From a virus (Duplodnaviria; Caudoviricetes), in the IMG/VR virus record IMGVR_UViG_3300045996_001423, positions 1 to 57,208 of that record: 57,208 nucleotides of DNA. One strand, written 5' to 3'. Position numbers and translations under genes: made by a program. Under the pieces are notes generated by a model. It saw only the letters and a program-made list of their open reading frames with translations, was not told the DNA's origin and made no database searches. Below are positions 1 through 57,208 of the stretch, piece after piece; position 1 is the first letter of the stretch; each line of letters starts with the position of its first letter.

Positions 1-1191
1 ATCGTTGACACCTACACGATCCGCGACGGCATCAAGGATGGGTGGCTGGCTGACCTAAGAGGTTACCGTATCCGTTCTGCGATGGATCTGGACTCGGTGC
101 ATAAGCGAGCCGGTGACTTTGCCCTCAACGAACTGAGCGAAGTAGTCAACACAGTAACGAACAACGACCTTGCAGTGCAGGCGTGGTTCAGCTACGGGCA
201 GGGGAGGAAGAGCGTTGCCTTCTGCGTTGACGTGAACCACGCCAAGACTGTGGCTGACCAGTTCAAGAGCTACGGAGTGGCGGCGGAAGCAATCTGGGCT
301 GACGACCCACACCGTTCGGAGAAACTGAAGTTCCACAAAGCAGGGCATCTCAAGGTACTGGTCAACGTAGGTATTCTTACCGAAGGCTACGACGATCCTG
401 AGGTAGGGTGCATCCTGATGCTGCGCCCTACGCAGTCTGAAGGGTTGTATATCCAGTGTGTGGGGCGCGGGACTCGCATCCCCGCCGATGTCACTAACCT
501 CGTGGAGGCGCGGCGGCAAGGCCTGCCAATCTCCAAAGAGGACTGTATCATACTGGATCTTGTGGGCAACTCCGACAAGCACAGTCTGGTGGGCATTGGG
601 TCTCTGTTTGGACTCAACCCGAACATGGATATGCAGGGCCGTTCGATCCTCGACGTTACTGAGGAACTGGAAGAACTCAAGGCAGAGAGGCCGTGGGTGG
701 ATTTCAGCGTAGTCACCGACGCCAAAGGGTTGAAGTCTTACGCGGAGCAGGTAGACCTGTTCAAGACCTCGTTCCCGCCCGAGGTGATACAGATCTCCGA
801 GTTCCAGTGGCGACGTGGCAGCGACGGCTATACGTATGTGTTGCTGTTGCAGAATGACCAGCACGTTGTAGTGACGCAGGATCTGGTTGGCCGGTGGCAT
901 GTAGTAGGGGAGGTAAAGGACATTATAGTTCGCTCCGACCACCCGGACTTTGAAACGGCGATTAGGGAAGCTGACCGTCAGGTGAACATGTGGGGTGGCC
1001 GGGGAGCGGTGTCCACGTACAAGAGAGAAGTGTCGTGGCACAACGACCCGGTCACCGATGGGCAGATCAGACTCTGCAAAAGGTACGGTATCCCGGTGTT
1101 GCCGGGGGATACCAAAGGGTCGCTTCACCTGAAGATTGAAGAAGCGTGTGGCAGGGACAGGATTAAGAGGTTTGGGAGGAGGATTGCTTGA
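1..1191 (+). CDS. SF2 (Irc3/ResIII-like) DNA helicase, 5'-truncated by the window
   Basis: Frame open from base 1; helicase C-domain motifs VLVNVGILTEGYD, RPTQS and YIQCVGRGTR. Confidence 0.85.
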   Translation: MVDTYTIRDGIKDGWLADLRGYRIRSAMDLDSVHKRAGDFALNELSEVVNTVTNNDLAVQAWFSYGQGRKSVAFCVDVNHAKTVADQFKSYGVAAEAIWADDPHRSEKLKFHKAGHLKVLVNVGILTEGYDDPEVGCILMLRPTQSEGLYIQCVGRGTRIPADVTNLVEARRQGLPISKEDCIILDLVGNSDKHSLVGIGSLFGLNPNMDMQGRSILDVTEELEELKAERPWVDFSVVTDAKGLKSYAEQVDLFKTSFPPEVIQISEFQWRRGSDGYTYVLLLQNDQHVVVTQDLVGRWHVVGEVKDIIVRSDHPDFETAIREADRQVNMWGGRGAVSTYKREVSWHNDPVTDGQIRLCKRYGIPVLPGDTKGSLHLKIEEACGRDRIKRFGRRIA

Positions 1192-1637
1192 TTAAAGACG
1201 ACGCTGAGCCGTGTGCGTTTTCTACTGTAGGAGAGGAGTTGGTAGTGCCTAGACTGAGGGAACTTCTTGAGGAATCCTACAAGATGATAGACCACTACCG
1301 AGGACAAGCGAGTGCTGAGCACATTTTCGAGGGGCCAGACTGTGTACTCTGCGGATGTTTTGGTCCGATAGAAGACGATCAGCCGTGTGTTCCACGGAAG
1401 AAGATCCTTGACCTGTTGCGTAAGTTGTTTGACTCCTGCTGTACGACTCATCCGGATTGGGGATACGACATATGTGCTCCGGACGGCACGGTGATGAGTG
1501 AAGTGTGCAGCGCTCTTTACCCAAGATTGAAGTGTGGACACGACAGAAAATACCTTTACGACGGACCTCTCGCGGCAGAGGGCGGCGAATGTACAAAGTG
1601 TGTCGAGGCGTGTATGAAGGAGGACTTCGGTGGTTGA
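1188..1637 (+). CDS. hypothetical Cys-rich protein
   Basis: TTGA overlap with the helicase stop, GGAGG upstream, CxxC pairs. Confidence 0.55.
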   Translation: MIKDDAEPCAFSTVGEELVVPRLRELLEESYKMIDHYRGQASAEHIFEGPDCVLCGCFGPIEDDQPCVPRKKILDLLRKLFDSCCTTHPDWGYDICAPDGTVMSEVCSALYPRLKCGHDRKYLYDGPLAAEGGECTKCVEACMKEDFGG

Positions 1638-1854
1638 AGATAAGAACAGTTTTCTGAGCCACTTCATTACTACGTTTTTGGCTTCGTGGTGCGCTGCAAA
1701 CTATGACGACGCATGTATGAGAGGGCACCATGAGACGCTTGAAAATCCTCCCGTTGAAGACGCTGTGATTCTAGCCTTTACTGCGTGGAAGAAGTTGGAG
1801 GAGACTGGGTCCATAGACCAGTATGGGAGGGTGTATTTTCGTGAAGATCGGTGA
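1630..1854 (+). CDS. hypothetical protein
   Basis: AGGAGG SD, tightly packed ORF. Confidence 0.6.
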   Translation: MVEDKNSFLSHFITTFLASWCAANYDDACMRGHHETLENPPVEDAVILAFTAWKKLEETGSIDQYGRVYFREDR

Positions 1855-2194
1855 TTACGTATGGGTAGAAGCCCAAAGGTACAACGACGGGTTTGAGAAG
1901 TACTACGTTGTTGGGGAAACCAGTCGGTCGTGGCTAATTAACGAGAATAGAAACGCTGGTGCTGATCATTGGGGACGCGTGAAGCTTTCTAAAACTTTGC
2001 CCAGTCGCGTAAGGGTCGGTCATCAGGGAAACTGGCACACGGTCTTATACTCGGACGTGGCCTTGCGGGAGTACGAATGGACAAAGAAGCACAGGTATCA
2101 CGTTGGTCGCGTAGTGGAGGGGATTACCGACTACACCACGCTGAAAGTGATCGCGGAAATTGCTGGGTATGACGACACAAAACTGGGTTCCTGA
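1841..2194 (+). CDS. hypothetical protein
   Basis: GTG start after GGGAGG; fills the gap in the operon. Confidence 0.6.
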   Translation: MKIGDYVWVEAQRYNDGFEKYYVVGETSRSWLINENRNAGADHWGRVKLSKTLPSRVRVGHQGNWHTVLYSDVALREYEWTKKHRYHVGRVVEGITDYTTLKVIAEIAGYDDTKLGS

Positions 2195-2351
2195 CTACGA
2201 AGCTTACGGCATCGACCCGCGTTGCGACTGCGAAGGAAAGGGCAGCGACGACCATTACCTTAACGTAAGGTGCGGCGTCTGCAGAGTATGCAAACAGAGA
2301 ATAAAAGGAATCTGGTGGGTGGAGCACACAGTACAATGCCAAACGACTTGA
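2169..2351 (+). CDS. small Cys-rich hypothetical protein
   Basis: CxC and CxxCxxC motifs; packed ORF. Confidence 0.45.
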   Translation: MTTQNWVPDYEAYGIDPRCDCEGKGSDDHYLNVRCGVCRVCKQRIKGIWWVEHTVQCQTT

Positions 2352-2800
2352 CACACAACGAGGTAGCGGCCCTGACGCAGGAGCCGCAGGCCGAATCGCC
2401 CGCAAAGACGGAGGTTGACTCAGAGTGGGATCGGGCCACTGAGTGGTGGAATAAATTCCCTCCCGGTGGGTGTGTAAACCAGATGTGGGAAGAGGCCATC
2501 GGGGCGGATGTAGACCCAGACGAGTGTGTGCTATGGCTGTATCGCAAATATGGCACAGTGTTGGGTCACGAGCAGCCCGAAGCGCCCGCGCAGGATGCGG
2601 GGCCGAGCGACACCGAAATGCTGGATTGCCTTCACGAGCACCACAGCAAGATAAACCAGGTTGAACCGCCTGATGCATTCCCCGAGCCAGACTGCAAATG
2701 GGTCATCTTTTTGGACGGCGGCGACTTTATCTTTGCTGGTAAGACGTTTCGTGATGCGGCGCGAGCATTCTTTGCCGCCATGAAGGAGCAGGGGCGATGA
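2336..2800 (+). CDS. hypothetical protein
   Basis: ATG after GGAG; ATGA overlap with the next gene. Confidence 0.55.
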   Translation: MPNDLTHNEVAALTQEPQAESPAKTEVDSEWDRATEWWNKFPPGGCVNQMWEEAIGADVDPDECVLWLYRKYGTVLGHEQPEAPAQDAGPSDTEMLDCLHEHHSKINQVEPPDAFPEPDCKWVIFLDGGDFIFAGKTFRDAARAFFAAMKEQGR

Positions 2801-2961
2801 GCGACGTTGTTCTGGTCATTCCCGACCACCAGCGCATCGGCCAGGCAATCGTCAACGCGCTGTGTCACAAATTGGGGACAAAGAACGAGGACGTTCACAG
2901 GGTGTTGTTCTATATCAGCGACGAAGAACTGATCAACCTGATGGAGGAGATGGCTAAGTGA
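2797..2961 (+). CDS. small hypothetical protein (54 aa, MSDVVLVIPDHQ...), not in ORF track
   Basis: AGGAG SD; ATGA and GTGA overlaps on both sides. Confidence 0.6.
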   Translation: MSDVVLVIPDHQRIGQAIVNALCHKLGTKNEDVHRVLFYISDEELINLMEEMAK

Positions 2962-4007
2962 CTGAAACAGTACCATACCGCATTCCAAATTCTGAAGAAG
3001 TAATCCCGGTACCGGAAGGGACAGTCCTTCTGGCGTACCGAGGCAGTATCGCCCACAACATGTACTGCCCCGGCTCCGACCCTAATTCTATTGATGACGT
3101 TGACCTGATGGGGTTTGTGATACCGGACGCCAGGTACTATCTGGGTCTGTCTGAGTGGGGTTCTCGCGGAACTAAGGAATACAAAGAAGGCAAGTGGGAC
3201 TGCGTTTTCTACGAGATTCGCAAGGCCGTAAGCCTCCTCCTGCAGGGTAACCCCAACATCATGTCGATGCTGTGGCTGCGGCCTGAAGACCGCCTAATGA
3301 AGGACTGGCCAATTGGCACACTGTTCGAGCATCGTGACGCCTTCGTGGGTAAGCACGTCTATAACGCGTTCGCCGGGTACGCTCACGCGCAGTTGGAAAA
3401 GATGGAGTCGCGAGACCCGGCTCAGCTTCGTGAGTACATCGCGGTCACCAACGAGTTGAAGTACCGCGGCTCTCACCCCAACCATAAAGGGGAGGTGTTT
3501 CCCCGGCCCGTGCCTTTTCCAAATGCTTCGGACGGCGCAATTGACGGCGGTGATCTCGCTTGTATGGTAGCAGCGAATGAGCGCTGTATGACGGGTGAGG
3601 AAAAGAACGCCTATAACACTAGCGTTGACAAACTACTAGCGAAGCTCGCCTCTTACCACAAGAAGGGGGAGAACATCGGCTACATGGGTGATAAGCGGAA
3701 GCAACTGGTTGTGCAGCATGGTTACGACGCAAAGAACGCTGCTCATTGTATTCGCCTGTTGAAGATGTGTATCGAGTTCCTTGACACCGGTACCATGACG
3801 GTGTACCGAATACACGACAGGGAGCAACTTCTCTCCATCAAGAAAGGAGAGTGGTCTCTGGAACAGGTGAAGCAGTACGCCACTGACCTGTTTAACGACG
3901 CAAAGGCAGCGCGTGACCGCTCCACTCTGCCCGAGAAGCCAGACCGGGACAGGATCGAACGAGTTCTCGTGTCGATACTAACAGAGTATGTCGAGGTGAT
4001 GGGATGA
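2958..4007 (+). CDS. Pol-beta superfamily nucleotidyltransferase (RlaP/YcgL-like)
   Basis: AYRGSIAH...DDVDLMG catalytic signature, LLQGNPN, GYDAKNAAHCIRLL, LLSIKKGE. Confidence 0.85.
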   Translation: MTETVPYRIPNSEEVIPVPEGTVLLAYRGSIAHNMYCPGSDPNSIDDVDLMGFVIPDARYYLGLSEWGSRGTKEYKEGKWDCVFYEIRKAVSLLLQGNPNIMSMLWLRPEDRLMKDWPIGTLFEHRDAFVGKHVYNAFAGYAHAQLEKMESRDPAQLREYIAVTNELKYRGSHPNHKGEVFPRPVPFPNASDGAIDGGDLACMVAANERCMTGEEKNAYNTSVDKLLAKLASYHKKGENIGYMGDKRKQLVVQHGYDAKNAAHCIRLLKMCIEFLDTGTMTVYRIHDREQLLSIKKGEWSLEQVKQYATDLFNDAKAARDRSTLPEKPDRDRIERVLVSILTEYVEVMG

Positions 4008-4357
4008 CACCCAACGAAAAACACGCCTTAATTGAGAAGGAACTGTTTGGCCGAGTGTGGACACCTGACCCACACCCGTACTTCGAAGGCAACTGGCTGC
4101 GCGACGGAGAGCACTTGGGAGGGGCTGAGTGGGATGTGACTCATGAGCCGCCGAACTATTCCCGGAGGGTTGATCTCTGTGTAGACGCAGAGGCTAAGAT
4201 TGCCGCAATGGATCGAGACGACGTTTGGTGGTACGTAGACTACTTGTATCAGCAGATGCCAAAACACACAGTGTCTCCGTACAAAGATTTGTGGCTTATC
4301 AGTGCGTCTGCTGAAGTTCGCGTAGAAGCTATGGTTAGGATGTTGCTTCGTGACTAG
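4004..4357 (+). CDS. hypothetical protein
   Basis: ATGA-coupled ORF. Confidence 0.6.
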   Translation: MTPNEKHALIEKELFGRVWTPDPHPYFEGNWLRDGEHLGGAEWDVTHEPPNYSRRVDLCVDAEAKIAAMDRDDVWWYVDYLYQQMPKHTVSPYKDLWLISASAEVRVEAMVRMLLRD

Positions 4358-4694
4358 CCGTGAATTAACCCGGATCGGCGTGAAGATGATGCGGATGCTC
4401 GACATGGGCGAGTGGTTCCGCGAAGGCAAGCCCCGCATCAAGTTCACGGTGGTAAAGGATCTGGAGTCAGAGGGGTGGTCATGGTGGTGGGCGGAGGAGC
4501 GCAAAGCTGAAGTCAAGGTAAAGCGCTCCCTTGACCTTGAGATCACTCTCACTACGTTGCTGCACGAATTGTTGCACATACTTCTGGAAGGACACCGACC
4601 GCACCCGCTTAAATACGACCGGGATTATGAGTTTGCTTTGAATCGTTTAACAGAGGAGCTTTGGAAATTCTGGAAACCTTTGTTTATACCTTGA
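4350..4694 (+). CDS. putative zinc metallopeptidase (HExxH)
   Basis: TLLHELLH followed by a downstream Glu (YEFAL). Confidence 0.6.
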   Translation: MTSRELTRIGVKMMRMLDMGEWFREGKPRIKFTVVKDLESEGWSWWWAEERKAEVKVKRSLDLEITLTTLLHELLHILLEGHRPHPLKYDRDYEFALNRLTEELWKFWKPLFIP

Positions 4695-4720
4695 CACACA
4701 CCGCTTGCGTGCGCTATACT
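4691..4720 (+). promoter_or_regulatory. sigma70-type promoter P1
   Basis: TTGACA-CACACCGCTTGCGTGCGC(18)-TATACT in an intergenic position. Confidence 0.8.
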
Positions 4721-4737
4721 ACTGATTGGGAGATGCT

Positions 4738-4893
4738 GTGCCTAAACTTTCGTTAAACAATTCGGATCTGGCAGCAATATTTCCCGAGTTCTACTGGCCG
4801 CGCGTTCCTCGAAAGAGGAAAAAGGAAATTAAGAAGATCATCGTGAGGGCTGCGCTAGAAGCGGCCAAGGCGTTAGAGGACAGCAACGTTTAA
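4738..4893 (+). CDS. small basic protein (51 aa, MPKLSLNN...PRKRKKEIKK), not in ORF track
   Basis: GGGAG SD plus GTG start directly downstream of P1. Confidence 0.55.
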   Translation: MPKLSLNNSDLAAIFPEFYWPRVPRKRKKEIKKIIVRAALEAAKALEDSNV

Positions 4894-4900
4894 ACCCTGT

Positions 4901-5200
4901 ATGAAACAGTCACAATCAACAGCGCCGTACCAGGCGCACTCACAAACCAGCAAAGCCGCTGCCATTGACATCGGTGTAGTACGAACTAAGCTGCAGGTTA
5001 AGGTTCTTACGTATATCGCCAGCCGACCAGATGGGGCGATAGACGAAGAGTGTCAGCTTGACCTGCGTATGAACCCCTCCACACAGCGTCCTCGCCGCAT
5101 AGAGTTGCAGGAACTGGGTTTCGTCGTGGACTCCGGACTGAAGCGCCCCACCTCCAGCGGCAGACTCGCCATAGTTTGGAAAGCGGTGCTGCCTGCATGA
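4901..5200 (+). CDS. putative winged-helix DNA-binding protein
   Basis: DEE..L.MNPSTQRPRRIELQELGFVVDSG.KR.T.SGR.A.VW pattern. Confidence 0.6.
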   Translation: MKQSQSTAPYQAHSQTSKAAAIDIGVVRTKLQVKVLTYIASRPDGAIDEECQLDLRMNPSTQRPRRIELQELGFVVDSGLKRPTSSGRLAIVWKAVLPA

Positions 5201-5286
5201 GTAAAGGCCAGGTACTGCTCATCATTCTCGGCGTTCTCCTCGTAGCTGTCTGCTTCTACAAACCCAACACCAGGGGGTGGATGTGA
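5197..5286 (+). CDS. small membrane peptide (29 aa)
   Basis: ATGA and GTGA overlaps; hydrophobic core VLLIILGVLLVAVCF. Confidence 0.45.
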   Translation: MSKGQVLLIILGVLLVAVCFYKPNTRGWM

Positions 5287-5711
5287 TACCGACACGTCAG
5301 ACCATATTTGGCTACCCGCACGGCAATTGCTTTCAGGCGTGCGTGGCGAGTATTACTGACACACCGCTCGAAGAAGTACCGCACTTTTGTGATGGTGAGA
5401 ACGAGAACTGGTGGTCAGACACAAAGAAGTGGTGTGAACAGAACGGTTTGGTGGTCGTTAACTTTGAGTGGAACATTAATCTACTCCCCACTTTGGAAGC
5501 CATAGACGATCACTATATTGTGTCAGGACCGTCACCCCGTGGTAACTGGTTGCACTCCGTTGTTGGGTACAAGGGTAAGTGTGTTCATGACCCACACCCG
5601 GACGACGCTATGCTGGCGGGTGATCCTGTTGACATTATGTTAATCGTGAAAACGTCACGCGCACAATTTCTTGAAGACGGTAGGTTTCAATTGCTAGCGG
5701 AGGCTGCGTGA
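5283..5711 (+). CDS. hypothetical protein, possible papain-fold Cys peptidase
   Basis: GNCFQACVAS...LHSVV...VHDPHP gives a Cys-His-Asp order. Confidence 0.5.
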   Translation: MIPTRQTIFGYPHGNCFQACVASITDTPLEEVPHFCDGENENWWSDTKKWCEQNGLVVVNFEWNINLLPTLEAIDDHYIVSGPSPRGNWLHSVVGYKGKCVHDPHPDDAMLAGDPVDIMLIVKTSRAQFLEDGRFQLLAEAA

Positions 5712-7564
5712 TACCGACCGAGGGTATGGGGGAAGTAGAGTCATTCCTCTGCCAGATGGGGTGGAACTACCGACCGTCTGGCGCTGACCAGTTTGCCGTC
5801 GAGTGTTGCCCCCTGTGTCCGAACACAAACTACAAGTTCTACGTGTCCGCAGAAGGTTTGTGGGACTGTAAAGTATGCGGTGAGCACGGCAACCTGTATC
5901 AGTTGAAAGAGAAGACCGGCTACTCCATCACCGGAGTGCAGAGTATGAAGGACGCCGCCTCACGACGTTCTGCTCCGCAGGAACTGCCTGACTTCAACCT
6001 GTTCCACCGCAACCTGATGGAGAACGAGAAGTACGGGGACGTGCTGGATTTTCTCGTCCATGACCGCGCTATATCCCTTGACACCTTAAAGCGTTTGAAC
6101 ATTGGCGCTGCTGCTTACAAGGGCAAGTCGGGTTGTGGTAGGGAAGGTGAAGTTGTCTTGACGTACGTGTTCCCGTACTTCGACAGTGCTGGAAATCCCA
6201 CATTTTTTAAAGCGCGGTCTGCGTCTTGGGACCACAAAGAGTTCTGGGCACCTAGTGGGAGAGAAGTGCCGCTTTACAACGAGGCTGTGCTAAAGCCCGG
6301 TATGGAAGAACTCACAGTGGTAGAGGGAGAGGTTGACGCTGTAAGCCTCATCTCTGCAGGGTATGAGAACGTGGTGGGTATCCCCGGAGCGAACGTACAG
6401 AAGACCCCCTGGATAGAGAGGCTGGACCGGGTTGCGTCCAAGCAGATCTATCTGTGTCTGGATTCGGACAAGACGGGGCAGGAAGCGGCCCGCGCACTCG
6501 CCACCAAGATCGGCATTGACAAGGTAAAGAACATCGTCCTGCCGTCGTTTGAGGTAGACGGCAAACCCGGCAAAGACATCAACGACTGGTTCAGAGCAGG
6601 TAAAACTCTTGAGGATTTCCTTGCGTTGCGTGACGCCGCCCGCATGTTCGACGTGCAGGGTGTGCAGTCGGTCGCTGATGTTCTGTTTGAAATACTTGAC
6701 GACATAGAGAATCGGGGCAACGAGCCGCAGTACCAGTCGCAGTATCCCAGTCTGAACAGGAAAGTGGGTGGCTGGAACGACGGTTATATGGTGGGGCTGC
6801 TCGCAGCCGGTAAGCATGGAAAAACTACGCTGCTACTGAACATCATGAACTACCTGGCAGCGCAGTGCGGGCATCCCTCGTACTTGTGGTGCGGTGAAAT
6901 GACTCAGAAGATGTTGGTCACAAAGTGGATCTCCATGGTGACTAACACTGACTCGAAACTGATCACCAACGAAACAGTAGGTCAAGCGATGGAGTATGCC
7001 CGTAACATGAAGGCAGATTTTCTGTTCGGGCGCACACGTAACAATCACAAGGACGTGATTGAGTCAATTAGGCAGGCTGTTCGTAGGTATGGCACAAAGA
7101 TTGTGGGTGTTGACAACCTCCAACTCCTAAACGTAGACGCACGCCACGCAACTCAGGAGACGATGGCGATTGCGACAGAGTTAAAGAACCTGGCTCTAGA
7201 GTTAAACATTCTCCTATTCCTGATCATTCAGCCCAACAGAATTGCGGAGGGACAAGTTGCGCAGGCGCACAACGCTTACAATTCCTCTGCCATAGAAAAA
7301 CTGGTGGATCAAATGCTGTGTGCCCACCGAAACAAGGTAGCTAACGTAAAGGCCGACCAGCTTCAGGGGTTTATGGAAACTGAGGAGAACTTCGAGCCGC
7401 AGTTGTATATCCGCACAGACCTTAGCCGGTTCTCTGCGGGTGGGTGGTGCACGCTGTACCTCGACGGAGCCACTTCCACGGTGCGAGAGCTTGGAGAAGG
7501 CGACATCACAGTTCCGACCGGACCATCCGGTCTTATCAAAGTAGAGGAGACGCAGGAGATATGA
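5708..7564 (+). CDS. DNA primase-helicase (T7 gp4/Twinkle-like)
   Basis: N-terminal Zn finger CPLC/CKVC, TOPRIM VVEGEVD and CLDSDKTG, Walker A GKHGKTT, Walker B VGVDNLQ. Confidence 0.92.
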   Translation: MIPTEGMGEVESFLCQMGWNYRPSGADQFAVECCPLCPNTNYKFYVSAEGLWDCKVCGEHGNLYQLKEKTGYSITGVQSMKDAASRRSAPQELPDFNLFHRNLMENEKYGDVLDFLVHDRAISLDTLKRLNIGAAAYKGKSGCGREGEVVLTYVFPYFDSAGNPTFFKARSASWDHKEFWAPSGREVPLYNEAVLKPGMEELTVVEGEVDAVSLISAGYENVVGIPGANVQKTPWIERLDRVASKQIYLCLDSDKTGQEAARALATKIGIDKVKNIVLPSFEVDGKPGKDINDWFRAGKTLEDFLALRDAARMFDVQGVQSVADVLFEILDDIENRGNEPQYQSQYPSLNRKVGGWNDGYMVGLLAAGKHGKTTLLLNIMNYLAAQCGHPSYLWCGEMTQKMLVTKWISMVTNTDSKLITNETVGQAMEYARNMKADFLFGRTRNNHKDVIESIRQAVRRYGTKIVGVDNLQLLNVDARHATQETMAIATELKNLALELNILLFLIIQPNRIAEGQVAQAHNAYNSSAIEKLVDQMLCAHRNKVANVKADQLQGFMETEENFEPQLYIRTDLSRFSAGGWCTLYLDGATSTVRELGEGDITVPTGPSGLIKVEETQEI

Positions 7565-7716
7565 TCGTCGTCGTACGAATATTTGCGTTGATAGTTTTGG
7601 TTGTCAGCGTCGTCGCAGCATGTCAGTTTCCCGCTGATTCAGTGGGTAGCGTAGTCTCCTGTGCCTTAGCGTTGTTTGCTTTTATTGTAGCTCTAATACC
7701 GGAGGACATGTATTAA
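7561..7716 (+). CDS. small two-TM membrane protein
   Basis: AGGAG SD, ATGA overlap, two hydrophobic segments. Confidence 0.5.
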   Translation: MIVVVRIFALIVLVVSVVAACQFPADSVGSVVSCALALFAFIVALIPEDMY

Positions 7717-8112
7717 ATGCTGCACACCCAACCAGAGCAGTGGGTGCTATGGGCGGGGCTTCTGGTCGCTCAGAACTTTGCCTTCACATTTGTTAGCCGC
7801 GCAAGAAACTCAGGGTCTCTGACCCGTCACGTATGGGCCGCTCTTCTGAGTAACGGTGTATGGTTTGTAAGCCAAATACTTGTGTTCTCCCAGATGTTGA
7901 AGATTATCACCGGAGAGTATGGGTGGGCTGCTGCTGCAGGTGTTGGGCTGTTTTACACAACCTTCACAATTGTTGGTTCGGTCGCCGCACACTACGTAGC
8001 TTTGCGGACAGAGACAGCCAGGTCTGCGGTCGGCGCGAGTCGAAAGTACGCGCAGATACCGGTAGAGGAGTGGGAACGAGTTAAGCAGTTGACGCTTGGA
8101 GGAAACACCTAA
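7717..8112 (+). CDS. membrane protein
   Basis: GGAGG SD; about three hydrophobic helices. Confidence 0.65.
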   Translation: MLHTQPEQWVLWAGLLVAQNFAFTFVSRARNSGSLTRHVWAALLSNGVWFVSQILVFSQMLKIITGEYGWAAAAGVGLFYTTFTIVGSVAAHYVALRTETARSAVGASRKYAQIPVEEWERVKQLTLGGNT

Positions 8113-8328
8113 ATGCTGCACACCCAAGAGAGTTGTCTGCCACCGCTGTTCGCGTACGTTCGACGCCGCGACCACGAGGGAGAGGAGTGCGCTGTATGTG
8201 AGTACGGAGCGTACGAACAGAGGACGTTCGATACGTTGTGGTGCACGGATTGTGGCGACTCCATACCCAGATGGCTCACAAAAAAAGAATTTCTTGAACA
8301 CGTAGCAGACGTAAGAGGAGAAGACTAA
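8113..8328 (+). CDS. Zn-ribbon hypothetical protein
   Basis: GGAGG SD; CAVC...CTDC. Confidence 0.55.
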   Translation: MLHTQESCLPPLFAYVRRRDHEGEECAVCEYGAYEQRTFDTLWCTDCGDSIPRWLTKKEFLEHVADVRGED

Positions 8329-8331
8329 AGA

Positions 8332-8502
8332 ATGTCAGAGTATATAGTTCTATCAGCCAACACCAGTCAGGATCTGGGAACGTTGGTGACCCATCACATG
8401 AACAACGGATGGTGGCCGGTCGGAGGAGTGAGCGTCGTAACCAACGGGTTCCAAACAATGTTTGTTCAAGCCATCAGTCGCTTCTTAGGAGAGACGAAGT
8501 AG
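8332..8502 (+). CDS. DUF1737-like small protein, not in ORF track
   Basis: MSEYIVLSA...HMNNGWWPVGGVSV...FVQAI pattern; GAGGAG SD. Confidence 0.65.
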   Translation: MSEYIVLSANTSQDLGTLVTHHMNNGWWPVGGVSVVTNGFQTMFVQAISRFLGETK

Positions 8503-8679
8503 ATGGAGTACAAAGTCGTGGAGGCATCTAATGCGAGCCGCCTTGAGGAAAGAGTAACGGCCCACATCAAACAAGGCTGGAGGTTAGTGCCTGGAGGGTT
8601 TACTGCTGTCGTTTACGGGTCGTCGATTTGGTACTGCCGGGAACTTCAGCGTGGCTCAGACGTGGTGGCAACGTCGTGA
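8503..8679 (+). CDS. DUF1737-like small protein (second copy), not in ORF track
   Basis: MEYKVVEA...LEERVTAHIKQGWRLVPGG pattern; AGGAG SD. Confidence 0.65.
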   Translation: MEYKVVEASNASRLEERVTAHIKQGWRLVPGGFTAVVYGSSIWYCRELQRGSDVVATS

Positions 8680-9089
8680 CGACCAAGTCTCGAAAAGCGA
8701 AGGGCCGCAGCCTTCAGCAGACCATTCGAAATTCTTTGCGAGAGATAGGTGTTCAGTACGGACTGGTGGACGACGACATTGAATCGCGCGGGATGGGCCA
8801 GAACGGTGTAGACATCATTCTTACACCGGCTGCAAAGAAAGTGTTTGGCGATCTTGCAATAGAGGCGAAGAACCACCAACAGATTAACCTGACATCTACG
8901 TTCTGGCAGCACGCGCCTCGATATCCCAAAGCAGTAAACCTTCTGGTGTCGAAGAAGAACCGAACGTTGCCCCTGGTGACGATGACGCTGAGTGACTACC
9001 TCGACATGCTCCGCAAGCTGCTCGCATACAAGAGTTTGACAGGAGGGGTCAGTGGGCAGGCACCGAATACACCCTCAGAGGCTGAATAA
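8676..9089 (+). CDS. PD-(D/E)xK Holliday junction resolvase-like nuclease
   Basis: SRKAKGR.LQQ, MGQNGVDI, IEAKN motifs. Confidence 0.8.
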   Translation: MTTKSRKAKGRSLQQTIRNSLREIGVQYGLVDDDIESRGMGQNGVDIILTPAAKKVFGDLAIEAKNHQQINLTSTFWQHAPRYPKAVNLLVSKKNRTLPLVTMTLSDYLDMLRKLLAYKSLTGGVSGQAPNTPSEAE

Positions 9090-9462
9090 GGACGACTGGA
9101 AACGAATGGACAGGCAGGCAACGAAGGTAGTGCTCGACACTTACCAGCAAATTAAGGACTCGTTCGGAGTGGCTCAGTGCATTGACTACTCGCGGAACAC
9201 AGGCGGGCAGGGAGCGCAGTACTCCCCGGACATGAAGTTCAACGCGATGAACGCAGTGGAGTTCAAGGTCGATGTAGAGAGGGCGGTGCAGGCGTCGGTT
9301 AGCAAGGAACTGGCGGCAGAGATACTCTGCAATCCGCAGATATGGCTTGACAACCCCATCCGTACGTTGGAGATGCTCGACGCTGACGCAGCAATCGGTC
9401 GTACTTTCAAGGCGCGGGGCATATTCCCTCCGCGAGCGTACTTCGCACACATAAAGCGATGA
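9052..9462 (+). CDS. hypothetical protein
   Basis: AGGAGG SD; packed ORF. Confidence 0.55.
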   Translation: MGRHRIHPQRLNKDDWKRMDRQATKVVLDTYQQIKDSFGVAQCIDYSRNTGGQGAQYSPDMKFNAMNAVEFKVDVERAVQASVSKELAAEILCNPQIWLDNPIRTLEMLDADAAIGRTFKARGIFPPRAYFAHIKR

Positions 9463-9650
9463 AAAAGCAATACGTTGAAATAAGACGACCCGATAGTCAC
9501 GGCATGAAGTACGTGTGCGTTTCAGATCTAAAAAGCTTTTCTCTTCAAGACGAGTACGACGGCGCAGAACCGGGAGAAGTACTACATCTAACCCTTGTAG
9601 AACTGACGGATGAAGAGTTACTTGCGCTGGGTGACTTCGAGGGCTGGTAA
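9459..9650 (+). CDS. hypothetical protein
   Basis: ATGA overlap. Confidence 0.55.
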   Translation: MKKQYVEIRRPDSHGMKYVCVSDLKSFSLQDEYDGAEPGEVLHLTLVELTDEELLALGDFEGW

Positions 9651-9654
9651 AGCG

Positions 9655-9867
9655 ATGAAGACCTGCACCTACTGCGACAAGTACAAAGCACAGTACCAGC
9701 CACGCACAAATTGCGGTCGTTGCTGGTCCAAGTGGTTCGCGACCAACCCCGGTAAAGCTCTGGCCCTCAAGAGAGCGCTCGAAGCCGGTAAGGAAGCATC
9801 CGTTGTAGACGTGGCTGGGAAGAAGTTTGTAAAGATGCTCAAGAAATTCTTAAGAGGAGAACTGTAG
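9655..9867 (+). CDS. Zn-finger hypothetical protein
   Basis: CTYC...CGRC. Confidence 0.6.
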   Translation: MKTCTYCDKYKAQYQPRTNCGRCWSKWFATNPGKALALKRALEAGKEASVVDVAGKKFVKMLKKFLRGEL

Positions 9868-10154
9868 TGACTGAACGATACGAAGAAACGCTGTCACAGG
9901 TGCTGAACACAGCGGTGGATATTCTGCACGGAAAGGCAGAAGCGAACAACCAGAGCACCCCGTCCAAGTGGCATTACCAGAGCGGCACTACGTTCTTCGC
10001 CATGGTGGAGAGCGAAATCCTGCGGCTCAAGGCTGCGTATGAGGACAAGAAGGAGTCGCCCGACAACGTCGAGCATTCCAGCCGGATTGTGGGCCACGCT
10101 CTCAACGCCGCCCTGGAATTGATCAAGTTCTCATATGTCGAGGGAGACCTGTAA
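9867..10154 (+). CDS. hypothetical protein
   Basis: GAGGAG SD, TAGTG junction. Confidence 0.6.
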   Translation: MTERYEETLSQVLNTAVDILHGKAEANNQSTPSKWHYQSGTTFFAMVESEILRLKAAYEDKKESPDNVEHSSRIVGHALNAALELIKFSYVEGDL

Positions 10155-10411
10155 TGACCAACGTGATCTGCGAAGTAAAGGGGCTGGAAGACATGCGTCA
10201 GAAAGTTTTCGCAATCCCCCCAAAGACATGGTTCATAGGCAGAATATCCGGTACGGACATATTCTCTACGTTCTTGTGGACTGGGTTCGTACTGGTAGAC
10301 GTATGTCAAATGGAAACGTGGAGTGGTTTTCATACTGACGGCGTCGTTCGCGCCATGTCTATCGAAGGGTATAAGCCGCTCACAGCCGTGGAAATTCAGG
10401 GGATCGAGTAG
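10154..10411 (+). CDS. hypothetical protein
   Basis: TAATG junction. Confidence 0.55.
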   Translation: MTNVICEVKGLEDMRQKVFAIPPKTWFIGRISGTDIFSTFLWTGFVLVDVCQMETWSGFHTDGVVRAMSIEGYKPLTAVEIQGIE

Positions 10412-10666
10412 ATGACCGACGTATTCGTAGTTAAACGTGAGGACGTGACGCCGGTAGTCACGGAGTTGAAGGACATCCCCGAGTATACGTTCTTCTACGC
10501 TTCTGTGCCGCGATATTTCAAAGATACGCGCCTGTTCTATAAGGGGTTTAGCGCTGCCTCTACTGTAGCCGTGGGAGAGGGGGGCCATACTTGGGAGCAT
10601 CCCCATAGCCCGTTTGAGAACGTTCGCCTGGTTAAGACGGCGCGTATCGAAGTGGAGGTGGAATGA
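10412..10666 (+). CDS. hypothetical protein
   Basis: TAG-ATG junction. Confidence 0.55.
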   Translation: MTDVFVVKREDVTPVVTELKDIPEYTFFYASVPRYFKDTRLFYKGFSAASTVAVGEGGHTWEHPHSPFENVRLVKTARIEVEVE

Positions 10667-11676
10667 TCCAGGTTGAAGCCCCACAAACTGAGGCGGCGAA
10701 GGATGCGGCGATTGAGAAAGCCGTAGCGGAGATCAACAAGGAGCACGGAAAAAACTCCATATTGACTCTGGGGCACCGGGTCGGTGTCACTATACCCCAC
10801 ATTCCTACCGGCATCTACTCCGTAGACAAGTCTGTGCTGGGTTGCGGCGGTTTACCTAAAGGTAGAATTGTCGAGATCTTCGGCGCACCCTCCGGAGGTA
10901 AGACAACAATTGCGCTGATGGCTATAGCGAACGCTCAGAGGACGGGAGGCAGGGCAGCGTTCATAGACGCAGAGTGTGCGTTCGGGGCAGACTGGGCCGC
11001 GATACTCGGTGTGGACGTGGACAACCTTCTGGTGTCGCAACCAGACTACGGTGAGCAGGCACTGAAGATTGTCGAAACGCTGCTTGAATCCAGAGCACTC
11101 GACATCATCGTGGTGGACAGTGTTGCGGCACTCATTCCAAAAGCAGAACTGGACGGCGAGATTGGTGACGCACACATGGCTCTCCAGGCACGGATGATGT
11201 CGCAGGCCATGCGCAAACTGACTTCGGTTGTGTCTTCCTCTGGTACATGCCTTGTGTTCCTGAACCAAACGAGGACCAATCTAGGAATTACATACGGCTC
11301 CAATGAGGTCACGACTGGCGGGAAGGCTCTGCAATTCTACTCGTCGGTCAGACTGAGTGTCAAACGGATTGGGCAGGTTAAACAGAACGAGGAGATTATC
11401 GGCAACAAAACAAAGATTGCTGCCGTTAAAAACAAGGTAGGAGCGCCGTTTCGGGAAGCGGAGATTGACCTGTTGTTCGACCGTGGGTTCGACCGGGTTG
11501 GAAACCTGATCGACATCGGAGTCGAACGCAAAGTAATTTCCAAGGCGGGAGCGTGGTTTAACTGGTCGGAGCAAAAGTTTCAAGGTAAGGAAGCGCTTCG
11601 TTCCTTCATTACCGAAGACGACGCCCGCTACGAAGCATTGCTTGCAGAGGTTCACGGAGGAGACGACGCACAATGA
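10663..11676 (+). CDS. recA: RecA recombinase
   Basis: GGLPKGRIVEIFG..SGGKTT, AAFIDAE, SQPDYGEQAL, VVDSVAAL, QARMMSQAMRKL, TTGGKAL. Confidence 0.97.
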   Translation: MIQVEAPQTEAAKDAAIEKAVAEINKEHGKNSILTLGHRVGVTIPHIPTGIYSVDKSVLGCGGLPKGRIVEIFGAPSGGKTTIALMAIANAQRTGGRAAFIDAECAFGADWAAILGVDVDNLLVSQPDYGEQALKIVETLLESRALDIIVVDSVAALIPKAELDGEIGDAHMALQARMMSQAMRKLTSVVSSSGTCLVFLNQTRTNLGITYGSNEVTTGGKALQFYSSVRLSVKRIGQVKQNEEIIGNKTKIAAVKNKVGAPFREAEIDLLFDRGFDRVGNLIDIGVERKVISKAGAWFNWSEQKFQGKEALRSFITEDDARYEALLAEVHGGDDAQ

Positions 11677-11879
11677 CCTACGTATTCAAGTGCAGTGACT
11701 GCGGTAAAGAGGTTAAGCACACTCCTGAGGAAGGTTACGAGGACATTTACGCCGTAGCTTATATTGCTGGGGCGCGGCATGAGCGTTTCGACCCGGACAA
11801 CCGGCGAGCGGACGGGTTTTGGTGTCTGACGGCGGGGGCGAAGTGCCTAGTGCTTCAAGGTCTGGAGGTGGATTACTAA
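11673..11879 (+). CDS. hypothetical protein
   Basis: GGAGGAG SD, ATGA overlap, CSDC. Confidence 0.55.
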   Translation: MTYVFKCSDCGKEVKHTPEEGYEDIYAVAYIAGARHERFDPDNRRADGFWCLTAGAKCLVLQGLEVDY

Positions 11880-13378
11880 TGAACCCGTTGTTGATGGCAG
11901 ATTTTTACAAACTTGGGCACAGGGCCTGCTACCCCCCGTCTACCACGCAGGTCTGGTCGAACTGGACGGCGCGAAAGTCTCGTGTCCCTGGAGTTGACCA
12001 GATTGTCTTCTTCGGACTGCGCTACTTCATTGAGAAGTATCTGTGCGAGGAGTTCGAATACAACTTCTTCCGCCGTCCAATTAAGGAAGTGGTAGACCAG
12101 TACCGGGAGGTAGTCAGCGCTACGCTTGGCGACCCGAACCCGTACACAAAGCACATCGAGCAGCTTCACGACTACGGCAGGAAGACTGGTGGCCTGCCTA
12201 TCCGGATCTACGCCCTGCCTGAGGGGTCTCAGGTTGATGTCGGCGTACCGGCGCTGGTTGTTACGAACACCAAGCCGTGGGCGTTCTGGCTACCCAACTA
12301 TCTCGAAACGATTCTGAGCAACATACTGTGGAAGCCGATCACGTCGGCCACCACAGCCAGAGAGTACCGGAAGATCTGCATGAAATACGCACGGCAGGCT
12401 GGCGAGACGGACTTCTCGTTCGTTGACTGGCAGTGCCACGACTTCTCGATGCGCGGTATGAGCGGGGTGGAAGACGCGGTCCTGTCAGGCATGGGCCATC
12501 TGCTGTCGTTCTCCGGTACGGATACGATCCCCGCTATCCTCGCGGCGCACAAGTATTACAACGCCCCGTACTCGGTGGGCGGCAGCGTAAACGCCACGGA
12601 GCATTCTGTAATGTCGGCAGGAGGTAAGGAGTCGGAACTGGAAACGTTCCGCCGCCTGATCGAGGACGTTCACCCGACCGGCGTGGTCAGCATCGTCAGT
12701 GACACCTGGGATCTCTGGAAGGTGTTGACGGAGTACGTGCCCGCTCTGCGTGACAAGATCCTGGCGCGAGATGGAAAAAGTGTGTTTAGGCCCGACAGCG
12801 GTGACCCGGTGAAGATTCTGTGCGGCGACAGTTCCAAGTTTATGGAGATCGAGCACGGGTATAAGTCCTCACACCACCCGGCGTTTTACGGAGTGCTTTG
12901 TCTACTCCAGCAACACCTTGGCGTGGAGTACCGGGACGGAAAACTGCCCCTGATCAAAAAGGCCGGTGCAATCTATGGCGACTCTATCACACTGGAGAGG
13001 GCAGACCAGATCCTCGACCTCACAGTGAACGAGTTGCGCATGTCGCCGTATAACGTGGTCCTCGGAATTGGCTCGTACACATACGAACTGGTGACGCGTG
13101 ACACCTACGGTCAGGCGATGAAGGCTACGGCGGTGCGCAACGGAGATGAGATCATTCCGATTTGGAAAGACCCAGTGACCGACGACGGAATGAAGAAGTC
13201 CCTGAAGGGCATCCCTGCAGTGTACGAGAACGAGATGAACAACGGATACTTCGTCGTTGATAACCAACCAGAAGAAGCCCTTGACAACTGCGCTTATTGT
13301 AAGGTGTACGAGAACGGGTTGCACTTAGTGAAGGACGACTTTGAAACGATTCAAAAGAGAGCGAGGGTAGGACTGTGA
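11879..13378 (+). CDS. nicotinamide phosphoribosyltransferase homolog (Namat-like)
   Basis: ADFYKLGH, HDFSMRG, ATEHSVMS, SIVSDTWD, RPDSGDP, IYGDSIT, KDPVTDDG.KKS.KG. Confidence 0.93.
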   Translation: MNPLLMADFYKLGHRACYPPSTTQVWSNWTARKSRVPGVDQIVFFGLRYFIEKYLCEEFEYNFFRRPIKEVVDQYREVVSATLGDPNPYTKHIEQLHDYGRKTGGLPIRIYALPEGSQVDVGVPALVVTNTKPWAFWLPNYLETILSNILWKPITSATTAREYRKICMKYARQAGETDFSFVDWQCHDFSMRGMSGVEDAVLSGMGHLLSFSGTDTIPAILAAHKYYNAPYSVGGSVNATEHSVMSAGGKESELETFRRLIEDVHPTGVVSIVSDTWDLWKVLTEYVPALRDKILARDGKSVFRPDSGDPVKILCGDSSKFMEIEHGYKSSHHPAFYGVLCLLQQHLGVEYRDGKLPLIKKAGAIYGDSITLERADQILDLTVNELRMSPYNVVLGIGSYTYELVTRDTYGQAMKATAVRNGDEIIPIWKDPVTDDGMKKSLKGIPAVYENEMNNGYFVVDNQPEEALDNCAYCKVYENGLHLVKDDFETIQKRARVGL

Positions 13379-13776
13379 AATTGTTTTCGTTTGGTAAAGA
13401 CGGTGGTTCTGAATCCACAGTGTCGGGGCTCTTCTTCGTGGAGATCAAGTCATTGTTCTCCATTGCGGTGCTGCGGTTTGCTGAGGGGTCGCGGGACGCT
13501 TACCACGACCACGCTTTCAACTCTATTTCCTGGGTGTTAAGCGGTGCTCTTATCGAGCACCACCTAAACGGTGCCGTGACAACTCATTTCCCCAGCATCC
13601 GACCCATTATTACACGCCGTAACACCTTCCACAAGGTTGTGAGTTTTGACACCACGTGGGTGTTCACGCTGCGCGGGCCTTGGGCGGCGCACTGGCATGA
13701 GTTCCTCCCACACCAACAGGAACAGATTACTTTGACGCACGGAAGAAAGGTTGTGGCGACAGGAGGAGACGAGTGA
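13375..13776 (+). CDS. cupin-fold protein
   Basis: AYHDHAFNSISWVLSG...TFHKV (HxH...H metal site). Confidence 0.65.
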   Translation: MKLFSFGKDGGSESTVSGLFFVEIKSLFSIAVLRFAEGSRDAYHDHAFNSISWVLSGALIEHHLNGAVTTHFPSIRPIITRRNTFHKVVSFDTTWVFTLRGPWAAHWHEFLPHQQEQITLTHGRKVVATGGDE

Positions 13777-14648
13777 CAACAGGAACACTGAGAGTTGAAA
13801 AAAGCGAACTGCTGGACATCTTCACCTACCCGGCAGGAGAGACGCAGGTTCGGCTGACCGAAGCGGGTGTGAAGTTCGTACAGCGGTGCGGGAGGCTCAA
13901 CGTCATCGCGAACATATACAACGCGCAACACCATATAAATACTCTGCTCACACTTAACGCTTTAGACGGTATCCTTGCTCCGGGACAGGGCCATCTCTTT
14001 CTACCATACCTACCGTACTCCCGAGCGGACAGGAGATTCTGTCCAGGAGACTGTCTGGGACTGGTGATGTTCTTCGACGCACTTCGTAGCGACGTGATAT
14101 TTGACGCGTATACGCTGGACGCACACTCAGCAATTGCAGAGAAGTACGGTGTCGTAAACATTTCGCCACTGCCCCTGATCAAAAGGTCCATCGTGGACTT
14201 CGCCCGACGCAACAACACGAAGTCGGTGACGGTGCTATACCCGGATAGAGGGGCGTCTGAACGCTACACACTGACCGGGCACATCAACTGCAACACGGAC
14301 GGAGTGACGGTCAATGTACTGCACTGCAGCAAGCGGCGTAATCCTGTTACGGGAAAGCTGGAAGGCTTCGACGTACCCGGCAAGGAGTCGTTTGCAGACT
14401 CTGCAGTTCTGATTGTGGACGATATCTGTGACGGCGGCGGGACGTTCGTGGGCATCGCAGACAGCCTCGCCGGTTATGGCTTGACACTTGGTTTATATGT
14501 AACCCACGGCATCTTCTCTAAAGGCTTCGGGGAACTGAACGAGAGATTCGACCACATCTACACCACGAACAGCTTCCCTGAGAAAGGACCAAAAGATTTA
14601 GTGACTACATACGACGCAGTTGGCTTGATGTTGGAGGCTACGAGGTGA
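13773..14648 (+). CDS. ribose-phosphate pyrophosphokinase homolog (Adps-like)
   Basis: FTYPAGE, PYLPYSRADR, DAHS, LIVDDICDGGGTF, YVTHGIFSKG. Confidence 0.9.
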   Translation: MTTGTLRVEKSELLDIFTYPAGETQVRLTEAGVKFVQRCGRLNVIANIYNAQHHINTLLTLNALDGILAPGQGHLFLPYLPYSRADRRFCPGDCLGLVMFFDALRSDVIFDAYTLDAHSAIAEKYGVVNISPLPLIKRSIVDFARRNNTKSVTVLYPDRGASERYTLTGHINCNTDGVTVNVLHCSKRRNPVTGKLEGFDVPGKESFADSAVLIVDDICDGGGTFVGIADSLAGYGLTLGLYVTHGIFSKGFGELNERFDHIYTTNSFPEKGPKDLVTTYDAVGLMLEATR

Positions 14649-14947
14649 GGGCAGCGCTGTTTCTCTGCGCCCTGTCGCTCGCCGCGCAAGACAGCCGTCG
14701 TATCACCACCGACCAGCACGGTATGGACGTAGCAGAGTTCGACAAGGCTCACTACGAGTACATGCGCAAGTACTACGGCTGTCCTGTTGACGGCCCCTGG
14801 TCCAGTGAGACATGCAGCAACGCCAGGCAGGAGCGGGACGTGGACATGTACGACGAGGCGCGGGCTAAGGCTATGAAGGCGTACAACCTGACGGCACCGG
14901 AGAAGGCAAAGAAGCGGGGTTGGTGGAGTCGGTTATGGAAAAGGTAA
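14645..14947 (+). CDS. putative exported protein
   Basis: Signal-peptide-like MRAALFLCALSLAA. Confidence 0.55.
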   Translation: MRAALFLCALSLAAQDSRRITTDQHGMDVAEFDKAHYEYMRKYYGCPVDGPWSSETCSNARQERDVDMYDEARAKAMKAYNLTAPEKAKKRGWWSRLWKR

Positions 14948-15183
14948 CGGTCTACGTTATACGCCGCCATTCGGACGGGAAGTTTTATCACAAGTCTGGA
15001 TGGAGAGACAAGATGCAGGATGCCCGGTTCTACCAGAACAAAGGGTTTGCCACTGCGAATGTCAGAACGGTCTGCTCTTACGTGATAGGCGGAATGTTTT
15101 CGGTTGAAGAGTATGAGTTGCTACCGACAGGCAGGGACACTGTTGTTCGGGTAGGCGGCGAAGACGAAGAGGAGTTTGAGTGA
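14935..15183 (+). CDS. hypothetical protein
   Basis: GGAG SD; packed ORF. Confidence 0.55.
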   Translation: MEKVTVYVIRRHSDGKFYHKSGWRDKMQDARFYQNKGFATANVRTVCSYVIGGMFSVEEYELLPTGRDTVVRVGGEDEEEFE

Positions 15184-15506
15184 GTCAGGAAGACGCATTG
15201 ATTGAAACGCCGGATTCCCAGAAGCAGATGCGGGAGTTGTTGCTGGCGCTGGTGAACGACGCTATTGAGGGGCGTTTGCTGTCCGTGACGGTGATCATGG
15301 AAACCACCAGCGGGCAGATGGCAACGCGCCGCACTACGCTGCACAGTCCGTTTGCTGTTGCCGGGTACATGGACGCAGTGAAGTACGACATTACAGCCGA
15401 GTCGTTCTTCGATGAGGAGTACTCAGACTCTGATTCGATGCTGGTGGAAGTAATGATGGACGAAGAGGTTGACGACGACGAAGACGAGGATGAGGAGGAA
15501 GATTAA
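15180..15506 (+). CDS. hypothetical protein with a very acidic C-terminus
   Basis: AGGAG SD; tail DEEVDDDEDEDEED. Confidence 0.6.
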   Translation: MSQEDALIETPDSQKQMRELLLALVNDAIEGRLLSVTVIMETTSGQMATRRTTLHSPFAVAGYMDAVKYDITAESFFDEEYSDSDSMLVEVMMDEEVDDDEDEDEEED

Positions 15507-15552
15507 GTGGCGTACGCACTGCGCTTCTACAAGGTCGAAGAGGTAGAAAACC

Positions 15553-15813
15553 ATGGATGACAATCTGACCGTCCACACAGGTATTGAATTTCCTGCCGGG
15601 ACTATCGTGGTTACCACGATAGTTGAAGACACAGATAAAATTACTGTGACAAAGGAACTGTACACAAAAGCTCTTGCGGAGAAAGGTTCCCGTTCCGGTG
15701 TGTGTTTCGAGATCGTTCGGAGCGACGTTGCTGACATCGAGTGCGCAGTTACAAACGCCTTGAAGCAGACCACAAGGCGTGTCCATGAGCGGATCAATAA
15801 GGGAGATGTGTAG
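15553..15813 (+). CDS. hypothetical protein
   Basis: GAGGT SD. Confidence 0.55.
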   Translation: MDDNLTVHTGIEFPAGTIVVTTIVEDTDKITVTKELYTKALAEKGSRSGVCFEIVRSDVADIECAVTNALKQTTRRVHERINKGDV

Positions 15814-16040
15814 TGGCACAGCCATGGGTGCATTCGTTAAGCAGCGCCCGCCAACTCCATGGAGCAAAAACAATAATGAATTCATTATCAATAGGGGATA
15901 GGGTGTCGTTTTTCTACAACGGCGCACGCTACCCCGGAACGGTGAGCCACCTTTTTGCGGACCTCACCATCATTCAACCAGCCCAGCCACTCGACGTTCG
16001 CGGCGTTGAAGTGAGCATGGTCGAGAAAGCGTCGGTGTAA
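15813..16040 (+). CDS. hypothetical protein
   Basis: GGGAG SD; TAGTG and TAATG junctions. Confidence 0.45.
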   Translation: MAQPWVHSLSSARQLHGAKTIMNSLSIGDRVSFFYNGARYPGTVSHLFADLTIIQPAQPLDVRGVEVSMVEKASV

Positions 16041-18142
16041 TGCAGTTACCTACACCGTCACAACAATTCGTATACGTCAGAACGTACAGTCGCTGGGTAG
16101 ATGAAATACGGCGGCGGGAGTTTTACCCTGAAACAACGAAGCGCTACCTGGGCTTCATGAAGCAGGAACTGGGGAGCGTCATCAGCCCTGCCCACGTCTC
16201 ATCTGCAGAGTCTGCAATCCTAGCCATGGACGCGATGCCGTCGATGCGAGCGTTCTGGGCAGCGGGAGAAGCTGCCCGAGACAATCACATCACAATGTAC
16301 AACTGCTCGTACGTTACAGTGAGCAGCGCAGCGGCGTTTGCCGAAGCGTTATACATTCTGACGTGCGGAACGGGAGTTGGTTTCTCGGTCGAGAGAAGAT
16401 ACACTGAACAACTCCCCGAAGTGCAACCGGCTACCGGGAAAACTTCTCACTGGGAAGTGCAGGACAGTAAAGAAGGCTGGGCGATGGCTCTGTACGTCCT
16501 CCTGCAAACGTTGTGGGACGGGCACAGCTTTACTTGGGACGTTAGTAAGGTTCGTCCTCGTGGTGCCCGCCTTAAGACTATGGGCGGCAGGGCGTCCGGA
16601 CCCGAGCCTCTTGTAGATCTGTTCAAATTCTGTGTCAGGCTGTTCGAGGAAAAGCGCAAAAGGAAATTGCGTCGTCTCGATCCCATTGACTGCCTCGACA
16701 TCATGAATAAGATCGCGGAGATCGTGGTGGTAGGCGGCGTTCGCCGGTCCAGTGAGATCTGCCTCAGTGACCTGACCGACCGGGCCATTGCCGAAGCAAA
16801 AGTCGGGGAGTTTTGGAACGAGCACCCGCACCGCCGCATGTCGAACAACAGCGCCGTGTACGAGGGACAGCCTGACGTGCTGACCTACTTCGAGGAGATG
16901 TCGGCGTTGATCCGGTCTCGGGCCGGGGAGCGTGGGATATTCAACCGGGAAGGGGCGACGAAACAAATGACCGCGTCCGGTCGCCGTTTGCCGTGGGAAG
17001 ACATCGGAACAAATCCCTAAACACCTTGGGGATGTAAAACCTTCTCTGATTGACTTGAAACCTGAAACGGCAACAAGGGGCAAGCGAAAGCAGCCTGAGA
17101 GACTAAGCGAGAGGGCGCGAAAGCGATGCGATAGTCCGGCCTCATGGGAATGGCAACCATGAGACGTTGGCAGAAATGACCAACGCCGCCCAGTACGGGT
17201 GGGTAACAGAGTGGTGGTGAAATTATCCTTCGCGACCAGGAGTTCTGCAACCTTTCTGAGGTAGTAGTCCGGTCCAGCGACAACCTTGAAACGCTACGGC
17301 GCAAGGTAAAGATAGCGGCGATGTTCGGTGCGTGGCAGGCAACGTTCACAAAGTTTCCATTCCTCCGGGACACATGGCAGAGGAACTGCGAAGAGGAGCG
17401 ACTGCTGGGGGTGTCTCTGACCGGTATCATGGACAACCCCGTGCTCAACCACGTAAACGACAAAGCCAAGAAGTGGATGTCCGAGCTTAAGGGCGTGGCC
17501 ATTGCTGAGACGGAGAGGTGGTGCAAGAAGCTGGGTATCAACATGAGCGCTGCAATTACCTGCGTCAAACCGTCTGGCACCGTCAGCCAACTTGTCAACT
17601 GCGCTAGTGGAATACACCAGAGGTATGCCTCACACTACGTCAGGCGCTACCGGATCAGCGCCACGGACCCTTTGTTCAGGATGTTGCGGGATCAGGGAAT
17701 GCCGTGGCACCCGGAGGTAGGCGAAGACCCGCAGACGGCGAGCACAATGGTTCTGGAGTTCCCCATTGCGGCTCCGGTCGGAGCGAAGACTCGGCACGAC
17801 TTCACAGCGATGCAACAACTCGAACACTGGAAGATGGTGAAGGAGTTCTGGTGTGAACACAACCCGTCCGTAACGGTATACGTTGCCGACGAGGAATGGC
17901 CGGGTGTGGCGGCGTGGGTGTACGAGAACTTTGACGACGTGTGCGGCATCAGTTTCCTGCCGAAGTCAAACCACGTGTACCAATTGGCCCCGTACGAAGA
18001 GTGCAGCGCCGCCGAGTTCAGCCGATTGCAGGAGGCGATGCCGAAACTGGACTATACAAAGCTTTCTGAATACGAGGAAGACGACAACACGGAGGGCAGC
18101 AAAGAGTTTGCCTGTGTTGGGGATAAATGCGAGTTGAAGTAG
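16040..18142 (+). CDS. nrdJ: class II (AdoCbl) ribonucleotide reductase, spliced: join(16040..17018,17214..18142)
   Basis: RTYSR, PSMR, YNCSY, GTGVGFS, GGVRRS; restored GTNPCGEIIL...FCNLSE; TCVKPSGTVS; C-terminal ACVGDKCE. Confidence 0.93.
17019..17213 (+). ncRNA. group I self-splicing intron (195 nt, no ORF)
   Basis: Exon ends in U and intron ends in G; P1 AUCCCU/GGGGAU with U.G; P3 CCUUCUC/GAGAGGG; P7 GACUA/UAGUC; P8 CGC-GAAA-GCG; P9 hairpins. Confidence 0.92.
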
Positions 18143-18150
18143 CGAACGCC

Positions 18151-18180
18151 TTGACACCCGCCGCACGGGTGTGGTAGTCT
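18151..18180 (+). promoter_or_regulatory. sigma70-type promoter P2
   Basis: TTGACA-CCCGCCGCACGGGTGTGG(18)-TAGTCT. Confidence 0.7.
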
Positions 18181-18207
18181 GAAATTGAAAGCATTGTGAG
18201 AATTCAA

Positions 18208-18242
18208 CGGGGTGGTGGCGGAAACGCCCCTCCCCGACTTTT
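18208..18242 (+). terminator. probable intrinsic terminator
   Basis: CGGGG.GG.GGCG-GAAA-CGCC.CC.CCCCG hairpin followed by a short T-tract. Confidence 0.55.
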
Positions 18243-18249
18243 CGAGTTT

Positions 18250-18591
18250 ATGAACACCATCAAACGATTTTTCTCATGCACCGTTTTAGCCGCGTCCCTG
18301 ATAGCATCAGACGAGACGCTGGTCATCAAAGAACTTTCAGAGTGTGAGCAGAAAGAGCTTCGCTCAGCCAGGCAGGAACTGGAAAAGGCGAAGCAGAAGC
18401 TGGACGAAGTGACGCAGAAGATTAAGCGGACGTACGGGGAATCGCCTTCTTTTACCTGCGAGTTAGAAGTGGAGCTTCGAGGTAAATATGCTATGATCAC
18501 GAGCAATCCCTACCGTTGCATCACAGCAAGTGACCTCGTTATTACAGGTGATGGTACAACCCTGAAGTTGTCCTCCCCCGGTACAAAGTAA
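18250..18591 (+). CDS. putative exported coiled-coil protein
   Basis: Signal-like N-terminus then heptad-rich KELRSARQELEKAKQKLDEV. Confidence 0.5.
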   Translation: MNTIKRFFSCTVLAASLIASDETLVIKELSECEQKELRSARQELEKAKQKLDEVTQKIKRTYGESPSFTCELEVELRGKYAMITSNPYRCITASDLVITGDGTTLKLSSPGTK

Positions 18592-18597
18592 ACTTCT

Positions 18598-18930
18598 ATG
18601 CCCTCCTACACCATAAACACCCTCCCTCAACCCAACCCACCGGACCCGGAAGATATCTGTGACTTCCTCAACGAAACCACGGACTACGACTTCGAGGTTG
18701 AGGGCTGCGGAACGGTCGTATCATGGGACATCTGCACATGGTACGAGTACGACGAAGACATGGCCCACCTCTCAGAACAATACCCTGGAACCATATTTGT
18801 TCTTGACATCCAGAACGAACGCTCCAGTATGCTGGCCGAGCGCTGCTACTTCCGCGACGGCAAGATGCAGTGTGCCGACATCACACTCAGCATCGAAGAC
18901 TTTGACGAGTCGAAACTGGAGTACGTCTAA
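18598..18930 (+). CDS. acidic hypothetical protein
   Basis: Open ORF rich in D/E. Confidence 0.6.
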   Translation: MPSYTINTLPQPNPPDPEDICDFLNETTDYDFEVEGCGTVVSWDICTWYEYDEDMAHLSEQYPGTIFVLDIQNERSSMLAERCYFRDGKMQCADITLSIEDFDESKLEYV

Positions 18931-19317
18931 ATGCTTGACACCTCATGTGTAGTGGAGCAGCGTGTTTTAGATGTAATTCGCTACGGCTGTGCTGTTCGAA
19001 TGAGCGAGGAGTGCGGTTTCAACCTCCACAAGTTCGATGTCGCTTATGAAGTCGATCATCTAACCCGAAACATTGTGTTTGCCTTTAACGCTTTTATAGC
19101 GGGGGAAAAGCTTAGGACGATCACCTACCCCACAACGTGGTGGGACGCAGTAAAGGAGCGGTGGTTCCCGGAGTGGGCACTGAAGAAGTGGCCGGTTAAC
19201 CGTACCTGCTTCCAGATTGACGCTCTGTACCCGGAGATGGCTATTCCAGATCAGGGGCGCATCAGAGTATACCGGTGCATCGACCCACTGAAAGGATTAA
19301 CAGATGCGAACAGATGA
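18931..19317 (+). CDS. hypothetical protein
   Basis: GGAG SD; YPTTWWDAVKERWFP motif. Confidence 0.6.
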   Translation: MLDTSCVVEQRVLDVIRYGCAVRMSEECGFNLHKFDVAYEVDHLTRNIVFAFNAFIAGEKLRTITYPTTWWDAVKERWFPEWALKKWPVNRTCFQIDALYPEMAIPDQGRIRVYRCIDPLKGLTDANR

Positions 19318-19450
19318 ATACGACATAATTATTCGGGAGAACAACACTTTCGACGTGAGGCACTACAGTGCCACAGAAAACCCCCTGTTCTTGTCACTTG
19401 CTTCGTTCGCTGTTGTTGCCGCACTTCAGAGATTTAGAAATGAGCTTTAG
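19304..19450 (+). CDS. small hypothetical protein (48 aa), not in ORF track
   Basis: AAGGA SD; fills the gap. Confidence 0.4.
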   Translation: MRTDEYDIIIRENNTFDVRHYSATENPLFLSLASFAVVAALQRFRNEL

Positions 19451-19703
19451 ATTTAGGGACAGGTTTGACGACGATTTCCCCACTGGGAAGGTAGTACGGC
19501 GTCGTCCTCAAGCCGGTGACATCGTCCGCGACGGAGCCAGTCAAGAGTATGAAGTGCAGGACGCCGGAATGAAAATAGTCCATGCCCGCCCGGTGGGTGG
19601 CGGGGCATTGACGACGCTGTTCATCAAAGACCTGACGATAGTCCCCAAGGCCGAGCCGGTTGACGAGATTCAAGACGATCCGTACGAGGAGTTTAACTCG
19701 TGA
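19440..19703 (+). CDS. hypothetical protein (SH3/KOW-like)
   Basis: PQAGDIVRDG..YEV pattern; GTGA overlap with the glycosyltransferase. Confidence 0.5.
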   Translation: MSFRFRDRFDDDFPTGKVVRRRPQAGDIVRDGASQEYEVQDAGMKIVHARPVGGGALTTLFIKDLTIVPKAEPVDEIQDDPYEEFNS

Positions 19704-20353
19704 AATTCACAATCCTGATGCCGACCTTCAACCGACCGCAGTTCCTACCCAAAGCGGTGCAGGCGATCCTCGATCAGGACTACGACAACTGGGAACTGCT
19801 TATTCAAGACGGAGGTTCTCAACACGCCGCTCTGCCGAGTGACCCGAGAGTCAAGCACTTCATCGAGCCAGACACTGGCATCACGAACGCCCTGAACAAG
19901 GGTGTGGACAAGACTCTCGGTGTGCGGGGGGTGTCTGATCACGTGTACAACTGGTCTAATGACGACGACTTGATGGCACCGGGAACGCTTCGGTGGGTGT
20001 CAGAAAACATGGATGACGCAATGTGGTTGTACGGGAATATCAAGATGCAGGGACAGGGCCGTAGCTTTGTCTACGGCTGGCCGTGGGACTGGGAGAAGCA
20101 CAAGGTATCGAACCTCGTCCCACAACCTTCAGCGTTCTGGAACTCTACTGCTTTTCGGGTCGTTGGTTGGTTCGATGAAAGCTGCGACCTGACCAGCGAC
20201 TTTGAGTTCTGGTGTCGGTTAGGAAGTGCCTGGACGCCGAAGTACACCGACCGCATCATGGCCTATTACACTCTGCACCCTGACCAGATCACTCAAACCC
20301 GCAGACCCGAGCAGATAGCGCAACACAACGCCACCGTGGAGAAGTACAAGTGA
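19700..20353 (+). CDS. GT2 family glycosyltransferase
   Basis: ILMPTFNR, QDYDNWELLIQDGGS, ALNKG, NDDD, DFEFWCRL. Confidence 0.9.
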   Translation: MKFTILMPTFNRPQFLPKAVQAILDQDYDNWELLIQDGGSQHAALPSDPRVKHFIEPDTGITNALNKGVDKTLGVRGVSDHVYNWSNDDDLMAPGTLRWVSENMDDAMWLYGNIKMQGQGRSFVYGWPWDWEKHKVSNLVPQPSAFWNSTAFRVVGWFDESCDLTSDFEFWCRLGSAWTPKYTDRIMAYYTLHPDQITQTRRPEQIAQHNATVEKYK

Positions 20354-21234
20354 AAAAGAAAAACAACCACGTACTCATTACAGGCAACGCTGGGTTTATT
20401 GGCCGTCACTTCGAGGCTTACCACAAAGCACAGGGCGACGTTGTGGTTGGACTGGATATCAAGAATGGCAAGGATTGCCGCGACTACTTCCGCATTGTCA
20501 AGGCGAAGTTTGACCTCGTCATACATTGTGCGGCCATTGTCGGGGGCAGGGAGACAATCGAGAACGAGCCGTTGGCTGTAGCCACGGACCTGTCCATCGA
20601 CGCAGAGATGTTCAACTGGGCAGTAAAGACTGGACAACCGCGTGTGGTGTACTTCTCGTCGTCTGCGGCGTACCCAATTGTGTACCAGAAATACATCCCG
20701 GTTATGCACGACTGGAGACTCCATGAAGGTGACATTGAACTCGACTGTATTCAGAACCCGGACATGACATACGGCTGGGCGAAACTGACCGGAGAGTATC
20801 TCGCTCAGTTTGCACGGCAGAAGGGTGTTGCAGTGCACGTGTTCCGCCCGTTCAGTGGATACGGCGAAGACCAGGATCTGTGCTACCCCTTCCCCGCTCT
20901 GGCGAAAAAGGTCAAGGAGAACCCAGAGTCTGTAGAAGTGTGGGGAAACGGAACACAAGTTCGCGACTTTATTCACGTAGACGACATCGTCGGGGCTGTG
21001 AGTACAGCGGTGAAGTTGGGAATTGAAGGGCCGGTCAACCTGTGCAGCGGCGTCGGTACGTCGTTCAACTGGCTCGCTGCGACGATGGGGGCGAAGAACA
21101 TCGTCCACCGAACGGACAAGCCGGTGGGCGTGATGTACCGTGTTGGCGACAACAAGAAGTTGTCAGCATTCTATACACCAAAGGTTAGTTTGGAAGAGGG
21201 AATTGGGAGGATGATGAATGTCGTACGACCGTAA
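20350..21234 (+). CDS. NAD-dependent NDP-sugar epimerase/dehydratase
   Basis: ITGNAGFIG, SSSAAY, YGWAK (YxxxK), VWGNGTQVRDFIHVDD. Confidence 0.92.
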   Translation: MKKKNNHVLITGNAGFIGRHFEAYHKAQGDVVVGLDIKNGKDCRDYFRIVKAKFDLVIHCAAIVGGRETIENEPLAVATDLSIDAEMFNWAVKTGQPRVVYFSSSAAYPIVYQKYIPVMHDWRLHEGDIELDCIQNPDMTYGWAKLTGEYLAQFARQKGVAVHVFRPFSGYGEDQDLCYPFPALAKKVKENPESVEVWGNGTQVRDFIHVDDIVGAVSTAVKLGIEGPVNLCSGVGTSFNWLAATMGAKNIVHRTDKPVGVMYRVGDNKKLSAFYTPKVSLEEGIGRMMNVVRP

Positions 21235-21463
21235 AGAAGACAGGGACCAAAACGACGACCAGCCGCTGTTCGAGGAAGTGTTTCCGAAACCGGACATATC
21301 TCCAGCACCGCTGGAAGTAGTTGCACCTCGCGCAAGCGCGGCACAGAAGAAGGCGGCGTTGAACGCTGTGGTGGAGGCACTTAAAGATCTCGACGTAGAC
21401 GCACAGTGTGCAGTTATACGGTCTGCCATCCACCTGCTGGACCTGAGGGAGGACATTGTTTAA
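21218..21463 (+). CDS. hypothetical protein
   Basis: GGGAGG SD. Confidence 0.55.
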   Translation: MSYDRKEDRDQNDDQPLFEEVFPKPDISPAPLEVVAPRASAAQKKAALNAVVEALKDLDVDAQCAVIRSAIHLLDLREDIV

Positions 21464-21639
21464 TGTTTGGACCGAGCAAAGACGAACTACAAAGAGAAAT
21501 AAGCGACCTAAAAAGTAGGCTCGCTTGGCACGACGACTGGATTCGTGAACTCCAAAACAAGTTATGGGCGTTGGAGGGCCACTTAGGTATTCATTCTGTT
21601 ACGCGTCCTAAAACACTGGAGTACAGACCAAACAAATGA
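21463..21639 (+). CDS. small coiled-coil protein
   Basis: GGAGG SD, TAATG junction. Confidence 0.5.
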   Translation: MFGPSKDELQREISDLKSRLAWHDDWIRELQNKLWALEGHLGIHSVTRPKTLEYRPNK

Positions 21640-21752
21640 ACTTGCAGAAACCAAAGAATAAGAACTACTGCGCAATTGTTGTAGCGCTCGATAAATTTGT
21701 TGAACTACCCAGGAGTTGTAGACATCGAGACTACAGAGTCTGAGGAAGCAGC

Positions 21753-21959
21753 ATGAACCAATACATCAAAGAGTCGATTGAAGAACTACAAATCATTCGT
21801 GAGGAGTTGGTGACTATAGCCGCCGCCATGATAGCCATCGCCCCCAAGGACTTCGCGTCCGGCGCCGTCAGGAACACCCTTAAAACGCAGATCGAGCGGC
21901 GTGTACTACAAGTCGATGGCGTGATCGACCATCTCAAAAATGCACAGGAGAACGCATGA
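21753..21959 (+). CDS. hypothetical protein
   Basis: GAGGA SD. Confidence 0.55.
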   Translation: MNQYIKESIEELQIIREELVTIAAAMIAIAPKDFASGAVRNTLKTQIERRVLQVDGVIDHLKNAQENA

Positions 21960-22249
21960 ACGAAACTACAGTATCAATAATTGGTGACCGCAACAATACG
22001 GATATCCTTCCGGAACTACTGACCTGTATTGGTCATGTGTTCTTCAGCAGACTTCTGAACGACACAGAAGACGTTCTGTTCATGGTTACCAACCACGATT
22101 ACGACTGCTACGGGAACGAGACGGAAGGCCACATGATTGTGGCGCTGTTCCCTCAGGAGTACTCGGGGGGAACGTATACGCGAGATGATCTCGACCCGCA
22201 GTACTACCGCCCCGTTTCACACCTTGCTTACAAAGTGACGGAGGAGTAA
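21956..22249 (+). CDS. hypothetical protein
   Basis: AGGAG SD, ATGA overlap. Confidence 0.55.
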   Translation: MNETTVSIIGDRNNTDILPELLTCIGHVFFSRLLNDTEDVLFMVTNHDYDCYGNETEGHMIVALFPQEYSGGTYTRDDLDPQYYRPVSHLAYKVTEE

Positions 22250-22253
22250 GAGG

Positions 22254-22526
22254 GTGCCGATACTGGAATATCAATGCGACGAATGTGGCGAAGTGTTCGA
22301 GAGATTCTTCACCACAATTACAGAAGGGACGAAACACCCTGATATGCCATGCCCGAAAGACGGGTGTGGGATAGGTAAGAAAATCATCTCCCAAACACTC
22401 ACCCCGATCTTCTACGGAGAAGGCTGGAGTTGCGGCAACATTTCCAAGCGTCACTCATACAAGGCAATCTCCAAAAACCACGGCAACGAAACGATGGGTA
22501 GCCGTGCCCCAGCCAACCTGCCCTAA
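22254..22526 (+). CDS. FmdB-family zinc-ribbon protein
   Basis: MPILEYQCDECGEVFE...CPKDGCG...IFYGEGW. Confidence 0.8.
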   Translation: MPILEYQCDECGEVFERFFTTITEGTKHPDMPCPKDGCGIGKKIISQTLTPIFYGEGWSCGNISKRHSYKAISKNHGNETMGSRAPANLP

Positions 22527-23539
22527 TGCTCTATCAACCAACAGCGCCACACTTTAGCAGACCGCTCGCCTCCACCCTGACCGGGGAGGCGAAGCTCCAT
22601 GTCTGTACGATGATCAGCAACCCGGTCAGATACAGCGCCCGCTACAAACTCTACGAGAACTTCGTCGCTCAGAACGACGGCCCACACGTTGACTTCTGGC
22701 TGGTGGAAGTGGCGTTCGGGAACAGGCCGTTCGTCCTCACCGAGAGGGACAACCCTCACCACCTCCAGCTTCGTACCCGTGACGAGATCTGGCACAAAGA
22801 GAACGCCCTGAACCTATTGTTCGCTCACGTTCTCAGCGAAGTGCCCGACGCCGAGTACCTGGCGTGGGTAGACGCGGACCTTACCTTCGTGCGAAGCGAC
22901 TGGGCGTACGAAACTCTGCAACAACTGCAGCACTACGACGTGGTTCAGATGTTCAGCCACGCACAGGATGTCGGCCCCAAGTACGAACCCCTTGACAAGC
23001 AATTCCAGGGGTTTGTGTGGTCGTACTACAACAGCCCGAACTTTGACACTACGCCCACGAGGTTCGGCTACACAGTGGACGGGCATCCAGGCTACGCATG
23101 GGCGGCGCGTAAGACAGCGCTCGACACCATGGGAGGGTTGCTGGACTTCGCCATATGCGGCGGGGCTGACCGGCACATGGCCTGTGCGTTGTTAGGTACC
23201 GTAGACCATTCCGGACCTGACCGCCGCATGGACATAGGCAAGGTATCGCCTGAGTTCAAACAGCACCTTCACCTGTGGCAGGAGAACGCCCTGCTGCTCA
23301 ACAAGAACATCGGCTACGTAGACGGCCTGATCAACCACCACTGGCATGGTCGCAAGACGGACAGGCAATACGGTAGCCGCTGGAAGATCTACACCAACAA
23401 TCAATACGACCCGACGACAGACTTGAAGCGAGACGCTCAAGGACTGTACCAACTTCGTGGCAACAAAGTTCAACTTCGGGATGATCTGCGTAGTTATTTG
23501 AGGGCAAGAAATGAAGACAGTCTGGAGGTAGTTAAATAA
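22526..23539 (+). CDS. putative GT-A fold glycosyltransferase
   Basis: WHKENALN, YLAWVDAD (DxD), GYAWAAR, GGAD, HHWHG. Confidence 0.65.
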   Translation: MLYQPTAPHFSRPLASTLTGEAKLHVCTMISNPVRYSARYKLYENFVAQNDGPHVDFWLVEVAFGNRPFVLTERDNPHHLQLRTRDEIWHKENALNLLFAHVLSEVPDAEYLAWVDADLTFVRSDWAYETLQQLQHYDVVQMFSHAQDVGPKYEPLDKQFQGFVWSYYNSPNFDTTPTRFGYTVDGHPGYAWAARKTALDTMGGLLDFAICGGADRHMACALLGTVDHSGPDRRMDIGKVSPEFKQHLHLWQENALLLNKNIGYVDGLINHHWHGRKTDRQYGSRWKIYTNNQYDPTTDLKRDAQGLYQLRGNKVQLRDDLRSYLRARNEDSLEVVK

Positions 23540-23599
23540 TGCAAGACGAACCAATCATTCTTTTACCGCCGTTCTTTTACGGATTCTAGGGAGAACTAC

Positions 23600-24103
23600 T
23601 TGACACATTATGTAGCAGGGTTCTTATTCAACAACGGGGGCTACTCAGTAGTCCTCGTTCGGAAGTCGAAACCGGAGTGGCAGAAGGGAAAGCTTAACGC
23701 TGTAGGCGGGAAGATCGACTCGTGGCGACATGACGGAAACTGCGCTATCCGCACAATTGCTAATGACATTGACACACCAAATTTCAACCCATGCGACTGT
23801 GGTGGAGAAACGCCAGCACAAGCCATGCGCCGTGAGTTCAAGGAAGAGGCGGGGGTAGACGTAGAGACGTGGAAGGAGTTCTGTGTGCTGTCCGGTGATG
23901 GTTTTGTAGTGCACTTCTTCTCTGCGTTCGACACCGCCGCTTACAACGCCGCACACTCTGCAGAGGAAGAGCAAATCATCAAGACCTACGTGGACAAGTT
24001 GGGGGCGGCGTGTCTGCCAAATGTCAAGTGGCTTATTCCTATGGCGCTGTCTATGAAGGACGACCGGGCAGAAAGGTTTGAAGTGAAAGAGGTGTACGCG
24101 TGA
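23600..24103 (+). CDS. Nudix hydrolase with an insertion
   Basis: KGKLNAVGGKI...GETPAQAMRREFKEEAG. Confidence 0.85.
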   Translation: MTHYVAGFLFNNGGYSVVLVRKSKPEWQKGKLNAVGGKIDSWRHDGNCAIRTIANDIDTPNFNPCDCGGETPAQAMRREFKEEAGVDVETWKEFCVLSGDGFVVHFFSAFDTAAYNAAHSAEEEQIIKTYVDKLGAACLPNVKWLIPMALSMKDDRAERFEVKEVYA

Positions 24104-24345
24104 AGAAGTGGTTGAAAGCCGACGAATACGGATTAGAGCAAAGATACGTTGACGAGAGAGGCAAACAGCAAGGTTTAGTATTGACGCTGAGCATAAACAA
24201 TCTATACTCTGCGTGGAAGAACAACATAACCCATCTCGGGCATTTCGAAACTTTAGAAAAGGCGAAGGCAGCGGTGGAATACCGAGCCAACACTCCGTGG
24301 TGGCGACGTATGAGAGACAGGGTGTGGGGTAAGAAAGGTGAGTAA
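24100..24345 (+). CDS. hypothetical protein
   Basis: GAGGT SD; HLGHFETLEKAKAA (AP2-like). Confidence 0.55.
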   Translation: MKKWLKADEYGLEQRYVDERGKQQGLVLTLSINNLYSAWKNNITHLGHFETLEKAKAAVEYRANTPWWRRMRDRVWGKKGE

Positions 24346-24426
24346 AGACTTGCGGTTTGGCATGTGGGTAGCGGTGGCTGCGTGGTTATTCTTTGCTGGG
24401 GTGTACGTATATCAGGAGGTGACGAG

Positions 24427-24720
24427 GTGAAAGAAAAGGTAGTGATAACTCTGGTGTACATTCTGTGCTGCGTCGTTGCCTTCGGAGCACTCAACGCTGA
24501 CGCATGCGCGTTTCTAAACACGCTTGAAATAAAGTACCCCACCGTTCGGAGTACCGAAGCAGAGTGGAATGAGAGTGTAAGGGAAGGGCAGTTTGTGTCT
24601 GGGTTCATATCCTCTCTTGGCCCCATTGGACTGGTAATCTCGTTCCTCGGTACCTACGGGTTCATGCACGGCTTCTCCTACGAAAAGTGCCAGTGCCAAG
24701 TGGAGTTCGCTGAGAAATGA
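24427..24720 (+). CDS. membrane protein
   Basis: AGGAGGT SD; two hydrophobic segments. Confidence 0.55.
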   Translation: MKEKVVITLVYILCCVVAFGALNADACAFLNTLEIKYPTVRSTEAEWNESVREGQFVSGFISSLGPIGLVISFLGTYGFMHGFSYEKCQCQVEFAEK

Positions 24721-24992
24721 GTCAGATGTCGCTATTTCAGGAAGAAGAGGTGATGGACATTGTTGCCTCTCTAATCGACGCCATGGGCCACTCCGGTGTT
24801 CTAGACGAAATGCAAAGCCGCTTCTACGCCCACGGTCGGTGCTTGTCTCTACTTGAGAAGTTAAGAAGTCACCCACTGTTTCGGGCGGCGGAACAGAGAA
24901 GGCGCAACAAGTTCTGGGCTAACGCGGAAAAGGCGGCGAAGAGGGTAGAGGAGTGGCCGGACTGGAAGAAGGGAACGAAGAAGAGTAGATGA
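24717..24992 (+). CDS. hypothetical protein
   Basis: ATGA overlaps on both sides. Confidence 0.5.
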   Translation: MSQMSLFQEEEVMDIVASLIDAMGHSGVLDEMQSRFYAHGRCLSLLEKLRSHPLFRAAEQRRRNKFWANAEKAAKRVEEWPDWKKGTKKSR

Positions 24993-25453
24993 GCGACAAC
25001 AAACAATACTACATATATCTGTGCGGCCCGATCACAGGCCTGTCCTACGAGGAATGCGTGGCGTACTACACGGCTGTTGGGGAACTGCTGCCATCGTGGT
25101 TAACTCCGATCAGCCCGATGAGAGGGAAGGGCTACCTAAAAGGCGAGGCAAACCTGACAGACAACTACAACGGAACCACCCTCAGTACAGGTCAGGCAAT
25201 TGTTGCCAGAGACTTCAACGACGTACGCCGCGCAGATGTCATCTTAGCAAACTTTATTGGGGCAAAGAGAGTTTCCATAGGCAGCGTCTTTGAGCTTGCA
25301 TGGGCTTACGAGATGCAGAAACCTGTTGTGCTCGCTATGGAGGATGGTAACGTACACGACCACGCCTTTGTACGCCAGGCCTGCGCCTTCCGAACCAAAA
25401 GCCTGGAAGAGGCTGTTGACGTAGCGAAACACGTTGTGAGTACAGGGCTGTGA
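24989..25453 (+). CDS. nucleoside 2-deoxyribosyltransferase-like protein
   Basis: IYLCGPI, RDFNDVRRADVIL, SIGSVFELAWA, KPVV. Confidence 0.85.
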   Translation: MSDNKQYYIYLCGPITGLSYEECVAYYTAVGELLPSWLTPISPMRGKGYLKGEANLTDNYNGTTLSTGQAIVARDFNDVRRADVILANFIGAKRVSIGSVFELAWAYEMQKPVVLAMEDGNVHDHAFVRQACAFRTKSLEEAVDVAKHVVSTGL

Positions 25454-27375
25454 GTAAAGAAGTTAAGGCAGAACTGCTGCTCGCCTCCCACAATTCTTGG
25501 ACGGGAGACACACTCTATAGCTGGAAGCTGACCTTCCCGAGGATAATACTTTCGGAAATTAACACGCATCGGATGGCTTGCCTTTCTGGAGACACTGAAC
25601 TGTTTTTCGACCATCCAAGTGGGCAGACTGGTTCAGGGTATCGACGGCTGTACACTATAACCGCCAAGAACTTTTACGAGAAATGGCACAACGGGTCAGC
25701 GCCCAGAAGAAACAAGCCACGCGGTGGGAAGTACAACATTGACAACGTTGACCCTAACCGCGAATACACGGCGAAAGAGCTGTCAGCAACTACTGGTGCC
25801 CGAAGAGAGAACCTAAACACGCTGGTGAAACAAGGGAAGCTCAAAGGTGAGCAAAGAGACTTCTCAGCTCGCAGAAGATTCGGCATAACCTACATCAAAG
25901 GCGTTGACTTCATAGAATACGTCACTGATCAAGTAGGTGTGAACAAACAGAGTGCTCGCGGTCGTCTGTCTCGAATGAGAATAAGACAGCTAAATGAGCA
26001 GACAACGGAGTACCAGAACAGCACGGTCAAGGATTGCTTTTACTCTGGAAAAAAGGAATGCTTTCTGGTGATGACAGACGCAGGGTCTTCTATTAAGGCA
26101 TCCGGCGACCATAGAGTGCTAACGGATTCTGGATGGAAAAGTATTTCGGAGCTAGTTCCTTTTACAGACAAACTAGCTGGGCGTTTTTGTTCCGAGGAAC
26201 CTCCTAGAAAGCAACCTAGAAAGGTCAACGGCGTTTGGAAATGCCAATGGAACCGGGGCGTGAAACCCGGTCTCCTAAAAGCTCAGGACGGAAAGTGCTA
26301 TTTCTGCCCTACTCCAGTGAACGAGGCGGACCATGTGCACCATAAGAAACCTGTCTGGACTCACCCCGATTTGATGTGTGATATTAGTAACTGTTGCGTC
26401 GTATGTCCCCCGTGCCATAAAGACCAGCACAAAGTTCAAGGCTGGCAAAAAGGTGTTCCACTACGAGTTCGCTGGGAAACCGTAACAGGTGTCATCAGTG
26501 CTGGGTTTGAGGACACGTACGACTTTGAAATATCCGGGGAATTCCCAAACTTTGTAGCGAACGGTCTTGTGGTACACAACAGCCGTAACACCTCGTCCAG
26601 CCGCGCCATACCGGGCAGGAAACTTCGCAAAGCTGTGCTGAACGATCCGTTTATTCCTTCACACATTGGTGAGTTGCAATCCGGTATGCAGGCGGGGGAT
26701 GAACTGTCAGGCTGGAAACGGTGGGCGGCGAAGAAACTGTGGTCTATGCCACGCTATGTTTGTGCGGCGTCGGCGTGGGGAATGGAGAAGCTGGGAGTTC
26801 ACAAGCAGGTATCAAACCGGCTAATAGAGCCGTGGATGTGGTGCGAGCAGATTTTCTCTGCCACTGAGGTGGAGAACTTCTTCTGGCTGCGTGATCACCG
26901 TATGGCCGAGCCACACTTTGCCTCCCTTGCCAATCAGATGCACGAGCAGGCCGACAAGGTAAAGTGGTTGGTAAATGCGAGAGGGCACGGGGAGTACTGG
27001 CGGCAGGAATTTGGGTGGAACGGAGGTGTGGTACAGAACCTCCTACCGGGCTACTGGCATCTCCCGTTCATTGACGACGAAGACGGTAACGAAACTGAAA
27101 CACTGAAGAAGGTGTCGGCGGCGAGATGCGCAAGGGTGAGCTACTTGCTCCCGGAGAACGGAAAGAAGTCTACAATCGAACGGGATGTTGAATTATTCAA
27201 CAGGCTGGCGGTGAGAGAAGAAGGAAACAACGACCCGAGGCATTTAAGTCCTCTTGAGCACGTAGCTTTGGCCGTTCACTATAAAGGATTTATTGGGAAT
27301 TTCAAGGGGTTCAAGCAGTTCCGAAAGGAAGTGCCGAACGAGGCTGGACCTAGTACTGCGGTTCTAGACCGTTAA
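25450..27375 (+). CDS. thyX: FAD-dependent thymidylate synthase (ThyX/Thy1) containing an intein
   Basis: PRIILSEINTHRMA|SRNTSSSRAIP after splicing; HKQVSNRLIEPW, NFFWLR, SAARCARVSY, HLSPLEH. Confidence 0.88.
   Translation: MSKEVKAELLLASHNSWTGDTLYSWKLTFPRIILSEINTHRMACLSGDTELFFDHPSGQTGSGYRRLYTITAKNFYEKWHNGSAPRRNKPRGGKYNIDNVDPNREYTAKELSATTGARRENLNTLVKQGKLKGEQRDFSARRRFGITYIKGVDFIEYVTDQVGVNKQSARGRLSRMRIRQLNEQTTEYQNSTVKDCFYSGKKECFLVMTDAGSSIKASGDHRVLTDSGWKSISELVPFTDKLAGRFCSEEPPRKQPRKVNGVWKCQWNRGVKPGLLKAQDGKCYFCPTPVNEADHVHHKKPVWTHPDLMCDISNCCVVCPPCHKDQHKVQGWQKGVPLRVRWETVTGVISAGFEDTYDFEISGEFPNFVANGLVVHNSRNTSSSRAIPGRKLRKAVLNDPFIPSHIGELQSGMQAGDELSGWKRWAAKKLWSMPRYVCAASAWGMEKLGVHKQVSNRLIEPWMWCEQIFSATEVENFFWLRDHRMAEPHFASLANQMHEQADKVKWLVNARGHGEYWRQEFGWNGGVVQNLLPGYWHLPFIDDEDGNETETLKKVSAARCARVSYLLPENGKKSTIERDVELFNRLAVREEGNNDPRHLSPLEHVALAVHYKGFIGNFKGFKQFRKEVPNEAGPSTAVLDR
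25579..26580 (+). mobile_element. intein (334 aa) with an HNH endonuclease
   Basis: Starts CLSGDT; block B SIKASGDHRVL; ends TYDFEI...NFVANGLVVHN/S; HNH CYFC..DHVHH..N.C.VCPPCH. Confidence 0.92.
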
Positions 27376-27422
27376 TAGGTCTATACAACAAGAGCCTGAG
27401 AATGTTAAAGTTGAGGGACTGA

Positions 27423-27629
27423 ATGACCCTTGACACAGTGATTAAGTGGTTAAGAGAACAACGCGAAGAACTGGACAAAACCATCAAGGCGCTTGAGCAC
27501 TACAAAGGCGTCGAGCAGGACACTCGGGAGAAGGTTAAGGATCTTTTAACTTCTCCCAGATCCGACACAAGAAGTGCCTCCATGAAGCGGGCATGGGAGC
27601 GTCGGCGGTTGGACCCCGACAAGGGTTAG
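27423..27629 (+). CDS. hypothetical coiled-coil protein
   Basis: GAGGG SD; last gene of the + arm. Confidence 0.55.
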   Translation: MTLDTVIKWLREQREELDKTIKALEHYKGVEQDTREKVKDLLTSPRSDTRSASMKRAWERRRLDPDKG

Positions 27630-27988
27630 CCGTTCCACCTCGCCCGCTTTTTCCTCACGTCCACGTGGACGAACCCATTCCTCTTGTAGAACCCCACCCC
27701 GTTAAACCTTCCAAAGTTCTCGACAAGATCTCTTAGCTCTTCGACAGATGCTCCGGGTATGCGGATGTCCGCCGCCATACCCTTAGTATGGAAGCTTTCC
27801 TTTACCCCTCCCACAGCCTTGTTGTGCTTTGAGCAGCGACAACCAGACAGGATTACGACCGGCCTGTCCACGTAATCGCGGAACCATTGCATTGTAATGA
27901 TGAGGGCGGGGTTCACCTCATCGAACCCACACCCACACTTGCAAGCAAATTCTTTTCTATTGAAGTTCTTGCTAAGGTCTCCCATCAC
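27626..27988 (-). CDS. peptidase M15A, probable endolysin
   Basis: EFACKCGCG, ILSGCRC..HN..VGG...SFH.KG.AADI, FVHVDVR. Confidence 0.88.
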   Translation of the reverse strand: MMGDLSKNFNRKEFACKCGCGFDEVNPALIITMQWFRDYVDRPVVILSGCRCSKHNKAVGGVKESFHTKGMAADIRIPGASVEELRDLVENFGRFNGVGFYKRNGFVHVDVRKKRARWNG

Positions 27989-28230
27989 ATCCTCTTCATA
28001 AACGCGACCATGGTGACGTGGACGCCTTGCCTCAACAGGTCTCCCTGCCTCTCTATGTGGAACTCTCCGTCCCTTTCAAAGCCACGGCTACGAGCTTCTT
28101 CCAGCCATGTGGCTTTTAGGTCCGACGCTATGTCCTGAGGGGACTTCTCTACCTGGACCTTGTCTTCGAGGAAGAGGCGAAGCTCTCCCATGAGCAGCCC
28201 CTTCCTACCTTTCTGTACTGTGAACATCAT
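27985..28230 (-). CDS. hypothetical protein
   Basis: ATGA overlap with the upstream gene (start MMFTVQ). Confidence 0.5.
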   Translation of the reverse strand: MMFTVQKGRKGLLMGELRLFLEDKVQVEKSPQDIASDLKATWLEEARSRGFERDGEFHIERQGDLLRQGVHVTMVAFMKRM

Positions 28231-28427
28231 TTGTGTTGATCGAGTAAACTCTTTGCTGTCGTGAAGTCTTTCGGAAGTTGGGCTATTGGGAGGAGCGGGC
28301 TGGTAACTTGCCACGAGTCTTTGCAGCCTCGACAGCACAGCCGCCACTCACCTGTCTTTGGTCTCATTACAAGTACAATTGATCCGCCACAATCGGTGTG
28401 CTCCTGTTCGTAGTAGGCGTCAGTCAT
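28227..28427 (-). CDS. Zn-ribbon hypothetical protein
   Basis: HTDCGG...CRGC; AGGTG SD. Confidence 0.5.
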   Translation of the reverse strand: MTDAYYEQEHTDCGGSIVLVMRPKTGEWRLCCRGCKDSWQVTSPLLPIAQLPKDFTTAKSLLDQHK

Positions 28428-28569
28428 TGTCTTCACACCTGCAACCACCAAACAATGCGCTGTTGCACTTGCACCAGCCGCAGCGAATACACGTGTAGCA
28501 GAACGGACATTGCTGCTTTCCCGGTCTGACTATTTGTAGTTCTTCTTTCTTACAACACTCACACTTCAT
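28420..28569 (-). CDS. 49-aa protein with 11 Cys, not in ORF track
   Basis: MKCECCKK...CPFCYTCIRCGWCKC...CRC; GAGG SD, ATGA overlap. Confidence 0.55.
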   Translation of the reverse strand: MKCECCKKEELQIVRPGKQQCPFCYTCIRCGWCKCNSALFGGCRCEDND

Positions 28570-29225
28570 GGTTCGCCTCGAAGACCGCCTGACCGTTTCA
28601 CATTACTCAGTAGATCTGTTGTCAAGGTGTTCTGATGCTTGTCTGCGTAATATCGCAGCGTGTCCTTGCGCACACCCAAGCTTCTTGCGGCGTCGGTTAG
28701 CGCCACTCTGTCACCGTCCAACAATATGAACCGGGTGTTCTTTCGGTTGTTCTGTTGCTCTTTTCGTGTCGCCCATCGGCAGTTTCCGGGGTCGTAGTGG
28801 CCGTTGTTATCTACGCGCTCAATCGAATGCCCGCGAGACGGGCGCAAACCCATGTCTTCTAAAAACGCCTCAAACGACTCCTTCCACCTGTCGCAGACAG
28901 TGATACCTCTTCCACCGTAATCCTTGTAGCGTGAATCTGAATGACTGAGACACCTGCTGCGCATGTTCAACCATGACCTAAAGGTTGGTGTCAGGTTGTT
29001 TGTCTTCGCGTGCCCGTGACGCGTCCGCTGGTTAGTTGTTGAGCACGACTTACACTGAGTTGAGTGACCATTTCTGAGCGCCACACCTTTCACAACACCG
29101 TACCGGCCACACGAACAGATACAGTTCCAGCTAACGCCGTTATTATCACTGGACGCGATGTCCACCACTGTCCATTGACCGCAGATCTTCCCTGTCATGT
29201 CCCGAAAGTTTGATGTCCTTGCCAC
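28566..29225 (-). CDS. free-standing HNH homing endonuclease
   Basis: WNCICSCG, SWLNMRSRC, YGGRGITVCDRW, SIERVDNNGHYDPGNCRWAT..Q.NN. Confidence 0.9.
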   Translation of the reverse strand: MARTSNFRDMTGKICGQWTVVDIASSDNNGVSWNCICSCGRYGVVKGVALRNGHSTQCKSCSTTNQRTRHGHAKTNNLTPTFRSWLNMRSRCLSHSDSRYKDYGGRGITVCDRWKESFEAFLEDMGLRPSRGHSIERVDNNGHYDPGNCRWATRKEQQNNRKNTRFILLDGDRVALTDAARSLGVRKDTLRYYADKHQNTLTTDLLSNVKRSGGLRGEP

Positions 29226-29229
29226 AGTA

Positions 29230-30217
29230 TTACGCTGCCTCTTGTGTGTCAAGCGATTCCTGCTGAGCGAACAAGTGTGACAAATGCGTAAGCAGCCTGC
29301 AGCGGTACAACTCCATTTCCTCCGCACATAAGCTGTTCGTTACGATATTCGTCCACATCGCAGGCCACCCCATCAGCCAGCAGACGAACGCCGGATTTAA
29401 CCGCTGGCGCGAGGTCCGGTCTTTCGGTGAGAGTTTCTGCCCACTTGGAAAGTTCTCCGGGTCCGTAAGTATAGACGGGAAGCCCTGTTCTACCTGCCAG
29501 TCCAGCATGTCCATGCGGCTCTTGCCGTCCTTCCTTGTAACCGCTGGACCACTGCCTTTCCAGATCCTTGCGGCTGGTGTAGACCACGCATTCTTCTTGA
29601 TCCACTCTTCCACTTGGTCCTGCAACTTGATTCGGGGGTTCTCCACCCCCGGTCTCTCCAGTGGCTGCGTTCCTCCGGTCGGGGTTCTCGGCGTACGCCA
29701 AAATGAAGAGTCTGTATCTCTCATGGTTCGCGCCCGTTTCGTTCGCTGTGAACAGGCCCGCCCTAACGCCGTAACCCATTGATCGAAGCTCATCCCGTAC
29801 TTCTCGAAATCCGAGTCGAAGATGTCCCCGAACGTTTTCGAAGAAACAGATCTGCGGCTTGATCTCCTTGACTCTTTCAGCAATGTGGGGCCAGACGTGG
29901 CGGGGGTCTGCGGTGCCGAGTTGTTTACCCGCAACTGAAAACGGCTGGCAGGGGTAACCTCCAGTGACTGAATCCACGAAGCCACACCATGGCTTACCGT
30001 CGAAGGTTTTAACGTCAGACCAGACAGGTGCTTTATCCAAGGCCGCGCTTTCCATCCCTCGCCACGAGGAGGGCCGCAGCGTAGGCTTCCCGTTCGACGT
30101 TACACACAGTTCGTACCCTCCCCACTCCGAGGTACTCGCAGCCGAGTCGGAATCCCTCATCGAGCATTCCTGTTCCTGTGCAGAAGCTAATGTTATTGAT
30201 GGTAGGTAAAGCCACAC
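29230..30217 (-). CDS. overlapping-frame MTase beta polypeptide (motif IX), broken by the same extra G; intact part 29230..29985
   Basis: WRTP/WSTP repeats and RLNPAFVCWLMGWP; frame open from GTG 30217 if one G is removed. Confidence 0.7.
29249..30215 (-). pseudogene. C5 cytosine DNA methyltransferase (alpha frame), interrupted by one extra G at 30056-30058
   Basis: Motif I (ISFCTGTGMLDEG) is in one frame; motifs IV GYPCQPFS, VI FFENV, VIII HERYR and X GNGVV are in another; deleting one G gives LLVAR-MESAALD. Confidence 0.8.
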
Positions 30218-30673
30218 TCAGTTTTTTGTCTCCTTTGGTACCCAACGGACTTCCACTCCACCCTTTTGTAAAATGTCTGCTGCCATTGAAAAGTCGTACC
30301 GGGGGTCGTTCTTGCGTTCTTCATACCGATCCTGGTCGCAGTAGAGAACGGCAATCCCAGCCTCGCTGATACACGACGCACAGTTAGCACATGGATACCA
30401 GTTCAGGTACATTACCGCGCCTTCCGTGGGATAACCTCTTCGGGCAGCTTTGCAGAGAACACGCTTTTCTGCGTGGTTAATCCAGTTATACTTGTCTGGG
30501 CGGCTGGTGTTTTCCTTTGTGGGGTCCACACCAGGAGGCAGCATGTTTGCGGCCATCACCACACTTTGGGTGCCGTTATCTACAGCGCACACGGTTTGGG
30601 TGTCCGGGTCGTCGCTATCGTCTTCTCTCAGGAGGAGGGCCTCGTATAGAGTTTGGTTAAACGGATGGTTCAT
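30218..30673 (-). CDS. dCMP deaminase
   Basis: SDDPDTQT, NHAEK, WYPCANCASCI..AGI. Confidence 0.88.
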   Translation of the reverse strand: MNHPFNQTLYEALLLREDDSDDPDTQTVCAVDNGTQSVVMAANMLPPGVDPTKENTSRPDKYNWINHAEKRVLCKAARRGYPTEGAVMYLNWYPCANCASCISEAGIAVLYCDQDRYEERKNDPRYDFSMAADILQKGGVEVRWVPKETKN

Positions 30674-30839
30674 CCTTCTTCTTTCTGCCGAACAACTTCT
30701 TAAACCCACTCGCTACTTTGCCCGCTACGAACTTGGCTCCGTCCTTAATCTCTTCGTAGCCTTCTCTGTTGCCTGTGTCGAACAGAGGCTTTCTGTTGCT
30801 CCTGAAGTGGCGGGGGTAGTCCTTCCAGTCATTACTCAT
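30657..30839 (-). CDS. small basic protein
   Basis: GGAGGT SD, TGATG junction. Confidence 0.5.
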   Translation of the reverse strand: MSNDWKDYPRHFRSNRKPLFDTGNREGYEEIKDGAKFVAGKVASGFKKLFGRKKKDEPSV

Positions 30840-31027
30840 CAGTGAATTACCTCCGTCGAACCAGCCTGCTCCATTAGTTCAATCTGCTGATCTACCAGGC
30901 AGGCCATGCTGCTCACGATGGAAGGCAAATGCGCCAGTCCCGCTTCGCTGAACTCAGCCTGTTCTACTTCAACAAGCACGTCCATACCTTCCCGCTCGAC
31001 CAGAATGGTCAGGTTATATCTCTTCAC
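30839..31027 (-). CDS. hypothetical protein
   Basis: GGAGG SD, GTGA overlap. Confidence 0.55.
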   Translation of the reverse strand: MKRYNLTILVEREGMDVLVEVEQAEFSEAGLAHLPSIVSSMACLVDQQIELMEQAGSTEVIH

Positions 31028-31620
31028 GCCGCCGCCTCCGTGACAGGGTTAAGGTCCGAGCAGATGAAAGCGAAGACTTGCAGAGCGTCTGCCTGCAACT
31101 GTTCCAGTGTTGTGTTGTTGATGATGGTGTAGTCGAACACAGCGTTGTCAAGCTGAGTTTCAGAGATGTGGTTAGGGTCTCTTGCAAGGTCTACGTAGCC
31201 GGGGCGGTATACCTTTATCGTGTAGCCCTTGTTGGCTTTGACAAACGCTCTCTCGTTCAGGTAGCGCATGTCGCTAATCAGCGCAAACTGCGGCTTCTCC
31301 TGCTCGATGCGGGCCTTGAGCTTGGTAACCCAATAAAAATCATTTTGCTTGCGCCGGTACTCTCCCCAGAATTGAAGGACTCTGGAGTGCTTACCGTTGG
31401 GGCATAGCGGGTCGTCCATCGGGGGGTTAGGATCTAGCGGCACGCCGAACTTGAACGCGATGGTGGACGCTCCGATTTCCTCCACTTCCCGTTTCAGTTC
31501 GTCCGCGAACGCGAAGCGTCTCACGTCGTAAATGTGGGCGTAGTGCTCGATGATGGTCTTGACAACGGTGTCCTTCCCTTGGCGAGCGCGGCTTCCCACT
31601 CCGATCAATACTGTTCTCAT
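31024..31620 (-). CDS. deoxynucleoside monophosphate kinase
   Basis: IGVGSRARQGKDT, FAFADELK, LQFWG, ISDMRYLNE, HISE. Confidence 0.88.
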   Translation of the reverse strand: MRTVLIGVGSRARQGKDTVVKTIIEHYAHIYDVRRFAFADELKREVEEIGASTIAFKFGVPLDPNPPMDDPLCPNGKHSRVLQFWGEYRRKQNDFYWVTKLKARIEQEKPQFALISDMRYLNERAFVKANKGYTIKVYRPGYVDLARDPNHISETQLDNAVFDYTIINNTTLEQLQADALQVFAFICSDLNPVTEAAA

Positions 31621-31638
31621 TTGCACCTAATAGATGTG

Positions 31639-32697
31639 TTAAGGCATTACCGGAATAGGTCGAGACATGCGCCAATCCGTTCTGCCGTTAGTCTGATGAA
31701 TCTCTACCCACCCCAGAGTTGGCGGGCGGGGCGACATAATCTTTGCGTCCCCGATGTAGCTTTCTACTTCGCACAAACAACCCGACTCAATGGCTAACAC
31801 TCCGAAGTCGGCCACAGCGTAAGAAAGTTGGTGTGTGTGCGCTTGCACTAAGGTGCGTACGTTCTTCACTATCCCCATCGGCTCTGCAAAAGATTTCAAC
31901 CAGTGAAGCACCGGGCCTGTAGCCGCCTTACCAGGTATTACGCTGTACTTCTCCGCGTGACTAAACACGCAGTCCCCGTGCTGCCAAAGAAAGTCGAACG
32001 TAGCGTGGTCCTTGGAAATGGACTCGGCAATCTCCACGTTCTTCAGTTCAGAAGCCATCAAGGACAGGGGGTTAAGAGCGCCGGGGGCCGTAACCGCCAG
32101 GTAAGACATGACTTCCGGAGGAAGCCGTTCCGCCAGGTACTTCCTCGTGCGGTGGCAATGGTTCCCGCCGAAGACCACAATCCTCTTGAAAGACTCGGCA
32201 AGAAGCGTCAGTACCGCCTGTCCCTCCCTGAATTCCTCCAGGGGTTCAGTCTCTTTCTTACCCTTAGGCCAGCGGGACCAGGACCACGACGTGAGAAAAT
32301 CTCCGGGTATCACAAGGAGGTCAGTAGAAGGAGCTTCCTCCAGCAAAGCCTTTAGCGCTCCTCTGTGATGAAAGGGCACATGAAAATCACTGGCTGATAT
32401 GATCTTCAAACGTTCCTGAGTAAGCGTGGGGGCGGCGGGGGTCTTGTGAGTCCCCGACATCCCAATCCAGTTCTTGTACTCGGCGTACGCTTGGTCAAAC
32501 GTTGTGGCCGGGGCCGCGATCTCAGGAATTCCACCGCGTGATATCCACTCCTTGATCGTTCTGCTCCGTCGATCTCCAATGTTCATCAGCCCCCGGATAT
32601 GTCCCCGCGTAGCCTCCAGAGGGTTAATGCCGTTGGCTCGCAGCAGTTCGCAGGCTTTGGCCACTTCCTGCGCTGTGACGGGCGTGTTGTTGTTCAT
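31639..32697 (-). CDS. calcineurin-like metallophosphoesterase with N-terminal extension
   Basis: SDFHVP, PGDFL, GGNH, SHAE, AHTH motifs. Confidence 0.82.
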   Translation of the reverse strand: MNNNTPVTAQEVAKACELLRANGINPLEATRGHIRGLMNIGDRRSRTIKEWISRGGIPEIAAPATTFDQAYAEYKNWIGMSGTHKTPAAPTLTQERLKIISASDFHVPFHHRGALKALLEEAPSTDLLVIPGDFLTSWSWSRWPKGKKETEPLEEFREGQAVLTLLAESFKRIVVFGGNHCHRTRKYLAERLPPEVMSYLAVTAPGALNPLSLMASELKNVEIAESISKDHATFDFLWQHGDCVFSHAEKYSVIPGKAATGPVLHWLKSFAEPMGIVKNVRTLVQAHTHQLSYAVADFGVLAIESGCLCEVESYIGDAKIMSPRPPTLGWVEIHQTNGRTDWRMSRPIPVMP

Positions 32698-32975
32698 TTC
32701 GTTTGCATACTCTGCAGTTGCTCCATGAGACGAACCCGTTCCGCCCTCTCCAGCACAAGCTGCTCTTTCAATGAATTTGTTGCTTCTGTTTGTACGGCTA
32801 TCGCTACGACGAGCTTGGATATGTCCTCACGCAACGTCTTAACGGCTGTTGAACCATTGGTGTCAATATGAGCCACCTTTGCGTCCAGCGTGCCGTAAGC
32901 GATTCCAACCAGCACCAGTGTCACAACAATCTGGACGATGGTGCCGATGTCTATTTTGTTGTCAAGTCGGGGCAA
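32694..32975 (-). CDS. single-TM plus coiled-coil protein (holin-like)
   Basis: GGGAG SD plus TTG start; TM segment IVQIVVTLVLVGIAYG then coiled coil; lies after the tail genes. Confidence 0.5.
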   Translation of the reverse strand: MPRLDNKIDIGTIVQIVVTLVLVGIAYGTLDAKVAHIDTNGSTAVKTLREDISKLVVAIAVQTEATNSLKEQLVLERAERVRLMEQLQSMQTK

Positions 32976-32987
32976 AATATCGCTCCC

Positions 32988-33028
32988 AAAAAGAAAGGCG
33001 CTGCAGACTGACACAGAGTCTGAGCGCC
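32988..33028 (-). terminator. intrinsic terminator
   Basis: GGCGCT-CAGACT-loop-AGTCTG-C-AGCGCC-TTTCTTTTT. Confidence 0.8.
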
Positions 33029-33054
33029 GTCAAGTACACGTGTACCTACAAATA

Positions 33055-33084
33055 AGTATACCACACACCCGTGTCGTGTGTCAA
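33055..33084 (-). promoter_or_regulatory. sigma70-type promoter P3
   Basis: TTGACA-CACGACACGGGTGTGTGG(18)-TATACT. Confidence 0.8.
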
Positions 33085-33088
33085 CCCC

Positions 33089-34048
33089 TTAACTGACCCG
33101 AATCATAACCTGTGAGCCGTTACGGTAAAGCTGTCCAAGTGCCACGCCACCCGCAGACGCTGCCGCGTCGTCCGTGTAACTGGTGGAGGTTCTCAGGTGC
33201 GGCATAAAGATCTGCCCTATTCCGTCAATGCTGAAGAACGTGTGAAACACCCCAGCCCCGAATACGTCATTCATCGACCCGACCAGCATTATCAGCGTGT
33301 CTTCAGAGGCTCTGGTCCCTCCGATGACGACGGCACCCTCGCCGCCGTTGTCGCTGTAATTTATGAAATAACCAGACCACTGCCCTGGCGGGAAAGTGTG
33401 TATGCCTCCGTCGAACGTGCCGTTGTACGCGGCCAATCGGTAGTTAGCCGTCAACAGGCCGTCAGAGTTTATCGTTGCCCGCGCAATATTGTTGGTGTAG
33501 AGCGAAATCCATCCCGCATCGACGCTCAGAAGATCGAGGCTTCCGGACCCGCGCTGCATGATTTGGAAGTTTCCGTTGTCGCCCTCGTTCCGGAAGATGC
33601 GGGCCGCGTAATCTGTCCATGAACCACTGGTAGAGGTATTATGCCGTGTGTGAAAATCCACGAACGACCCACCGCTTACTTCCGAGCCGACTTCGAAAGA
33701 CCCGTTCGGAAACGTAATCACTCCAACCGCACTGAGGGTGAGCAGGTCGGTGTATGTTCCGGCAACATACCGGGCAAGCGCCATGGAATGATCCGACTTT
33801 TGGCGAATTGACCACTCAGACACGCCGCCGCCGTTGTACAGCACTACTTCCGGTACTGCCGACGCACCATGAAGCTTCACACCCCCCACGGTCTCAATAA
33901 CGACGTTGCTCAGTGTGTTGCCGCCACCGTTCACACTAAACTTCCAGTTGATGAAGTTATCCATCATCTGGTCCCACTTGGTGGGGGTGACGTACCGTTT
34001 GCCGTTAGCGTCCACGGCCATGTCTGCGAAGTACGGCGCTAAGGCCAT
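33089..34048 (-). CDS. tail fibre-like protein
   Basis: Gly/Ser beta-rich; FVDFH...DYAARI repeat type; C-terminal YTDDAAASAGGVALGQLYRNG. Confidence 0.65.
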   Translation of the reverse strand: MALAPYFADMAVDANGKRYVTPTKWDQMMDNFINWKFSVNGGGNTLSNVVIETVGGVKLHGASAVPEVVLYNGGGVSEWSIRQKSDHSMALARYVAGTYTDLLTLSAVGVITFPNGSFEVGSEVSGGSFVDFHTRHNTSTSGSWTDYAARIFRNEGDNGNFQIMQRGSGSLDLLSVDAGWISLYTNNIARATINSDGLLTANYRLAAYNGTFDGGIHTFPPGQWSGYFINYSDNGGEGAVVIGGTRASEDTLIMLVGSMNDVFGAGVFHTFFSIDGIGQIFMPHLRTSTSYTDDAAASAGGVALGQLYRNGSQVMIRVS

Positions 34049-34052
34049 AACG

Positions 34053-34319
34053 TTACTCCTGTGCCGGGGCTACCGGGGTGGGTTGGGGTGGCATCTCAGC
34101 CGTCATGTGAAACACGAGGGTGTCTCCGTCGTACGACCAGGTGCGAGCTTTGTTCAGATCAACGCCCGCTTTTGTCGCCAGCCGCTGAATCGTCTTCTGG
34201 TCGGTCACGGCGATGGCCTCGATCATCGTCTTCATCTTCTCGACCGTCGCGTGGTTGTCCCGCAAAGTCTCCGCAAGGTCCGCACTCAGCGGAATGCGTA
34301 CTGTACTGTTGTTTTCCAT
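34053..34319 (-). CDS. hypothetical protein
   Basis: Packed ORF in the tail module. Confidence 0.6.
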   Translation of the reverse strand: MENNSTVRIPLSADLAETLRDNHATVEKMKTMIEAIAVTDQKTIQRLATKAGVDLNKARTWSYDGDTLVFHMTAEMPPQPTPVAPAQE

Positions 34320-34332
34320 CTAAGATTTTTCC

Positions 34333-34719
34333 TTAAGGTTGTTCAGGGAGAAGTACGGCCAGAGTTTCAAGAACTCCCGGCATTTCCGCCTTCAACACTA
34401 TGTCGAGGGCTTCTTCCTGCTCTGTTGTGTTCCCGTCTTCCCCACCCGGTGGTTTACAGAGATACTCTGCAACCGCTTCAACGGCGGGGATCTGCAGCAA
34501 CGCTTCCGTGGCGAACACTGCGTAGTGACTGGAGTAGAGGCCGATGCCGTACGCCAGTGCCTGCTGCTTTTTGTAGAGGCTGGTTTGTTCCGGTGTAGCC
34601 TCTGCCGGAAGGGGCAACGTCCTAACGTAGAACGCCGCCGCCCGCATCACAACACGTACCCGGCTGAGTGCGTCCTCGTTGCTGCTGATTCGGCTTATCT
34701 GATAAAGTGAAAGGGGCAT
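34333..34719 (-). CDS. hypothetical protein
   Basis: AGGA SD; tail module. Confidence 0.6.
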   Translation of the reverse strand: MPLSLYQISRISSNEDALSRVRVVMRAAAFYVRTLPLPAEATPEQTSLYKKQQALAYGIGLYSSHYAVFATEALLQIPAVEAVAEYLCKPPGGEDGNTTEQEEALDIVLKAEMPGVLETLAVLLPEQP

Positions 34720-34737
34720 TACATTCCTAAAATTGTG

Positions 34738-34767
34738 TTGACACACGAACCGTGTGTGTGATAGGTT
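34738..34767 (+). promoter_or_regulatory. sigma70-type promoter P4
   Basis: TTGACA-CACGAACCGTGTGTGTGA(18)-TAGGTT. Confidence 0.65.
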
Positions 34768-34775
34768 TGGGTTGT

Positions 34776-35144
34776 ATGAAACTTTTCCAAACTCTGTGCT
34801 TGTGTCTTGTTTCCGGCGTTTTAGCGAACGCGGGTGCTGGTCACGAACCTATCGCCCAAGAAAAAACTGTCGGAAACGTTAACGTTCTCCTAGTGGTCAC
34901 TGAGAACGAAGTAGACGTATTCCTAAGAACGAGTAACTGCTCTGTCGTTTCTGTCTTGGTGGGGATTGTGTTCGACGGTCACGGTGTGGTGTCCAAGGCG
35001 GCTACCACATGGCCTAACCCTCGCGGGTGCCCGAACGGATTCCCCGTAAAGATAACCTTCCCCAACCCAAAAGGCTACATAGTGGGAGAAGTCAGAGTTG
35101 AGGAGACCATTCGCGCCACTTCTCAAACGATCTTCCTCAGGTAA
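34776..35144 (+). CDS. putative exported protein on the opposite strand (moron-like)
   Basis: Signal peptide MKLFQTLCLCLVSGVLANA; own promoter P4. Confidence 0.65.
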   Translation: MKLFQTLCLCLVSGVLANAGAGHEPIAQEKTVGNVNVLLVVTENEVDVFLRTSNCSVVSVLVGIVFDGHGVVSKAATTWPNPRGCPNGFPVKITFPNPKGYIVGEVRVEETIRATSQTIFLR

Positions 35145-35147
35145 CAA

Positions 35148-38100
35148 CTATGTGACGTTCGTGATAATTCCGGCGTTCACAGTAATAGTACCTGTACTAA
35201 CGCCATCATTCTTGGTGTAGCCAATAAAACCGGTCCAACCAGACGACCCGTTGACGGAGACGTTGGCCCCTGTTCCGCTTAGAAGAATGCCAGATCCGGC
35301 AACTTGAACTGTTATGTTACCAGAATCGTCTCGGACAGACACTACACCTCCGAATGGATTTGCGTCAAAACGAAGTCTTTCAGATCCTCCACTCGTATAC
35401 AACACCATTGAGGCGTCAGACGAAGAACTAGCGATCAAACTGAAGTTTGTACCAGAAGACGTAGTCGGGTGCATACTAATCGCCCCAGGTCTCACTATCA
35501 CCATGTTGGTGTTACTAGTGGTGTAAACTTGCAGTCCTGCAACAAACCCATGAGCGAACTCATTTGTAAGTTTGGTAATAACACTATTCAACGATAGAGT
35601 GAACGTTCCTCCAACCATCTCTAGTGTTGAGCCGTTGCACTCCAACTTTGGGCTGGAACTGAGAATGCCGGGAGCAATCTTGATGTTCCTAAAATACGCC
35701 CCCTGGTACGGAATGCCTTGGTCCTCTCCAACCATGCACAGCAGGGTTCCAAGCAAGTCTCTCACTACAAACCTTACTGGTCTACCACTTCCCGGACCCA
35801 CAAGGATCTCGTTGGTGGACAACTGAGTCGTCCCAATCGCCCCGGCCACGACATTACCAGCGATGATCGTATTAGCGTTCAGAATGTCGATGGCGTCCAC
35901 GGCAGCGGTCCAGCCGCTACCCGTACTGCGATACAACTTGTACGGCGTAGAGCTTGTCAGTACCACTGGGGTACCGGTAGGGTAAGCCGCGTTTGGCATC
36001 GCGGGAAGCGACGACACAAGGTGTGTAATCGACAGCCCTGCTGCGTGGGCCGCTGCCGGGATATTGGCTATCTTATTACCGTCGAGCGCTCCTGACGGAG
36101 GCGGTATGGTCAACGAGAAACCGGGGGTTCCGGTCGGCCACAACGGAGGAACCGTTGTTACCTCGCCGTCCCTGTTACGGGAGTTGGTGTCCTGCGCTAC
36201 AGCCCTGAACTCCCATTCATACTCTGTCTCCGGAAGATGCTCAATTATCGCCGCTCCCGGCAACCCGCCCTGATTCGGGTACCCGAGCAGGTACCAGTTC
36301 CCATCCTCCCTCTTCGCCCAGAACTCAATAAAAGCCCAAGTTGGGTCGTTGGGAGCAGTGAACGTCGGTGTGAGGAGCAGTGCCTCCTTCCCGTAGTAGT
36401 CCGATCCCATGTAGGTGTACGCGACCGAGAACCCGGTCACGTCGCTGACAGGCACAGACACGTGAGGCGGTTGTATGTCAAGGCTTACTTCCGGGGTTGT
36501 GCCCTCGACATAAGTGTTAGGATTACCATCCGCGTCCACCGATATCCAGCGAAGCTTTACAGTGATCGGCGCTGAAGGGAGGTGCTCAATATAGATGATC
36601 CTCTCTGCCACAGAACTGGTGTCTGTGATCGCTCTCCACCCAAGCTCCGGGTAGTCCGACCGCCAATGCTCTACGAAGTACCCGCCGAAGTCCAGACTAC
36701 CTTCCGGGAGGGTGCACGTTGCCGTGATCTCGATCACCTTCCTGCCCGTAGCAGGAGATATGTCGTATTCCCACGTCGCAGCTTCGTTGGTGACAAGATC
36801 GGCGTTCTCCTGCCCACCTGCACCAGACTGCCTGACAACCGAGAACGTATACGATCCGGTTACCCCGTGAACAACGGAGTTTACCTTGCCGTCTTCCCCG
36901 CGAGGCCGTACGTAGACGGTGTAGTCTGTCTCTACCTCCGGGACTTTCCACTCCCCGTCCAGAGAATACTGAGTACGGGAGACAGGCTCCCCAGTGACCA
37001 GTGCATACCTGTCGTCTTCAGGGGTGCCGGGGTCGTTCGGAATATCGGGAGCGAACCGGATGATATCCCAGTAAGCGATGTCCTTGAACCGGGGATCTTC
37101 CGTTGGGTGTTCCCACGAAAGCTTCCACCTCCACCACTGCTCCGCGCCGCGACGGTTGACATACTCCATCGTTCCGGTAACGTTGCGTGCGTTGGGGAAC
37201 CACTCCGACCCGTTAGCCCCGGCATCGTGAGGCGTAACAGTCACCTTCACACTCGGGGAAGGATTGTTAGAGTCTGCTCTGTTCAGGGGGTTGCGAACAT
37301 ACTTCGAACCGCTAACGACAATCACTCGCCAGTCTTCTGACTGTTTCGGTTCCGGGTAAGCGACCTTTACTACAGGCTCTTCAGGGTTCCACCGCTGCTC
37401 GAACTGGAGTTCGGGCTTGGACAGAGACACCATCTTTGACGCCACGTTTGAGTCATCGTCAATGTAGAACGCCGCCTCTGTTTCCGACAGGCCGGTCTTC
37501 CCTGCCCCGATTTCAACCGCGTCGTCCGGTGCCTGAAGGAACACAAACAAACGGTCGAAGTTGGCGTCACCTTCCGGTGGTGTAACCGGAACAGTGATGA
37601 CTGCGTGCCACACACCAGACCGCTCTTCCCAATCGAGGTGAGCCGCGCCAAGCGTAACGTCGCCGGGAGCTACAAGCTCTTCCGCGATTTCAGTTGTGTC
37701 GAGAGGGAACTCAACCCTGACCGCCGCAGAGTATCGCGATGTCGGGCCGTACGCTTCCCCTTTGACCTTTGTGTAGATCCTCTCTTCAGTGGTTCCTACT
37801 TCAAGGGATACTCTGGTGATTGACAGAGCAACCGAACTGGAGGAGGTAAGACCGAGCGACGACGGTGTTGCGCCGCTCACTCCCAAAGAAACTCTCTGCC
37901 ACTGCCCGCAAAGCTTGATTACTTTTGAGGCAGACCCGAACGTGAGAGTAAGCGACACTCCCGCTGTTCCCTTCACACTCAGAGACAAACAGCGGGAAAC
38001 TCCTGCCGGGGTTGGAACCGTTATAGACTTACTAGTTGCGACCGTTACGGTGTCAATCTCAGACTGCTTACCGTCAGGGTTGAGGCCGATTGCCCTCGTC

Positions 38101-40964
38101 ACCCCGGTCACTCCAGCAGACGCCAGATTTTCGGAGTGCAGAAAGTAGTTGCCGAAGTTTACCTGACGAACGAAGAACACACGACCACGCTCGTTGCGCG
38201 GTACACTAAACGTTCTCGACGTAGAGCGAACTACAAGGTTCTTTCCGTCGTCACAACCCCACCCCTCGTCTGTGTAACGAACTTCGAAGCACTTCCCGGA
38301 GCCAAGATCCTGACCAGCATCTACGTGAATCTCACTCAGATCCCAACCAACGATTAGGGGGTGTACTACATCGGGGGCGAACGCTGTACCAGCGCTGACC
38401 CCGTACACGTTAGTCAGTTCGGTAACCGACGCGCTCCTTTGAAACAGCGACGACTGCGGACTATAGAACTGAGTAACCTGTTTACTCAGGTAGTCAGGTT
38501 TACCGAACTCAATAACGTGGTTGAATAGGTTCTGAGAGGCGCTCAGCCAGGTAGTTCTGACCGAAGTGATTTCCTCTGCCACAAGATCTGCAAACTCGGC
38601 GTTGGTAATCTTCAGAACGGCACCGGCTTTTGGTTCCGCAGTGAAGTACGTCGAGAACTGCTCGTAGGTTCCCTCGTAGTGGGCGACCGAACTCTCCGCA
38701 ACGACAGCCGCAGCCGCCAGTTCACACTCTGCTGACGTGCGCGGGCGGGGTGACAACTCGGTGCGAAACGACGACCGAACGCCGTTATCTCCCCACGATT
38801 CAGACTCTGTGTTTATACTGTCCTGGCTTCTCACCCTGCCCACAGCGGGACCGGCGCTGCGATACGACACCCGGAAGAACGTTCCCTTTGGGACGATAGA
38901 GGATGTCTGATTGAGGGTGTCTTTGAAGAACACAAGCTGATGCTGGCCGGGATTGAACTGCCCGGTTCCAAACATCGTGCTCTTCGTCTCCGCTCCGTTG
39001 GTTCCCCCAACCACAGTGGCCACCGAGGTGAAGCCGTCAAGCGCGTCCAGTTCATTCGGACCAACGACCCTAGACTGCCACTCTGAAGTGACGCTGATAT
39101 CGTCAATCCACACCGCACCCGCTGTACCTGTATAACTCAGAACAAACTGAAGGTCGTCGGGTATGGAGGCAAGCCCCGTCGTAAGGGTTCCGGTGACGAC
39201 TGTGTAGCCTGAACTCGTTAGGTCAGCCGTGTCAACGTAAAGCCCGGTCTCTGGAACTCCGGTGCCGAAGATGATTATCTTGGCCGTACCGGACGCTCCG
39301 ACCGACTTCATCATGCGGGCCGTGACGACGTACGCTTTGTTGGCGTCCAGTTTGCCTTTGGCATTCTGGTACAGGTACGTGTTCTGTCCCTCGACGTACT
39401 GAAGCTTTACAGCCTTACCTGAATAAGAGAAGAACTCCTCTTCGTACGCTTCGTTCCGGCCATTCCAGCCGTCCGGGTCACCATTGGACCAGTTGTCAAG
39501 GCTTAAGTTCGAAAGCGCCGACTGTGTAGCAAGCTCCAGTGATACAGCCAGTGGGACGCTGATAGTAATGCCGGTAACAGTGGCATGGAGATTTGTAGAA
39601 GAAATAGGTGCATACTGTGCAAACAACTCGCTCGACGTGACAGTCCCCTCATCAACCCAAAACCACTGGTTGGTAAGGCTCCCGTTCGACGGATCAATCT
39701 CGGAGATGACCGTAGACCAGACAACGCTGTCAGACTCTGCGGTTCCCTCGTACTCCTGCCGAACGCCTGCCGAGTCCAGATAACTGTAGCTCTGCGGCAT
39801 TCGATTGGTCTTGCTGAACTCTGCAACAGTCCGAATGACGTACCTTTTGGCAAGGTCGATGGTTACGCTGTTCGAACTGAGAGAGCCGCCAACTACCGGC
39901 TTCACCGTGGTTCCGTTAACGCTAATGCCGTATATACATCCGGACAGACCGGACGACGGGGCGGATTTCCACAGACCACCCACCACACCCTGCCCACTGA
40001 TAAAGTCAAACTCTCCGTGGGTAAGGCGAAGTCTTCCTTCGAGGGGAATTGCGTTTGTAGATAGGACGTAGGCTCCGTACGTACCGGTGCCACCTGCGCA
40101 ATTGAGATAACCGTCCGACACCGTGAAGTATCCGGGGGCGGGGTTCTGCAGAGTCCACACACTGGAGTTCAGCCCTCCAGTGAACATCTCGTCAATCAGC
40201 ACCGATGAATCGACGCCGAAGACAGAGGACATCAACGGAAAAGCGGAGTCCAGCCCAGTGCCCATGAAGTATTCGTGCACGTAGTTCTGGGGTTCAATCT
40301 CACCCAAAACAATTGCGTCGTTAACGATGGGTTCCGGAGACGGTCGTAGCGTCAGTCTGGAGGGGGTAAAGTGGGTATTGTCCGCGTCGATAATGACAGG
40401 GCTGGCGTCCTGAGGTACGTAGTAGAGCTTCTTGTCGTGTCCATAGAAACGGAAGTTTGAAGCTTTGCTGAACTCCTGAATTACCTCCGCAAACTTCTTG
40501 TTCGGGTCTATGGAGTACTGGGCTACGACAGGGCCATCCTGTATATTGGATACGTCGAACACACCCGGCTCAAGAAGATCAACAAGAGTTTTGATGATGG
40601 CACCCTGAGTGCGGTTGAGGAACGGGGGAACAAACCCGAGAGGTTTTAAGGAGAGGGATACTTCGTCACTCGCTGCCTGATATTTCTGCCCAAACACCGG
40701 CTGCTTTGTGGTACTGTCCTTGCCAATGTAGAACAGTTCCGGGTCGCTGACTACGTACCCCGTGAACCACTTGGGGTACTGTTCGGTATCAATTACGATA
40801 TACGAACCACGCCTAAGAGCGACGTAGTCGCTGTCAATTTTGGCCAGGGAAAAATCAAGAGTAACGGACTCGTTCTTTCGGTCTGTCTTGACCATCTCCC
40901 CGTGGACATAACGGATGTAGTCAGAGTTGGCACCAACTTGCGTGGTTGTAAACGTGTTCGGCAT
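35148..40964 (-). CDS. large tail tip / host-specificity protein (1938 aa)
   Basis: Follows tape measure; N-terminal hub-like region, CBM-like and Ig/FN3-like repeats, fibre-like C-terminus (IVAGAIGT, GIITNVT). Confidence 0.8.
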   Translation of the reverse strand: MPNTFTTTQVGANSDYIRYVHGEMVKTDRKNESVTLDFSLAKIDSDYVALRRGSYIVIDTEQYPKWFTGYVVSDPELFYIGKDSTTKQPVFGQKYQAASDEVSLSLKPLGFVPPFLNRTQGAIIKTLVDLLEPGVFDVSNIQDGPVVAQYSIDPNKKFAEVIQEFSKASNFRFYGHDKKLYYVPQDASPVIIDADNTHFTPSRLTLRPSPEPIVNDAIVLGEIEPQNYVHEYFMGTGLDSAFPLMSSVFGVDSSVLIDEMFTGGLNSSVWTLQNPAPGYFTVSDGYLNCAGGTGTYGAYVLSTNAIPLEGRLRLTHGEFDFISGQGVVGGLWKSAPSSGLSGCIYGISVNGTTVKPVVGGSLSSNSVTIDLAKRYVIRTVAEFSKTNRMPQSYSYLDSAGVRQEYEGTAESDSVVWSTVISEIDPSNGSLTNQWFWVDEGTVTSSELFAQYAPISSTNLHATVTGITISVPLAVSLELATQSALSNLSLDNWSNGDPDGWNGRNEAYEEEFFSYSGKAVKLQYVEGQNTYLYQNAKGKLDANKAYVVTARMMKSVGASGTAKIIIFGTGVPETGLYVDTADLTSSGYTVVTGTLTTGLASIPDDLQFVLSYTGTAGAVWIDDISVTSEWQSRVVGPNELDALDGFTSVATVVGGTNGAETKSTMFGTGQFNPGQHQLVFFKDTLNQTSSIVPKGTFFRVSYRSAGPAVGRVRSQDSINTESESWGDNGVRSSFRTELSPRPRTSAECELAAAAVVAESSVAHYEGTYEQFSTYFTAEPKAGAVLKITNAEFADLVAEEITSVRTTWLSASQNLFNHVIEFGKPDYLSKQVTQFYSPQSSLFQRSASVTELTNVYGVSAGTAFAPDVVHPLIVGWDLSEIHVDAGQDLGSGKCFEVRYTDEGWGCDDGKNLVVRSTSRTFSVPRNERGRVFFVRQVNFGNYFLHSENLASAGVTGVTRAIGLNPDGKQSEIDTVTVATSKSITVPTPAGVSRCLSLSVKGTAGVSLTLTFGSASKVIKLCGQWQRVSLGVSGATPSSLGLTSSSSVALSITRVSLEVGTTEERIYTKVKGEAYGPTSRYSAAVRVEFPLDTTEIAEELVAPGDVTLGAAHLDWEERSGVWHAVITVPVTPPEGDANFDRLFVFLQAPDDAVEIGAGKTGLSETEAAFYIDDDSNVASKMVSLSKPELQFEQRWNPEEPVVKVAYPEPKQSEDWRVIVVSGSKYVRNPLNRADSNNPSPSVKVTVTPHDAGANGSEWFPNARNVTGTMEYVNRRGAEQWWRWKLSWEHPTEDPRFKDIAYWDIIRFAPDIPNDPGTPEDDRYALVTGEPVSRTQYSLDGEWKVPEVETDYTVYVRPRGEDGKVNSVVHGVTGSYTFSVVRQSGAGGQENADLVTNEAATWEYDISPATGRKVIEITATCTLPEGSLDFGGYFVEHWRSDYPELGWRAITDTSSVAERIIYIEHLPSAPITVKLRWISVDADGNPNTYVEGTTPEVSLDIQPPHVSVPVSDVTGFSVAYTYMGSDYYGKEALLLTPTFTAPNDPTWAFIEFWAKREDGNWYLLGYPNQGGLPGAAIIEHLPETEYEWEFRAVAQDTNSRNRDGEVTTVPPLWPTGTPGFSLTIPPPSGALDGNKIANIPAAAHAAGLSITHLVSSLPAMPNAAYPTGTPVVLTSSTPYKLYRSTGSGWTAAVDAIDILNANTIIAGNVVAGAIGTTQLSTNEILVGPGSGRPVRFVVRDLLGTLLCMVGEDQGIPYQGAYFRNIKIAPGILSSSPKLECNGSTLEMVGGTFTLSLNSVITKLTNEFAHGFVAGLQVYTTSNTNMVIVRPGAISMHPTTSSGTNFSLIASSSSDASMVLYTSGGSERLRFDANPFGGVVSVRDDSGNITVQVAGSGILLSGTGANVSVNGSSGWTGFIGYTKNDGVSTGTITVNAGIITNVT

Positions 40965-41330
40965 TTATTCAATTCCTGACAAAACCTTCTGGATGGCTTC
41001 CCATCGCCTGTGTCCGACGACCGCCACCAACTGCCTCCTCTTCTCATTGTTCCCTCGTGAGGTAGACATGAGAACAAGGAGCAGATCAAACAAAAGAGGG
41101 GATAATTCTACGTCGTTAAAGCTGTGACAATTGAGCGTGAGGGTAAAATCAAGTGCGTCTTTAATACTGCTGGTGGTGAACCGGGAACAGTTGAGATCGC
41201 AGTTCTTTAGGGTGAGGCCGTTCAGTTTGTTGAAAGTACAGTCATGGAACAGCCCGTTGTTGTGCTCACCGGAGAGGGTTGAGCAGTCCTCTCCGATGTG
41301 CACCTCGTTAAACTTTCTTAGCTCACTCAT
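40965..41330 (-). CDS. hypothetical protein with short pentapeptide-like repeats
   Basis: FHDCT-FNKLN..LKNCD-LNCSR-FTTSS. Confidence 0.55.
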   Translation of the reverse strand: MSELRKFNEVHIGEDCSTLSGEHNNGLFHDCTFNKLNGLTLKNCDLNCSRFTTSSIKDALDFTLTLNCHSFNDVELSPLLFDLLLVLMSTSRGNNEKRRQLVAVVGHRRWEAIQKVLSGIE

Positions 41331-44300
41331 GGAATCAGACGCGCTTTGCGGTACACTTCATCGAGGAAGGCGTTAGCCGCTTGCTGACCGGCTTGCGTAC
41401 CAGTGCCTTGAATCACTACGTCTACGCTGCCAATCTGAATCACGCTGCCCACCCCTGCTGGCGCAAAGGACACTGACATTCCCACCAACGCTTTCAGATC
41501 TTGAAGCTTCTGAATGTAACCATCCAAAGCGTTCAGGGCAAGCTCCTCGTCGCGGCGGCGAACCGCAGCGATGTCGGTCGAGAGGTTAAAGATCTCTCGC
41601 TCCTTCTGCACCCTCTGGTCTGTAAGTCTGATCTGATCGTCAAGCTGTCTGAGTTGCTCAGTGTGCTCTTCTCTCAGTCGATCCAGTTCTTTACCCCGAG
41701 TGACGGAGCCTGCCTGACGACGCTCAATGGAGTCGGCGTTGATCAGGTCGAACTCACGTTGCTTGAAATCGTCCAGCAGAGACTGACGCTGTTTTAACAA
41801 ATCGTTCAGCCGTAAGACTTCCTGAATGGCATCCCTTTCGGATTGCTCCAGTTCCCTCGCTAGGTCCGCTTGAAGATCGGCCAACGACAACCGGAGGAAC
41901 TCGGCGGCTTTGGCGGCGTCACCCCCAGCGCCAAGATAGTCCTTGACCTGTTGGTTAATGCTACGCCACTGGCGGTCAACCTGACTCAGAGTGTCGGATT
42001 GAATTCGCAGACTCTGAAGGGCAGAATCAAAATCCGTGACAATCTGTTGTTGTGTTTGGCGAAGCTCCGCAATCTCCCGGTCGAACTCGGGTAGGATCTC
42101 CTTTAATTGATCCTTACCACCCTTCTTTCCGGAAAGTCGGGCAATCGCTTCTGACCGCTGCCGTTCCAGTTGCTGAATCGTTGTGACCAGCGTTGCGTTG
42201 CCGGAACGATACTGGTCAATGGTCTTTTCGAAGCTCCGCTTTACATCCTCTGCAATTTTCTTTGCAGCGTTTGCAAACAAACTACCAACAAAACTCAACA
42301 CCCCGCTGATGGCGGGCAGGAACTGGCCGACGCCGGGGATGAACGACAGCGCCCCAGACAACTGCCCCGTCACAGCGCCGACACCTCCAAGGATTCCTCC
42401 CTGCGCACGGCCCTGCTTGAACGTATCAACCAGTGCTCCGATATTTGCCAGAGCGTCCACGGCTGCGTTCGCTCCTATCGCGAACCGCGTAACACCATCT
42501 TCCGCTTTGCTAAACGCCTCTCGAACACCCGGACCAATCAGCAGGTCCAACACCCGAGTGAAAGACGACTTCACTGACGGGGCGGCGGATTCCACAACTT
42601 GGTTGAACTCCAACAGTTCCTTACCTGCCTGCTCAAGAGCCTCTGTAAACTGCTCTCTCGCCTGCTGAAACACGGGGTCGTCGCTTTGCCCAAACACCCG
42701 GTCGAACTGCCTAAGATTCTCAGACGCCCCCGCTACCCGTTCCTGCCGCCGTTGACGCTCTTCCTGAATGACCCGGTCTCGCTCAATATTGCGAACGGCT
42801 GGGTTAGCGACTCCGGCTTCAACCTGTCCAAGCCTCTGCTGAAACAACGACAGACGCTGATTCTCCAAGCCCTTAAGCTCCAGAACAAGTCGCCGCGTTT
42901 CTTCAGACTCTGCGTTCTTTGCTGCCGCCACTTGAAGTTGAAGGAGTTTTTCTCTCTCCAACTGGTCAAGCTCTCTGGACTTTAGGTCCAGCAAAGCCGT
43001 CTGAGAGGACGACACGCCGACAGGCTGAGATATAACGTCGGTTATACTTGCCTCAAGCGCCCGCTGCTCCAGCACCAGAGAACGCTGTTGTTGGAAGAAT
43101 TCCGTACGTCGGTTCTGCTCTTCTAACAGTAATTGTTCTCGGATTCTCGTGTTCAACCGAACCTGCTCTGTGTACTCCTGCTCTGTCTGTCGGTACTCGT
43201 TTACGAGCCTTTCGTACTCATCTGATCCGGCTGCTTCAGAATCAAGTCTCAGTTTTAACAGCCTCTGCCTGGCGTTGTGGTTTGTTTCGGCAGCGACGAG
43301 GGTAGCGTCAAAATACTGCACCTCTGTTAAAAATCCTTGCTGCCTAAGCTCCTGCAGTTCAGTGAGTTCCGCTTGCGCCGTCTGCTGCAGCAGTTCGAGT
43401 CTGCCCTTAAACCGCTCCTCTAGAACCGAACGAAGCTCTCTACTCGCCAACCTTTCGGCGTTGAGGTTTTCTTTCTCGATGCGCCGACGCTCTCTCTCGA
43501 ACTGCTCGTTGATCGACAGTTCTTCTTTCGCCAGAGTCTCCAGCGCCTGCTTTCTGTCTTTTTCCAACGCCGGATCGTTACGAACTTTGCCCCGCTGGTC
43601 TGCAACTGTCTTCAACGCCCGTTGGCGCAATACTTCTATTTCAGACAACTCCTGAGCGTTCGCTTTAACTATTTGCGCTGACGCGTCACGCTGCGATATC
43701 ACTCGATCAGACAACGTACGATTGATGTCCTGCTGCAAGTCGTCATACTTCTCTTTGATCGCATTTAGTTCGTTGGTGATTAACTGCTTCTCTGTGGCGA
43801 ACTGTTTAGACAACTCTGACAGGTGCGACCTGTTATCAAACCCAGGGGGCTTAACCTTAGGGTCTGTTATGTCTAGCGGACCCGCACCCAACTGTTCTCT
43901 GGTCGGACCAAACGGTGCTCTCCCAACTCCGTTGATTATAAAGTCTGTGGCAGCGCGTGTGTCCCTGTCGAGATCTGAAGAAAACTTTTGGTATTCCTTC
44001 CTCGCCTTCTCAAAGTCTTCTTTAGACGGTAAGAAAGAACCGTTCTTCTTCATTGACTCGAAGTTTTTTACCGAAAACTCAGCGAGTGCCAAAATGTCTT
44101 TAAGAACGTGTGTTACACCAACTCCGGCAATAGCAACTAGTTTTAGCGCTTCTTCCAGAAGAGGAAAGGCTCTTAACAACCTACCCCATCCTTCTGCAAT
44201 TGACGACAGCCCGTCCACAAACAGGGCAAACCAACGAGACAATACGGGGCTGTTCTTTTGTAGCCATTCGTTCAGGTACTGTAAAGCCGCCGTAAGACGC

Positions 44301-46459
44301 GAAAACAGATTGTTTGTTGCGTCACTGGTGATGATGTCAAACAGCAACGTTATTTGATTGATAAGCTTCTGCTGAGTTCCTTCACCCGCCTTGACGGCCT
44401 GATCGTACTTCTGCATGTACGGTGTAAGCTGAGCAATCAGGTCTCTATGAGTTTTTGCGTTGGCCGTGATCTGCTCCCAGCGACGATTGGAAATTCCAAG
44501 CATCGTCAGGAACTTGTTTCCCCCCTCCGACAGTTCTCCGCGAAAGAGTTTCGCTACTTCCTCAAGGGAGATCTGGGTAGCGAGAGGGCCGGAACCCATG
44601 TTCGTCAGAAGAACCTGGAACTTCTCAGTCAGCGTTATGACCTCGCGGAGATCCTTTACGAGACCAACCGCCCCAGACTCTGTAAGAGCCTTGAACGTGT
44701 TCTGCAAATCCTCCAACCCCAGCCCGGTTGCGGCGGCACGCTGCCTGAGAATCGCCAGAGTTTCCGTAGCCGCTTGCTGCGACAGACGGAAGTTCTCGCT
44801 CATATCCTGAGAAAGTTCGACGTTGGCGAAGATGGTCGTCGTAAGGCTGTGCTGACGCTCTTCCATTTCACGGAGAACGTCGAGTCCGTTTTTGGCTGCT
44901 TTGAATGGCGCTGACAGAGCGGCAAACAACGCTTGTTCGAGAAGGATGATTCCCTGAATAACAAGAATCATCTTCGTCATAGACGCGGTGTAGAGGCGGA
45001 TGTCCTCCACAGCCCTACCCAAGAACGATTGATTCTGTTTGGCGTGAAGGTTGGTTTCCGAGCGGAGCTTTCGAGTAGCTCTCCCCGCCTCGTTGATTAG
45101 AGCTTCCTGCTCCTTGAGAAGTTTGTTGTACTCCGCCTGCTGGTTTACGTCTGGGGCGGCGGTACCTGATCCACGATTGGGATTAACTCGAAAGCGGTTT
45201 TCAAACTCTTTGATCTTTTGGTCAACCGCGTCAAAATCACTTTGCAGTCGCTTTAAGTACTCGTTGACGTTGCCTTTTAGTTCCAGTCGGCTGAGCCGTT
45301 CCAGACGCTGCCGGGTCTCCTCCAGAGAGCGATTGACGCGTTCCTGCTCTGCTTGTGCGTCTTGATTGGCCTGACGACGAACAGAGGACAACTCTCGCAC
45401 AAGAGTGCGTTGCTGCTTGGTGAGGTCGTTATACTCTTTAACACGAGCTATCTGCTCCGGAGAAGCCCCTTCCTCTGAGGTGGGGCGGTTCGTTCGTATA
45501 TCCGAGGCAAGTTGCTCGCGCTGTTGCTTGACGCGGGCGACAATACCTTCCAGTTCCCTCTGGTAAGCTTCCCTGTCCCCTGACGCCTTGGTCTGAGCAA
45601 GCTGCAACTCTTCGTTAATGCGGCCCGTCGCCTTAGCAGCGTTTTCGTACTGTGTGAGAGTCTTCGACAGATTGTCAGCGGCGCGGTTTACAACTCCTTC
45701 CCGCTCGATCTCGAAGTCCTGCTGAGCCTTACGACGACGCTCTTCAATCTGAAACAGCCCTTCGGCCATTTCCATGTCCTGCTCAAACACCTTCCGCCCG
45801 CGAGCAGCGGCGTCTCCTTCAGACTTCTCCCGTGTCCTTTGAAAATCAGCAAGGTACTGTTCACGCTCGTCATCGAACTTCTTCTGCGACCTGTTCCGTC
45901 TCTCCTCAAGATCAGCAAGCTCCTGAGCGACTTTCATCTCCTGATTAAGAATGTCGCGACGCGCTAGCGCGGCCTTTTCTTCTGTGGCCCCACCCCGAGA
46001 CGCCTCGCCAGACTGCTCAGTCTCTAAATTGCGAAACGCACGTTCAGCTTCTGTAATGCTTTCTTTATATTTTTCCAGAAGCTTTCGATTGTTCTCAATC
46101 CGCTGCTCTTCTTCGCTAAGTGCACCAATCGCGGCCTTCTGCTTTCTCGCGGTGGCATCAATCTGTCGGCGGGTAGACTCCTCAGACGCACGGTCTTGTC
46201 TCCCAAACGAGTCCTCAACTGCCTTGGACAACTCCCTCATGGACTGAGCGGTTTCGTCCATGGCGTTCATTACGGCAGAGACCTGTTCCTGCAAACCTTT
46301 GAACGCACCAGCCCCTAATACATTGGGGGCGTCGTCACCCAGTTCGCGAACCCACTTCTGGTAAAGAGCCTTGAGTTCTTGCAGGCCACGCTGGAACTTG
46401 GATGTGTCAACCTTGATTTCAAGTACTTCTGTAAACGTTGCCTGAAGATTCTCTGCCAT
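41327..46459 (-). CDS. tape measure protein
   Basis: 1710 aa helical/coiled-coil, Gly-rich hydrophobic C-terminal region, downstream of tail chaperones. Confidence 0.88.
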   Translation of the reverse strand: MAENLQATFTEVLEIKVDTSKFQRGLQELKALYQKWVRELGDDAPNVLGAGAFKGLQEQVSAVMNAMDETAQSMRELSKAVEDSFGRQDRASEESTRRQIDATARKQKAAIGALSEEEQRIENNRKLLEKYKESITEAERAFRNLETEQSGEASRGGATEEKAALARRDILNQEMKVAQELADLEERRNRSQKKFDDEREQYLADFQRTREKSEGDAAARGRKVFEQDMEMAEGLFQIEERRRKAQQDFEIEREGVVNRAADNLSKTLTQYENAAKATGRINEELQLAQTKASGDREAYQRELEGIVARVKQQREQLASDIRTNRPTSEEGASPEQIARVKEYNDLTKQQRTLVRELSSVRRQANQDAQAEQERVNRSLEETRQRLERLSRLELKGNVNEYLKRLQSDFDAVDQKIKEFENRFRVNPNRGSGTAAPDVNQQAEYNKLLKEQEALINEAGRATRKLRSETNLHAKQNQSFLGRAVEDIRLYTASMTKMILVIQGIILLEQALFAALSAPFKAAKNGLDVLREMEERQHSLTTTIFANVELSQDMSENFRLSQQAATETLAILRQRAAATGLGLEDLQNTFKALTESGAVGLVKDLREVITLTEKFQVLLTNMGSGPLATQISLEEVAKLFRGELSEGGNKFLTMLGISNRRWEQITANAKTHRDLIAQLTPYMQKYDQAVKAGEGTQQKLINQITLLFDIITSDATNNLFSRLTAALQYLNEWLQKNSPVLSRWFALFVDGLSSIAEGWGRLLRAFPLLEEALKLVAIAGVGVTHVLKDILALAEFSVKNFESMKKNGSFLPSKEDFEKARKEYQKFSSDLDRDTRAATDFIINGVGRAPFGPTREQLGAGPLDITDPKVKPPGFDNRSHLSELSKQFATEKQLITNELNAIKEKYDDLQQDINRTLSDRVISQRDASAQIVKANAQELSEIEVLRQRALKTVADQRGKVRNDPALEKDRKQALETLAKEELSINEQFERERRRIEKENLNAERLASRELRSVLEERFKGRLELLQQTAQAELTELQELRQQGFLTEVQYFDATLVAAETNHNARQRLLKLRLDSEAAGSDEYERLVNEYRQTEQEYTEQVRLNTRIREQLLLEEQNRRTEFFQQQRSLVLEQRALEASITDVISQPVGVSSSQTALLDLKSRELDQLEREKLLQLQVAAAKNAESEETRRLVLELKGLENQRLSLFQQRLGQVEAGVANPAVRNIERDRVIQEERQRRQERVAGASENLRQFDRVFGQSDDPVFQQAREQFTEALEQAGKELLEFNQVVESAAPSVKSSFTRVLDLLIGPGVREAFSKAEDGVTRFAIGANAAVDALANIGALVDTFKQGRAQGGILGGVGAVTGQLSGALSFIPGVGQFLPAISGVLSFVGSLFANAAKKIAEDVKRSFEKTIDQYRSGNATLVTTIQQLERQRSEAIARLSGKKGGKDQLKEILPEFDREIAELRQTQQQIVTDFDSALQSLRIQSDTLSQVDRQWRSINQQVKDYLGAGGDAAKAAEFLRLSLADLQADLARELEQSERDAIQEVLRLNDLLKQRQSLLDDFKQREFDLINADSIERRQAGSVTRGKELDRLREEHTEQLRQLDDQIRLTDQRVQKEREIFNLSTDIAAVRRRDEELALNALDGYIQKLQDLKALVGMSVSFAPAGVGSVIQIGSVDVVIQGTGTQAGQQAANAFLDEVYRKARLIP

Positions 46460-47004
46460 TACTCGCTCCTAACGATTTCTACTTTCGCTTCGTCATTGAA
46501 GACTTCTGAGGCGTGCTGTCCGCCGAGTCTGCCGTAGGCCGGGTCCATTTCCCTGAGGCCGGGGATGTTGCTGGACATACTCTCGACAATCAGTTCTTTT
46601 GCTTTGTGAGCGGTGTCCGATACAGCGTCTGTCACTACCTTGGGGTTGTCAGCGCCGCCGTTCCGCAGAGCTTGCTTCGCCCAATTGCGGAAGAGTTCCC
46701 GTATGTCTGGCATCACCTTTGTTACCGACCGAGAGGCTCGAACGCCGGGGTGATCTACCTGCAGAGCATGGCGAAGTTCACCATCCTGGGGGAAGATTAA
46801 CTGTCCGTTTCCTTTTGGGGTGATTGTGTATTCCTGACCGGGACTGCGCTCGTTCTTGGTGGCTGTGCCGAACTCGTTGTAATACCACCATTTCAGATCA
46901 GGAGGCGTGGTCAGTCGAGCGGCTACGTTCTTCTCTTCCCGCCATCTCTTCAAGCGCTCCTCAAGAGCTTTCGTGAAATGACCCTGTACTTGTGGTGTGA
47001 ACAT
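46459..47004 (-). CDS. HK97 gp10-like neck/tail completion protein
   Basis: YYNEFGT...YTITPK...QVDHPG motif. Confidence 0.6.
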   Translation of the reverse strand: MFTPQVQGHFTKALEERLKRWREEKNVAARLTTPPDLKWWYYNEFGTATKNERSPGQEYTITPKGNGQLIFPQDGELRHALQVDHPGVRASRSVTKVMPDIRELFRNWAKQALRNGGADNPKVVTDAVSDTAHKAKELIVESMSSNIPGLREMDPAYGRLGGQHASEVFNDEAKVEIVRSE

Positions 47005-47009
47005 CGTGG

Positions 47010-47722
47010 CTACCAGTTCCTGTAATAGTGGTTCAACTCGTCTGCGTTCAATTCGGAAAACCTTTTACCGAACTCGGTAACGTACGGATCTTCAGGTGTT
47101 CCCTTGTCCTGCTGCGTGCTGCCTGATTTAGAGTCCAGTCGCTTTCCGTTAACCCACGAGGCGTGGTTGAGCATGAGCATCTGGGGGACGGTCATCTTGA
47201 CGGCGTTCTGGAACGACCAGTGGTACGCCTGACACAGAGAATCAACGGCTAGGAGCGGGTTCCACCTGTCATCGCTCCCATCGCCGCTTTCATCAGTGGA
47301 AGCGTCTGTACGAAAAAATCTCCGATGTCCTTGATAACGTTGTTCTGCTGAATCTGGAGCAGGACGATTCGGGCGAGGTTGATGGGGTTCTTACCGAGAC
47401 GCTTTACGTCGTCAACCTTGATGGTGGGGTCAGTCTGACTGCAGACTATGCACACCATTTCCGGCAACCCGTCAACGCAGTACTTGAACAGATCAGCGAC
47501 GGAAACAGACTCTCCCTCTACAGCGAGAACGTCCCGAACAAGGAACTTTTTGGCCACTGATTCCAGCAGGGGGGCAAGCAGGGCCAGAAACTTTACATAG
47601 TCGTCGTACGCCAGATCAACGATCTTGAAGGAGCGATCTCCAAGGTTGAACGACACAGCGGACAGCGCCGGATCATTGGTAGCGGCGCGGGCGATTTCTA
47701 GATTTGAAATATTTTTGTCCAT
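47010..47722 (-). CDS. tail assembly chaperone, long (-1 frameshift) form: 47722..47313 then -1 frame to 47010
   Basis: T-TTT-TTC slippery site; the -1 frame is open to the stop at 47010. Confidence 0.75.
47249..47722 (-). CDS. tail assembly chaperone, short form
   Basis: Lies between tail tube and tape measure; slippery site near its 3' end. Confidence 0.8.
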   Translation of the reverse strand: MDKNISNLEIARAATNDPALSAVSFNLGDRSFKIVDLAYDDYVKFLALLAPLLESVAKKFLVRDVLAVEGESVSVADLFKYCVDGLPEMVCIVCSQTDPTIKVDDVKRLGKNPINLARIVLLQIQQNNVIKDIGDFFVQTLPLMKAAMGAMTGGTRS

Positions 47723-47723
47723 G

Positions 47724-47760
47724 AAAAGAAAAAGCCCCGCACCCAGAAGGACGCGAGGCT
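47724..47760 (-). terminator. intrinsic terminator
   Basis: AGCCTCGCGTCC-TTCT-GGGTGCGGGGCT followed by TTTTCTTTT. Confidence 0.8.
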
Positions 47761-47781
47761 AAATAGGAAGAAACCATTTTC

Positions 47782-47811
47782 AGTGTACCACAACTTTTCG
47801 TTGTGTGTCAA
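47782..47811 (-). promoter_or_regulatory. sigma70-type promoter P5
   Basis: TTGACA-CACAACGAAAAGTTGTGG(18)-TACACT. Confidence 0.75.
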
Positions 47812-47842
47812 GGCCTTTCACAAGTCGTGAAGAATCAACAAC

Positions 47843-48442
47843 CTACGCGAAGTCCGTCGCCACCATGAGAGGTTCGACGCTATTCCACGAAAACGCCTTC
47901 AGGTTCGCTCGGCCTCGAACAACAGTCTGGTCGCCACTGTCTTCCAGCGTGAACGACAGATCAGCGTTGGGGGAATAGAACTGCCACTCCTTACCGTCGA
48001 GCTTGTTCTGCACAACCAGCAACAGAGCCTTCGACACGATGTCTTCCGACCCTAGGCTGAAACTGTACGCACTGCCCGCCTGCACTTCATACGGGTTGAT
48101 GCCGGAAAGCTCTTCGATCACAACATCGTCAAACTGGTCGAGAACGAACTCGAACGAACCTGACTTCTGACCAACGTACGACTGACGGAGAACCTGGTCA
48201 ATGCCTGTGCGGACCTCGCGAATTTCCTTCTCATACGCGATGCGAACTTTGCCGTTCACGCCGCCAAGATCGGTCCAACCCGAAGGAGTGGAGCCGTTGG
48301 ACTTTGTGGTGACAGGGGTAGCGGTCACGTCTGCGGTCTTAATGTAGACGCGGGGAGCATCTACGAATTTGATTACCTGAGTACCAGTGGAGCCGCTCGT
48401 AAGCGGAGTCTGGGTGGTATTCTTATTTACAATAACTGCCAT
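47843..48442 (-). CDS. major tail tube protein
   Basis: Strong SD AAAGGAG; WTDLGG..G.V motif; followed by terminator and chaperone. Confidence 0.75.
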   Translation of the reverse strand: MAVIVNKNTTQTPLTSGSTGTQVIKFVDAPRVYIKTADVTATPVTTKSNGSTPSGWTDLGGVNGKVRIAYEKEIREVRTGIDQVLRQSYVGQKSGSFEFVLDQFDDVVIEELSGINPYEVQAGSAYSFSLGSEDIVSKALLLVVQNKLDGKEWQFYSPNADLSFTLEDSGDQTVVRGRANLKAFSWNSVEPLMVATDFA

Positions 48443-48456
48443 TTAAGAAACTCCTT

Positions 48457-48864
48457 TCAAAGTGAGATGTGATACTCAAGGGTCAGAAGGCAGAGGTAGT
48501 GGCAGTAGTACTGCGACGATATCCTCTTGAAACTGACCTTGTCCCACATCATGTTTTGCCCGGTTAGTACCGGGGAAGCCGGAATTGTGTAGTCCTTAAG
48601 TGGAGCTTGTAAACATACCAGGACTGACCACAACTGGTTCATGACGCTGACGGCCTCACGCTCGTCTGCGTACACTACATCGAGCGCAACCCTCTGGGAA
48701 GAAACGTGCATGTGAGGGGTAATGTCGAAGAACTCAACATTGACAGCACCTTCCATCAACGTTTCAGAGTTGGGGTTGTTAACGTCGAACCGGCGCGGAT
48801 GAATTGTGATATCTGGCAGGTTATCCGCCAGATAATGTAGAAAACTGTCTCGAACCTGAATCAC
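48457..48864 (-). CDS. putative tail terminator protein
   Basis: Size and position just upstream of the tail tube. Confidence 0.5.
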   Translation of the reverse strand: MIQVRDSFLHYLADNLPDITIHPRRFDVNNPNSETLMEGAVNVEFFDITPHMHVSSQRVALDVVYADEREAVSVMNQLWSVLVCLQAPLKDYTIPASPVLTGQNMMWDKVSFKRISSQYYCHYLCLLTLEYHISL

Positions 48865-49274
48865 CGCTGTATACTCCTTGCTACAACGATGAACAGGAGA
48901 GCTTCGCCAACTGCTACGAGGGGAGCGACCTTAACAACCTTGCAGACTTCCTCAGAGTCTGCAGTTTGGAAAACGATTACGTAGTCGGGATCTTTAAGCT
49001 GATCCTCTGACATGGCGGTCGGTGACACGTACAATACTGTGTCTGTGGCGGGTTGAAGAGACCCTGCCAACAGCAACATGTCCTCTTGGGAGAGCGCTGC
49101 TGGAACTATGGGCTGCGGCGACAGAAGAGTGTCAGTCGTTGTGACAGTACCGGGTACACCAATTAATGGATCACCCCCTCCACGGCTGAGAAGCCGTTTG
49201 TACACCGCCCGGTTTGTGACCAGGTACTTGTCTGATATCTTGTCAATTTTGCGAATCAGGGAATCTGCGTTCAT
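48861..49274 (-). CDS. putative head closure protein
   Basis: Size and position in the neck module. Confidence 0.5.
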   Translation of the reverse strand: MNADSLIRKIDKISDKYLVTNRAVYKRLLSRGGGDPLIGVPGTVTTTDTLLSPQPIVPAALSQEDMLLLAGSLQPATDTVLYVSPTAMSEDQLKDPDYVIVFQTADSEEVCKVVKVAPLVAVGEALLFIVVARSIQR

Positions 49275-49858
49275 TACGCCCTCCCCAATGTCGGTTTAAC
49301 TTTTACGAAGAACGGACTGAGAAACTCTCTAGCCACCGGCGACAACATAGAACCGGTGCCAGCAAACGTCTGGCTAACAGAAATCTGACCAATCTTTGTA
49401 CTGTCCCTCTCGACACCCTGCATTCTGGTTGCAAGCGCTGAATCGTCAAAAGTCAGCAGGTACACCGCCTGCTCACACTGCGCCATCTTCACTGCTTCCG
49501 GAATGTACAGGTCTCCCGTCTCCAACTCCCTGTCCACATTGCGGGGGAATTGAAGGGCTTGGTGCTCCCGATAACGGCGGGGACGGTTACGGTCGTAGAA
49601 CTCGACCACAGTACCGCTGCTTCTCAGGTATCGGTACTTTCCGGTCCACGTGTTGTCCCACGGGTAAACAAACCGAACAGATTCGATGACGCGGCACGAA
49701 CGGATAAGAAGGCTTTCCTTCTTGCCCGTAGTTAACGCTTGCCACGATGCCGCTTTGGTTTGATCCTGATGAACTGACCAGTAATCGTCGCAATACGACG
49801 CATCCACGTAGCTGTTGGCAAACTCCCCGGTTAGGGTAGTGTCCAACGTAAGGGGCAT
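49274..49858 (-). CDS. head-tail adaptor (DnaT-like domain family)
   Basis: ANSYVD, QALQFPR, IPEAVKMAQCEQA. Confidence 0.7.
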   Translation of the reverse strand: MPLTLDTTLTGEFANSYVDASYCDDYWSVHQDQTKAASWQALTTGKKESLLIRSCRVIESVRFVYPWDNTWTGKYRYLRSSGTVVEFYDRNRPRRYREHQALQFPRNVDRELETGDLYIPEAVKMAQCEQAVYLLTFDDSALATRMQGVERDSTKIGQISVSQTFAGTGSMLSPVAREFLSPFFVKVKPTLGRA

Positions 49859-49861
49859 AGG

Positions 49862-50047
49862 TTACCCCTTCTTGTCGGCTGGCTTTTTCTTCTCTTCCTC
49901 CACCACAGGCTTTGCAGGTTTCGGCTCTGCCACGGGCTTCGGTTCGGGGGCGGGTTCCGGCTTAGGGGTAGCCTTGGGATTTTCTTTCTTTACTTCGGGA
50001 ACCGGCTTTACTTCGGCGCTGTGATGTCGCCGTATCAGCATACCCAT
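49862..50047 (-). CDS. small Pro/Lys/Glu-rich protein
   Basis: AAAGGAG SD; MGMLIRRH then low-complexity sequence. Confidence 0.6.
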   Translation of the reverse strand: MGMLIRRHHSAEVKPVPEVKKENPKATPKPEPAPEPKPVAEPKPAKPVVEEEKKKPADKKG

Positions 50048-50115
50048 TCTGAAGTACTCCTTTCGATGCTTTAAGAGAGGGGTGAGCGGACCCACCCCAC
50101 CGATGTGTCAAGGGG

Positions 50116-51012
50116 TTACTTGCTGTAGATTTTCGCCACAGCCACGCTGCGGTCGTCTTCCGCAACAACAGCGCTGGTCTTGTCGTCGTACCCGAACAGG
50201 TGAGCCGAGAAGTGCACCGTGGCCGCGATCACGTCGGACTGCGCCAGGATGTCACGATCCATCTCAACCAGAACGTTGCGCTGGAAGAACAGGCCCAGAG
50301 CACCGGGACCGGCGATGTAGGTGTTGTAGTGCACGACGCTCGACACAGTCGTGGTCGTCACACGGTCGCTAAGCTGAATGGGCAGGCCCATGATCATGCC
50401 AACGTGACCGGTCTTAACCACGTCCATGTTGGACTGGTAGTTGTTCTGGATCAGAGAAAGCTGAGCCAGATCACCGTACACCTTGGAGTGCATGATCACA
50501 CGGCCAACGCCGAGCAGCAACTGGTGCTGGTCGCCAAAACTGTCAACCAGCGCTTTGATGAACGCGTTCTGGTCCATCGTGCCGCTGCCGACAGCCGACT
50601 GATCGAAGGTGTTCGGGGTCTTGTTAAGCTGCAGAGTCAGCGTGGCGTCGATCTTCTCAGCGGCTCGACGGGCAAGCTGCGAAGAAATCGCACCCATCGG
50701 ATCGCCTTCGGCAACCATCTGAGCGATGTCCGTGACTTCGAACGCGGCACCGGCACGCGACACAACCGCGTACTCAGCGCCCGCCGTGATCTTGCCGGGA
50801 ACCATCGCGGTACCTTCGGTCAGATCACCAAACGCAGCGATGCGCTTCCAGAACGGAATCTTAAACTCCGTACCAGGAGTACCCATGGGGAAGTCAGGCG
50901 ACATCTCAACAATACTCGTGTTGCCGAGGACCAACTGTTCGGGGAACTTCGCCGCCGTCAGATCGGCCAGAACTTCGGGGATAATGATATCGGAACTAGC
51001 GGTATACGCCAT
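50116..51012 (-). CDS. major capsid protein
   Basis: IIIPEV, G.PG..FKIPFW, LTEG, GDPM, VEMDRDIL; strong SD and codon bias. Confidence 0.9.
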   Translation of the reverse strand: MAYTASSDIIIPEVLADLTAAKFPEQLVLGNTSIVEMSPDFPMGTPGTEFKIPFWKRIAAFGDLTEGTAMVPGKITAGAEYAVVSRAGAAFEVTDIAQMVAEGDPMGAISSQLARRAAEKIDATLTLQLNKTPNTFDQSAVGSGTMDQNAFIKALVDSFGDQHQLLLGVGRVIMHSKVYGDLAQLSLIQNNYQSNMDVVKTGHVGMIMGLPIQLSDRVTTTTVSSVVHYNTYIAGPGALGLFFQRNVLVEMDRDILAQSDVIAATVHFSAHLFGYDDKTSAVVAEDDRSVAVAKIYSK

Positions 51013-51072
51013 AGAAAATGCTCCTTATAGGGTGCACTACATTGTTTGTAGTGACTGTGATGTAGTTGGGCT

Positions 51073-51885
51073 TTACTTGCTCAACCAACCCTTTTCAACT
51101 GCTACCTTACGGAGTCTCTTGTACTCATCAGGATCAGACTTGAAAAGTTTGGCTGCGATCAGAGCGTTACCTTTGGGTCCGAATACTGACTCAACCTCGT
51201 AACGTCCGACCATGCTCGCCCCGTTCCTTTGGTTCTCGTAAGAACCAGCGCCGCCTCGTGCTTCGCCGCGTACCAGGTACGGGTTTCTGGCCGCATACTC
51301 CGTGTAGAACTCATCCAAGCTCATGGGTTCGAAGGCGGCGTTCATGCGTTCAGTCCCGGTTTCGGGATTGACAACCAGGAACCGCCCCTTTGAGTCGTCC
51401 CACTTAACACTGTCTTCAGTAAGCTTTGAGACAGCGTTCAAATCAACGAAGTTAGCCTTGGAAGCGGCATCGCGAATCGCCATGCCACGGCGGATATTGA
51501 CCATTTCCTGACGGGTCTTCTCAACTTCAGACGCCTTGGCGCTGAGTTGCTGCTTATACCTGTCCAGTTCCTGGTCCCGCTGAGCCGTAACGCTCTTCAT
51601 TTCAGAGATTACGTTCTTCAGCGCTTCGATATCTTCCGCGCCCTCTGCCGTGGGATTCTTTCTCTGCGACTTGGTAGCCTCCGCAAGCTGCGCCTGCATT
51701 TCGGCCATCTGCCGCTGAAGTTCCGCGTTTTGTGCGCGAATCTCCCGAGCCGCCTCTCCCTGTTTCTCCCGGATCAATTCGTTGACCCGAGCCTGCTGCC
51801 GCTCGTCAAAGGTCACTTTCACCTGATCGTTGTTGTTCTGCTCAGAATTGTTCTGTGCCTGAGAATTGTTGGTCTCAGTTGCCAT
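51073..51885 (-). CDS. capsid scaffolding protein
   Basis: Coiled coil, VTF...Q..VN, NPYLV..GGAGS; directly upstream of the capsid gene. Confidence 0.8.
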   Translation of the reverse strand: MATETNNSQAQNNSEQNNNDQVKVTFDERQQARVNELIREKQGEAAREIRAQNAELQRQMAEMQAQLAEATKSQRKNPTAEGAEDIEALKNVISEMKSVTAQRDQELDRYKQQLSAKASEVEKTRQEMVNIRRGMAIRDAASKANFVDLNAVSKLTEDSVKWDDSKGRFLVVNPETGTERMNAAFEPMSLDEFYTEYAARNPYLVRGEARGGAGSYENQRNGASMVGRYEVESVFGPKGNALIAAKLFKSDPDEYKRLRKVAVEKGWLSK

Positions 51886-51953
51886 ATTGTTTTGTCTCCA
51901 ATGCACCCTATGTGTGTCTTGCCCACGCTGGGTTAGGTCGTTGGGCAGAAATT

Positions 51954-51986
51954 AAAAAGGCCCGAGCCGTTTCCGGCGTCGAGCCT
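51954..51986 (-). terminator. intrinsic terminator
   Basis: AGGCTCGA-C-GCCG-GAAA-CGGC-TCGGGCCT followed by TTTT. Confidence 0.75.
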
Positions 51987-52008
51987 CCGTTGAAAAATTG
52001 TGCCGCTG

Positions 52009-52191
52009 CTATTCTTTAGGTTCGTGGTCGCACTTCTTTTCGGGATCGCGAGCCTTGAGAAGCGCTACGCCGCCTGCCACCACGCCGACAATCAGAGGGT
52101 CGGAGTATTTTTCAGGCATTACACAAATGGTCACCAAGGCAAAGGTAAGCAACGCAATGCCGGAAACCGTAGTCTTCCATTCTGAAAACAA
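52009..52191 (-). CDS. small two-TM membrane protein (holin-like)
   Basis: GGAGG SD; WKTTVSGI...GVALLKARD. Confidence 0.55.
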   Translation of the reverse strand: MFSEWKTTVSGIALLTFALVTICVMPEKYSDPLIVGVVAGGVALLKARDPEKKCDHEPKE

Positions 52192-52239
52192 GACAATCAC
52201 CTCCCATACAGAAATACACACCACCCAGTCGTCAAGTAC

Positions 52240-53850
52240 TTAGTCTTGACGAAGCTTGTTCGTTGCGGAAGGCTGATTGTTAGACTCTGCAGCAAGTTCA
52301 GCCATGGTCCCGGTGCTCTTCTCTTTTTGCTGAGCGCCGGGGGATGTCTGAGACTTCTGCCTTGTCTCGTCCTTCCACTTTTCAAACTCGAACTTTTCTA
52401 TTTCTGATTCGATCTTCGCGAGAATATCCTTTGGAAGCTTCCCGTCGAATTCTCTGACGAGACGTTTAAGCTCTTCTCGAATAAACGTTTCAGACGGAAC
52501 GTTAAGGTCTTTCACCAGAGTCATAAACTGCGTCAAGGCGTCGGTGAGGTTCGTAAGCTCGTACCTATCCTTGTACTTGACCTTGCCGTCCCACTCCCTG
52601 CCCATCATTTTCAGGGTAAGGGCCATCAATCGGTTCTCTGCCCGCTCTAACGACTCGGCTCTACTGGATATGTAAGGAACCGTTTTACTGAACGACTGGG
52701 CCTGTGCGAAACCGGACGACTTCTCTCCGTTGAAGATCTCTCCCACAAAATCTTGCGCTGCGATCTTGAACATTTCGTTCGTGATCTTTGACCGCTCCGA
52801 CTGAATGAACGCTGCCGGGTCTACCGGGGGAGAAATGTAAGCCGGTCGTTCAGTATCTTTCGGATACTCCATCACGTTGGCCGCACTGATATCGCCAGAG
52901 TCTTCACTCATCCCAGGCGCACCATGAAGATTGTCAACCTGTCGTGACAGAATGTTGAATGCCTGACGGTACAGAAACTCATCCAACATGCTGGAGAGGT
53001 TCATGATTTTACGGTTGTTGCCTGCCAGATCTCTTAGGAACGACAATCCCATATGAGGGAACTTTTTGGAGCGCTTGTACCGTACTACCTCAATCGGAAC
53101 GACGCCAAGCTCATTGTCCAGAAGTTCTGGAGGTCCAACCAGGAAAGGCTCCGACTCTTTTGTGACATCCACCCGCGTGAGCGTTATCAGTTCCTTGGTC
53201 CACTCTGTGTACTCTTCGATTAAACGCCTCTCACCGGCTACGCGGTCATCCGTTAGCTGCCGTCTCTTGACGTACACGAAGTTGCCGAACTTATCCGTGC
53301 TCCAGTCAATAACCTCTTCTGGCTTTATCAGCACCCAATACGGTCTGAAGTTGCTGTCCAATTCGTCTTGCTTTGTTACAACGATTCCTTCTGGACGGCG
53401 AGGGGCGTCAACCAGAACGTACGACATACCAAACACTTGCATGTCGTCACATACTTCTTTCATGAAGTCGTCAATGGTCTCACCCTTCATGTTGACATCG
53501 GAGACAAACGACGTATAGAAGTCGCTGTTGGTGTTTCCGTTTCTGTCGATGGGTTCACTGAAAATGAAGTTGGTAAAGAAGCCTACTATCAACTCGCAGT
53601 AGTTTAAGTTGTGCGCCCTCTTTACACGCTCCGCGTAGTCTTCGTCGGTTTCTCTCTGGTGCTGAAAAAGGTTCGACTTGCAGGCGAACTCAGGACCGCT
53701 CTCATACGCGGACAGGAAAAAGTTCCACTGAGGAGCAAATCGGTCATGCAGATCGTGAGTAGACCTTAGCCTCTTTATCAGGTCTTCGTCTGTAGAGCGC
53801 CCTGAAGAAGTGGAAGGAAACTCCGGAAGTTCTACGGTCTTGCTTATCAT
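52240..53850 (-). CDS. portal protein
   Basis: RETDEDYAERVKRA, G.SYVLVDAP, RPYWVLIKPEEVIDW, LGVVP; position upstream of the scaffold. Confidence 0.85.
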   Translation of the reverse strand: MISKTVELPEFPSTSSGRSTDEDLIKRLRSTHDLHDRFAPQWNFFLSAYESGPEFACKSNLFQHQRETDEDYAERVKRAHNLNYCELIVGFFTNFIFSEPIDRNGNTNSDFYTSFVSDVNMKGETIDDFMKEVCDDMQVFGMSYVLVDAPRRPEGIVVTKQDELDSNFRPYWVLIKPEEVIDWSTDKFGNFVYVKRRQLTDDRVAGERRLIEEYTEWTKELITLTRVDVTKESEPFLVGPPELLDNELGVVPIEVVRYKRSKKFPHMGLSFLRDLAGNNRKIMNLSSMLDEFLYRQAFNILSRQVDNLHGAPGMSEDSGDISAANVMEYPKDTERPAYISPPVDPAAFIQSERSKITNEMFKIAAQDFVGEIFNGEKSSGFAQAQSFSKTVPYISSRAESLERAENRLMALTLKMMGREWDGKVKYKDRYELTNLTDALTQFMTLVKDLNVPSETFIREELKRLVREFDGKLPKDILAKIESEIEKFEFEKWKDETRQKSQTSPGAQQKEKSTGTMAELAAESNNQPSATNKLRQD

Positions 53851-54761
53851 TAGTACGCTACCTGCTCTCTCCTAAACATGCAAAGCAACTCGTCCAGATC
53901 ACACACCTGACGACTCCGGACTTCATTGGCGTAATCCCGGCTTCTTTCATAGGCCGTTTCCAACAGGTCGTACAGCGGACGTGTCTGACCCATACGTATA
54001 TGACCTTTGGTCACAAAACTGTCGAACAATTTGTACAACCACTTTTCACCGCCTACGACGTGAGCGCAAACCAGCATATTGACGTAGTAGTCATCGGTGT
54101 AGTGCCTTGTATACCCACGGTTCCCTGCGAAGTGGTAGTGCAGCATTCGGGGGTCAATATGCACCGGAAGTCCGTACAACCACATCGTGAAGTCAAAGAG
54201 AACTTCCTCGCCGCCGTACCCCACCAACAAAGAGTCTGGTCCGTAACCACCCACAATGTCCCACGCAGATCTCTTAACGGCGAACCCTCCGTGACCGCCC
54301 ACCCCAATCTTGTAGGGCCGTAGATCTTCCACTGGGTACTGGCTACCTTCTCCCCAAAAGTTGTAATCCAGTTTCAGGTTATAGTGGTAAAATGGACCTG
54401 AAGTTACCGTAAACTGATACGCCGAGTGCATCATATGCACGTCGTTATCTCTTAGGTAATGGACTGCTCGTCTAAAGTACCCGGCTGCTGGTACGCAGTG
54501 GTTATCAAAAAAGAAGATAATATCTCCGGAAGACTTCTTCGCGCCTAGCGCCCTAGCCCGAGGGGGCGACAGCGGATCGTCTGAATGAACATGAACCAGA
54601 CCTGACAGATTCGCAGAAAGTTCCGGCGACACCGGCTCTCCGTTGCTGACGACCACAACTTCGTAGTCCGTCTGCAGAGTCTGTAATTGGTCGAGAGACG
54701 AAAAAATCGTAGACCAAAGGCCCACCACACTGCCTCTGTGAGGCACAACGAGGCTAATCAT
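53850..54761 (-). CDS. GT2 family glycosyltransferase
   Basis: ISLVVP, YEVVVVSNG, ARALGA..SSGDIIFFFDNH, VGGY, YGGEE. Confidence 0.85.
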   Translation of the reverse strand: MISLVVPHRGSVVGLWSTIFSSLDQLQTLQTDYEVVVVSNGEPVSPELSANLSGLVHVHSDDPLSPPRARALGAKKSSGDIIFFFDNHCVPAAGYFRRAVHYLRDNDVHMMHSAYQFTVTSGPFYHYNLKLDYNFWGEGSQYPVEDLRPYKIGVGGHGGFAVKRSAWDIVGGYGPDSLLVGYGGEEVLFDFTMWLYGLPVHIDPRMLHYHFAGNRGYTRHYTDDYYVNMLVCAHVVGGEKWLYKLFDSFVTKGHIRMGQTRPLYDLLETAYERSRDYANEVRSRQVCDLDELLCMFRREQVAY

Positions 54762-54852
54762 TTGCTAACCGTACCTAAAATCCAGACCTGAAAAAAGTTT
54801 GATAGAATTCTCCGCATCCCGGCGTCCACTCGTCGGGGCAAGGAGGATCTTT

Positions 54853-55548
54853 ATGCGACTCGCACTCGCTGTATTCTTCGCTATGGGACTGCCTGCGGCA
54901 ATCTTGGATTCTGGCCCAATCACCAGCGCAACAATCACGAGCTTTTGGTATGGACCCAGCGAATATCAGAATTTGCGCTTTGATTTAATGGGCGACGGGT
55001 TTCGCCTTCGTGGTGCTTCTTACGACGGATACTACAACGGCCTGCACTACGCCCACGGAGGGGTTCCAGACACGGCAAGCATGAGTGGGGCGCTGTCTTA
55101 CGCACTGGGGTCAGTGACGGAGGGCGGCGAACCCGTAGGATTCAGTCTGGCGGTTCCGTACAGCTACATCATCAGTCCACAATTTACTTTGGAAACAACG
55201 CCGGGAGAGCACACGATGGACCAACCGTTCGAAGCGTACTGGGAAATCGTGCCGTACCCCTGTGATTACATGTTCGAGCACTGTGCTCCCTCTACCGACA
55301 AAGTGTACTTGGTTTCTTTTACCGGAACGGCCCGAGGACACTACACCATCAGCGATGGCTTTGTGGAAGATACCAGAATCGAATTCCTGGTGGCTTCCGG
55401 CACGTGGACCGTTGCGGGGGACGTGGCAGAAGTCGCCAACCCGGAACCGGGGAGCATGGTTCTCGCCGGTCTCGGGCTAGCCGTCATCTACTGGGTGCGC
55501 AGACGGAAAACGTCGGTGTCGGTCCCGCAGTTGCGAACGACCCAGTGA
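54853..55548 (+). CDS. PEP-CTERM sorting-domain protein
   Basis: AGGAGG SD, signal peptide, C-terminal NPEPGSMVLAGLGLAVIYWVRRRK. Confidence 0.85.
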   Translation: MRLALAVFFAMGLPAAILDSGPITSATITSFWYGPSEYQNLRFDLMGDGFRLRGASYDGYYNGLHYAHGGVPDTASMSGALSYALGSVTEGGEPVGFSLAVPYSYIISPQFTLETTPGEHTMDQPFEAYWEIVPYPCDYMFEHCAPSTDKVYLVSFTGTARGHYTISDGFVEDTRIEFLVASGTWTVAGDVAEVANPEPGSMVLAGLGLAVIYWVRRRKTSVSVPQLRTTQ

Positions 55549-57208
55549 TTCGTTGACACCGTCAGGCTGGTGAGACTGAGGTTGATATAGCCCGCCGCAT
55601 CCGCAGTCTCACCGGAATCATCGCCGCTGAAGACCGGCGTGGCCCAAGCGTCGGTATCGTACACCTTTACGCTACACGTACTGGCGTGATCCAGATAGCG
55701 GATCGTGGCCGTTGTGCTACCGACCGCCGTCACGCTGCGGTGGCTTCGCTTCGAAAACGGCTCGATACCAGCAATCACGTCCGCGCCATCACGACCAGTA
55801 AACGACTCGATCATATCCATGTTTGCCCCAGCGTCTCTCCCCGTAGTGGCAACCCAATTTTTGTACGTCGTTGCAGGGGCGAGCCGAAAGTCGCGCCCGG
55901 ATACGCTTGTGAACCCGATCAGAGTTGATTCAGCAGCATCGTCGGCGGCTGTGTTATTGGCCGTCAAGAGTGCGTTGTTTGTTGCCCCGTTCGCTGCCTC
56001 GAAATTACCCGTCTGACTGGTGCCCGAAGGATTTTGCAGGATGTTATAGGACAGTGTACAACCGGGCGTACATTTACCATTAAGTACCACGCCGTCCCAT
56101 GACGTTGCTCCGCTGGTCGCTCCAATTCCAGGGAACTGCGTGCTTCCGTTGCGGGCCGTGACGATATTGCCGAGAATCGAAAATCTCACCGATGGCTGCG
56201 AATACGTCCCGTTGCGGGCAGCATAATTCCCGATCAGCATTGACCATGTGCCATTCGCGCGAAACGTATTGTGGTGAATTTTCATGCCGTCTACTCCCCC
56301 GACAACAATAGGTCGGTTGTACGACATGTGGGTCGGTCCACCCGGTACATCGCCACCCCAGTTGTAGTAGCCGAAGTCTTCGGCGTAGTTGTTCACCAGT
56401 GCGTGGTTCTTACCCCACCAGAACGGTACCTGTGACTCCGGACGACCTCCAGCCTGTCCGAAGCCTTGGGCGCTGAATACGGATATGCCGTCGCGAAAGT
56501 AATTGTTTTTCGTAATGACGTTCGATACATCGTTCCAATAGGAAATCGCAGCGTCTGACGATCCGCTGGACGGGTGCAGCGCAATATGGCTATTCGCCAC
56601 CGTCACGTACCACGCGCCGCGCCAAAAGTTGCCCTCCAGCGTCATATCACTGCCGTGCTTCACTTCCCAGTTGTGGCGCTGGTCTGTGGCCTTGTGTCGC
56701 GAGATAGTGCCGCTTGGCGTTCCAGAAGTGACCGTGCCTGAAGAGATTCGATACCCGTTATCCGATCCCCACGTGAGGGAGCCATTTGTGCATGAGTCGA
56801 ATGCGCTCGAACACGTTACCGCACCCTCCCCCAGATTGTGAACGAACACCGCAGTGCAGTCCGACTCGAAGTAGGCTCGCCACGATCCGGACGGCGTGCC
56901 CGTGACGGTTGCGGTCATGTCTTCCGTCACGGTGCATCGCTGAGATTCATCGTAAATATATGCGTGACACTGCTGACCCGGTGCTTCACCGGCCTGCGCC
57001 GCGCAATCAACGCCAGTATTCGCAAAACTGCGAAACCGTATAGTAGACCCTGAATACGACGCCTGAAGCGATGGCCGAGTAGCCAGCGTGCGGTGAAGGA
57101 AATTCCGCCTCGCTACGATGTTCCGGGGGACATAACCCTGCATCGGTATAGCGGTGCTGCCAATGAAAACCGACTCTCCCTGTCCGGACAGTTCGTTGTT
57201 CTCCAGCA
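55488..57208 (-). CDS. large right-handed beta-helix-like protein, 5'-truncated by the window
   Basis: Frame open to the window end; repeated IxxNxF motifs (LENNEL, ARRNFL, LEGNFW, TKNNYF, IHHNTF), DFRL.P, DAGA. Confidence 0.65.
   Translation of the reverse strand, partial: LENNELSGQGESVFIGSTAIPMQGYVPRNIVARRNFLHRTLATRPSLQASYSGSTIRFRSFANTGVDCAAQAGEAPGQQCHAYIYDESQRCTVTEDMTATVTGTPSGSWRAYFESDCTAVFVHNLGEGAVTCSSAFDSCTNGSLTWGSDNGYRISSGTVTSGTPSGTISRHKATDQRHNWEVKHGSDMTLEGNFWRGAWYVTVANSHIALHPSSGSSDAAISYWNDVSNVITKNNYFRDGISVFSAQGFGQAGGRPESQVPFWWGKNHALVNNYAEDFGYYNWGGDVPGGPTHMSYNRPIVVGGVDGMKIHHNTFRANGTWSMLIGNYAARNGTYSQPSVRFSILGNIVTARNGSTQFPGIGATSGATSWDGVVLNGKCTPGCTLSYNILQNPSGTSQTGNFEAANGATNNALLTANNTAADDAAESTLIGFTSVSGRDFRLAPATTYKNWVATTGRDAGANMDMIESFTGRDGADVIAGIEPFSKRSHRSVTAVGSTTATIRYLDHASTCSVKVYDTDAWATPVFSGDDSGETADAAGYINLSLTSLTVSTNHWVVRNCGTDTDVFRLRTQ

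Follow-up and report, generated by a model that had tools for sequence, protein, structure and literature searches.

The record analysed is a linear virus contig of 57,208 bp with a completeness estimate of 62%, referred to here over its whole length as the window, and it carries phage structural genes (portal, tape measure) together with a nucleotide-metabolism block. Its source is described as a soil phage, and two soil-metagenome runs contain parts of the stretch as contigs. Inside the nucleotide-metabolism block lies a methyltransferase locus (positions 30217-29230, minus strand), flanked upstream by a dCMP deaminase gene (30709-30218, minus strand) and downstream by an HNH endonuclease gene (about 29198-28566, minus strand).

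The 5′ end of this locus holds two GTG codons that have one G (30215) in common. One of them (30215-30217, minus strand) opens a frame beginning MWLYLPS..., designated beta, and the other (30213-30215, minus strand) opens a frame beginning (M/V)ALPTINNISFCTGTG..., designated alpha. The Shine-Dalgarno-like hexamer AAGGAG was read from the sequence at 30230-30235 (minus strand), with a spacing of 12 nt to the beta GTG and of 14 nt to the alpha GTG downstream of it. The TGA stop codon of the dCMP deaminase gene (30218-30220, minus strand) shares the frame of the beta start and stands immediately next to GTG 30217. The original prediction for this locus set out from two GTG starts 2 nt apart behind one AAGGAG, and these elements are present at 30217, 30215 and 30235-30230.

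Two open frames and an extra G

Within the locus, a GGG run at 30056-30058 (minus strand) holds one G more than fits the family architecture and breaks both alpha and beta, as judged by stop counts, hhalign comparison and a metagenomic contig. In the unaltered sequence upstream of the GGG, beta and alpha contain 0 stops each and the third frame contains 4, and downstream of it alpha and beta again contain 0 stops each and the third frame 13. With one G fewer, alpha extends over 321 aa and beta over 328 aa, which bears out the earlier claim that removing one G from the run opens both frames.

As written, the frame of GTG 30215 (ALPTINNISFCTGTGMLDEG..., with motif I) ends at a stop at 30035-30033, and the frame of GTG 30217 runs to 29249 as an ORF of 322 aa, reading PVWSD...GGYPCQ...ENV...ERYRLF...GNGVV from ~30055; this ORF is a beta-N/alpha-C chimera without motif I. 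A further frame (~30100-29230) reads ...RLSGLT...WRTP...WSTP...TRKDGKSRMDMLDW...RLNPAFVCWLMGWPAMWT. By hhalign, the chimera, which begins at GTG 30217, aligns to the beta-family profile A3 over residues 1-60 (E 1.2e-11) and to the alpha-family profile, from its column 51 onwards, over residues 53-321 (E 7e-59), and the 60-aa ORF from 30215 matches columns 1-53 of the alpha profile A2 (E 2.6e-22). The boundaries of these matches therefore place the discontinuity at GGG 30056-30058, and the comparison with the two profiles confirmed that the product as written is a chimera devoid of the SAM-binding motif, as had been foreseen.

A contig of run X1 (record 6; 234 nt, window 29849-30083) has 1 base fewer at 30056 and is otherwise identical to the window, at a depth of 2.7, with 27 bases past the gap and possibly from the same sample as the record. 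The base missing from it is the exact change that opens both frames. Contigs of runs X1 and X2 cover the stretch partly, leaving for example 30096-30179 uncovered. Because the X1 contig lacks the base and the rest of the gene is undecayed, we take the extra G to be, most probably, either an assembly error or a minor variant, the gene itself being intact, and favour this reading over a fixed inactivating mutation by roughly 2:1. A real insertion of 1 nt, which would make the gene a pseudogene in the assembled lineage, accords with the GGG of the record as given and with comparable single frame switches, seen by eye, inside the gene in other metagenomic loci (L029, L045, L067 and L068). Chimeric ORFs joining an alpha N-part to a beta C-part also occur among database proteins (P0024, P0031 and P0080, 3 among the 120 listed), and since both frames are open, an indel gives a long chimeric ORF with no early stop and may persist unnoticed. 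Against a pseudogene stand the X1 contig, identical over 234 nt and without the extra base, the undecayed state of the gene, with 0 stops in either frame and every family-invariant motif residue present, and the intact neighbouring long ORFs of 1938 and 1710 aa; we regard this explanation as unlikely.

Slipped-strand switches rely on far longer runs than 2-3 bases, and the tract here, GGG only, is not the long homopolymer or short-repeat tract of a phase-variable methyltransferase. The other loci (among the 53 testable ones described below) read through the GGG-equivalent position in one frame. That the G run serves as a one-base on/off switch (phase variation) of the methyltransferase is thus extremely improbable, even though two forms seem to exist (record versus X1 contig) and phase-variable methyltransferases with homopolymer tracts are known (PMC3711429). 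Of the three options originally offered for the extra G, the X1 contig favours an assembly error (or strain variant), an inactivating mutation keeps the lesser share stated above, and the on/off switch did not stand.

Motif content of the alpha and beta frames

Read in the alpha frame, the locus codes for a C5 cytosine methyltransferase that has motifs I, IV, VI, VIII and X. Its N-part (30059-30215, minus strand) contains motif I, FCTGTGM (30185-30165), and EREAY (30095-30081). Its C-part (29249-30055, minus strand; stop at 29251-29249) contains motif IV, PCQ (29953-29945), motif VI, ENV (29839-29831), motif VIII, ERYRLF (29722-29705), then, after an unconstrained linker, YGPGELSKW (29467-29441), and finally motif X, GNGVV (29320-29306), all on the minus strand and read from the sequence; as written, motif I is in another frame than motifs IV-X. 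The window ORF 30217-29249 matches PF00145 with 79.4 bits (cut-off 22) at profile positions 49-164, and the same profile is matched by 28/28 related alphas. The motif columns are invariant in the alpha profile A2, and across the 28 alphas there is no variation in the catalytic PCQ and ENV or in the residues of motifs I and X. PHROGs places the alpha frame in phrog_29583, phrog_363 and phrog_116.

Motif IX and a target-recognition domain are not found in the same chain as these motifs: the alpha of L003, the closest full-length relative (304 aa) and the member examined in detail, covers only positions 2-171 of 324 of PF00145. The structural model of this alpha has a mean pLDDT of 74 and a pTM of 0.73, with pLDDT ~90 at residues 1-180 and 281-304 and a poorly modelled linker; the linker (~100 aa), between motif VIII and the motif X end, combines low model confidence with no amino-acid constraint. 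The best PDB match of the model is M.HhaI (Foldseek E 1e-13, 176 columns, 28% identity). The alpha core is accordingly like M.HhaI and M.HaeIII (PF00145) in that it is predicted to fold as the large domain of M.HhaI, and unlike them in that it matches about half of the Pfam profile; the small domain and the putative motif IX would come from the other frame. An alpha of ~321 aa with motifs I, IV, VI, VIII and X and without motif IX is what had been anticipated, and the coordinates above and the truncated PF00145 match agree with it.

The first part of the beta frame (30059-30217, minus strand; MWLYLPSITLASAQEQ...KPTLRPSSWR), assigned by hhalign, is the beginning of a leader that overlaps alpha motif I. 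The remainder (29230-30054, minus strand; phrog_1008, E 2.6e-19) consists of the rest of the leader, from WKARPWIKHLSGLTLKPSTV..., followed by WRTP (29700-29689), WSTP (29586-29575), TRKDGKSRMDMLDW (29538-29497), the motif IX-like RLNPAFVCWLMGWPAMWT (29403-29350), and a tail ending in the stop at 29232-29230, all located on the minus strand by inspection. The first WxTP of beta overlaps alpha motif VIII on the DNA. These elements and the phrog_1008 match correspond to the beta of ~328 aa with WxTP repeats and a motif IX-like segment that was predicted.

Of the 536 candidates from a word-indexed search with the 251-aa beta ORF, 154 were relatives at E<=1e-3, and most of these are named 'hypothetical' and have no Pfam domain. 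A family profile was built from 14 relatives and searched against a library of 1.84 billion proteins, yielding 35,688 cluster representatives at E<=1e-3, 20,272 at <=1e-10 and 4,179 at <=1e-30. Full-length members start with MWLY(V/I)PS and share WKR..W..RLSGLT..PST, ASL..PASR, several WxTP repeats and RLNPAFVCWLMGWPxWWTN. In PHROGs the beta family is phrog_1008, 'DNA methyltransferase', and GenBank has beta versions of 170-211 aa annotated alone (e.g. P0039). No family was found for beta in Pfam and NCBIfam, PF00145 was matched by 0/28 betas even at E 10, and comparison with PDB sequences gave chance matches only (MS2 coat protein, E 0.012). The beta segment RLNPxFxxWLMGxPxxWT presumably corresponds to the methyltransferase motif IX pattern, which it resembles; because none of the 28 betas matches PF00145, its putative identity as motif IX rests on this likeness and on the complex model described below. 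The WxTP-repeat region is probably responsible for target recognition.

Modelled alone, beta gives a poor structure (mean pLDDT 53, pTM 0.21), with residues 31-80 reaching pLDDT 67-78. The complex was modelled from the L003 alpha and residues 160-308 of its beta in three runs with 3 controls, and ipSAE values of 0.88, 0.89 and 0.88 were obtained, compared with 0.00 for the best control; the mark used is reached by 116/157 solved complexes and 2/215 mismatched pairs, a calibration that is rough here, where our own alignments were used. The partner pLDDT is at least 59 and the runs agree on at least 46% of contacts. [quoted passage not shown] Co-folding, which had been proposed as a check, therefore gave a predicted docking of the WxTP/motif IX part on alpha in this relative (ipSAE 0.88), and the model supports alpha-beta binding. 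The high score may also reflect likeness to single-chain C5 methyltransferases, since structures of those are solved.

Conservation of both frames and alternating selection

Loci of relatives were fetched from viral contigs (80 loci; 238/369 matched stretches were relatives) and from genomes (18 loci; 18/35), and of 99 loci examined 53 were testable. The 46 set aside comprised 11 without the strict motif IX regex, 1 running off the locus, 4 duplicates and 30 failing the strict alpha-motif regexes, of which 11 are cut by the locus end and several others overlap over >1 kb. The beta frame is stop-free from motif I to the end in 50/53 testable loci, which are kin (27-64% amino-acid identity to the reference) and hence count as non-independent trials, and the third frame has 5-21 stops. 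Two of the 3 exceptions (L028 and L041) go back to an upstream regex match, and the third (L058) has one stop in the leader. Examination of homologs for stop-free frames had been proposed beforehand as a check, and the frequent beta stops that would have spoken against dual coding are absent from the testable loci.

Synonymous shuffling was used to estimate how often such openness arises from composition. Alpha-synonymous shuffles put on average 1.3-5.7 stops into the beta frame of a locus and left it stop-free in <=4.5% of cases for 51/53 loci (10% for L095 and 20.5% for L011). Beta-synonymous shuffles put 5.1-14.7 stops into alpha, which stayed stop-free in <=0.5% of cases for 53/53 loci. 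In the N-half only (46 loci), 0 beta-frame stops were observed vs 97.5 expected. In neighbouring genes, taken as a control, the +1 frame was open in 0/58 ORFs of >=250 aa (median 9.7 stops per kb). The conserved openness is far beyond composition, and the synonymous shuffles and the neighbour ORFs rule out that high G+C opened the frames.

The starts are conserved as well. Among 46 de-duplicated loci the beta start codon is ATG in 36 and GTG in 10, and an alpha-frame GTG lies exactly 2 nt after it in 21/46, the geometry of the window. The alpha-frame codon at +5 from the beta start is GTG in 11, ATG in 6 and TTG in 4 of these loci, bringing the loci with a GTG, ATG or TTG alpha start at +2 or +5 to 42/46; the remaining 4 have CTG at +5. 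M-(x)-W stands at the head of the beta ORF, a few nt from the alpha start, in 51/53 testable loci, and the alpha and beta stops are 4-50 nt apart in most loci. Complete overlap of the two subunits, as proposed in the original prediction, is in line with beta being open in 50/53 loci, with the M-(x)-W start in 51/53 and with the +2 GTG in 21/46. In 21/46 related loci, as in the window (TGA, then GTG-TGG), a stop codon stands immediately before the beta start. Because of this start and stop geometry, initiation of alpha and beta is probably shared, in one region directly after the stop of the upstream gene, and may be coupled to upstream termination; termination-reinitiation at TGA 30220-30218 / GTG 30217 is a possible form of such coupling.

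The relative looked at first was gp46 of Acidovorax phage Alfacinha1, annotated as a 377-aa cytosine methyltransferase, whose CDS corresponds to beta. Alpha has no annotation there: its frame begins 2 nt downstream of the beta ATG, stays open throughout and carries motifs I, IV, VI, VIII and X. For Burkholderia phage phi1026b the annotation covers alpha alone.

To identify the frame under selection, nucleotides were threaded onto the protein alignments of 47 alpha/beta pairs and variability was scored by codon position. Over the first 8 codons (MWLYIPSN) the most variable position is the beta wobble, indicating selection on beta. Over motifs I-VIII it is the alpha wobble, which is the second position of beta codons, and alpha is the selected frame. 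The G..AW(I/M)ASL stretch is again most variable at the beta wobble (beta selected), as is the region from the first WPTP through the repeats (beta selected). PLFAPGP..RW is most variable at the alpha wobble (alpha selected), motif IX, where all three positions are low (amino-acid identity 0.76-0.85), at the beta wobble (beta selected), and VDESR...GNGVVP to the end at the alpha wobble (alpha selected). The selected frame alternates at least four times along the gene in these 47 pairs. The beta N-half is open, yet it is constrained in amino acids only at the first 8 codons and one short stretch. Because constraint is absent over most of the leader, we infer its translation only from the lack of stops and the conserved start.

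A two-subunit reading, its rivals and its relatives

We interpret the alpha/beta locus as encoding a two-subunit C5 cytosine DNA methyltransferase in one DNA stretch, with two frames used over its whole length, and assign this reading a probability of about 0.8. Translation from GTG 30215 would give alpha, with the AdoMet-binding and catalytic motifs I-VIII, a ~100-aa linker, a short conserved segment and motif X. Translation from GTG 30217 would give beta, with a stop-free leader of ~170 aa dictated by alpha, the WxTP region, motif IX and a short tail. Both chains would be made at these proposed starts, in the same region directly after the upstream stop codon, and would bind each other, the WxTP/motif IX part of beta completing the alpha fold on assembly, so that both would be needed.

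The same selected segments could also be joined in one chain by programmed frameshifting, from alpha by +1 into beta after motif VIII and by -1 back for motif X. Once joined, the segments would line up canonically as motifs I-VIII, the variable region, motif IX and motif X, motif IX standing at the usual distance from GNGVV, and the alpha-N/beta-C chimeric ORFs P0024, P0031 and P0080 (3 among 120 listed) would fit. A frameshifted chain, however, needs part of each frame, whereas both are open throughout in 50/53 loci and the beta N-half has 0 stops vs 97.5 expected. On the DNA, motif VIII and the first WxTP overlap, conservation extends over the start codon and the first 8 codons of beta, and selection switches at least four times, not twice, with PLFAPGP..RW alpha-selected between beta-selected stretches. 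No slippery heptamer was seen by reading at the junctions in the window. The locus also differs from a programmed frameshift gene, in which the second frame is open only past a slippery site, with one or two transitions. At least four selection switches together with open unselected halves therefore argue for two full-length products and not for one frameshifted chain, which we consider very improbable.

A closer rival keeps the two-subunit enzyme and supposes that functional beta is short, made from an internal start before the WxTP region, the leader being open for another reason; for example, ribosomes might have to arrive in frame from the shared start, the leader afterwards being degraded or cleaved. 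This would suit a leader whose second codon position is the most variable, the L058 leader stop followed by a possible TTG start, the phage K1G beta beginning 88 nt inside alpha, and the 170-211-aa GenBank versions annotated alone. In M.EcoHK31I, moreover, beta tolerates N-terminal loss and internal Met codons are suspected as starts (PMC2836561). An internal start, however, gives no reason to purge upstream stops, of which there are none in 50/53 loci; the start codon, MWLY(I/V)PS and G..AW(I/M)ASL show beta-type conservation, and beta model residues 31-80 reach pLDDT 67-78. A short functional beta is hence improbable, although a better candidate than frameshifting, and full-length alpha and beta from the two adjacent starts remain our preferred reading.

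Split C5 methyltransferases are known. M.AquI is naturally split into two subunits, which are encoded by adjacent genes and are not fully overlapping, unlike the locus here. The nearest precedent, M.EcoHK31I, is a heterodimeric C5 methyltransferase of E. coli HK31 recognising YGGCCR. [quoted passage not shown] The plasmid names pET3a-M38 and pET3a-C23 in the same text hint at subunits of ~38 and 23 kDa. PMC2836561 bears out the precedent named in the original prediction, a beta in the other frame inside alpha and with motif IX. Compared by description, the locus here is like M.EcoHK31I in that the alpha gene, read in a further frame, encodes a second polypeptide. It is unlike M.EcoHK31I in that the beta start precedes the alpha start by 2 nt, with no more than tens of nt between the ends of the two, and in that the variable WxTP region is beta-selected, target recognition there being assigned to alpha. 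The comparison supports an M.EcoHK31I-like system whose second ORF is co-extensive, offset by 2 nt and bears the WxTP region, and which is conserved in a very large phage/prophage family.

A nested form is annotated in the Kagunavirus E. coli phages K1G, K1H and K1ind1-3, whose GenBank entries list a 'putative C-specific methylase' with a nested 'putative Mte8-like protein'; among the phage records matched, 11/37 have two features at the match. In K1G, ORF31 (825 nt) contains ORF30 (693 nt) in a different frame. Both WPTP and RLNPAHSRWLMGYP occur in the nested protein, whose PHROGs match is phrog_1008 (E 1.3e-55); for the outer protein it is phrog_363. K1G is therefore like the window in having two overlapping CDSs in different frames, here both annotated, with the nested protein a relative of beta. 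It is unlike the window in that its alpha is of another subfamily, with an N-terminus of the NYYNEWD type, and its beta starts 88 nt inside alpha, with stops in the beta frame ahead of that point. Because of this late start and the leader stop of L058, full overlap is not obligatory in every relative. PMC5582158 merely names the 'Mte8-like protein', and no paper interpreting the K1G methylase/Mte8-like pair was found. The literature search, in a limited library, returned M.EcoHK31I and general overlapping-gene papers, and none describing dual coding in this phage family.

The finding bears on annotation, where gene callers choose one frame (beta in Alfacinha1) and single-base indels yield plausible chimeric ORFs, of which this record, P0024, P0031 and P0080 are examples. 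It further bears on phage methylome work, in which a recoded clone of 'the methyltransferase ORF' would silently destroy the second subunit. On balance we lean towards the view that the C5 methyltransferases of phages and prophages include a very large class, numbering tens of thousands of sequence clusters, that is obligately encoded by two co-extensive same-strand ORFs (~1-1.6 kb) with starts a few nt apart in one initiation region, neither chain being a complete enzyme and half of each being a stop-free 'passenger' constrained only to let the ribosome reach the functional part. If this is true, standard annotation calls one of two genes, and often the wrong one, and few conserved cases of same-strand dual coding in prokaryotic viruses would be as long or as widespread. 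Provided that both chains are made, the family would be a widespread natural case of two proteins from one stretch over at least 1 kb, and its clean alternation of selection would make it a good model for overlapping-gene evolution and for translation from close starts.

Frame switches, stops and annotation among homologous loci

In the homologous metagenomic loci L029, L045, L067 and L068, the dual-frame methyltransferase gene contains one frame switch each, resulting in long chimeric ORFs as in the window copy; these switches are either assembly errors or real mutations. A different departure was found in the short relative L058 (1420-2400), which carries one stop codon within the beta leader and retains a 140-aa beta ORF, with a candidate TTG start, ahead of the WPTP/motif IX part. 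The layout of L058 is therefore closer to that of M.EcoHK31I, the heterodimeric methyltransferase whose beta subunit is nested inside the alpha gene.

Loci from Burkholderia phage phi1026b and phages related to it (L030, L031, L032; L102:905-3029) lack a beta-frame stop where the methyltransferase gene ends. There the beta frame continues in frame into a ParB-like gene, so that 706-741 aa are open without interruption, which may represent a natural beta-ParB fusion. The label 'chromosome partitioning protein' is given to the motif IX stretch in some GenBank records. At gp46 of Acidovorax phage Alfacinha1 (L001:1551-2684), the GenBank CDS annotated as 'cytosine-specific methyltransferase' is the beta frame, and the alpha frame, which bears all the catalytic motifs, is unannotated.

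Other genes in the window

The 641-aa ORF at 25450-27375 (+) matches thymidylate synthase only at residues 376-635; residues 276-332 resemble an HNH endonuclease, and no assignment covers the N-terminal region. This ORF may be a fusion or contain an inserted homing element. The 1938-aa ORF at 35148-40964 (-), adjoining a 1710-aa tape-measure-like ORF, had no match among PHROGs. The gene at 11819-13378 (+) was assigned to nicotinamide phosphoribosyl transferase (phrog_448, E 6e-160).

Nucleotide conservation of the motif IX core

In both soil metagenome runs, certain contigs matched only the 35-nt motif IX core (29367-29401), and their sequences depart from the window on either side. These core-only contigs presumably belong to further relatives inhabiting those soils, and they show how strong nucleotide-level conservation is in this doubly constrained stretch.
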